From a virus, in the IMG/VR virus record IMGVR_UViG_3300050015_000188, positions 1-31,699 of that record: DNA of 31,699 bases. One strand, written 5' to 3'. The notes under the pieces were generated by a model, which did no database searches, had not been told where the DNA came from, and worked only from the letters and a program-made list of their open reading frames with translations. Each line of letters begins with the position of its first letter. Position 1 is the stretch's first letter. Below are positions 1-31,699 of the stretch, in pieces. A program made the translations under genes and the position numbers.

Positions 1-27
1 GAAAAGCCGGATAGACTCTGAAAAGAC
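1..27. repeat. Terminal overlap identical to nt 31673-31699 (circular closure of the contig)
   Basis: Both ends read GAAAAGCCGGATAGACTCTGAAAAGAC. The HNH stop (31672-31674) abuts the repeat and terS follows at 96. Confidence 0.9.
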
Positions 28-95
28 CGCGTAGTTTCCTCCAGTTTTTTCACGGCTCGCATATGTGACCCCCCACCCCAAAGAAAGGCAAAGTT

Positions 96-467
96 ATGAC
101 GGACTCTGAAAAGAAGGCAAGAGATAAGAGAATTTTGAAAGAAGTCAAGAGACTTAAAAACATATTTAAAGATATAGAAGATGAGCGCAAAATTCTTATT
201 GAAGGGCTAATAAAAAGAGCATCTTACATGAGAATTACACTTGAAGATTATGAAACTGATATTCTCGAAAATGGCTCAACAGAGATGTTTTCTCAGTCGG
301 AAAAAACAGATCCGTATGAAAGAGAACGCCCGGTAGCAAGATTGTACAATACCATGAACAAAAACTACCAAACGATGATTAATCAATTATCAAAATTACT
401 CCCGGAAACAAAATCGAATGGCGGTGAGATTGACGATGGGTTCGAAGCGTTTGTTACAGCCAAATAA
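96..467 (+). CDS. terS: Terminase small subunit (P27-family-like)
   Basis: 123 aa, basic coiled N-terminus, ERERPVARLYNTMNKNY-type motif. Lies directly upstream of and overlapping terL, and downstream of the HNH gene. Confidence 0.75.
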   Translation: MTDSEKKARDKRILKEVKRLKNIFKDIEDERKILIEGLIKRASYMRITLEDYETDILENGSTEMFSQSEKTDPYERERPVARLYNTMNKNYQTMINQLSKLLPETKSNGGEIDDGFEAFVTAK

Positions 468-2133
468 TAAAGAAAACTACATTATTCAGTATTGGAAAAA
501 GATAAAAAGTGGTGAAATTTTAGTCTGTAAGAAGATAAAAAAACAATATTCGAAGCTAATTGATGATATAAAAAAACCAAAAGGCAATTGGATTTATGAT
601 GATGCCAAAGCAAAACATGCAATCGATTTTATCGAAAAATACTGCAAACACAGCAAAGGAAAGTGGGGTGGAAAACCGCTATTATTAGAACTTTGGCAAA
701 AGGCATTGCTATCGGCCGCATTTGGATTTGTAGATAAAGTAACCGGACTCCGTAAATATACGAGAGTTATTTTAATTGTCGCTAGAAAAAATGGAAAGTC
801 AACATTAGCAGCTGCGGTTGGCCTGTATTTACAAATAGGAGATGGAGAACCGGGCGCCGAAGTGTATAGTGTCGCAACAAAAAAAGACCAGGCAAAAATC
901 ATATGGCAAGAAGCTAAAAGAATGGTGCATAAATCGCCTGCATTGCGTAAAAGAATTAAAACACTGATCGGCGAAATAGTTGGTCTAGGAAAATATCAGG
1001 ACACATTTTTTAAACCCCTTGGTTCTGACTCCGACACCTTAGATGGGCTAAATGTTCATGGCGCATTAATGGACGAAATCCACGCATGGAAGATTATGAA
1101 TTTGTTTGACGTAATAGTAGACGGCATGACAGCAAGAGAACAGCCAATGTTATTCGCCACAACAACAGCGGGTACCGTAAGAGAGTTAGTATTTGACGAA
1201 CTATATGATTATGGTGAAAAAATAATTAATGAACTTGACGGATTTGCAGACGAACATTTTTTACCAATTTTCTACGAACTTGACAGTCGGGAAGAATGGA
1301 CCAATCCGGACAATGCTATAAAAGCAAATCCAGGACTAGGTACAATCAAAAATCAAAAAACCTTATTTGAAAAAATTGCCCGGGCAAAGTTGCAGCCAAA
1401 CGCAGTCAGCAATTTGTTAACAAAAGACTTTAACATAAGAGATACGCGTTCAAATGCATGGTTAACATTTGATGAAATAAACAACACATCAACATTCACC
1501 ATGGAAGATATCAAAAACAGTTACGCAATATCCGGTACCGACTTGTCGGCCACCACTGATTTAACTTGCGCAACATTGCTGCTTATGAAACCTGACAGCG
1601 ACATCAAGTATGTTTTACAAATGTATTTTTTGCCGGAACAATTGCTAGAAAAAAGATCGCAACTTGACAAAATACCGTATGACAAATGGGAACAAGCGAG
1701 ACTGCTTAAAACATGCGAAGGATTCCATGTTTCATTCGAAGATGTAACAGCTTGGTATGTTGAGATGTATGAAAAATATCAACTAGCACCATACTGGAAT
1801 TACTATGACAGAGCACTAGCGGGATATTGGGTTGGAGACATGACCAATCATGGGTTTAACATGACACCTTGCGCGCAGGGGGCAATGACATTCAGTCAGC
1901 CAATGAAACTTATGGAAGGTGACTTAAAGGGAAAACTAATCAACTACAATAACAATCCTATACTCAAATGGTGCTTAACAAACACAGCACTTAAAGTTGA
2001 TGATAACGGAAATATCAGGCCAATCAAAGGCATCAGCAGAATCAAGCGTGTAGATGGAACATTCTCGCTTTTGAATGCGTACGTTGGTCTATATGAACAT
2101 TTGGAAGATTATAAAGCATTAATAAGGCGGTGA
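436..2133 (+). CDS. terL: Terminase large subunit
   Basis: Walker-A-like ARKNGKST, LMDEIH Walker B, C-terminal nuclease region. The ORF is open from 418. ATG 436 is preferred because GGTGAG lies 7 nt upstream. Confidence 0.93.
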   Translation: MGSKRLLQPNNKENYIIQYWKKIKSGEILVCKKIKKQYSKLIDDIKKPKGNWIYDDAKAKHAIDFIEKYCKHSKGKWGGKPLLLELWQKALLSAAFGFVDKVTGLRKYTRVILIVARKNGKSTLAAAVGLYLQIGDGEPGAEVYSVATKKDQAKIIWQEAKRMVHKSPALRKRIKTLIGEIVGLGKYQDTFFKPLGSDSDTLDGLNVHGALMDEIHAWKIMNLFDVIVDGMTAREQPMLFATTTAGTVRELVFDELYDYGEKIINELDGFADEHFLPIFYELDSREEWTNPDNAIKANPGLGTIKNQKTLFEKIARAKLQPNAVSNLLTKDFNIRDTRSNAWLTFDEINNTSTFTMEDIKNSYAISGTDLSATTDLTCATLLLMKPDSDIKYVLQMYFLPEQLLEKRSQLDKIPYDKWEQARLLKTCEGFHVSFEDVTAWYVEMYEKYQLAPYWNYYDRALAGYWVGDMTNHGFNMTPCAQGAMTFSQPMKLMEGDLKGKLINYNNNPILKWCLTNTALKVDDNGNIRPIKGISRIKRVDGTFSLLNAYVGLYEHLEDYKALIRR

Positions 2134-2137
2134 GAAT

Positions 2138-3385
2138 TTGAACAAAGAAAAAAGAAGTCTAAAAGAAATGATATTTGGTGCACCGAAAATACAAGATCAA
2201 GCAACGGCACTTAAAATATTAAGTGGCTATTCTCCATTTTTTTCACCTTATCGTGGTAACTCATATCAAAGCGATGTAGTTCGATCGGCCGTAGATGCAA
2301 TAGCTCGCAATGGTGCGAAGTTAATGGCCAAACACATTGTTAAAAACGATGCCGGCATTACAGAGATAAATAAAAATATAGCATATATGCTGCAAACACA
2401 ACCTAATCCACTTATGAACGCATTCGCATTTTTCTATAAACTGATAACTACATTGCAACTTGAGAATAATGCTTTTGTTTACCCACAAAAAGATACGGTC
2501 ACCGGAAGAATAGTTGCCTTTTGGCCAATACAACCAACTGTTATGGAACTTAAAGAGTCAAAAGGGGAAATAATTGCAAGTTTTTATTTTGGGAGTGGCG
2601 ACTCAGCAACAGTATTTTATGACGAACTCATTCATCTGAGAAAATTCTATTACAAAAATGATATATACGGTGAAGATAATCAAGCATTAATACCCACACT
2701 TGAACTAATTGATACAACTAATAAGGGAATAATAAATGCGATTAAATCCTCAGCATTTTTGAGAGGAATTATTAAGTTTACCGGATTAAGCATTGGAGAT
2801 GATCAAAAGAAAATACGTGATAATTTTGTTAAAGACTATTTTGGAGTAGATAACAATGGTGGAATTGCTGCTCTTGATAACAAGGCTGAGTTTACCGAAC
2901 TAAAAAACTCACCGACAATTACTGATGCAGATCAAATGGCATATATAAAGACCACCGTTTATAACTACTTCGGGATAAACGAAAAAATCATAAGTAGCAG
3001 TTATACAGAGGCAGACTGGGTAGCGTTTTATGAATCAGTATTAGAACCAATAGCAGTTCAAATGTCTTTAGAATTTACAAGTAAAATTTTCACAGCGCGT
3101 GAGCAGGGAGTAGGAAATCAAATAGTATTTGAGAGCAATAGACTTCAATATGCAGATAGCAAAACTAAATCAATGTTAATTAAAAACCTACTTCAGCTAG
3201 GAGTATTAACCATAAATGAGGCACGAGACATTTTGAATATGGCTCCGGTTGAGGGCGGAGAAAAAAGAATAATAACTCTTAACGTTGCAGATGCAAATAA
3301 GATTGACCAATATCAAGGTGTAGATGATACGCCAGTTAATCCAAATTCAGACACAGGAGGAACAAAAGATGATACTAACCAATGA
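2138..3385 (+). CDS. Portal protein (HK97 family)
   Basis: 415 aa, TTG start with GGTGAG RBS, C-terminal TINEARDILNMAPVEGGE motif typical of HK97-type portals, position after terL. Confidence 0.92.
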   Translation: MNKEKRSLKEMIFGAPKIQDQATALKILSGYSPFFSPYRGNSYQSDVVRSAVDAIARNGAKLMAKHIVKNDAGITEINKNIAYMLQTQPNPLMNAFAFFYKLITTLQLENNAFVYPQKDTVTGRIVAFWPIQPTVMELKESKGEIIASFYFGSGDSATVFYDELIHLRKFYYKNDIYGEDNQALIPTLELIDTTNKGIINAIKSSAFLRGIIKFTGLSIGDDQKKIRDNFVKDYFGVDNNGGIAALDNKAEFTELKNSPTITDADQMAYIKTTVYNYFGINEKIISSSYTEADWVAFYESVLEPIAVQMSLEFTSKIFTAREQGVGNQIVFESNRLQYADSKTKSMLIKNLLQLGVLTINEARDILNMAPVEGGEKRIITLNVADANKIDQYQGVDDTPVNPNSDTGGTKDDTNQ

Positions 3386-3968
3386 AAGAACGAGTAAAAA
3401 AGAATGTGAATTTAGGACATTTCCATTTGAGATTCGCGAAATCCAAAATGCAGATACCGGCGCGACTGAAATGTTCGTAGAGGGCTACGCGTGTTTGTTC
3501 AATCAGCCATATGATATGGGTTGTTATAACGAAGTAGTTACTCCTGACGCCTTCAAGAGTGCAGATATGACAGATGTAATATTTAACTACAATCATCGCG
3601 GTAAAGTTATGGCAAGAACTCGTAATAAAACACTCGAACTGTCAATTGATGGCATGGGATTATTTATGCGTGCAAAACTTGACGGTACTGAGGGTGGCCG
3701 AGAAATGTTTGAAGTAATCAAAGGCGGTTATATTGACCGCATGAGTTTTGCTTTTACTGACAAAGTATATAACTTTGATGAATCTACAGACACAAGAACT
3801 ATTAGCAACATTAGTAAAGTTTGGGATGTTTCGGCGGTGGATTTTCCCGCTAATGATAAAACCTCAATAAGCGCAAGGAGTTTTGACGAAGCGGTTGCTG
3901 AAGCAAAACAGAAAGCCCTGGACAGAGCCAAATTGCGTAAGAAGTTACTCATTAAAACGAAACTGTAA
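3369..3968 (+). CDS. Prohead maturation protease (HK97 / S78 family)
   Basis: EGYACLFNQPYDMG, NYNHRGKVMART, IDRMSFAF and DVSAVDFPAN motifs. ATG 3369 is preceded by AGGAGG. The ORF track start at 3324 is probably too early. Confidence 0.9.
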   Translation: MILTNERTSKKECEFRTFPFEIREIQNADTGATEMFVEGYACLFNQPYDMGCYNEVVTPDAFKSADMTDVIFNYNHRGKVMARTRNKTLELSIDGMGLFMRAKLDGTEGGREMFEVIKGGYIDRMSFAFTDKVYNFDESTDTRTISNISKVWDVSAVDFPANDKTSISARSFDEAVAEAKQKALDRAKLRKKLLIKTKL

Positions 3969-4060
3969 CAAGACATTTGGATAAATGTTGGAAACAAACG
4001 CGGGCGCTAAAGGCGTCTATTTTATTACAAAAATTTTAAACAAAAAAAGGAGAAAACAAA

Positions 4061-5218
4061 ATGAAATTTACACTAGCAGAGATCGAAAAAAGAATGGCAG
4101 AAATCGGCACAGAAATTGAAACAAACGATGCAGCGGATTTAGAAGCACTTGATACTGAAATCGCTGAATTGAGAGCAGAAAAAGAATCGCACGAAAAAAG
4201 AGAGAAACTACTTAATGATGTCAAAACAAATAAAGCAGCCACTCGTAAGATTGATGGACCTGCTGAAGTTGACGAAAAGAAAAACGCAGCCGAAGAGAGA
4301 GGAAAAACTCTCAAGGAAAAAAGAGCAATTACGGTTGGTAATTCACAAATCGTACTACCGGCATTTACCTCAACTGATATTAAACCCACTTTCAACGAAG
4401 TATCAACATTATTTGATGCAGTCGGGAAAAAAGTATTTGTGGGTGGAGAAAGCTTTGAACAGTCATATGTTGATGGGTATGGCGAAGGTGACTACACTGA
4501 CATAAGTTCAGATTCCGATTATAACGATGTTGAGACAGTAACTAAGTTTGCCTCAGTTACTAAGTCAAAAATCACAGCATACAGTGAAGATCCTGAAGAA
4601 GTATTGAAACTTGCAAACGCAGACTATGACGGTGAAATCACAAAAGGCATATCAATTGCAATCAAAAAGAAGTTGAGTAAACAAATACTTACCGGCCCAG
4701 GTACAGCCGGAACATTTGTTGGAATTTTCAGCGCACTTGCAACCGCAATTGACGACACAAAAGATATTCCAATTACCGCAATTGACGAAAACACGCTTGA
4801 CAATATTGTTTACAAGTATGGTGGAGATGAAGACGTACAAAACGATGCAGCGCTGATACTCAATAAACTTGATCTTTATGAGTTCGCAAAAGTTCGCGGA
4901 ACAGAGAATAAGCAAAAAGTTTACAAGATTGTAAACAATGGAAACAGCGGTACCATTGACGGTATTCCATTTATCTTGAACAGCGCTTGCAAATCTCTTG
5001 CAGCGGAAACAACATCAGAAGGTGACTATTGCATGGCCTATGGTTCAGTAAGCAACTACCTAGTTGCAGTATTCTCTGATCTTGAAATATTACGTTCAAT
5101 TGATTACAAATTTAAGCAGGGGCAAATTGCACACAGAGGTTCAATATTTGCCGGCGGAAACGTTGTAGCCAAGAACGGATTTGTAAGAGTAACAAAAGGC
5201 GGAACACCAAGCGCATAA
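4061..5218 (+). CDS. Major capsid protein (HK97 fold) with N-terminal coiled-coil delta/scaffold domain
   Basis: 385 aa. The first ~100 aa are charged coiled coil (cleavable delta domain), followed by a Phage_capsid-like body. AAGGAG RBS, position after the protease. Confidence 0.93.
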   Translation: MKFTLAEIEKRMAEIGTEIETNDAADLEALDTEIAELRAEKESHEKREKLLNDVKTNKAATRKIDGPAEVDEKKNAAEERGKTLKEKRAITVGNSQIVLPAFTSTDIKPTFNEVSTLFDAVGKKVFVGGESFEQSYVDGYGEGDYTDISSDSDYNDVETVTKFASVTKSKITAYSEDPEEVLKLANADYDGEITKGISIAIKKKLSKQILTGPGTAGTFVGIFSALATAIDDTKDIPITAIDENTLDNIVYKYGGDEDVQNDAALILNKLDLYEFAKVRGTENKQKVYKIVNNGNSGTIDGIPFILNSACKSLAAETTSEGDYCMAYGSVSNYLVAVFSDLEILRSIDYKFKQGQIAHRGSIFAGGNVVAKNGFVRVTKGGTPSA

Positions 5219-5233
5219 AAGGGGGATAAACGA

Positions 5234-5518
5234 ATGCTTGACAAAATTAAAGAAGTTCTAAGAATTACAACAGACGATTTCGACCAAGAAATCAGCGACC
5301 TAATCGAAGCGTGCAGAAGTGATTTGAAATTGTCAGGCGTTTCCCAAACAAAAATCAATAGAGATACCGACCCGCTAATAAAGCGGGCGGTATCTGTCTA
5401 TTGTAAAGCACATTTTGGATTTGATAATCCCGATTTTGACAAACTCACACAGTCTTACGATTCAATTAAAAAAGAGATGGTAATCTCGAGCGAATACACA
5501 ACGGAGGTGAGCGTCTAA
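5234..5518 (+). CDS. Head-tail connector (gp6-like DNA-packaging/connector protein)
   Basis: 94 aa. The LRITTDDFDQEISDLIEACRSDL pattern is typical of the gp6-like connector family. Position after the major capsid protein. Confidence 0.7.
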   Translation: MLDKIKEVLRITTDDFDQEISDLIEACRSDLKLSGVSQTKINRDTDPLIKRAVSVYCKAHFGFDNPDFDKLTQSYDSIKKEMVISSEYTTEVSV

Positions 5519-5829
5519 TGCTGTTCAGAGACGTTATATTTTACATTGGTAAATCAGATATTGACATTGATGAAATTGGGATCCCGACAAATACACCTAA
5601 CAAGATAAAAGCATTTGCCAACAAAAAATCAATCCGACAAAGTGAGTTCTACCAAGGACAAGGCGTAGGGTGGAAGCCCGAATTGATGTTTGAAGTGCGT
5701 ACAGAAACCTACAAGGGTTATGAAAAGTTGACATATAAAGACATCAATTACAACATCATACGCACCTACACGAAGAATGGTGAGATCACAGAACTTATCT
5801 GTTCTCAACACGCAAGAGGTGAGGAATAA
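5518..5829 (+). CDS. Head-tail adaptor / head closure protein (SPP1 gp16 / HK97 gp9-like)
   Basis: 103 aa, ATGA-type coupling to neighbours, YKDINYNIIRTY C-terminal pattern. Confidence 0.65.
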   Translation: MLFRDVIFYIGKSDIDIDEIGIPTNTPNKIKAFANKKSIRQSEFYQGQGVGWKPELMFEVRTETYKGYEKLTYKDINYNIIRTYTKNGEITELICSQHARGEE

Positions 5830-6320
5830 TGGCAATACCTTCCCCGGTAAAAATAAAGAAAAATGGTGTTGAGTACATTTCCAATGTTGATCGAGTAAAT
5901 TATACATTTAAACAACTTGTAAAAGCAGCGCTTAAAGAAACAGGAAAACTTATCCGCAAAAGAACTAGGCAAGGGATTCACAAAAGAACCGGCAATTTAG
6001 CAAGATGGGTCAAAGCAAAAGTATCATACAACGCTAGCCTTGAAGAACATGAAGTACAAATAGGATTTGTCAAAGAATCAAAGGATAAAGGGAAAACTGC
6101 TCGTTCTAAAAGTGGTGGTAAAGAACGTTTTGGATTTTATGGGGCATTTCAAGAGCTTGGTACCTCGAAAGAACCTGCAAGACCAATATTAAAACCATCT
6201 GCATTGAATAACATTTCAGAAATCAGAACAATTCAAGGCAAATTTTTATCAGCCATTGAAAATGAATCAAAAGCGTTAGGACTAATTGACGAGGGAGATG
6301 ATATAGATGACAACGATTGA
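5829..6320 (+). CDS. HK97 gp10-family tail-component protein
   Basis: 163 aa, TGNLARW and EPARPILKPS motifs typical of the family, synteny. Confidence 0.7.
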   Translation: MAIPSPVKIKKNGVEYISNVDRVNYTFKQLVKAALKETGKLIRKRTRQGIHKRTGNLARWVKAKVSYNASLEEHEVQIGFVKESKDKGKTARSKSGGKERFGFYGAFQELGTSKEPARPILKPSALNNISEIRTIQGKFLSAIENESKALGLIDEGDDIDDND

Positions 6321-6705
6321 GCTGCAGAAGAGCATAGTTGAGGTCCTAATAAAGTGTACTCCCAAAGTTTTTTATGAATCAGCTGATCAAGAGGCTGATT
6401 TTCCTTATATTGTATACGATTTTATCGGTGAAATACCCGATTATGAATCACAAAAAGATAAAATACTGCTTGAAATTGATTGTTGGAGTAACAAAACTGA
6501 TTCAAGAGAAGTTGAATCAATCGCAGATGCCGTTATTGGCAATAGAAATAGATTAAATACTTCCGGACTGGATCAGTTGCTTGTAACTAACAACAACTTT
6601 TCGGCAAGATTTTACTTAGACAACAAGCAAAACATACCTGATCCGTCACCTGATATAAGACGGCGAAAATTAACATTTGAAATACAAATTTTTTATATAA
6701 ATTAG
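6307..6705 (+). CDS. Tail terminator / tail completion protein (DUF3168-like)
   Basis: 132 aa, FPYIVYDF motif, position immediately upstream of the major tail protein. Confidence 0.5.
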   Translation: MTTIELQKSIVEVLIKCTPKVFYESADQEADFPYIVYDFIGEIPDYESQKDKILLEIDCWSNKTDSREVESIADAVIGNRNRLNTSGLDQLLVTNNNFSARFYLDNKQNIPDPSPDIRRRKLTFEIQIFYIN

Positions 6706-6735
6706 ACAAAATAAAACCATTAGGAGGACTAAAAA

Positions 6736-7566
6736 ATGTTCAGAAGAAATGTAACAGTGCAGGAAGTAGAGAATGTGCAGATTGATTCCGGAATAATCTA
6801 TGTCAATTATGTTGCCGGCGCCAAAAGAGAAATAGGACTGACAAAAGGCGGTTCAGAATTTTCCGTCAAACAAGAAATAAGACAGATAGAGCATGACGGC
6901 GCTATGGGTGATGAAAAAGGAATGGCAAGAATCACTAAAGTTGAGGCAAAAATCAAGTGTTCGTTACTTGCTATGATCCTTGAAAATTTAAAACTTGCTT
7001 TACCCGGAACAACACTTGAAAACAGTGTGCTAAGCGGAGCAACAACCGGGGTAATCGCCGAGGAAGATTATGTAAATGACTTAACGATCATCGGTCAGAC
7101 TGTAGCCGGATTTAAAAGAATAACAATTTTCAATGCTCTCGGCAGCGGATCCATATCAATTAAATCAAAAGACAAAGACGAAGCAGCGTTTGATGTTGAA
7201 ATGAGCGGCACATTCGATCCTCAGGATTCAACACAATCAATGTGGGAGATAGAAGATTTAGAATCATACCCAGGTAACCTGTCAAACGCATGTCTTGTCG
7301 TAACATCAACTATCCCTGCAAGCGCTACAATCGGTGCTGACACCATAACAGCTAATGTAGTCAATGGTACATCAAGTATCACTATCAATGTAGCACCAAG
7401 CACAGGGGCAACATGGAAGCTATACAGCAATGTAAACTGCACAACAGAGATTGCAAACAAGGTTTGGGCATTATCCGTTGGTGCAAACACAACCTATATC
7501 AAAGTTATTGCAGAAGATAAGGCTACAAGCAAAATCTATGCAGTAACCGTCACAAGGGCGGCCTAA
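6736..7566 (+). CDS. Major tail protein with C-terminal cadherin-like/Ig-like beta-sandwich domain
   Basis: 276 aa, AGGAGG RBS, position before the chaperone pair. The C-terminus ...NTTYIKVIAEDKATSKIYAVTVTRA matches the cadherin-like beta-sandwich signature. Confidence 0.8.
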   Translation: MFRRNVTVQEVENVQIDSGIIYVNYVAGAKREIGLTKGGSEFSVKQEIRQIEHDGAMGDEKGMARITKVEAKIKCSLLAMILENLKLALPGTTLENSVLSGATTGVIAEEDYVNDLTIIGQTVAGFKRITIFNALGSGSISIKSKDKDEAAFDVEMSGTFDPQDSTQSMWEIEDLESYPGNLSNACLVVTSTIPASATIGADTITANVVNGTSSITINVAPSTGATWKLYSNVNCTTEIANKVWALSVGANTTYIKVIAEDKATSKIYAVTVTRAA

Positions 7567-7567
7567 T

Positions 7568-7900
7568 ATGAGAAAATTACAAACATCAGACATATATCTG
7601 CTCTCTGAAATCATTGACAAATTGGATATTGATCCGGATGAATTAAAATTGCCTGAAGGAACTACCAAGGAGACTGAAACTGCTGCACAAAATAACATCG
7701 GCATTAAGCTAATGTTTTTAATTGCAAAAAAAGCATACAAGGCAAAGGATGCAATCAATCAACTGCTTGCAGAAGTTACAGAAAAAAGCGTTGCAGAGAT
7801 TGAAAAAGCGCCGTTTGGTGAAACATTCAACTTGTTAAAAGAGATTTTATCACAAGAGGAAGCAATAAGTTTTTTCAAGTCAAAACTCAAGTCGGAATAA
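7568..7900 (+). CDS. Tail assembly chaperone (gpG analogue)
   Basis: 110 aa acidic protein between the major tail protein and the tape measure. Contains a slippery heptamer near its 3' end. Confidence 0.75.
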   Translation: MRKLQTSDIYLLSEIIDKLDIDPDELKLPEGTTKETETAAQNNIGIKLMFLIAKKAYKAKDAINQLLAEVTEKSVAEIEKAPFGETFNLLKEILSQEEAISFFKSKLKSE

Positions 7901-8229
7901 AATACTCTGAGATAATCCGTATCTTGTCACAGTATGATTTGGGTTACATCATGGGGTTACCATTAAAAATAGTGGTAACCCTTTTAATTGACGGAATTGA
8001 AAACGAACAGCGGAAGCAAGCAAAAGAAAAATACATGACACTATACCCGCATATGTTAGTACCTGAAGGCATGACCGGTGATCCTCCGATTAGCTATTTT
8101 TCATTTGATGAATATTGGGAAAACCTGAAAAAAAGGACACCGAAAGAATTACCTGAAAGTGATGAAGTAACTTTAGCAAGATTAAGAAAAGCAGAAAAAA
8201 GCGGAAAGTATTGGAATAGAGGTGATTGA
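7568..8229 (+). CDS. Tail assembly chaperone frameshift fusion (gpGT analogue): 7568-7876 joined by a -1 shift to 7876-8229, about 220 aa
   Basis: The -1 frame is open from 7819 to 8229 and overlaps the G ORF. It has no ATG or RBS of its own before 7924. Confidence 0.65.
7870..7876 (+). promoter_or_regulatory. -1 programmed ribosomal frameshift slippery heptamer T TTT TTC
   Basis: The zero frame reads AGT TTT TTC, so X XXY YYZ = T TTT TTC. A -1 slip enters the open frame that continues to 8229. Confidence 0.7.
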
Positions 8230-9974
8230 CTTTGGCAACGGAAATATTCAGACTATTTGGATCAGTTTTTGTAAATGAAAAAGACGCAACCGGTTCATTA
8301 AGCAAGATTGACGAAAAAGGCAAAGGTGTTCATAGCACTATGGGTGGAATGGTTGCCGGCGCCGCCAAAGTTGGAATTGGAATCGCAGTAGGGTTAGCGG
8401 GTGGTATAGCTGCAATAGGAGCGATGGTAATGAAGTCAGCTGACGCAGCTGAAGGCATAAAAGTAATGGGCGAAAAGTACGGAATGTCCACTGACAAAAT
8501 TCAAGAAATGCAGTATACATCTAAAAAACTCGGTATTGAAATGGACACATTCACCGGCGCCCAGGGCAAATTTACAAAGGCAATGGCGGCAGGAGAAACA
8601 GCAACAAGTGCCCAGGGAAAAGCATTCAAAGAACTTGGCATACACTTAACCGATAACAAAGGTAACTTGAGAGATAGACAGCAAGTTATGGCTGAATCAA
8701 TTGACGCTCTTGGAAAAATGACAAATGAAACTGAACGTGATGCACTTTCAATGAAACTTTTCGGCAAGTCTGCACTAGAAATGAATCCTATAATCAAGGC
8801 TGGCGGTAAGGCATTAAATGACATGGCAGCGGAAGCACATGCAAACGGCGCAGTAATGAGTGAATCATCTGTAAACGGCCTTGCAAGTTTCAAAGAGAAT
8901 TTTGAAGCTGCAAAACAAGTAGTAACGGGTTTTCTCGGTGAACTAGCGGGAAGTTTATCGCCGTACCTTAAGAAAATGCAAGAATGGTTCACGGAAAATA
9001 TGCCAATGATAAAACAAAAAGTAACGGAAGCATTTGAAAAAATAAAAAGTGTAATAGAACCGTTATTGCCAACTATTGGGGAGCTGATCGGAAGGGGATT
9101 TAATGCATTAGGGAATGTTCTTTTATTTGTTGGCAACCTAATATCAGTAGGAACTCAATTTTATAAAGATCATGCTGATGTTATAAATACCGTTGCGATA
9201 ATCATAGGCTCTTTAGTTGCTGCAATATGGTTAGTAACGACCGCTGTTTCAATATGGACAGGTGTTCAATGGTTATTAAACATTGCCATGGATGCAAACC
9301 CAATAGGACTAATAATTCTTGCAATCGCAGCCTTAATAGCAATTGTGGTCCTACTTGTTATGAATTGGAGTTCAATTATCCCATTTTTCCAAGGACTATG
9401 GGACAATGTTCAAGCCATTTTTTGGGGATTTATAGGGTTTATTCAACAAGCATTTTGGACTGCAGTTGGCAATATTCAGCAATCGTTTTGGGGAATCATA
9501 GGATTTTTCCAAAGTCTTTGGGGCAACATAGTAGGTATTTTTGTTGGCGTAGGACAGGCAATCGGCAACGCTGTCACAGGAGCATTTAAAGGTGCAGTAA
9601 ACACAGTTTTAGGAACTATAGAAGGTGTTATCAACAATTTTATAAACATGATTAACGGAGTCATAGGGGTTATCAAGAACATACCCGGCACCGACGGGCT
9701 TGGGTATATTAACACACTGCAACTTCCAAGACTTGCAAAAGGCGGAAATATAACAGAAGGCGGACGTGTTGTAGTGGGTGACGGTGGAAACGGCAGCGGA
9801 ACCGAGATAGTTGATTTGCCAAAAGGGGCAAGAGTAACACCACTCGGCAGGGAATCAAATCAATCCGGTATGCCGGCAATAATTATTAACTATCCAATGT
9901 TACTGAATGACCAAGCAGTTGATGAACTAGGCAATCTAATAACAAAACATTTGAGATTATCGGGGGCAATGTAA
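8226..9974 (+). CDS. Tail tape measure protein
   Basis: 582 aa with an alpha-helical N-terminal half, central hydrophobic/TM-like segments and W/F periodic repeats. Start is TTG 8226 or, with better spacing to GAGGTGA, TTG 8232. Confidence 0.88.
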   Translation: MTLATEIFRLFGSVFVNEKDATGSLSKIDEKGKGVHSTMGGMVAGAAKVGIGIAVGLAGGIAAIGAMVMKSADAAEGIKVMGEKYGMSTDKIQEMQYTSKKLGIEMDTFTGAQGKFTKAMAAGETATSAQGKAFKELGIHLTDNKGNLRDRQQVMAESIDALGKMTNETERDALSMKLFGKSALEMNPIIKAGGKALNDMAAEAHANGAVMSESSVNGLASFKENFEAAKQVVTGFLGELAGSLSPYLKKMQEWFTENMPMIKQKVTEAFEKIKSVIEPLLPTIGELIGRGFNALGNVLLFVGNLISVGTQFYKDHADVINTVAIIIGSLVAAIWLVTTAVSIWTGVQWLLNIAMDANPIGLIILAIAALIAIVVLLVMNWSSIIPFFQGLWDNVQAIFWGFIGFIQQAFWTAVGNIQQSFWGIIGFFQSLWGNIVGIFVGVGQAIGNAVTGAFKGAVNTVLGTIEGVINNFINMINGVIGVIKNIPGTDGLGYINTLQLPRLAKGGNITEGGRVVVGDGGNGSGTEIVDLPKGARVTPLGRESNQSGMPAIIINYPMLLNDQAVDELGNLITKHLRLSGAM

Positions 9975-11936
9975 ATGAGATCGATTAAAATAAATAACAC
10001 AACATTACCCTACGGTTATCTCAAATCTTGGAGCATCTCAGACAAAATCAACACCAATTCAACCATGTCATTTGCGATCAATGACCTTAAAAAAGCAGGT
10101 TTTACACTTAATGTTGGCGACGGCATGCCAGTTGAACTTTGGAACTGCTACGGATTACCTAATCTAATCCCCGCTTCAAATGACTTTACAGTGAATTGGG
10201 GAGAACGAAATGGGTCCGCCATAGTAGTATCCAATCTCGGCGACCAAAGAGGATTAAATAACGCAACTGAACTGTCATTTGTTGCAAATAATTGGAAAGA
10301 TGACATGGCAAGGGTCATTACAGGGCTAACAGTTGGAGAAACATATATTATCAGTTTCTTTGCCAAAGTTGGAACAGCAAGTAATTTCGTTATGTCATTA
10401 GAAAATGGATCCGGTGTTGGATGGAATTATCTGACAAATGGCCAAATAGTAGTTACCTCGCCCGCTTGGCAAAAATATTCAAAGGCATTTGTAGCACCAA
10501 GCACTGGGAAAGTTGCTATATTTTTCGGCAGCAATGCGTTAAGCGGAGGTGTAAATCAAACTTCAGGCACGACCTATATTGCCTATCTTAAACTGGAATT
10601 AGGCAGCTGTGCCACTGATTGGATTCCACATATGGCCGACATTGATTTAGATAACCCAGACAAATTATTTGCCGGCATAATAAACCAACCGGAAAAGTCA
10701 GAAACCATGCCGGGTTTCATTGAGTACAATATCTCGGCATCAGACAACACCGCCATTGCCAACAGGCGAAGAGTTGCAGCCACAACTGAATGGCATCATT
10801 GTGATGTCATTATAAATGACTACATTTTGCAGACATTAGAACAAGAGGGAATCACTGCCGGCATAATAAGACAAGGTGCATTGGTATCAAAGGCAACATT
10901 CAACTACTGCACAGTAGCAGAGGCTATGAAACAACTCTGTGACCTATCAAGTTTTAACTGGTATATAGATGTAGACAAAAAGTTGAACTTTATGCCAAAC
11001 AACGAAATAGAATCGCCGTGGACATTAGATGATTCAGTACAACATAATGTATTTCAACAAAAACAAAGCTCAATCCAATACCGAAATACTCAATATGTTA
11101 AGGCAGGCAAGACAGAAACTGCGCTTCAGGAGCTTGAATACACCTCACCACAGCCTGACGGAACAGCAAAAGCCTTTACTTTGCGTTTTCCGGTAGCAAA
11201 AAAACCTCAACTATTCAATAACTCAGGCGAAATTGACCCAGGAACAATAGGAGTTGACGGAATAGACAAGGAAAAAGCCTTCTATTTCACTTTCGGGAGT
11301 CCGATTATCACATGTGATGCCGCACCGGACAATGGCAGTGGGTTACAAGCAACATATACCGGGCTGCGTAATCTATTTACCAAGGCAGAAGACCTTATTT
11401 CTATAGCAAACAGAGCAGAGAAAGAAGGTTCAGGCAGCGGAAGATACGAAGCAATTGATATTAAGGAAGATTTGGTGACACAACAATCAGTTCAAGACTT
11501 CGCATCATCACAATTGTACAAATATAAACAGATTGAAGACAAAATTTCATTCAAAACAGAAAAACCCGGATTAAGAGCGGGACAATTACTGCCTGTAATA
11601 AAGCCATTATTCGGAATTAATGAAAAATTTCTTGTTGAATCAGTGGGAATTGTTCCAATCGATGCCAATACTATCGAATATTCTATAAATGCACTTAACG
11701 GAATCAGTCTAGGAGGTTGGGAAACGTACTTTAAAAAGATTATTGGAGACAGTCAGGCAGGTTCAATTAGCCCGGATGATGTGATAGTTGAATATAAAGA
11801 CCTATCTGAAGACATAAAAACATCAACAAACTACACATATTCCCGGATAGCAGATCTAAAATGCGGAACATCAGTAAAATGCGACACGGATTTATATCCG
11901 GGATCATACACGAAAGCGGGTAATTTAAATGAATAA
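9975..11936 (+). CDS. Tail-tip/baseplate hub-like protein (Dit/Tal-like) with inserted CBM-like jelly-roll domain
   Basis: 653 aa directly after the tape measure. LFAGIINQPE and LCDLSSFNWYIDVDKKLNFMP resemble hub (gp27/gpD-like) signatures. Residues ~60-225 end in YLKLELGSCATDWIP, typical of carbohydrate-binding insertions in Gram-positive phage tail proteins. Confidence 0.6.
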   Translation: MRSIKINNTTLPYGYLKSWSISDKINTNSTMSFAINDLKKAGFTLNVGDGMPVELWNCYGLPNLIPASNDFTVNWGERNGSAIVVSNLGDQRGLNNATELSFVANNWKDDMARVITGLTVGETYIISFFAKVGTASNFVMSLENGSGVGWNYLTNGQIVVTSPAWQKYSKAFVAPSTGKVAIFFGSNALSGGVNQTSGTTYIAYLKLELGSCATDWIPHMADIDLDNPDKLFAGIINQPEKSETMPGFIEYNISASDNTAIANRRRVAATTEWHHCDVIINDYILQTLEQEGITAGIIRQGALVSKATFNYCTVAEAMKQLCDLSSFNWYIDVDKKLNFMPNNEIESPWTLDDSVQHNVFQQKQSSIQYRNTQYVKAGKTETALQELEYTSPQPDGTAKAFTLRFPVAKKPQLFNNSGEIDPGTIGVDGIDKEKAFYFTFGSPIITCDAAPDNGSGLQATYTGLRNLFTKAEDLISIANRAEKEGSGSGRYEAIDIKEDLVTQQSVQDFASSQLYKYKQIEDKISFKTEKPGLRAGQLLPVIKPLFGINEKFLVESVGIVPIDANTIEYSINALNGISLGGWETYFKKIIGDSQAGSISPDDVIVEYKDLSEDIKTSTNYTYSRIADLKCGTSVKCDTDLYPGSYTKAGNLNE

Positions 11937-12393
11937 TTTAGAAAAACATCAGGGAATTTGGCATGTATATCGCAATGGCGAACTATTTGATGTTGTAAAA
12001 AACAAAATAACAGATCTTGCACTCAATAACCTGATTGCTGCACTGTACACGACACCGGTGAAAATGAATATAAAATATCTTGCTATTGGCAATTCCTCAA
12101 CACCGGACAATGGTACGGCCGGCAAACTCGGGAACGAAATATTCAGAACCGCCTTTACTACAACACCAAACAAAGTATCAACCGGAAAGGTAGTGTCGGG
12201 GTTTACTATATTAGCAAGCGAAGCAATTGGAACGTGGGAAGAGATCGGACTATACGGTGACGGAGATTCTCCACATCAAGCAACATCAACAGTGGATTCA
12301 GGTCTATTAATAAGCCGGATATTGTGGCACCACAGCAAAAACAGTAGTGAAGAATTTACGTTTGTTAGAACAGATCAGATTGTGAGGGGATAA
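11929..12393 (+). CDS. Tail-associated protein of unknown function
   Basis: 154 aa, overlaps the upstream stop, in tail module synteny. No family recognised. Confidence 0.55.
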   Translation: MNNLEKHQGIWHVYRNGELFDVVKNKITDLALNNLIAALYTTPVKMNIKYLAIGNSSTPDNGTAGKLGNEIFRTAFTTTPNKVSTGKVVSGFTILASEAIGTWEEIGLYGDGDSPHQATSTVDSGLLISRILWHHSKNSSEEFTFVRTDQIVRG

Positions 12394-12396
12394 AAA

Positions 12397-12942
12397 ATGG
12401 CATATACAAAAACAGTCCATACTGATGGAGTAACACCGTTGGATGCAGCAAACGAAAATCATAAAGAACAGGGGATTTATGATGCTCATGCTGCGGCGGC
12501 AACAGCAGACACAAAAGCTGTAAATGCTCAAAATTCCGCAAACTCCGCTGCTCTTGTAATAGACAACCACGACTCAAATATCGAAAATCCCCACAAAGTT
12601 ACATGTGAACAAGTTGGATTTCATTATGCAACCTATGTGGGCCTAAATGGAACAACCGCACAATATCATTTTGATATTCGAATTATGAGAAAACCCACAC
12701 TCGGACAAAATCTTTTTATGGGGATAATCACATTTGGAGATGATTATCCATATGACGGAACCGCGGAACCGGTAATCCGAATTACCGAAGCCGTTACGAA
12801 CGATAGTGTGGGAGATTTTACCTGTAAAGCAATGACCGGAGAAAACTTGAGTACCACCACTGCCTTCATAGCAGAATATACACATTTAGTATATTTTAAC
12901 AATTTAAATCATACAGCAATATTCCTAAATATTAGGGAATAA
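12397..12942 (+). CDS. Short tail-fibre-like protein
   Basis: 181 aa. GVTPLDAANENHKEQGIYD and NIENPHKVTCEQVG resemble N-terminal motifs shared by many phage fibre proteins. Confidence 0.5.
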   Translation: MAYTKTVHTDGVTPLDAANENHKEQGIYDAHAAAATADTKAVNAQNSANSAALVIDNHDSNIENPHKVTCEQVGFHYATYVGLNGTTAQYHFDIRIMRKPTLGQNLFMGIITFGDDYPYDGTAEPVIRITEAVTNDSVGDFTCKAMTGENLSTTTAFIAEYTHLVYFNNLNHTAIFLNIRE

Positions 12943-12944
12943 CA

Positions 12945-13370
12945 ATGAACATATCTCGACAATTCCGCAAGGAATACAAGGCAAGGGAAAAACTGTGTAA
13001 GCAAATAAAAAAACTTGAGGGAGATAATAACATGGGAGACAAGACAATCGAACAGATCGTAGCAGAAACGATGGAAAAATCAACAGAGAGAACAGCACAA
13101 TTATTGGCGGAGGGAGCAGTTGCTGCAGCAAAGGTTTTAGCAGAAGCCAATTCTGATAATGGAGTGCAAATTGCAGTACTGCAAACAAATGTGAATAATT
13201 TACAGTGCCAACTCGAAGCGGTAGAGAAAAAAACAGACAGTATATTTGCAAAACTCGAAGATATTATTAAAGGTCGACCAACTTGGGCGGTTGCTGGGTC
13301 TCTTGCATTCATGGGTACATTATGTGGCATCTTAGCGACGGCCTTGGCAATGGTATTAATTAATAAATAG
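12945..13370 (+). CDS. XhlA-like lysis-associated membrane protein (coiled coil plus C-terminal TM)
   Basis: 141 aa. Coiled coil VLQTNVNNLQCQLEAVEKKTDSIFAKLEDI is followed by TM WAVAGSLAFMGTLCGILATALAMVLI. Located immediately before the holin. An alternative start is ATG 13032. Confidence 0.5.
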   Translation: MNISRQFRKEYKAREKLCKQIKKLEGDNNMGDKTIEQIVAETMEKSTERTAQLLAEGAVAAAKVLAEANSDNGVQIAVLQTNVNNLQCQLEAVEKKTDSIFAKLEDIIKGRPTWAVAGSLAFMGTLCGILATALAMVLINK

Positions 13371-13385
13371 GGAGGAGGAAAGATC

Positions 13386-13568
13386 ATGCAAAATCGATTT
13401 AGAAGTCCGGTAGTATGGGGAGCGACAGCAGCAGTTGTTGGTGCACAGTTGGTAGCATTATCACAAACTGTTCCACTAACAGGCTGGAGTATCGCGATCG
13501 CAGTAACGACCGTGGTAGTAGCATTCTTTGCTGCGCTTAACAATCCCGAAAATAAAGACGGAGTATAG
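13386..13568 (+). CDS. Holin (small, two hydrophobic segments, charged C-terminus)
   Basis: 60 aa, GGAGGAGG RBS, two TM-like segments, located directly before the endolysin. Confidence 0.7.
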   Translation: MQNRFRSPVVWGATAAVVGAQLVALSQTVPLTGWSIAIAVTTVVVAFFAALNNPENKDGV

Positions 13569-13578
13569 GAGAAAAAGA

Positions 13579-14580
13579 ATGGACATTCAAAACAAATTTA
13601 TAAACCTATGTAGTAAATACAATCTGACGATTCAATTTGATTGGATTGAACCAAACCCATATTCAAGACCTCAGATTCCATTGAAGAAGATATTAAAGAT
13701 TGCATGGCACTGGACTGGCAACCCGAATACGACAGGAATTAACAACGCCAATTACTTCAAGAATCTGAAGAACACGCACACAACGTATGCTTCACCACAT
13801 TTTGTTGTTGGTCTTCAAGGTGAGTTAATCCAGTGTGTCCCACTGAATGAAGAGGCATACACCACCAATCAAGCAAACAGTTACTCGGTTGGAATAGAAG
13901 ATTGCATACCGACGGCAGACGGACATTTTAACCCAGCGACACTGCAGACGATGATATTGTTAGGAGCGGTATTAAATGAGTTATGTGGACTGAATCCCAT
14001 GAATGACAATATCAGACACTATGACGTAACCGGTAAGGTATGTCCTAAGTGGTTCGTAGATAACGCAGCAGACTGGATAGTATTCAAGCAAGCAATAGCG
14101 GACAAAATGTGGTCCGTTAATCATAGGGCAGAACCACCGCCTGTAGTAGTTCCGCCAGCAGTTGTAATTGAACCACCAAAAAATTCGGAGGTATATGAAA
14201 TCATGGCTAATACATTTAAGGAATTAATTATCCAGTACGGCGAAGCAGCAGTAGTCGGAGGAGTAGAGCAAGTTATTAAAGCGCAACAGTTTGGGAAATC
14301 ACTTGATAGCGGAACTACATTCCTGAAATTAAATGGTTATATAACCAGCGACCATAATCCAGATGAACTCATGACAGTTGCAGAGTTTGGTGTTATGGAA
14401 CGTAATAAACTAACTGCAATAGATCAGTTACCAGAATCAGGTTGGGCAGCCGCAGCAATGGCAAAGGCGAAATCAAGTGGATTACTTAAAGGCGATGAAC
14501 ATGGAAATCTCTTACCTAAGAAAAATATAACAAGAGAAGAGTTTGCACAAGCACTTAGCAATATTGGTTTAATAAAATAG
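13579..14580 (+). CDS. Endolysin: N-acetylmuramoyl-L-alanine amidase (Amidase_2/PGRP-like) with Pro-rich linker and SLH-like C-terminal repeats
   Basis: IAWHWTGNPNT, HFVVG, GIEDC and HYDVTGKVCPKWF amidase motifs. Linker AEPPPVVVPPAVVIEPP. C-terminus SGWAAAAMAKAKSSGLLKGDEHGNLLPKKNITREEFAQAL is SLH-like. ATG 13579 has an AGGAG RBS, so the ORF track start at 13528 is unlikely. Confidence 0.85.
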   Translation: MDIQNKFINLCSKYNLTIQFDWIEPNPYSRPQIPLKKILKIAWHWTGNPNTTGINNANYFKNLKNTHTTYASPHFVVGLQGELIQCVPLNEEAYTTNQANSYSVGIEDCIPTADGHFNPATLQTMILLGAVLNELCGLNPMNDNIRHYDVTGKVCPKWFVDNAADWIVFKQAIADKMWSVNHRAEPPPVVVPPAVVIEPPKNSEVYEIMANTFKELIIQYGEAAVVGGVEQVIKAQQFGKSLDSGTTFLKLNGYITSDHNPDELMTVAEFGVMERNKLTAIDQLPESGWAAAAMAKAKSSGLLKGDEHGNLLPKKNITREEFAQALSNIGLIK

Positions 14581-14593
14581 ATGGAGGCACCTC

Positions 14594-16090
14594 ATGATTA
14601 AAATTAACATAATGGGTCAAGCAGCTCTCAAAATCAACTTTCCAAAACTCGTATCAGGTGCAATCAAGTTTGTCAAAGCAGAGTTCACATTTGACGACTC
14701 TTGGGATGGCCTTAATTTAACGTATCAATTTACCAACGGAACGGTGACAAAAAATAGGGTTACAAACGAAACAACGATTGATGTTCCCCATGAAGTAATG
14801 ATACCCGGAACGCTTACAGTAAAAGTCATCGGAACGCAACTGAATGAAGCGGGAAATATAATTGTCACAAAAGGCACAATGCTTCCTCTTGAATATGATG
14901 TTACCGATAGTGGAATTGTTGATAATGCCGAAGATAGTGAAGACCCAACCCCAACTGTAACAGAACAGATAAGGAATATTGCCACAAATGCCGAAGAAAT
15001 TGCTCAAGGTGTTAGAGAAGATGCGGATGCCGGAGTATTTAATGGCAAAGATGGAGCAGATGGTACAAATGGTACAAATGGTACAAACGGTACAAACGGA
15101 GCAGACGGTACTAATGGAATTGATGGAGAAGATTACATTTTAACAGGACAAGATAAAGAGGATATTGCAGTTTTAACAGCGCCACTTGTTGAAATACCAA
15201 CATCAATAACCGAACGATTAACAGCAATAGAAAATAAAGAACTAAATAAGCAACAATATATTCAATGTTCAGGTAATTTTTCATATTCACAACCACCATG
15301 TCTAAACGTAACCCAAGATTCGCAATTCATAATTACTTGCAATCAAAGAAGTATGATATCTCAAGGAATTGCAAATAATTATTTTATATTTCCATTAGGT
15401 GTAGATGAGTTGGCATATGGTTTTGAAATTTGGGGTGATATTACATTTTTAGATTTATCAAGTTGTGCAGGATTAACAGCAGTTTCTTGTGTAAATTTAA
15501 CCATACTTGATTTTATAAATTGTCAGATAAATACAAATGAGCATCTTTCATTAGATACAGCACCAAACATCACATCATTTCATGCCACTTTCAAAAATTT
15601 AGTGAATTTACAAGTCTGTCCTAAACTTGTTACGCTCGATGTAGGCGGGTTAGGTGAAGGTGGATTAACAAACTATGCAAAACCAACTTTAATATATGTA
15701 AGTATTTTCGATATGACAAATCAAACTTGGGATTTTACAGGTTGTACATTACTCAGTTTAATTTCTTTTCATGATACATACGCTTCAATAGGTAATATAA
15801 TATTAAGTGATAGTCCTTTATTGACAGAGTTAGATTTATCAAATTTGAGTAGCCTTGAAGTATTAGCACTCGCACAATTTGCAAATGTACCAACAGGTGA
15901 TACAGGCTTCAAAGCTTTGAATATATTGAACACAAATTTATCACAGGAATATATTTTAGCGAGTATAGTACCAAAGTTACCAACAAGAAACGCAACAAGT
16001 TACGGAACATTAACAATATCGAGCGATGCAGATGGACTAATAGCAACAGAACTCGCTTCAAAGTATTGGAATGTTGTGTTACCAAACTAA
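14594..16090 (+). CDS. Collagen-like (G-X-Y)10 stalk protein with C-terminal leucine-rich-repeat domain (candidate fibre/adhesin)
   Basis: 498 aa, GGAGG RBS 13 nt after the endolysin stop. GKDGADGTNGTNGTNGTNGADGTNGIDGED spans aa 151-180. LRR-like LxxLxLxxC/N repeats run from about aa 270 to 470. Confidence 0.8.
   Translation: MIKINIMGQAALKINFPKLVSGAIKFVKAEFTFDDSWDGLNLTYQFTNGTVTKNRVTNETTIDVPHEVMIPGTLTVKVIGTQLNEAGNIIVTKGTMLPLEYDVTDSGIVDNAEDSEDPTPTVTEQIRNIATNAEEIAQGVREDADAGVFNGKDGADGTNGTNGTNGTNGADGTNGIDGEDYILTGQDKEDIAVLTAPLVEIPTSITERLTAIENKELNKQQYIQCSGNFSYSQPPCLNVTQDSQFIITCNQRSMISQGIANNYFIFPLGVDELAYGFEIWGDITFLDLSSCAGLTAVSCVNLTILDFINCQINTNEHLSLDTAPNITSFHATFKNLVNLQVCPKLVTLDVGGLGEGGLTNYAKPTLIYVSIFDMTNQTWDFTGCTLLSLISFHDTYASIGNIILSDSPLLTELDLSNLSSLEVLALAQFANVPTGDTGFKALNILNTNLSQEYILASIVPKLPTRNATSYGTLTISSDADGLIATELASKYWNVVLPN
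15062..15097 (+). repeat. Tandem 9-bp repeat GGTACAAAY x4 inside the collagen-like coding tract (15044-15133)
   Basis: The sequence reads GGTACAAAT GGTACAAAT GGTACAAAC GGTACAAAC, encoding GTN x4. Confidence 0.95.
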
Positions 16091-16119
16091 TTAGATTGTA
16101 ATTATATCCGGATAAAAAT

Positions 16120-16146
16120 AAGCCCCTTAACTGGGGCTTTTTTTGT
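16120..16146. terminator. Bidirectional rho-independent terminator
   Basis: Stem AAGCCCC / GGGGCTT (7 bp, 6-nt loop) is followed by a T7 run on + and preceded by an A-rich run (T-rich on -). It lies between the convergent genes ending at 16090 (+) and 16201 (-). Confidence 0.85.
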
Positions 16147-16200
16147 TGCTCTAAATGATACTCTGTATGGTTGGAAATAACTGTGAAGCTGTGAAAGAGC

Positions 16201-16434
16201 CTATATAGGCCATTTATTACCGCAGTACTGACATAGCGCAATTGTACGGTTATCAAATGCAACTCTCCCCGATTCTTTTCTTTTGCCTATAATTAGCCAA
16301 AGACCACCTGTGCAGACTATCAGACAAAATCTACCAATAGAATACAGACAGCCGGCTTTCCTTATTTTTGTTTTGCCTCCAACTTGCTCTGTGGTGATTA
16401 TCACATTTTCACTCCCACATTTTGAGCATATCAT
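16201..16434 (-). CDS. Small zinc-ribbon-like protein with central hydrophobic segment (moron)
   Basis: 77 aa. CSKC at the N-terminus and CQYC at the C-terminus flank LYSIGRFCLIVCTGGLWLIIG. Has its own promoter and GAGG RBS and ends at the bidirectional terminator. Confidence 0.6.
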   Translation of the reverse strand: MICSKCGSENVIITTEQVGGKTKIRKAGCLYSIGRFCLIVCTGGLWLIIGKRKESGRVAFDNRTIALCQYCGNKWPI

Positions 16435-16464
16435 ATTATTTACCTCATTTCGTTATTTTCCAAA

Positions 16465-16493
16465 AGTCTACCATTTTGATTTTAAATTGTCAA
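16465..16493 (-). promoter_or_regulatory. Sigma-A-type promoter for the 16434-16201 gene
   Basis: The minus strand reads TTGACA, 17 nt, then TGgTAGACT (extended -10). It sits about 30 nt upstream of the start codon. Confidence 0.6.
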
Positions 16494-16529
16494 ATAGTTA
16501 TAAATAATTTGTAAAATCAACATGTAGTG

Positions 16530-16558
16530 TTGCAAGGGCAATTTCAAAGTGATATCAT
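16530..16558 (+). promoter_or_regulatory. Sigma-A-type promoter facing the 48-codon ORF
   Basis: TTGCAA, 17 nt, then TGaTATCAT (extended -10). It is divergent from the promoter at 16465-16493. Confidence 0.5.
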
Positions 16559-16609
16559 TTTCCCATAAAGAACGTATGTTCTACAAAATGATAAGGACAG
16601 GTGACGGAA

Positions 16610-16756
16610 ATGCAATTAGCACTTAATATTAACAACCATAAAATACTAGAAGTGGAGGCAAAACTCAAAAATACATTGAACGCTGAACAAATAAAATTGT
16701 TCTTAGAATATGAAGAATTGATTTGTGAGAGGGAAATGATACTTTCGAGCGACTAA
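16610..16756 (+). CDS. Hypothetical 48-aa protein (below the ORF-track cutoff)
   Basis: ATG 16610 to TAA 16754-16756 gives MQLALNINNHKILEVEAKLKNTLNAEQIKLFLEYEELICEREMILSSD. Promoter upstream, weak RBS. It ends 4 nt before the first arm repeat. Confidence 0.35.
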   Translation: MQLALNINNHKILEVEAKLKNTLNAEQIKLFLEYEELICEREMILSSD

Positions 16757-16760
16757 TTCC

Positions 16761-16782
16761 ACCCACTATTTACCCACTATCT
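16761..16782 (+). repeat. Arm-type repeat pair (ACCCACTAT x2), left side of candidate attP
   Basis: ACCCACTATTTACCCACTATCT matches 16994-17015 at 21 of 22 positions in direct orientation. Confidence 0.7.
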
Positions 16783-16895
16783 TGATAAAGTATGCGAATA
16801 AATATGTGTATCTAAATCGTATAAAAATGGCTGAAACCCTTATGTTATATACTATTCGATATGTTTATTATTGTGTGCATTTTGTACGATTTTAT

Positions 16896-16936
16896 GCTTA
16901 TCGAGCAAGTACTCTAACCAGCTGAGCTATGCCTCC
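16896..16936 (-). other. tRNA 5'-half fragment (acceptor 5' strand, D-arm, anticodon stem/loop); candidate attP core, not a functional tRNA
   Basis: The minus strand reads GGAGGCA TA GCTC AGCTGGTTA GAGT A CTTGC TCGATAA GC. No T-arm or 3' acceptor strand follows. Confidence 0.7.
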
Positions 16937-16993
16937 ATGTCTTTACTGCTGTAAGAAAAACGGAATTTGCATTTTTCCAATTTTAACCGATTT

Positions 16994-17015
16994 ACCCACT
17001 ATTCACCCACTATCT
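16994..17015 (+). repeat. Arm-type repeat pair (ACCCACTAT x2), right side of candidate attP; overlaps the integrase stop codon
   Basis: ACCCACTATTCACCCACTATCT is a direct repeat of 16761-16782. Confidence 0.7.
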
Positions 17016-18161
17016 CCGCAACTGTATTATTTTTTTGTCATTCTTAATACTCTCTTTTTCAATGTTTTTATTTATCTTTTCAAAAATATTATCCATTTCG
17101 GCAGCAACTCTTTCGTTGTTATCCGATATTATGTCACCATATATATCAAGTGTTGTCGTGCTCTTGCTATGGCCTAGAATATTCTGTAAGTCTTTGAGCG
17201 ATAGATTATCCCTAGACAGAAAAACAAGCGTATGCCGGAGACAATGAGGGCTAACGGATAAACCTACTTTTTCGCCCGCTCTCCGTAACATAGTTGTATA
17301 CGATTGAGGGAAAAGCCTTGTGCCGTTTTCGGACGGAAAGATTAGATCAAGTTTTTTTAGTTGTGGGTTATGTAACATAGGATTAAATTCAGCAATCAAC
17401 ATATCTTTTTGCTCTTGCAAATATAATAATATATTTTTAGTCAGCGGAACATAATGTATTTTATTGTTTTTTGTTCCCTTATCATTTGATTTATCTATTT
17501 TAATTCTGTGATTATCAAAGTCAATGTCAGACCATTCTAACGCTAATAATTCTCCGCGCCTTAACCCCGTCTCCAACATAAACTTTACAGATGTTAACCA
17601 CCGACTTGTATTAAGCGATTTAAATAGTTTTGCAAGTTCCCTTGTTGTAAGAACCTTCCTTGCCTTTTCTTGTGTCTTTGGAATTATAATATCAACAACA
17701 GGGTTGGCCGATATAATTTGTTCCGCTGCCGCTTTTTTAAATGCAATATTCATAACCTTTTTAGCGTGGTACATTGTCCAATGGCTTAAATTCTTTGAGT
17801 GCATAACAGAAATCACTTGCTGTATATCATATTGTCCGATAGATGTCATTTTCTTTTTTCCCATTTGTGGCAATACATGAGACTTTATCACATAGTCATA
17901 TTGATTGTAGGTTTCGCTCTCTAATAGTGGCTTCACATAAACTGATAACCAATTTTCAAGCCATTGTTTAACGGTATATTTTTCTTTTGGAATCGGGGCA
18001 TTGATTATTTTTTTTACTTTATCTCTTAATTCTTGGAGAGACGGAGCATATAGGCTTCTTGGAACACCGTCAATTTTCTGTCTCCATTCATATGTATTAT
18101 CGTCTCTTTTTCTATAAGAGCCTAGACCTTTTGGGTTTCTACTTTTTGACATTTGAAACAC
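17010..18161 (-). CDS. int: Tyrosine integrase (site-specific recombinase, phage integrase family) with N-terminal arm-binding domain
   Basis: 383 aa. Catalytic-region motifs include RRGELLAL, HCLRHT and LGHSKSTTTLDIYGD. The N-terminus GSYRKRDDNTYEWRQKIDG is typical of an arm-type DNA-binding domain. Confidence 0.93.
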   Translation of the reverse strand: MFQMSKSRNPKGLGSYRKRDDNTYEWRQKIDGVPRSLYAPSLQELRDKVKKIINAPIPKEKYTVKQWLENWLSVYVKPLLESETYNQYDYVIKSHVLPQMGKKKMTSIGQYDIQQVISVMHSKNLSHWTMYHAKKVMNIAFKKAAAEQIISANPVVDIIIPKTQEKARKVLTTRELAKLFKSLNTSRWLTSVKFMLETGLRRGELLALEWSDIDFDNHRIKIDKSNDKGTKNNKIHYVPLTKNILLYLQEQKDMLIAEFNPMLHNPQLKKLDLIFPSENGTRLFPQSYTTMLRRAGEKVGLSVSPHCLRHTLVFLSRDNLSLKDLQNILGHSKSTTTLDIYGDIISDNNERVAAEMDNIFEKINKNIEKESIKNDKKIIQLRR

Positions 18162-18384
18162 CTCGTTTCGGATCGTCGGTTAAGCCTAATAAATACTCGG
18201 CTGAAACATTAAAAAAGTCCATATATAATTTACAAGTGTCGATATTTAGAGTTCTGCTTTTTTGTTCATAATGTAAAACTGATACATAGGTAATTCCTAA
18301 TTTATAAGCAAGTTCTCTCATACTCATACCTCTATCAAGCCTTAATTTTTTGGCTCGTTCTGCAAAATAATCAATGGTTGTCAT
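18139..18384 (-). CDS. XRE-family HTH repressor (cI-like), 81 aa
   Basis: RGMSMRELAYKLGITYVSVLHYEQKSR helix-turn-helix. ATG 18384 has GGAGG 8 nt upstream. The 3' end overlaps the int start by 23 nt. The longer ORF-track start at 18456 lies in the promoter region. Confidence 0.8.
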   Translation of the reverse strand: MTTIDYFAERAKKLRLDRGMSMRELAYKLGITYVSVLHYEQKSRTLNIDTCKLYMDFFNVSAEYLLGLTDDPKRGVSNVKK

Positions 18385-18419
18385 AATATCATACCTCCCA
18401 TTTATATTTTTGAAACTAA

Positions 18420-18448
18420 ATTGTATACTATTGTTACCAAAAAAGCAA
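18420..18448 (-). promoter_or_regulatory. Candidate repressor/integrase promoter
   Basis: The minus strand reads TTGCTT, 17 nt, TACAAT, about 30 nt upstream of the repressor start. Confidence 0.5.
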
Positions 18449-18493
18449 TATGGCATGCGATAAAAAATAAATAAAATATTTTTCTAAAAAGTG

Positions 18494-18522
18494 TTGACAA
18501 ATATTACCAGTGATATTATAAT
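18494..18522 (+). promoter_or_regulatory. Early lytic promoter (consensus sigma-A)
   Basis: TTGACA, exactly 17 nt, TATAAT. It sits 32 nt upstream of the cro-like ATG, with an AGGAG RBS. Confidence 0.8.
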
Positions 18523-18554
18523 CCACTTATAAACTATGGAAGGAGAAAAAACAA

Positions 18555-18794
18555 ATGACAGAAAAAACCATTGCTTATCCCGAACTAAGGGCATTAATGG
18601 CTAAATATGGGGTAACAATAATTATGTTGGCAGCAGTCATTAAACGTTCGATAGCAAACACCAGTCATAAAATAAATAAACAACTCCCATTTTCAATAAT
18701 TGAAATGTCAGCCATTCGAGATTATTTTCAAGAGTTGGAAAATAAATCATCATCCGGTCGAGTACTTACGATAAATGATATTTTTTCCGTCTAA
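18555..18794 (+). CDS. Cro-like / early HTH regulator
   Basis: 79 aa, first gene of the rightward operon, divergent from the repressor. LRALMAKYGVTIIMLAAVIKRSIANTSHKINK is an HTH-like segment. Confidence 0.6.
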   Translation: MTEKTIAYPELRALMAKYGVTIIMLAAVIKRSIANTSHKINKQLPFSIIEMSAIRDYFQELENKSSSGRVLTINDIFSV

Positions 18795-18839
18795 GAGGTA
18801 ACATTTATTACCTAAAAAACTAACCTAGGAGGTAATCCC

Positions 18840-19190
18840 ATGGGAGCATGTAAATCACTACTCAGTGACACTGAATTTGAATTTTGCACACCTAGACAGT
18901 TAAAAATCGAATCATATCACAAAACTTTACCCGACATTGGAGCAAAGCAGCAGATAGTCTATAACGAACTCAAATCAACCACCACAGCAACAGCAAGAGA
19001 ACTTGCAAGGAATATGTACCAAAAAGGACTAATACCGTCTAAAGACGATTTGAACGCTGTCAGACCTAGATTGACAGAATTACACGAAGCGGGATTGATT
19101 GAGGTTGTCGGAAAGAAATTTGATGAATTATCAAAAAGATTGGTATCAATTTACAAAATCAAGGAGGCAAACCCACATGAATTATTTTAA
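18840..19190 (+). CDS. Winged-helix DNA-binding protein (MarR-like fold)
   Basis: 116 aa. TARELARNMYQKG...VRPRLTELHEAGLIEVVGKK is a typical wHTH recognition helix plus wing. Confidence 0.45.
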   Translation: MGACKSLLSDTEFEFCTPRQLKIESYHKTLPDIGAKQQIVYNELKSTTTATARELARNMYQKGLIPSKDDLNAVRPRLTELHEAGLIEVVGKKFDELSKRLVSIYKIKEANPHELF

Positions 19191-19635
19191 GAAGATTATT
19201 AAAAAATTGTATGGTTGGTTGGTATTTCGTCCAAGGTATAAAGGGAAAACAGCTTATTATGGATATTCGGTCGCAGGCACCAAAAGTTATCTAAAGTTAA
19301 CACCACATATTTCAAAACTTGAAAAAGCAAAAAAGTTTCTCAACATCTATTGGATTTACATTCTGTCATTTTTGGTATTGGTTACTCTTGCAACTACGGT
19401 GGTTATATCAAATCAGCCGATAAAAAAAGAAGAAGGCACAATGGTATTTTACCATTATAAATGCAACCCCGGCGACACGCTAACCGATATTGCAATTAAA
19501 TATTATGGTGAGCCAATTAACTACAACATTCAGAATAAAATATATGAAATTAGGACGGTCAACAACAAGGCAAACAGTGATTTAGATATTGGCGAAATTG
19601 TGATTGTGCCGGTATTTGTAAAGGCGGTAAATTGA
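19177..19635 (+). CDS. Membrane-anchored LysM-domain protein
   Basis: 152 aa from ATG 19177 (AGGAGG RBS). TM segment IYWIYILSFLVLVTLATTVVI. C-terminal LysM YKCNPGDTLTDIAIKYYG...DLDIGEIVIVP. Confidence 0.65.
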   Translation: MNYFKKIIKKLYGWLVFRPRYKGKTAYYGYSVAGTKSYLKLTPHISKLEKAKKFLNIYWIYILSFLVLVTLATTVVISNQPIKKEEGTMVFYHYKCNPGDTLTDIAIKYYGEPINYNIQNKIYEIRTVNNKANSDLDIGEIVIVPVFVKAVN

Positions 19636-19636
19636 T

Positions 19637-20269
19637 ATGTTGCTATGTAAAGAATGTTTTGACAGTAACGTGGATTTTATCACTATCAAAGGGCAAGTCG
19701 CAACAGGCAAATGTGACATCTGCAAAGAATATTCTACAATTTGGGATTGCGAAATGACACACGATTTTAACGCGGGAGGTGAGAAATTGGACAGACAAGA
19801 ACAATATGACAATTTCATTGACGAGCAAATCGAAAAGACCAACAACGCAGTTATCGAAGAGCGAATTGACTTAATGAACCGCATCGAATTTTTACAGTCG
19901 GAGCTGAAAGTTGCAGAAAAAAATCGTGATTTTTGGCAAGGGCAATACTCCGAGATGAACGATAAATTGAACATCAAAGACAAACAAATTCAAGAACTCG
20001 AAACTCGCCCAATTATCAATTTGGGAGATGAGAAGATTGCTGACATTCTGAAAATTATTAGCGTTGAATTGTTGGCAAAGTTGGGGATTGAGATTGCTGA
20101 AAAAGATAGGGAAATTGAAGAACTTAATATATTTGTAACTGATATGAGTAAAATATTTCGAGTATTCAATATATGTGTCATGGACAGCAATGGTAATTTG
20201 CGAAGCGGAAAACAAATAGCGTCAGAAATGGAAACCTTTTCCCATAATTTGAGCAAATTAACCAAATAA
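19637..20269 (+). CDS. Hypothetical protein: N-terminal CxxC...CxxC zinc ribbon plus coiled coil
   Basis: 210 aa with CKEC and CDIC pairs in the first 30 aa, followed by long heptad-like charged helices. Confidence 0.6.
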   Translation: MLLCKECFDSNVDFITIKGQVATGKCDICKEYSTIWDCEMTHDFNAGGEKLDRQEQYDNFIDEQIEKTNNAVIEERIDLMNRIEFLQSELKVAEKNRDFWQGQYSEMNDKLNIKDKQIQELETRPIINLGDEKIADILKIISVELLAKLGIEIAEKDREIEELNIFVTDMSKIFRVFNICVMDSNGNLRSGKQIASEMETFSHNLSKLTK

Positions 20270-20371
20270 AAAACCGCAATCATCACATTGCGGGAAAACA
20301 AATGTTTTATTAAAAAAATCACTGTCATAATAGCACCAAAAGGCTAATATGTCAAGAATCGAGAATAAAAA

Positions 20372-21022
20372 ATGACTAACGAACAACAACGCTTGCAATG
20401 GCTTGAACAACGCAAAAACGGCATAGGTGGTTCAGACGCGGCAGCGATAATTGGAGCAAACCCTTACAAAACATCTATCGAATTATGGGAAGAAAAGACA
20501 GGAATCCGCGAAGACGATTTTGTTGAGAATGAATTTACCAAATATGGCAAAGATGCCGAAGCTCCACTAAGAGAGTTATTTATACTTGATCACCCACAAT
20601 ATGAAGTTACTCACGATGAATTTAAGGTTCATCAGCACGAACAATATCCATTTTTACAAGCGAGTCTTGACGGCGAATTAGTTGATAAAGAAACAGGCGA
20701 ATATGGAATTTTGGAAATTAAAACAACTAACATTCTGCAGTCTATGCACAGAGAAAAGTGGAACGGACAGATACCACAGAATTACTACATTCAAGTTTTG
20801 CATTATATGTACGTGAAAAATGCGTCCTTCGCAATTTTGAAAGCACAGTTGAAAACTGTATACGAAAACGAAGTAAGACACGCAACAAAGCATTATACAT
20901 TTCGCAGAGGGGAGGGAACTATCGACAACGATATTGAATATTTGATAGCAAGAGAAAAAGAGTTTTGGAATTTCAATGTATTACAAAATGTACGGCCGGC
21001 ATTAATATTGTCGGGAATATAA
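20372..21022 (+). CDS. YqaJ-like viral recombinase exonuclease (lambda Exo-like PD-(D/E)XK)
   Basis: GIGGSDAAAIIGANPYKTSIELWEEKTG signature, LDGEL...GILEIKT catalytic D/E-x-K. Confidence 0.9.
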   Translation: MTNEQQRLQWLEQRKNGIGGSDAAAIIGANPYKTSIELWEEKTGIREDDFVENEFTKYGKDAEAPLRELFILDHPQYEVTHDEFKVHQHEQYPFLQASLDGELVDKETGEYGILEIKTTNILQSMHREKWNGQIPQNYYIQVLHYMYVKNASFAILKAQLKTVYENEVRHATKHYTFRRGEGTIDNDIEYLIAREKEFWNFNVLQNVRPALILSGI

Positions 21023-21042
21023 AAAATAGGAGGGCAAGACAA

Positions 21043-21249
21043 ATGGCAGACAAAAAGAGAGATAAGTATGAAATTGGAAGAGATATAAGAAACACGGCAG
21101 AGAAAATAGCAGAGTTGCAAACTGAAATTTTTGAAATGACAGTCAAAACTGAAACTTCAAACTTCGAAATTGAGACATTGACAGAAAAACAAAAGGCACT
21201 TGAAATTGAGTTTAAGAATACGATATTGGAGGAATTAAAAAATGGCTAA
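21043..21249 (+). CDS. Hypothetical coiled-coil protein (68 aa)
   Basis: ATG 21043 is preceded by AGGAGGG. The ORF-track start at 20965 lies inside the exonuclease gene. Confidence 0.55.
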   Translation: MADKKRDKYEIGRDIRNTAEKIAELQTEIFEMTVKTETSNFEIETLTEKQKALEIEFKNTILEELKNG

Positions 21250-21430
21250 ATGTATCGGTGTCCGCTTTATCAATTCAGAGGGCGAACCAACATCAAGGCA
21301 ATACACATATTCAACGGATTTAGATGTTGAATTGAACAGTTTATTAAAAGTAAACGCAAACGGCAAGACAAGTTGCGTTTTAGTAACAAACACAGAGATT
21401 GACCCCCGACAGTTTGGATTTTCCGATTGA
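21242..21430 (+). CDS. Hypothetical protein, possibly the 5' part of a gene split at a C5 run
   Basis: 62 aa, coupled to the upstream gene. See the finding on the C5 run at 21403-21407. Confidence 0.5.
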   Translation: MAKCIGVRFINSEGEPTSRQYTYSTDLDVELNSLLKVNANGKTSCVLVTNTEIDPRQFGFSD

Positions 21431-21596
21431 CAAATTGAAGTCAGTCGAGGAATTTTGGCAAGGTGCAGAGGAAGCTGACGAAATTGTATTTGAACAGCCT
21501 AGCATTATTCCGATTGACGACAGAATTGCAGAACCTTGCGACGATAGGATTGTTGAGAGCGAAGATGATGAAAGCGGGGATCATATCGATGGCTAA
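21399..21596 (+). CDS. Acidic ORF without ATG start or RBS, possibly the 3' part of the split gene
   Basis: 65 codons with only a TTG at the 5' end and no internal Met. The frame is open from 21387. Confidence 0.35.
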   Translation: MTPDSLDFPIDKLKSVEEFWQGAEEADEIVFEQPSIIPIDDRIAEPCDDRIVESEDDESGDHIDG

Positions 21597-22419
21597 TTTT
21601 GAACTAACCGTACAACCTTTTGTTGTTCCGGCACCGATAAAATGGAACTTTGAAACGCTGAAAACAGAAATCGGCAATGCTTTGAAATCGTATGAATCAA
21701 CAACCTATGATGAATCATCAATCACGCTTGCAAAGTCTGACAGAGCCAAATTAAACAGTCTGAAAAATGGACTGAATGAGGAAAAGAAAAGAATCAAGAA
21801 TCAGTTGTTAGAACCGTATATGCCATTCGAAAATCAGATTAAGCAATTAATGGAAATGGTCGACAATGCAAGTACCGGAATTGATACCCAAGTTAAGGCT
21901 TTCGAAGATAAAAAACAGCAAGAAAAATGGGATATTCTGAAATCAGCATGGGAAACGATCGCAGGTGATTGGGTGAACCTCATACCGCTCGAAAAAGTTG
22001 TCAATCCAAAGTGGGCGAATAGTGGTGAAAGCCTAAAAAGCCTACAAGCGGAATTGAAATTGAAATGTGAAGAAATCGACAAATCGACACTCACAATTTC
22101 AAAATTCAACGGTGAATTTTACGACCAATGTTTTGACAAATACATTCAGACACTCGATTTGAATGTTGCACTTGCAGAAAATACGAGACTTGAAGAACAG
22201 AAAAAACAGCGGTTGGAAATGGAAGCGAGGAAGCAAGAACAGAAACAGCAAGTTGTACAGCAACCGCAGACTGTGACAGTCGCAAAAACCGAACCTGTTG
22301 ACCCATGGAAAGAGTTACAGTCTTTCGACATGAGAATATGCACAACACCTCAAAAAATGGAATGGTTAATGCAAGTTATGAACGAAAATAACATAAAATT
22401 TGAAAAGGTAGGTAAGTAA
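21589..22419 (+). CDS. DUF1351-family protein (recombination-module accessory)
   Basis: 276 aa from ATG 21589. N-terminus MANFELTVQPFVVPAPIKWNFETLKTEIGNALKSY...KSDRAKLN...PYMPFENQIK matches the DUF1351 pattern. Located upstream of recT. Confidence 0.7.
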   Translation: MANFELTVQPFVVPAPIKWNFETLKTEIGNALKSYESTTYDESSITLAKSDRAKLNSLKNGLNEEKKRIKNQLLEPYMPFENQIKQLMEMVDNASTGIDTQVKAFEDKKQQEKWDILKSAWETIAGDWVNLIPLEKVVNPKWANSGESLKSLQAELKLKCEEIDKSTLTISKFNGEFYDQCFDKYIQTLDLNVALAENTRLEEQKKQRLEMEARKQEQKQQVVQQPQTVTVAKTEPVDPWKELQSFDMRICTTPQKMEWLMQVMNENNIKFEKVGK

Positions 22420-22421
22420 AA

Positions 22422-23327
22422 ATGGCTAATTCACTAACAGAAAAAAAAGAAACGTTTTCAATGTTCCTAACTTCGGGAGCAATTAAAAATAAGGTAAATG
22501 AGATTGTCGGCAGCAAAGACGGAACAAGATTTATGACACAGATATTGAGCGCAGTAACAACAAATCCGGACTTACAAAGATGTAATTTTATGAGCATTTT
22601 GAATTGTGCTTTTTTGGGTGAGAGTTTGAAATTGTCACCGTCACCACAATTAGGGCAGTATTATATGCTTCCGTTCGACAAAAAAGAAAAGGGTGTTGTT
22701 GTCGCAACTAACGCAACATTTGTTTTGGGAATTAAAGGCTACAAACAACTTGCAATGCGCACAGGACAGTACCTTGATATTGATGCTATGGAAATTCGCG
22801 AAGGAGAATATAAGGGCAGGGATAAATATACAGGCAAACCTATATTTGAATTTATTGAAGATGATGAGATTAGGGAGAGTTTGCCAATTATTGGTTATAT
22901 GGCTTACTTCGAATTACTGAAGGGCTTCCGCAAGGTTATTTATTGGAGTGTTACAAAAGTTGAAAAACACGCAGATAAATACTCCGCAGCTTTTCATTTA
23001 GATAAATACAGATTGTTGCAGGACGGCAAAATCCCACAAAATGAGTTATGGAAATATAGTAGTTATTGGTATGTAAGTTTTCCAAATATGGCAATGAAAA
23101 CATTGTTGAGAAATATTTTAAGTCAATGGGGTATATTGTCAATCGAAATGCAAATGGCTATCGAGAAAGACGAATGCTTTATTGATGACACCGGACAAGT
23201 TGAATATGTTGACAGTGTTCCCGATGTTGACATACCACAAATTGAGCAAAAAGACCCGGACACAGTATGTCCGGTTGAAATTGTACACGAGGATAGCGAT
23301 ATACCCAAGTTTAAGGAAACGAAATAG
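22422..23327 (+). CDS. recT: RecT-family single-strand annealing protein
   Basis: SILNCAFLGESLKLSPSPQLGQYYMLPF...FVLGIKGYKQLAMRTGQ is a typical RecT core. Paired with the YqaJ exonuclease. Confidence 0.9.
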   Translation: MANSLTEKKETFSMFLTSGAIKNKVNEIVGSKDGTRFMTQILSAVTTNPDLQRCNFMSILNCAFLGESLKLSPSPQLGQYYMLPFDKKEKGVVVATNATFVLGIKGYKQLAMRTGQYLDIDAMEIREGEYKGRDKYTGKPIFEFIEDDEIRESLPIIGYMAYFELLKGFRKVIYWSVTKVEKHADKYSAAFHLDKYRLLQDGKIPQNELWKYSSYWYVSFPNMAMKTLLRNILSQWGILSIEMQMAIEKDECFIDDTGQVEYVDSVPDVDIPQIEQKDPDTVCPVEIVHEDSDIPKFKETK

Positions 23328-23377
23328 CACCAAAATTCAAGTTGGCGGAACTTGTCAAAACCGCCATTAGGAGGACG

Positions 23378-23854
23378 ATGAAAATATACATCGGAATTGA
23401 TCCAGGCCAAAAAGGTGGAATTGCAACGATACAAGACAGCGGTTTTGTTGAAAGTATTATAGTGAACCCCTTAACCAATCATCGACTTAACCACGAACTA
23501 AATGCTTGTAAATCTATAGTTACATTTGGGTTCAACGAAATCATTTGTACTGTTGAAAAACTTTGGGGTTTTCCCGGACAAAGCAGTAAAACAACTTGGG
23601 CACAAGCAGAGAATTACGGCATTATCAAGGGAGTTTTAATTGCAAATAATATTGATTTCAACCTTGTTGCAGCGAACACTTGGAAACGCCACTATGGACT
23701 AATCGGTAAAGACAAACAAGCAAGTATTGACAAGTGTAAAGAACTGTTCCCTGATGTCAATCTGAGGCGCACAGCAAGATGTACAACAGACAGTGACGGA
23801 ATGGCGGAAGCTGTGTTAATAGCACAGTTTGGAATGGATAAGGAGGAGGTCTAA
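23378..23854 (+). CDS. RuvC-like Holliday junction resolvase
   Basis: 158 aa from ATG 23378 (AGGAGG RBS). MKIYIGIDPGQKGGIA N-terminal catalytic Asp motif and C-terminal DSDGMAEAVLIAQFG. Confidence 0.8.
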   Translation: MKIYIGIDPGQKGGIATIQDSGFVESIIVNPLTNHRLNHELNACKSIVTFGFNEIICTVEKLWGFPGQSSKTTWAQAENYGIIKGVLIANNIDFNLVAANTWKRHYGLIGKDKQASIDKCKELFPDVNLRRTARCTTDSDGMAEAVLIAQFGMDKEEV

Positions 23855-23855
23855 A

Positions 23856-24239
23856 ATGGCAGAAATTAAATGTGAGTTGAAGAACTCAGTAGAGGCTATA
23901 CGGTACACAAGCGATAACGAAGATGATACATTAAGATTTTTATTGATGCAAGGACTTGGATATAACTGTCTTGTTGGTGGGCGAATTAATATTGTTGATT
24001 GTTTTAATGAAAAAATCGGTGAACTAAATATTGGCGATTATGTTTTAGATGAACAATGGCGAGGTTCTAATATTATTTCAGCAGATGATTTCGCAAAGTA
24101 TTACAACATCATAGAACCAACCGAATGTAACCACGAGGAATGCTGGCATCAATGGGGGTGCCCGAATGGTGACATATCAAAAAGGGTATGCTCTCGATGT
24201 GGTCGCATAGAAAGAAGATGGGAAAGAGTAGGTGAGTGA
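23856..24239 (+). CDS. Hypothetical protein with C-terminal Cys/His cluster
   Basis: 127 aa from ATG 23856 (AGGAGGAGG RBS). Contains CNHEECWHQWGCPNGDISKRVCSRCG. Confidence 0.6.
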   Translation: MAEIKCELKNSVEAIRYTSDNEDDTLRFLLMQGLGYNCLVGGRINIVDCFNEKIGELNIGDYVLDEQWRGSNIISADDFAKYYNIIEPTECNHEECWHQWGCPNGDISKRVCSRCGRIERRWERVGE

Positions 24240-24241
24240 TT

Positions 24242-24382
24242 ATGAAACATCTTGATGTAGTATGTTGGAACTGTCAGACTAAATTAAATATTGACTATAA
24301 TCACAATGAAACACTAACTATAATTTGTCCTTGTTGTGGCATAGAACTCCCGAATTTAACGGAGGTAATCGACAATGGCTAA
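24242..24382 (+). CDS. Small zinc-ribbon protein (46 aa, below the ORF-track cutoff)
   Basis: MKHLDVVCWNCQTKLNIDYNHNETLTIICPCCGIELPNLTEVIDNG. GGTGA RBS, overlaps the next start by 8 nt. Confidence 0.55.
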   Translation: MKHLDVVCWNCQTKLNIDYNHNETLTIICPCCGIELPNLTEVIDNG

Positions 24383-24827
24383 ATTTTTACATGAGTTTAT
24401 GTGTTATGGAGATTCAACAGAAAAACATGATAATGGCTGGTGGGAAATTGATGGTGACTATCTATACAATACTGCTGGAGGCAGACATTCTTACATTCCA
24501 AAAGCAGACGATATAATTGCTGAAGCAGATGATATAACAGGTCTTGATTGGAGTCACCTAATAAAAGATGATTGCCCCACAGGATGGGTAGATCTTGATG
24601 GAAAATTCTATGGTTGTGAAGTTGAAGCCCATTCCGCAGTAGCAAGATTATATTTTAAGTCAGATGAAAAGGAATTAGAAGAACTTGGGTGGGTAAAGAT
24701 ATTCAGAAGTTTTAATGATAAGTCGCTTACTTTTTATTGTGAAAATCGAAATATGAATAAACAACAAGAAGATTGTTTAATTGAAAGTGGATTGCTTGAA
24801 AAGAAATGGGGCAGAAACAATGGCTAA
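24375..24827 (+). CDS. Hypothetical protein
   Basis: 150 aa, GGAGG RBS, translationally coupled on both sides. Confidence 0.65.
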   Translation: MAKFLHEFMCYGDSTEKHDNGWWEIDGDYLYNTAGGRHSYIPKADDIIAEADDITGLDWSHLIKDDCPTGWVDLDGKFYGCEVEAHSAVARLYFKSDEKELEELGWVKIFRSFNDKSLTFYCENRNMNKQQEDCLIESGLLEKKWGRNNG

Positions 24828-24975
24828 AGTAAAAGTGTTTGATATTAATAAGTTTGAGGATTATCTTGAAGAAACGAAAGGTTCTCGTATACTTACTGAA
24901 ATTAATAAATGTGACGGTAAACCAGCAACAGACAATGATATTTTGATGGGTTGGTACAGGGAGGTAGAACAATGA
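24820..24975 (+). CDS. Hypothetical protein (51 aa)
   Basis: ATG 24820 overlaps the upstream stop. An ATGA overlap links it to the next gene. Confidence 0.5.
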   Translation: MAKVKVFDINKFEDYLEETKGSRILTEINKCDGKPATDNDILMGWYREVEQ

Positions 24976-25202
24976 AAATATATGAACTGATAAATCAAAA
25001 AGCCGATACAAACATATCGCTTGAGGATATGGTGAAATTGTTTGTAGGATTAAATTTTACCATTTGTAATGTTATCAGATACACAGATGATGTCGCATAT
25101 GCAACCTTAAAAAATGCTAAAGGCAAGTTGTGTGATCCGATTTATTGTGGCTACTGTTCAAAAAAGATTAAACAATTTTTCAACACAGAATTGGAGGTAT
25201 AG
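24972..25202 (+). CDS. Hypothetical protein (76 aa)
   Basis: ATG 24972 with GGGAGG upstream. Confidence 0.55.
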   Translation: MKIYELINQKADTNISLEDMVKLFVGLNFTICNVIRYTDDVAYATLKNAKGKLCDPIYCGYCSKKIKQFFNTELEV

Positions 25203-25204
25203 AT

Positions 25205-25285
25205 ATGAATCCCGATATTGGGTTAGTTTTTTATCTTGTAGTAGTTGCGGTTGTGATATTTATTGCAATAAAAAAGGGAGGGTAA
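25205..25285 (+). CDS. Possible 26-aa single-TM micropeptide
   Basis: MNPDIGLVFYLVVVAVVIFIAIKKGG fills the gap between neighbouring genes exactly. Confidence 0.3.
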   Translation: MNPDIGLVFYLVVVAVVIFIAIKKGG

Positions 25286-25288
25286 ACT

Positions 25289-25570
25289 ATGAAAGTATGG
25301 CAAGTAATCAGCGAGCAAAGGGGCAAGGGTGAGAGCAAGGAGGAGATAAGGGAGTTATTTGACAATGAACTATTTTACCATTGCGTGAATGGCACATTGC
25401 ATAAATATTTTAATGCTGATGTCAAATCTAAAATGGATAATATTTGTGAGAGACTTTGCCACGAACTTTTTATTGATGATGATTATGAAGACCCTTGGGA
25501 AAAATGTGATTCTGCTTGTTGCGAAGTTTGCCTTGATAAATTCCTTGAAAGTGAGGTTGACAATGACTAA
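25289..25570 (+). CDS. Hypothetical acidic Cys-rich protein
   Basis: 93 aa, GGGAGGG RBS. Confidence 0.6.
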   Translation: MKVWQVISEQRGKGESKEEIRELFDNELFYHCVNGTLHKYFNADVKSKMDNICERLCHELFIDDDYEDPWEKCDSACCEVCLDKFLESEVDND

Positions 25571-25636
25571 ACAGTTGACATCACAAAAGCAATCGGCGAG
25601 AAAATAGTAAAATCGAAATGAGGGAGGTAAAGGGGA

Positions 25637-26230
25637 ATGGGAGATAGCAATAAACTTATACTTGACGCTTGCTGTGGAAGTCGAATGTTTTGGTTTGACA
25701 AAAATAATCCTAATGTAATGTTTATGGACAATAGAGAACTTGACACAACCCTGTGTGATGGCCGAAAGTTGATTATTTCACCAGACACTATTGCAGACTT
25801 TAGGGATATACCATTTGCTGACAATTCTTTTTACCTTGTTGTGTTTGATCCGCCACACCTAATCAAAGTTGGAGATACTTCTTGGCTTGCTAAAAAGTAT
25901 GGGAAATTAGACAAGGTTACTTGGAGAGATGATATTCAAAAAGGGTTCAATGAGTGTATGCGAGTCTTAAAGCCGAACGGAACACTAATATTTAAGTGGA
26001 ACGAAACCGATGTATCTATAAGGGAAATTATCAAAGTTATTGGCTGTGAACCGTTATTCGGTCATACAACAAAGGCAAGTGGAAATACAACTTGGCTGTG
26101 TTTTATGAAATTAGATTTTGTTCCGGAAGAAAATGCAGAATTGTTATTTAAAATTGAGGAGTTAGAATATGAAATATATCAGTTGAAAAACAATCAGTCT
26201 TTGTCAGAATTTTGCAGGTTAAATCAGTAG
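25637..26230 (+). CDS. SAM-dependent methyltransferase (probable orphan DNA N6-A/N4-C methyltransferase)
   Basis: Motif I-like ILDACCGSRMFW and motif IV-like VVFDPPHL in that order, followed by LKPNGTLIFKW. No restriction partner is nearby. Confidence 0.6.
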   Translation: MGDSNKLILDACCGSRMFWFDKNNPNVMFMDNRELDTTLCDGRKLIISPDTIADFRDIPFADNSFYLVVFDPPHLIKVGDTSWLAKKYGKLDKVTWRDDIQKGFNECMRVLKPNGTLIFKWNETDVSIREIIKVIGCEPLFGHTTKASGNTTWLCFMKLDFVPEENAELLFKIEELEYEIYQLKNNQSLSEFCRLNQ

Positions 26231-26282
26231 TATTAGGCAAAATGAGCATTTTGGACAATAAGAAAAGGAGGGAATATGAAAT

Positions 26283-26576
26283 ATGATAATGTTAGGGAAT
26301 TTAAGTTTTAAAGATATTTACAATGTAAGCGGAACAGACCAAGACCAAGAGGAACAGGACATGTGTTACAAGAATGTTATCAATGGACTTGCGGAGTTAG
26401 GTATAAGGCACGAGGCAAATTGTGATAAGCATGGGAGAACGATTAACACATATCACATATTTGATTTGCCGAGAATGATTGTGTTTAATGTTGTTGACCA
26501 AGAAGTAAGGGATAAAATTCAAGAATTGTTAGTTGCTAATATGCCATATCACACAGTTCAAGTTGGATATAATTAA
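26283..26576 (+). CDS. Hypothetical protein
   Basis: 97 aa, GGAGGG RBS about 10 nt upstream. Confidence 0.55.
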   Translation: MIMLGNLSFKDIYNVSGTDQDQEEQDMCYKNVINGLAELGIRHEANCDKHGRTINTYHIFDLPRMIVFNVVDQEVRDKIQELLVANMPYHTVQVGYN

Positions 26577-26633
26577 CAGACTTGCATATTTGAAGAATAT
26601 AATTGGCATAAAAAATAAGGGAGGAAGAATGAA

Positions 26634-27065
26634 ATGGAAAGATATTCAGATGAATGGTTTGTAGAAGAAAAAAGAAAGTTAGCAGAGCAAAAGAAAAATG
26701 CAGTTGAAGTTAAACCCGAAGATGTTAAAACAATGTTGTTTTGTGAGGAAATTGATGATAATGAAAGTGCGTTCTTCAGCGATATGCAAGATTACTTAGA
26801 CCAAAAAGATTACTTGCTATTGGATTTTGATGAAGATAATATTCCACAGATACTTTGGGTTACAAAAGAACAAAAAATTAGTATTGATGCGGATTGGATT
26901 GTTGAAAGTGCGACGGAAGAAATGTGTGAGCAGGCATCAGAAATGTGTGACATAAAAGGGTTGCAAATACTACTTGATGAATGGTGTGCCGAACAGACAG
27001 GGCTGTCATACGAACCTTGTTACGAACAGTATGTTGTTATTCCGTATGAGGAGGTAACAACATGA
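26634..27065 (+). CDS. Hypothetical strongly acidic protein
   Basis: 143 aa, very rich in D/E, GGGAGG RBS, ATGA-type overlap with the next gene. Confidence 0.6.
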   Translation: MERYSDEWFVEEKRKLAEQKKNAVEVKPEDVKTMLFCEEIDDNESAFFSDMQDYLDQKDYLLLDFDEDNIPQILWVTKEQKISIDADWIVESATEEMCEQASEMCDIKGLQILLDEWCAEQTGLSYEPCYEQYVVIPYEEVTT

Positions 27066-27838
27066 TTAACACGAAAATAGAATGGTGCGACAGTTCATGG
27101 AATCCTGTCACAGGTTGTTTTAATAATTGTGAGTACTGTTATGCAAGGAGGATTGCTAATAGATTTGACGGAAAATGTTTGCCTAAAAGAGAATACGAAC
27201 TATCTAACGAATTAGACGCTCCGATTACAGATGTAAATGGACATAAACAGGCATATCCATTTGGTTTTGAACCAACACTTCACAGATACAGACTTGATGA
27301 TTACAAAGACAAAAAACCTCAGAACATCTTTGTTTGTTCTATGGCTGATCTTTTTGGTGATTGGGTACCGGACAGTTGGATCCAAGAAGTATTCGAAGCG
27401 TGTATAAACGCACCACAGCATAACTATATTTTTCTCACTAAAAACCCGAAACGATATATAGAATTGATAAAGTCACGCAGTTTACCACCCGGAAAAAACT
27501 TTTGGTATGGTACAACAATAACAACACAGGAACACGATTTTTTCTTTAGCGATACACTTAACTCATTTGTAAGCATAGAACCTATACAGGAAAACTTTTA
27601 CAAAGGTGGAAGCCAACGATTAACACGATTGAATTGGGTTATCATCGGCGCAGAAACAGGGAACAGAAAAGGAAAAATCATACCTAAAAAAGAATGGATA
27701 GATAATATTGTTAATGACTGCAAAGCATTTGGAATCCCTGTCTTTATGAAAGATAGTTTACTTCCCATAATGGGCGAAGAAAATATGCTAAGACAATTTC
27801 CTAAGGGATTACAAGAGGAGGACATATGCAGCAACTAA
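27062..27838 (+). CDS. Phage Gp37/Gp68 family protein (DUF5131)
   Basis: N-terminus KIEWCDSSWNPVTGCFNNCEYCYA is the family signature, and NWVIIGAETG lies in the C-terminal part. Confidence 0.85.
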   Translation: MINTKIEWCDSSWNPVTGCFNNCEYCYARRIANRFDGKCLPKREYELSNELDAPITDVNGHKQAYPFGFEPTLHRYRLDDYKDKKPQNIFVCSMADLFGDWVPDSWIQEVFEACINAPQHNYIFLTKNPKRYIELIKSRSLPPGKNFWYGTTITTQEHDFFFSDTLNSFVSIEPIQENFYKGGSQRLTRLNWVIIGAETGNRKGKIIPKKEWIDNIVNDCKAFGIPVFMKDSLLPIMGEENMLRQFPKGLQEEDICSN

Positions 27839-27866
27839 CGTTTATTGATTATGAGGGAGGTTTACA

Positions 27867-28040
27867 ATGGGAATAAATGTATTAAGTTTGTTTGACGGAA
27901 TCAGTTGTGGGCAGGTTGCGCTTGAAAGAGCCGGAATAAAGGTTGATAATTATTTTGCAAGCGAGATAGATAAGTATGCAATAACGGTTACGCAGCGGAA
28001 TTATCCCGATACGATCCAGCTGGGAGATGTTACCAAATAG
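27867..28040 (+). pseudogene. Truncated DNA (cytosine-5) methyltransferase: only the N-terminal 57 codons (motif I)
   Basis: MGINVLSLFDGISCGQVALERAGIKVDNYFASEIDKYAITVTQRNYPDTIQLGDVTK then TAG. GAGGGAGG RBS is present. No PCQ, ENV or QRR motifs are seen in any frame downstream. Confidence 0.8.
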
Positions 28041-28086
28041 AAAGGGGTAAGTAATATGGCACGCAGAAGAATGAGAGGTATTACAA

Positions 28087-28932
28087 ATGGGTAGATCAGT
28101 TAAAAAAGGTTTAGATTTCTTTCCTATCGACATTGTTTTTGATGATAGCATAGAATTGCTGCAAGCCGAATGTGGAATTGCTTCACTAGGAATACTTATT
28201 AAAATTTGGCAAAAGATTTATCAAAATGGATATTATGTTGAGTGGAACGATGATGTTGCTTTACTTTTTTCACAACACAATAGGCTTGAAATTGAGCAGA
28301 TAAATAATGTCATTTTAGTATGTTTAAGGCGCAAAATTTTTAACGAAGATTTATACAATAATTTCGGAATTTTAACAAGTTCTGGTATTCAGAAGCGTTT
28401 TTTAAAGATTTGCAAAGATTCCAAAAGAAGTAATATTTGCGTTTATTCCGAATTTATGCTCGTTTCTTCCGAATTTATCGACATTGTTACGGAATTTATC
28501 GCGTTTATTCCCGATAAACTCGGAAGAAAGTACACAAAGAAAGGAAAGGAACTAAAGAAAGGAAAGAAAGGAAATACTTCCGAAATAAATCCGGAAGAAA
28601 AACCCGCTGTTTTTTCTCTTGAAAATTCCGTTGAAGATTCTTTTGATGATGAAAACTTAAAATTAGCATTTTTGGATTACGCCGAAATGCGGGAGAAAAA
28701 GAAAAAGCCGATTAACACACAAGGTATATTTAAGCGACTGATAAATCAGCTTGAAAAATATGATATTACAACACGGCTTGCAATGCTTGATAAATCAATA
28801 ATCAATGGGTGGACGGATTTATATGAACTCAACAACAATGTGAGAGGTAAGCCAAAGGGCGGAAATTTTAAACAGCGCGAATATAACAAGCAAGACTTAG
28901 AAAAATTGTACTTGAACAAAAAGGGAGGTTAA
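28087..28932 (+). CDS. Replication initiator/organiser (DUF4373 N-terminal domain, conserved phage C-terminal domain)
   Basis: GLDFFPIDIVFDDSIELLQAECGIASLGILIKIWQKIY matches the Lin1244/Lin1753-like N-terminal domain. The C-terminus ...KKKKPINTQGIFKRLINQLEKY...LDKSIINGWTDLYE matches the conserved phage replication-protein C-terminus. A Lys-rich linker coincides with the iterons. Confidence 0.7.
   Translation: MGRSVKKGLDFFPIDIVFDDSIELLQAECGIASLGILIKIWQKIYQNGYYVEWNDDVALLFSQHNRLEIEQINNVILVCLRRKIFNEDLYNNFGILTSSGIQKRFLKICKDSKRSNICVYSEFMLVSSEFIDIVTEFIAFIPDKLGRKYTKKGKELKKGKKGNTSEINPEEKPAVFSLENSVEDSFDDENLKLAFLDYAEMREKKKKPINTQGIFKRLINQLEKYDITTRLAMLDKSIINGWTDLYELNNNVRGKPKGGNFKQREYNKQDLEKLYLNKKGG
28446..28499 (+). 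repeat. Three direct iterons TTCCGAATTTAT (third copy TACGGAATTTAT) spaced exactly 21 bp; candidate ori
   Basis: Copies lie at 28446-28457, 28467-28478 and 28488-28499, with a degenerate fourth (TTCCCGATAAAC) at about 28508. Confidence 0.7.
28578..28596. repeat. Head-to-head iteron pair TTCCGAAATAAATCCGGAA after a purine-rich tract (28523-28576)
   Basis: ATAAATCCGGAA (28585-28596) is the reverse complement of the iteron with one mismatch. Confidence 0.6.
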
Positions 28933-28936
28933 CACA

Positions 28937-29176
28937 ATGGCACACAAAGTTAATTACGATTTCAACCGTTCAAGACAAGGTAAAGAACCAACCGCAGAAC
29001 AAAAACTCGCAGTGGCCACATTGATGTCAAATAGTGACATTGAAAAACAAACAGCAATTGATGCACTCACTTATTGCAAAGACCACCCGGAGATTACACC
29101 GACTGAATATGTCGCACTGATAGGCAATCCATTGTTTATGACAAAGTTAAAAATTGCAGAGAGGAGAATAAAATGA
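28937..29176 (+). CDS. Hypothetical protein
   Basis: 79 aa, GGGAGG RBS, ATGA overlap with the next small ORF. Confidence 0.6.
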   Translation: MAHKVNYDFNRSRQGKEPTAEQKLAVATLMSNSDIEKQTAIDALTYCKDHPEITPTEYVALIGNPLFMTKLKIAERRIK

Positions 29177-29292
29177 TTAACCAAATATTTTTCAATATGA
29201 TCTCAATTTTAGGAATTGTAATCATTGCCGGACTGATAGTGATAACCGTTGTGTCGGTCGCAAAAGAAATAATAAAGATTATTAAAAAATAA
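29173..29292 (+). CDS. Possible 39-aa single-TM micropeptide
   Basis: MINQIFFNMISILGIVIIAGLIVITVVSVAKEIIKIIKK. ATGA coupling to the upstream gene. Below the ORF-track cutoff. Confidence 0.45.
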   Translation: MINQIFFNMISILGIVIIAGLIVITVVSVAKEIIKIIKK

Positions 29293-29309
29293 GAGAGGAC
29301 AAACCCAAT

Positions 29310-29714
29310 ATGAGAAACTACTACCCAAAATACATGAAACCTTTTATTTTTAGACAGGTAATAAATATCTGTCAATCGTATTACGAACTGATTGCCGAAA
29401 AGGAAAGCATAGACTTGCAGATACTCAACGCGTCTAATCGCTCAATAGACGGCCAACCTCGGGGAAATGGTACAAGCAACCCAACAGAAGAAAAAGCATT
29501 AAAACTCTGTGAGATGAAAAAGAATATCGACAAAGAACTGCAGGCGGTTGACCAGGCACTTATAACATTCGCAGATGATGAGAGGGAGTTGCTGAAAGAG
29601 AATGTGTTAAAGGGTGTGCCGATACAGCAGTGTTTTTACATGAAATGTGAGAGGTCGGCACAAGATGTACGCAAGAAGTTTTTTTTGATGGTTAAAGAAA
29701 ATTTAGGATTATGA
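29310..29714 (+). CDS. ArpU/RinA-like late-gene transcriptional activator
   Basis: 134 aa, GNGTSNPTEEKA central motif, sigma-region-4-like C-terminus. It is the last regulatory gene before the packaging module. Confidence 0.55.
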   Translation: MRNYYPKYMKPFIFRQVINICQSYYELIAEKESIDLQILNASNRSIDGQPRGNGTSNPTEEKALKLCEMKKNIDKELQAVDQALITFADDERELLKENVLKGVPIQQCFYMKCERSAQDVRKKFFLMVKENLGL

Positions 29715-29730
29715 GGAGGGGGAAAAGAAA

Positions 29731-30021
29731 ATGAGTGCAACAGCATATTGCAGAGGTCATAAAGTCCATTATGACGAATTGAAAAGGACATGGGTTATCA
29801 ATAAAACCAACACAAGATACTATGATGATATACCGTGTAAGCACTGTGGGGAAACTCCGACAGGGTTAGGACATGATTCTTGTATAGGCTTACTTGACGG
29901 AGTATCGAATGCTTGCTGCGGCCACGGGGTAATAAAAGACGCATACATTCAATTCAGTGATGGTTTTGTAATTAGAGGAATATGCGCAATTCAGGCACAG
30001 GCAATATTAAAAAATAAATAA
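29731..30021 (+). CDS. Hypothetical Cys/His-rich (zinc-binding?) protein
   Basis: 96 aa with CRGH, CKHCG, HDSC and ACCGHG clusters. GGAGGGGG RBS. Confidence 0.6.
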   Translation: MSATAYCRGHKVHYDELKRTWVINKTNTRYYDDIPCKHCGETPTGLGHDSCIGLLDGVSNACCGHGVIKDAYIQFSDGFVIRGICAIQAQAILKNK

Positions 30022-30092
30022 TAATTATTTTCAGTTTTGCACTTATGGGGTAACTTTTTCTGTTATTATGCAAATGTGAATAAATATAAGGC

Positions 30093-30119
30093 GACCCGGA
30101 AACGGCCGTCTTTTTCTTT
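30093..30119 (+). terminator. Probable intrinsic terminator ending the early/middle operon
   Basis: GACCCG GAAA CGG(CC)GTC forms an imperfect stem (3+3 bp with a 2-nt bulge) followed by TTTTTCTTT. Confidence 0.4.
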
Positions 30120-30138
30120 ATCCAAATGGTAAATAAGG

Positions 30139-30152
30139 GAGTGTGGACACTC
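30139..30152. promoter_or_regulatory. Perfect palindrome GAGTGT-GG-ACACTC upstream of the late operon; a third GAGTGT lies at 30184-30189
   Basis: Read directly from the sequence. It lies between the terminator and the GTG start of the glycosyltransferase, where no sigma-A consensus promoter is visible. Confidence 0.4.
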
Positions 30153-30217
30153 ACATACAAAGCGCATAGGGGCGGGATTGCAAGAGTGTAAAAGTCAAAC
30201 TGAAAGGGAAATGATTT

Positions 30218-31342
30218 GTGAAAATTATACTTGTCGTTTCAGGCATATCAGAAATAGGCGGCGTAGAAACTTACTGTGTCAATTGGTGTAAGAGATTATG
30301 TGGAACTTATGAAATTGAATTAGTCTACGAGTATTGCCACGAGGTAAAGTTAAAAACATTATCGCAATATGCCACAATGACAAAGTTTAACCCAAACAAA
30401 ACATATAAAGCCGATAAAGTAATTTACGTTACAGGTTGGGGAAAATGTCATACAGTAAAAAACTATGAGGCTACATCAGGCGAATATTGGCAAGAGGTAC
30501 ACGCAGATTATGAGTACTATGCAAGTTCGCAGGCAGAGAATAGATTTACATATCAGCCACTATCTAACATCACAGGTTATATCTGTGTGAGCCAAACCGC
30601 CAAAGATAAACTGATTAAAAAATACAAAAGTGTTATCAAGACTGACAATATAATCGTGCTCTACAACATGGTTGACAATGAGGCACAAGGGCGAAAGTTA
30701 TTAAGACTAATAACAGCAACGCGCATAAGGCCTGAAAAAGGATGCAATCGAATGTTACAAATGGCTGACAAATTAAGAGAGGCTGACATTCCATTTGTTT
30801 GGGAGGTATACGGCGATATAGATTTCAAACCTTATGGTGTGGAGTGGGCGAAGAAAGTTGTTGACTATTCCGAGTTTATCGTACATGGCAGAAAGCACAA
30901 TCTGCACAACGAGATTAAGTCAGCGGATTATCTTGTGCAACTCTCCAACAGCGAGGGTTATTGTATGAGCATATGTGAGGCATTGCAACAAGGCACACCA
31001 TGTATATGTACAGACTTCCCGAGTGTATACGAGCAACTGACAGATGGCATTAACGGTTATATCTTCAAAATGGACTTATCAGACTTTGATGTAAAAAAGA
31101 TATTGAATATACCAAAAGGGTTTAAGTACGAAGAAAAAACAAACGAAAGAGATTGGGTGAAACTTATGGGAGATCCAAAGAGCAAGACAAAGAAACCGGC
31201 ACTGATTGAGATTGTGTGTATTACACCATACAAAGACATGCAGCTTGATGAAAGACTCATAGCAGCGGGAGAAGTATTATCAGTAACAATAGATCGCGCA
31301 CAATACCTATGTGAGGATCGAAAGTATTGCAAATTAAAATAA
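30218..31342 (+). CDS. GT-B fold glycosyltransferase (GT4 / glycosyl transferases group 1-like)
   Basis: 374 aa, GTG start with AAAGGGA RBS. N-terminus KIILVVSGISEIGGVETY. E-x7-E region LSNSEGYCMSICEALQQGTPCICTDFPSVYEQLTDGINGYIF. Confidence 0.8.
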   Translation: MKIILVVSGISEIGGVETYCVNWCKRLCGTYEIELVYEYCHEVKLKTLSQYATMTKFNPNKTYKADKVIYVTGWGKCHTVKNYEATSGEYWQEVHADYEYYASSQAENRFTYQPLSNITGYICVSQTAKDKLIKKYKSVIKTDNIIVLYNMVDNEAQGRKLLRLITATRIRPEKGCNRMLQMADKLREADIPFVWEVYGDIDFKPYGVEWAKKVVDYSEFIVHGRKHNLHNEIKSADYLVQLSNSEGYCMSICEALQQGTPCICTDFPSVYEQLTDGINGYIFKMDLSDFDVKKILNIPKGFKYEEKTNERDWVKLMGDPKSKTKKPALIEIVCITPYKDMQLDERLIAAGEVLSVTIDRAQYLCEDRKYCKLK

Positions 31343-31359
31343 CTATGGAGATCTAACCA

Positions 31360-31674
31360 ATGCAGACAGTGGCAAAGCAGTTCTATAACAGCAAGCAGTG
31401 GAAGGATGTACGAAGTATATACATCGATAGTGTTCATGGATTATGTGAGAGATGTTCAAAAGATAATCAAATAGTACCGGGACTGATAGTACATCACAAG
31501 ATAAGACTGACAGCAAAGAACATAAAGGATCCAAACATATCACTTAACACAAACAACTTCGAGCTGCTATGTATTGATTGTCACAACCAAGAACACATGG
31601 GTAAAAAAGAAATAAGAGATTATGTTTTCGATGATGATGGCCAATTAATTTCAAAGTACACCCCCCTAGTTTGA
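31360..31674 (+). CDS. HNH endonuclease (terminase-associated)
   Basis: 104 aa. CERC...VHHKIRL...N...LLCIDCHNQEH is an HNH/zinc-finger motif. Located immediately upstream of terS across the circular junction. Confidence 0.88.
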   Translation: MQTVAKQFYNSKQWKDVRSIYIDSVHGLCERCSKDNQIVPGLIVHHKIRLTAKNIKDPNISLNTNNFELLCIDCHNQEHMGKKEIRDYVFDDDGQLISKYTPLV

Positions 31675-31699
31675 AAAGCCGGATAGACTCTGAAAAGAC
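31673..31699. repeat. Terminal overlap identical to nt 1-27
   Basis: Exact 27-nt identity with the window start. Confidence 0.9.

Follow-up and report, generated by a model that had tools for sequence, protein, structure and literature searches.

The window, that is the whole stretch of 31,699 nt analysed here, comes from a temperate phage with a Gram-positive (Bacillota) host. With at most 63% TerL identity to prophages of many genera, the host was placed no finer than Bacillota. The lysis region starts with two holin-like genes on the plus strand (12945..13568), encoding a 141-aa protein with a C-terminal TM segment and a 60-aa protein with a TM segment (KD of the hydrophobic segments 2.24 and 2.14). 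They are followed by an endolysin gene (13579..14580, plus strand), the product of which contains an Amidase_2 domain and a C-terminal SLH wall-binding domain (Pfam, 2.3e-15 and 1.8e-8; PHROG endolysin, 1.3e-30). Its start is likely the ATG at position 13579, which is preceded by AGGAG, and not the TTG at 13528. The endolysin ORF ends at 14580, and after a gap of 13 nt an ORF of 498 aa begins with ATG (14594..16090, plus strand; named fibre gene below). Rereading confirmed these coordinates and the RBS that had been noticed from the sequence alone, a GGAGG at 14583..14587 on the plus strand, 6 nt 5’ of the ATG. The fibre ORF ends 30 nt before a strong bidirectional intrinsic terminator (16120..16139; a hairpin whose 7-bp stem has 5 GC, with a T-run after it; it can be read on the minus strand as well), the sequence of which is conserved in the related contig L001. 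It closes the late operon, and the fibre gene is indeed the last gene before it. The gene thus lies 3’ of the holins and the endolysin, and not in the tail module downstream of TMP/Dit/Tal; for a tail fibre, this post-lysis slot is atypical.

The fibre gene is located in the interval from the lysis genes to the integrase/attP region, a classic site of morons, and the sequence-only reading had considered this role. In that case a prophage-expressed LRR adhesin would alter the surface or the adhesion of the lysogen, which would agree with the position, the own terminator downstream, the foreign GC3 of the distal 400 codons described below, and the fact that BspA-family proteins are bacterial surface adhesins. 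However, a consensus scan revealed no sigma-70-like promoter on the plus strand between position 13300 and the fibre ATG (approximately 1.3 kb), and no plus-strand terminator was found in this interval, so that none follows the endolysin gene, to which the fibre gene is coupled by only 13 nt. Further, the fibre protein contains no signal peptide, TM segment, LPXTG motif or SLH anchor and should therefore be unable to reach the cell surface or to stay there, and its N-terminal 180 aa are homologous to phage tail-module proteins. Together these observations speak against lysogenic conversion, which we consider quite unlikely.

The proposed three-part architecture of an anchor-type N-terminus, a collagen tract and an LRR part was upheld by domain analysis. 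The N-terminal beta-rich domain (aa 1-110; 14594..14923, plus strand), the presumed virion anchor, is common to the proteins P0001, P0004, P0008, P0016 and P0028 and shares 53% identity with P0001. It matches phrog_25979 (6e-14) and phrog_19695 (2e-8), while Pfam, NCBIfam and PDB gave no match and no described anchoring family was hit; PDB sequences queried with the N-terminal profile gave no match either. The N-terminus is a phage structural-module domain, but its suggested resemblance to anchors of Gram-positive phage fibres and baseplates was not supported by a match to any described family in Pfam, NCBIfam or PDB. A conserved linker with the pattern TP..QI...A..VREDADAGVFNG (aa 111-150; 14924..15043, plus strand; conserved columns in alignments A1 and A4) runs into the collagen-like tract (aa 151-180; 15044..15133, plus strand). 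The latter consists of exactly ten uninterrupted G-X-Y triplets without proline, and a 9-bp tandem repeat (15060-15111; 4-5.6 copies according to TRF) accounts for part of them, so that both the number of triplets and their repetitive origin were correctly recognised before. With ten proline-free triplets the tract is rather short to form a triple helix that is stable, which counts against the collagen stalk proposed below. Owing to this shortness, the Pfam Collagen model PF01391 scores below its cut-off (E 4.3e-4, 20.4 bits; cut-off 27.2). Relatives have longer tracts, with 27 triplets in P0001 and a PF01391 match of 2.5e-12 in the homologue from a Ruminococcus phage. The tract is followed by a neck (aa 181-275; 15134..15418, plus strand), in which AF2 predicts, with a pLDDT below 55, a helix spanning aa ~203-216 (19-32 in the numbering of the C-terminal construct); a Cys-containing segment comes next. 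For the neck, neither a word-indexed search of 5.8e9 proteins nor exhaustive phmmer returned homologues.

Judged by homology, the C-terminus forms an LRR of divergent BspA/DUF285 (“PARCEL”) type and ends in a DUF285-type cap. A phmmer search of 1.84 billion proteins with the LRR part gave as best match P0035, a protein with eight LRR_5 stretches (E 4.9e-11), and also found the DUF285 proteins P0037 (2.9e-4) and P0039 (6.4e-4). In hhalign, the window sequence alone matched a DUF285-only alignment with 97.1% (E 4.8e-11, 166 columns). As sequence matches these are far above chance expectation; they cover aa ~325-496 including the cap, and they corroborate the assignment as LRR that had been made by eye. 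The extent and the period of the repeats had to be corrected, however. The irregular LRR region revealed by phmmer and hhalign (aa 276-450; 15419..15943, plus strand) does not span ~300 aa, since it is preceded by the neck and followed by the cap, and its approximately 7-8 repeats measure 19-24 aa and not 22-25 aa. The core motifs ITFLDL, LTILDF, ITSFHA, LVTLDV, LIYVSI, LSLISF, LTELDL and LNILNT are spaced by 19, 24, 19, 21, 21, 23 and 21 residues; several are preceded by C/S/A-P/T/V, and the hydrophobic core is of an irregular LxxLxLxx(N/C)xL type. The cap (aa 451-498; 15944..16087, plus strand) is conserved in alignment A2, has a pLDDT of 84-96 and carries the motif LPTR...YGTL.ISS....A.KYWNV. 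Its residues L278, P279, R281, G287, T288, K306 and W308 (numbering of the C-terminal construct) are invariant in A2.

No Pfam LRR match was obtained with the C-terminal part even at E<=1, nor any NCBIfam or PHROG match, and the curated cut-offs of PF13306, PF03382 and TIGR02167 were not reached. The word-indexed search of 5.8e9 proteins with this part was also without match, and the relatives mentioned above emerged from the exhaustive HMMER search alone. The AF2 model of the C-terminal construct (46-sequence MSA; mean pLDDT 60.4, pTM 0.58) is confident in the last ~110 aa only, where strands and helices alternate; aa 185-275 and several loops are below 50, and a full-length single-sequence model had a pLDDT of 31. 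Comparison of the model by Foldseek, which had been recommended as a check of the fold, pointed in the expected direction without reaching significance: nearly all top matches in PDB and BFVD are LRR proteins, and the best E values are 0.1 and 0.028. The closest relative of the LRR cap, P0036, is 44% identical over the last ~110 aa, which comprise the final LRR turns and the cap.

The base composition changes along the gene. Between codons ~60 and ~130 the GC3 of the fibre gene drops from ~0.40 to ~0.15, and the maximum-likelihood change-point is at codon 96 (nt ~14880; 0.375 to the left, 0.172 to the right). While the first ~95 codons are native-like, the GC3 for aa 185-498 is 0.172, and the other genes have values of 0.25-0.37. 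Every 150-codon window in the C-terminal part is in the range of 0.13-0.20 and thus under 0.207, the minimum among 367 windows of this size in the 24 other ORFs of the window. The distal ~400 codons are thus compositionally foreign, consistent with an acquired head. The AT-rich shift described earlier for the LRR-coding part is therefore real, but it starts well before the position 15230 given for it. A recent recombination breakpoint within the N-terminal part relative to P0001 was ruled out by the even identity of 43-57%, and because of this evenness the comparison with P0001 leaves the change-point at codon 96 unexplained.

The N-terminal domain, the linker and the collagen tract are the common part of a small family of phage proteins whose heads are unrelated. 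Its members share aa 1-~180 and then diverge fully, with heads that include a beta-helix-like repeat and an SGNH hydrolase. A conserved N-terminus joined to unrelated C-termini is a hallmark of modular phage fibres, and the comparison of related phages thus agrees with the suggestion that the exchange of heads takes place beyond the collagen tract. In every case the relatives are encoded beside lysis genes, and mostly they occupy the final position of the tail module. In contig L002 the order is Dit, Sipho_Gp37, an LRR_5 protein, P0008, holin and amidase. In the Ruminococcus phage NatCom_23091 the TMP is followed, after other genes, by a minor tail gene, the gene for an LRR_5 protein, the homologue, a 151-aa gene syntenic with the L002 holin, and the endolysin gene; an LRR_5 protein within the tail module is found in Ruminococcus (Heliusvirales) phages. 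In L003 and L004, P0004 is followed by an 82-aa gene and an M23 peptidase. The phage contig L005, which encodes the LRR-cap relative P0036, has the order Dit, a Gp37-like gene, a 289-aa gene, P0036, a 124-aa gene and a holin. Thus, the last slot of the tail module is occupied elsewhere by N-domain homologues (L002 and L087) and by an LRR-cap homologue (L005), which favours the earlier idea of a displaced receptor-binding fibre. An N-terminal anchor common to P0036 and the window protein was ruled out (hhalign, 0.1%). Since P0036 combines the LRR cap with a different N-terminus in a tail module, the LRR head recurs on other phage tail-module proteins.

Close relatives of the fibre protein are rare in databases. 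An exact-sequence look-up gave no record, tblastn against 50,697 phage records gave no match at 1e-5, and megablast of the first 12 kb of the window against phage records was also without match. No close relative was found in 5.8 billion proteins, in IMG/VR, in JGI metagenomes or in 185k species genomes scanned with the fibre protein, and a two-sequence N-terminal profile detected no relatives in IMG/VR and the metagenomes. This extreme rarity would be expected for a decaying mosaic remnant without current function, as would the irregular repeats missed by the Pfam models. On the other hand, the 498-codon ORF is intact and has a good RBS, the cap residues invariant in distant relatives are retained, the N-terminal part matches P0001 with even identity throughout, and an identical genome was recovered in an independent run. 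Decay is thus a very improbable explanation. The independent recovery was revealed by an exact look-up of the 60-aa holin, which retrieved the same phage only (100% identical, run SRR35915826); as the contig of that run stops inside the endolysin gene, further cassette variants were not obtained from it. The holin-like gene used as probe in IMG/VR gave no match.

The comparison with L001 was the most informative one. In this contig P0001, the closest relative of the fibre protein, is encoded directly 3’ of an Amidase_2 endolysin. The holin-like proteins of the two phages are 99% (141 aa) and 98% (60 aa) identical, and blastn showed 92% DNA identity in the upstream flank (12944-13596). The downstream flank (16114-16222) is 83% identical to L001 3515-3626, and the downstream DNA overall shows 83-96% identity. 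Between these flanks (13597..16113, plus strand) the interior is weakly aligned, in the 5’ part of the fibre gene only. Although the flanks are conserved, the endolysin gave no BLASTP match to the L001 amidase, and the fibre protein is ~52% identical to P0001 over 180 aa of the N-terminal part, with an unrelated head. Dissimilar endolysin and fibre genes between near-identical flanks indicate, for the one relative contig available, that the two genes form a replaceable cassette in which the endolysin gene is the first. Since the fibre gene is swapped together with the endolysin gene, it most likely represents an uncharacterised kind of host-recognition module.

The tight coupling to the endolysin and the exchange with it, together with the adjacency of all family members to lysis genes, would also be compatible with a non-structural late protein which is released at lysis and acts with the endolysin. 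Such a protein could bind debris, mask receptors or target the lysis machinery; the debris could be of wall or S-layer origin, and masking of receptors on lysed cells would spare the progeny. However, the layout of an anchor, a collagen stalk and a swappable head is that of a fibre and is unlike known lysis accessory proteins, and in other phages the genes for the homologues precede the holin gene and close the tail module. We regard a lysis-associated role as improbable.

Whether other proteins of this phage recognise the host has also to be considered. The view that there is no long fibre upstream needs to be qualified, since a 653-aa protein encoded after the tape measure contains a CBM_4_9 / GTA-spike-fibre carbohydrate-binding domain and the 181-aa last tail gene, too, is variable between close relatives. 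The CBM-bearing tail protein and this small variable gene product could be the actual receptor-binding proteins. If these are the primary adhesins, the fibre may be a virion-displayed adhesin aimed away from the receptor, at animal mucus or extracellular matrix, at other cells or at a biofilm matrix, and retain the phage at host sites in a BAM-like manner. In favour of this, the head is a member of the BspA/DUF285 family of surface proteins, in which bacterial LRR proteins are surface adhesins, the nearest relatives of the endolysin are in human faecal phage contigs, and Ruminococcus gut phages possess related modules. Co-exchange with an endolysin specific for the bacterial wall fits a bacterial target better, and we think that an off-receptor role is unlikely.

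Taken as a whole, the sequence evidence leads us to favour an LRR-headed fibre or adhesin of the virion, encoded by a slightly displaced gene, and not a moron. The balance tips slightly towards a structural role of the gene product in the phage particle, as a fibre or adhesin which is composed of an anchor, a collagen stalk and an LRR head and is swapped with the endolysin. As part of the particle, the N-terminal ~110-aa domain would dock the fibre to the tail or the head of the virion, with the tail tip as the most likely site. Trimerisation of the linker and of the ten G-X-Y triplets would give a short collagen-like stalk, followed in each chain by the neck and a BspA/DUF285-type LRR head with its conserved cap. 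A trimeric stalk with one head per chain would display three heads in a collectin-like bouquet, which may recognise some component of the cell envelope of the host. Being the last gene of the late operon, the fibre gene would be transcribed by read-through from the endolysin gene. The usual order is tail, fibre, holin and lysin, and the fibre gene would have moved across the lysis genes. The endolysin and fibre genes represent one ~2.5-kb cassette exchanged by recombination between the conserved flanks. Joint exchange implies that the specificities for entry (the fibre head) and for exit (the wall-binding domain of the endolysin) would change together, and it is tempting to speculate that the two are adaptively coupled. 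That the LRR solenoid, triplicate on its collagen stalk, is the working receptor-binding head and forms such an entry-plus-exit cassette with the endolysin is plausible, although we consider it still on the doubtful side. In an even less conventional variant, the BspA-like head may have a non-bacterial ligand (mucosal or matrix components) and not one of the bacterial host.

This proposal is of interest for several reasons. Receptor-binding proteins set the host range of phages and are the phage parts most often re-engineered. Among the head folds described so far, beta-helices, beta-sandwiches, lectin-like knobs and enzymatic domains predominate. LRR domains are, to our knowledge, normally monomeric and rarely described as receptor-binding modules of phages, which speaks against the proposal. 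The earlier statement that LRR heads are uncommon in siphophage receptor binding was thus right in so far as no experimentally characterised phage LRR receptor-binding protein was found in the literature searched (coverage was incomplete and is not proof of absence), but DUF285 repeats are present in ~80 deposited phage genomes, in products that are uncharacterised. If correct, the LRR head would constitute a structural class of phage receptor-binding protein without characterised example and would extend the known head folds by a scaffold which is highly evolvable and binds proteins or glycans. It would also assign a function to the uncharacterised BspA/DUF285 proteins of those phage genomes. 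Further, the cassette with its near-identical flanks amounts to a natural experiment: it exposes the segment swapped when this lineage changes the envelope that it targets, and it suggests that the specificities for entry and exit may be inheritable as one unit. Should virion association not be confirmed, the finding would shrink to an unusual mosaic late gene.

Collagen-like segments are mentioned in reports on streptococcal phage adhesion devices (PMC9437275) and on a Staphylococcus aureus phage baseplate (PMC7048315). With the collagen-containing fibres and receptor-binding proteins of Gram-positive siphophages the fibre protein shares a conserved N-terminus, a short G-X-Y tract and an exchangeable head, as well as late-operon expression (here deduced from the gene order) beside the lysis genes. 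It differs from them by an N-terminal domain outside the described anchoring families, by an LRR head in place of a beta-sandwich, beta-helix, lectin-like or enzymatic one, and by the location of its gene after the endolysin gene instead of before the holin gene. In collectins and C1q, a trimeric collagen stalk with a helical neck presents three independent recognition heads, and avidity arises from weak monovalent binding. Here the likeness is one of function without homology; those heads are C-type lectin or gC1q domains, and the trimer of the fibre protein is a proposal. The position of the gene resembles that of the tailspike gene 9 of Salmonella phage P22, which closes the late region, apart from the remaining tail genes and near the conversion and attP-int region. 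This analogy is positional only, since the P22 tailspike is a beta-helix endorhamnosidase with no collagen stalk and no linkage to an endolysin.

BspA LRR_5 (PF13306) and DUF285/PARCEL (PF03382, TIGR02167) repeats occur in surface proteins of bacteria and of some eukaryotic microbes (PMC2996958). The fibre protein is homologous to these proteins at aa ~325-496 and has the cap LPTR..YGT...A.KYW in common with them, and the BspA/DUF285 family moves horizontally. However, its repeats of 19-24 aa, in contrast to the regular 25-26 aa, stay under the Pfam and NCBIfam thresholds, and in place of a secretion signal and a membrane or wall anchor its LRR domain is joined to the anchor domain of a phage protein and to a collagen stalk. 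For the DUF7941 fibre proteins of the jumbo phage Goslar, LRR/beta-helix domains were predicted (bioRxiv 10.64898/2026.04.21.720040). There, too, LRR-type domains at the end of a fibre protein are proposed to act in host recognition, but Goslar is a myovirus of Gram-negative hosts with an unrelated anchor module, and the LRR role is a prediction.

P0036 from the uncultured phage L005 (57% GC), with its 44% identical last ~110 aa, is in the last-tail-gene slot before the holin gene. It has an unrelated N-terminus and a weak fibritin-foldon-like segment instead of collagen, and its genome differs strongly in composition from the window. In the Ruminococcus phages NatCom_23091 and NatCom_29429 (Ca. 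Heliusvirales) and in L002, the LRR and the collagen fibre are separate proteins encoded before the holin gene, whereas here they are fused and encoded after the endolysin gene, and the identity of the N-terminal domains is ~29%. Nevertheless, these phages share with the window the N-domain family, the collagen tract, the neighbouring lysis genes and a BspA-type LRR within the same adhesion module.

The window is a temperate siphophage genome. Its tape measure gene (8226-9974) is directly followed by the gene of a 653-aa tail protein (9975-11936, plus strand) with a CBM_4_9 / NCBIfam 'GTA head spike fiber' carbohydrate-binding domain at aa ~63-218; the tail-tip genes showed no Pfam domain that could be recognised as Dit or Tal. 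Then come genes for 154- and 181-aa proteins, two holin-like membrane proteins and an endolysin with Amidase_2 and C-terminal SLH domains (13528-14580, plus strand), followed by the fibre ORF, a terminator and a minus-strand tyrosine integrase gene; tRNA genes are absent from the whole window. With the listed TTG start at 13528 the endolysin gene would overlap that of the 60-aa holin, and the ATG at 13579, with AGGAG upstream, is the more probable start. Prophages of many Bacillota genera encode relatives of TerL with no more than 63% identity, and a megablast search with the first 12 kb of the window gave no deposited phage similar at the DNA level, which together point to a Bacillota host with an SLH-binding wall. 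The SLH domain likewise suggests a host with an SLH-binding secondary cell-wall polymer; the phage relatives of the endolysin cover its catalytic half only (47-50% to human faecal phage contigs). Around the 3' end of the integrase gene, the 22-nt direct repeat ACCCACTATTYACCCACTATCT, itself an internal 9-mer duplication, is present at 16761-16782 and 16994-17015 (95% identical). These repeats are candidate arm-type sites of the integrase, which would put attP ~650-900 nt beyond the 3' end of the fibre gene.

As the sequence-only reading had placed it, the fibre ORF extends from an ATG at 14594 to 16090 on the plus strand (498 aa) and starts 13 nt past the endolysin stop (14580), the spacer containing its own GGAGG six bases 5' of the ATG. 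Two further features described in that reading were found again, namely ten uninterrupted G-X-Y triplets (nt 15044-15133, residues 151-180), encoded in part by a 9-bp tandem repeat (15060-15111), and a strong terminator after the ORF, a hairpin with a GC-rich 7-bp stem and a T-run at 16120-16139 which is readable on both strands. Neither a plus-strand terminator nor a sigma-70-like promoter was found from 13300 to the fibre start codon, and transcription of the fibre gene would occur by read-through of the late operon. The protein lacks an LPXTG motif, its N-terminus does not resemble a signal peptide, and none of its hydrophobic segments reaches TM strength. Since promoter, export signal and anchor are all absent, the proposal that the gene is a moron serving lysogenic conversion is disfavoured, and we regard it as quite improbable. 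For a gene adjoining the endolysin, a product released in association with lysis also has to be considered, and is unlikely.

The C-terminal part had no model match in Pfam (E<=1), PHROGs or NCBIfam, and a word-indexed search of 5.8 billion proteins gave no relatives. An exhaustive phmmer search against 1.84 billion representatives revealed five proteins matching it (P0035-P0039). P0035 (E 4.9e-11) contains eight BspA-type LRR_5 stretches, and its LRR_5 unit is aligned repeatedly by the stretch FTGCTLLSLISFHDTYASIGNIILSDSPLLTELDL of the fibre ORF; P0037 and P0039 are DUF285/PARCEL proteins scoring also on LRR_4, LRR_5 and LRR_8, while the small proteins P0036 and P0038 have no family matches. 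The last ~110 aa of the fibre protein align with the DUF285 C-terminal cap, with L, P, R, G, T, K and W invariant; beside this conservation, a decaying remnant seems very improbable. As an independent test, the window sequence by itself was compared by hhalign with an alignment of 14 DUF285 sequences that excluded the query, which gave 97.1% probability (E 4.8e-11, 166 columns, aa 325-496). Core hydrophobic motifs are spaced by 19-24 residues from aa ~283 to ~445. The AlphaFold2 model (46-sequence MSA) is partly confident, with a mean pLDDT of 60 and values of 84-96 across the last ~110 aa, where short strands alternate with helices. Its best Foldseek matches, all below significance, are nearly all LRR solenoids (FBXL2, TLR8, Dia2, NLRPs and ribonuclease inhibitor in PDB; giant-virus and uncultured-phage LRR proteins in BFVD). 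Judged from these comparisons, aa ~276-498 are a predicted divergent BspA/DUF285-type LRR with its cap, and aa 181-275 are a distinct neck with one predicted helix. Of the ~300-aa LRR solenoid proposed earlier, the LRR character is supported by phmmer and by hhalign to DUF285, and the extent has to be reduced.

P0001 (53%), P0004, P0008, P0016 and P0028 have in common with the fibre protein its N-terminal aa 1-~180, which comprise a domain, the linker TP..QI...A..VREDADAGVFNG and the beginning of the collagen tract. The C-termini of these five proteins, which include a beta-helix-like GTSISNCTVGAVSGG repeat and an SGNH-like hydrolase among others, are not related to one another. The shared N-terminal part matches two PHROGs without assigned function, and nothing in Pfam, NCBIfam or PDB sequences. 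P0008 is encoded in the order Dit - Sipho_Gp37 - LRR_5 protein - P0008 - holin - amidase, an arrangement that recurs around the homologue from Ruminococcus phage NatCom_23091 (Ca. Heliusvirales); downstream of the P0004 gene come an 82-aa gene and one for an M23 peptidase. P0036, the closest relative of the LRR cap, has an unrelated N-terminus and lies on a phage contig of 57% GC in the order Dit - Gp37-like - 289 aa - P0036 - 124 aa - holin. Each half therefore occurs separately on last-tail-gene proteins of other phages.

Several of these loci merit description. P0004 (L003 10001-12699 / L004 94-2792) combines the N-terminal domain with a very short G-X-Y tract and a faint SGNH/GDSL match in surroundings which look chromosomal, and with the M23 peptidase may represent a prophage remnant or a domesticated fibre and lysin pair. 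In P0036 (contig L005) the place of the collagen is taken by a DDAPADG.Y.R....WQK motif present in duplicate, which weakly matches Fibritin_C (foldon-like), suggesting that here another trimerisation device carries the same LRR cap. In the Ruminococcus gut phages (Ca. Heliusvirales; L087, the NatCom_23091 type contig, 7641-9008, and L002, the P0008 contig, 3509-4876), the tail-module gene immediately preceding that of the collagen fibre homologue encodes a 455-aa protein; the C-terminal half of this protein is BspA-type LRR_5, and its N-terminal half matches 'tail protein' and 'virion structural protein' annotations in ~100 Paenibacillus larvae phages. Butyrivibrio virus Arian (L088), a small siphophage, carries two adjoining DUF285-type genes (8977-11203; 200 and 537 aa) outside the tail module, a few genes upstream of the endolysin.

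The contig bearing P0001 (L001) is closely related to the window phage, and there too the fibre gene is directly 3' of an Amidase_2 gene. The upstream flanks agree closely (141- and 60-aa holin-like proteins 99% and 98% identical; DNA of window 12944-13596 92% identical), as do the downstream flanks, starting 24 nt past the fibre stop (83% at 16114-16222, 96% at 16478-16617). Between them, the endolysins have no BLASTP match to each other, and the fibres are 52% identical across 180 aa, with unrelated heads beyond and stalks of 10 triplets in the window versus 27 in L001. Conserved flanks around a divergent interior suggest that window ~13597-16113 is a replaceable endolysin and fibre cassette. 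The gene immediately 5' of the conserved holins also differs (181 versus 103 aa, 24% identity), which suggests that host-envelope-related genes vary on both sides while the holins stay constant. This 181-aa gene (12397-12942, plus strand), the last of the tail module, has no family match; its product shows fibre-like motifs by eye (GVTPLDAANENHKEQGI; NPHKVTCEQVG) and may be a second variable host-recognition protein. A 77-aa ORF (16201-16434, minus strand), weakly matching a zinc ribbon, runs towards the bidirectional terminator of the fibre gene from the other side. At its position L001 has an unrelated 93-aa minus-strand ORF in DNA 83-96% identical, so that the 77-aa ORF is another small swapped gene. 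An independent assembly, the Logan SRR35915826 contig (L089), equals window 5386-13718 at 100% identity and ends ~120 nt into the variable cassette; the contig might break there because the cassette is heterogeneous in that sample, or by coincidence.

Base composition also separates the parts of the fibre ORF. GC3 falls from 0.31 (aa 1-150) to 0.17 (aa 185-498), other long ORFs having 0.25-0.37, and no 150-codon window of the distal part reaches even the lowest value among 367 background windows. The AT-rich shift noticed by eye is thus real, with its best single change-point near codon 96 rather than at 15230 or the collagen joint; identity to P0001 is even along the N-terminal part. A donor of lower GC content is the probable origin of the head.

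We somewhat favour a virion fibre, in which the N-terminal domain would anchor the protein to the virion, the collagen tract would trimerise into a short stalk followed by the neck, and three LRR heads would bind a component of the host envelope. That the heads instead serve a virion adhesin for non-host ligands is rather unlikely. With a virion fibre, the usual fibre-holin-lysin order would have been permuted to holin-lysin-fibre, and joint exchange of fibre and endolysin would let entry and exit specificity co-vary.

Modular fibres containing collagen are well known in phages of Gram-positive bacteria. BspA/DUF285 proteins are known surface proteins and horizontally mobile; ~80 deposited phage genomes carry annotated members with no function assigned. 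For jumbo-phage fibres, LRR/beta-helix domains were proposed as recognition elements (bioRxiv 10.64898/2026.04.21.720040). Within our incomplete coverage of the literature we found no phage whose LRR receptor-binding protein has been characterised by experiment, and the Heliusvirales paper does not mention LRR_5/collagen fibre genes. In comparison with these systems, what appears to be new here is the fusion of a putative anchor, collagen stalk and LRR head, its position after the lysis genes and its predicted co-exchange with the endolysin.
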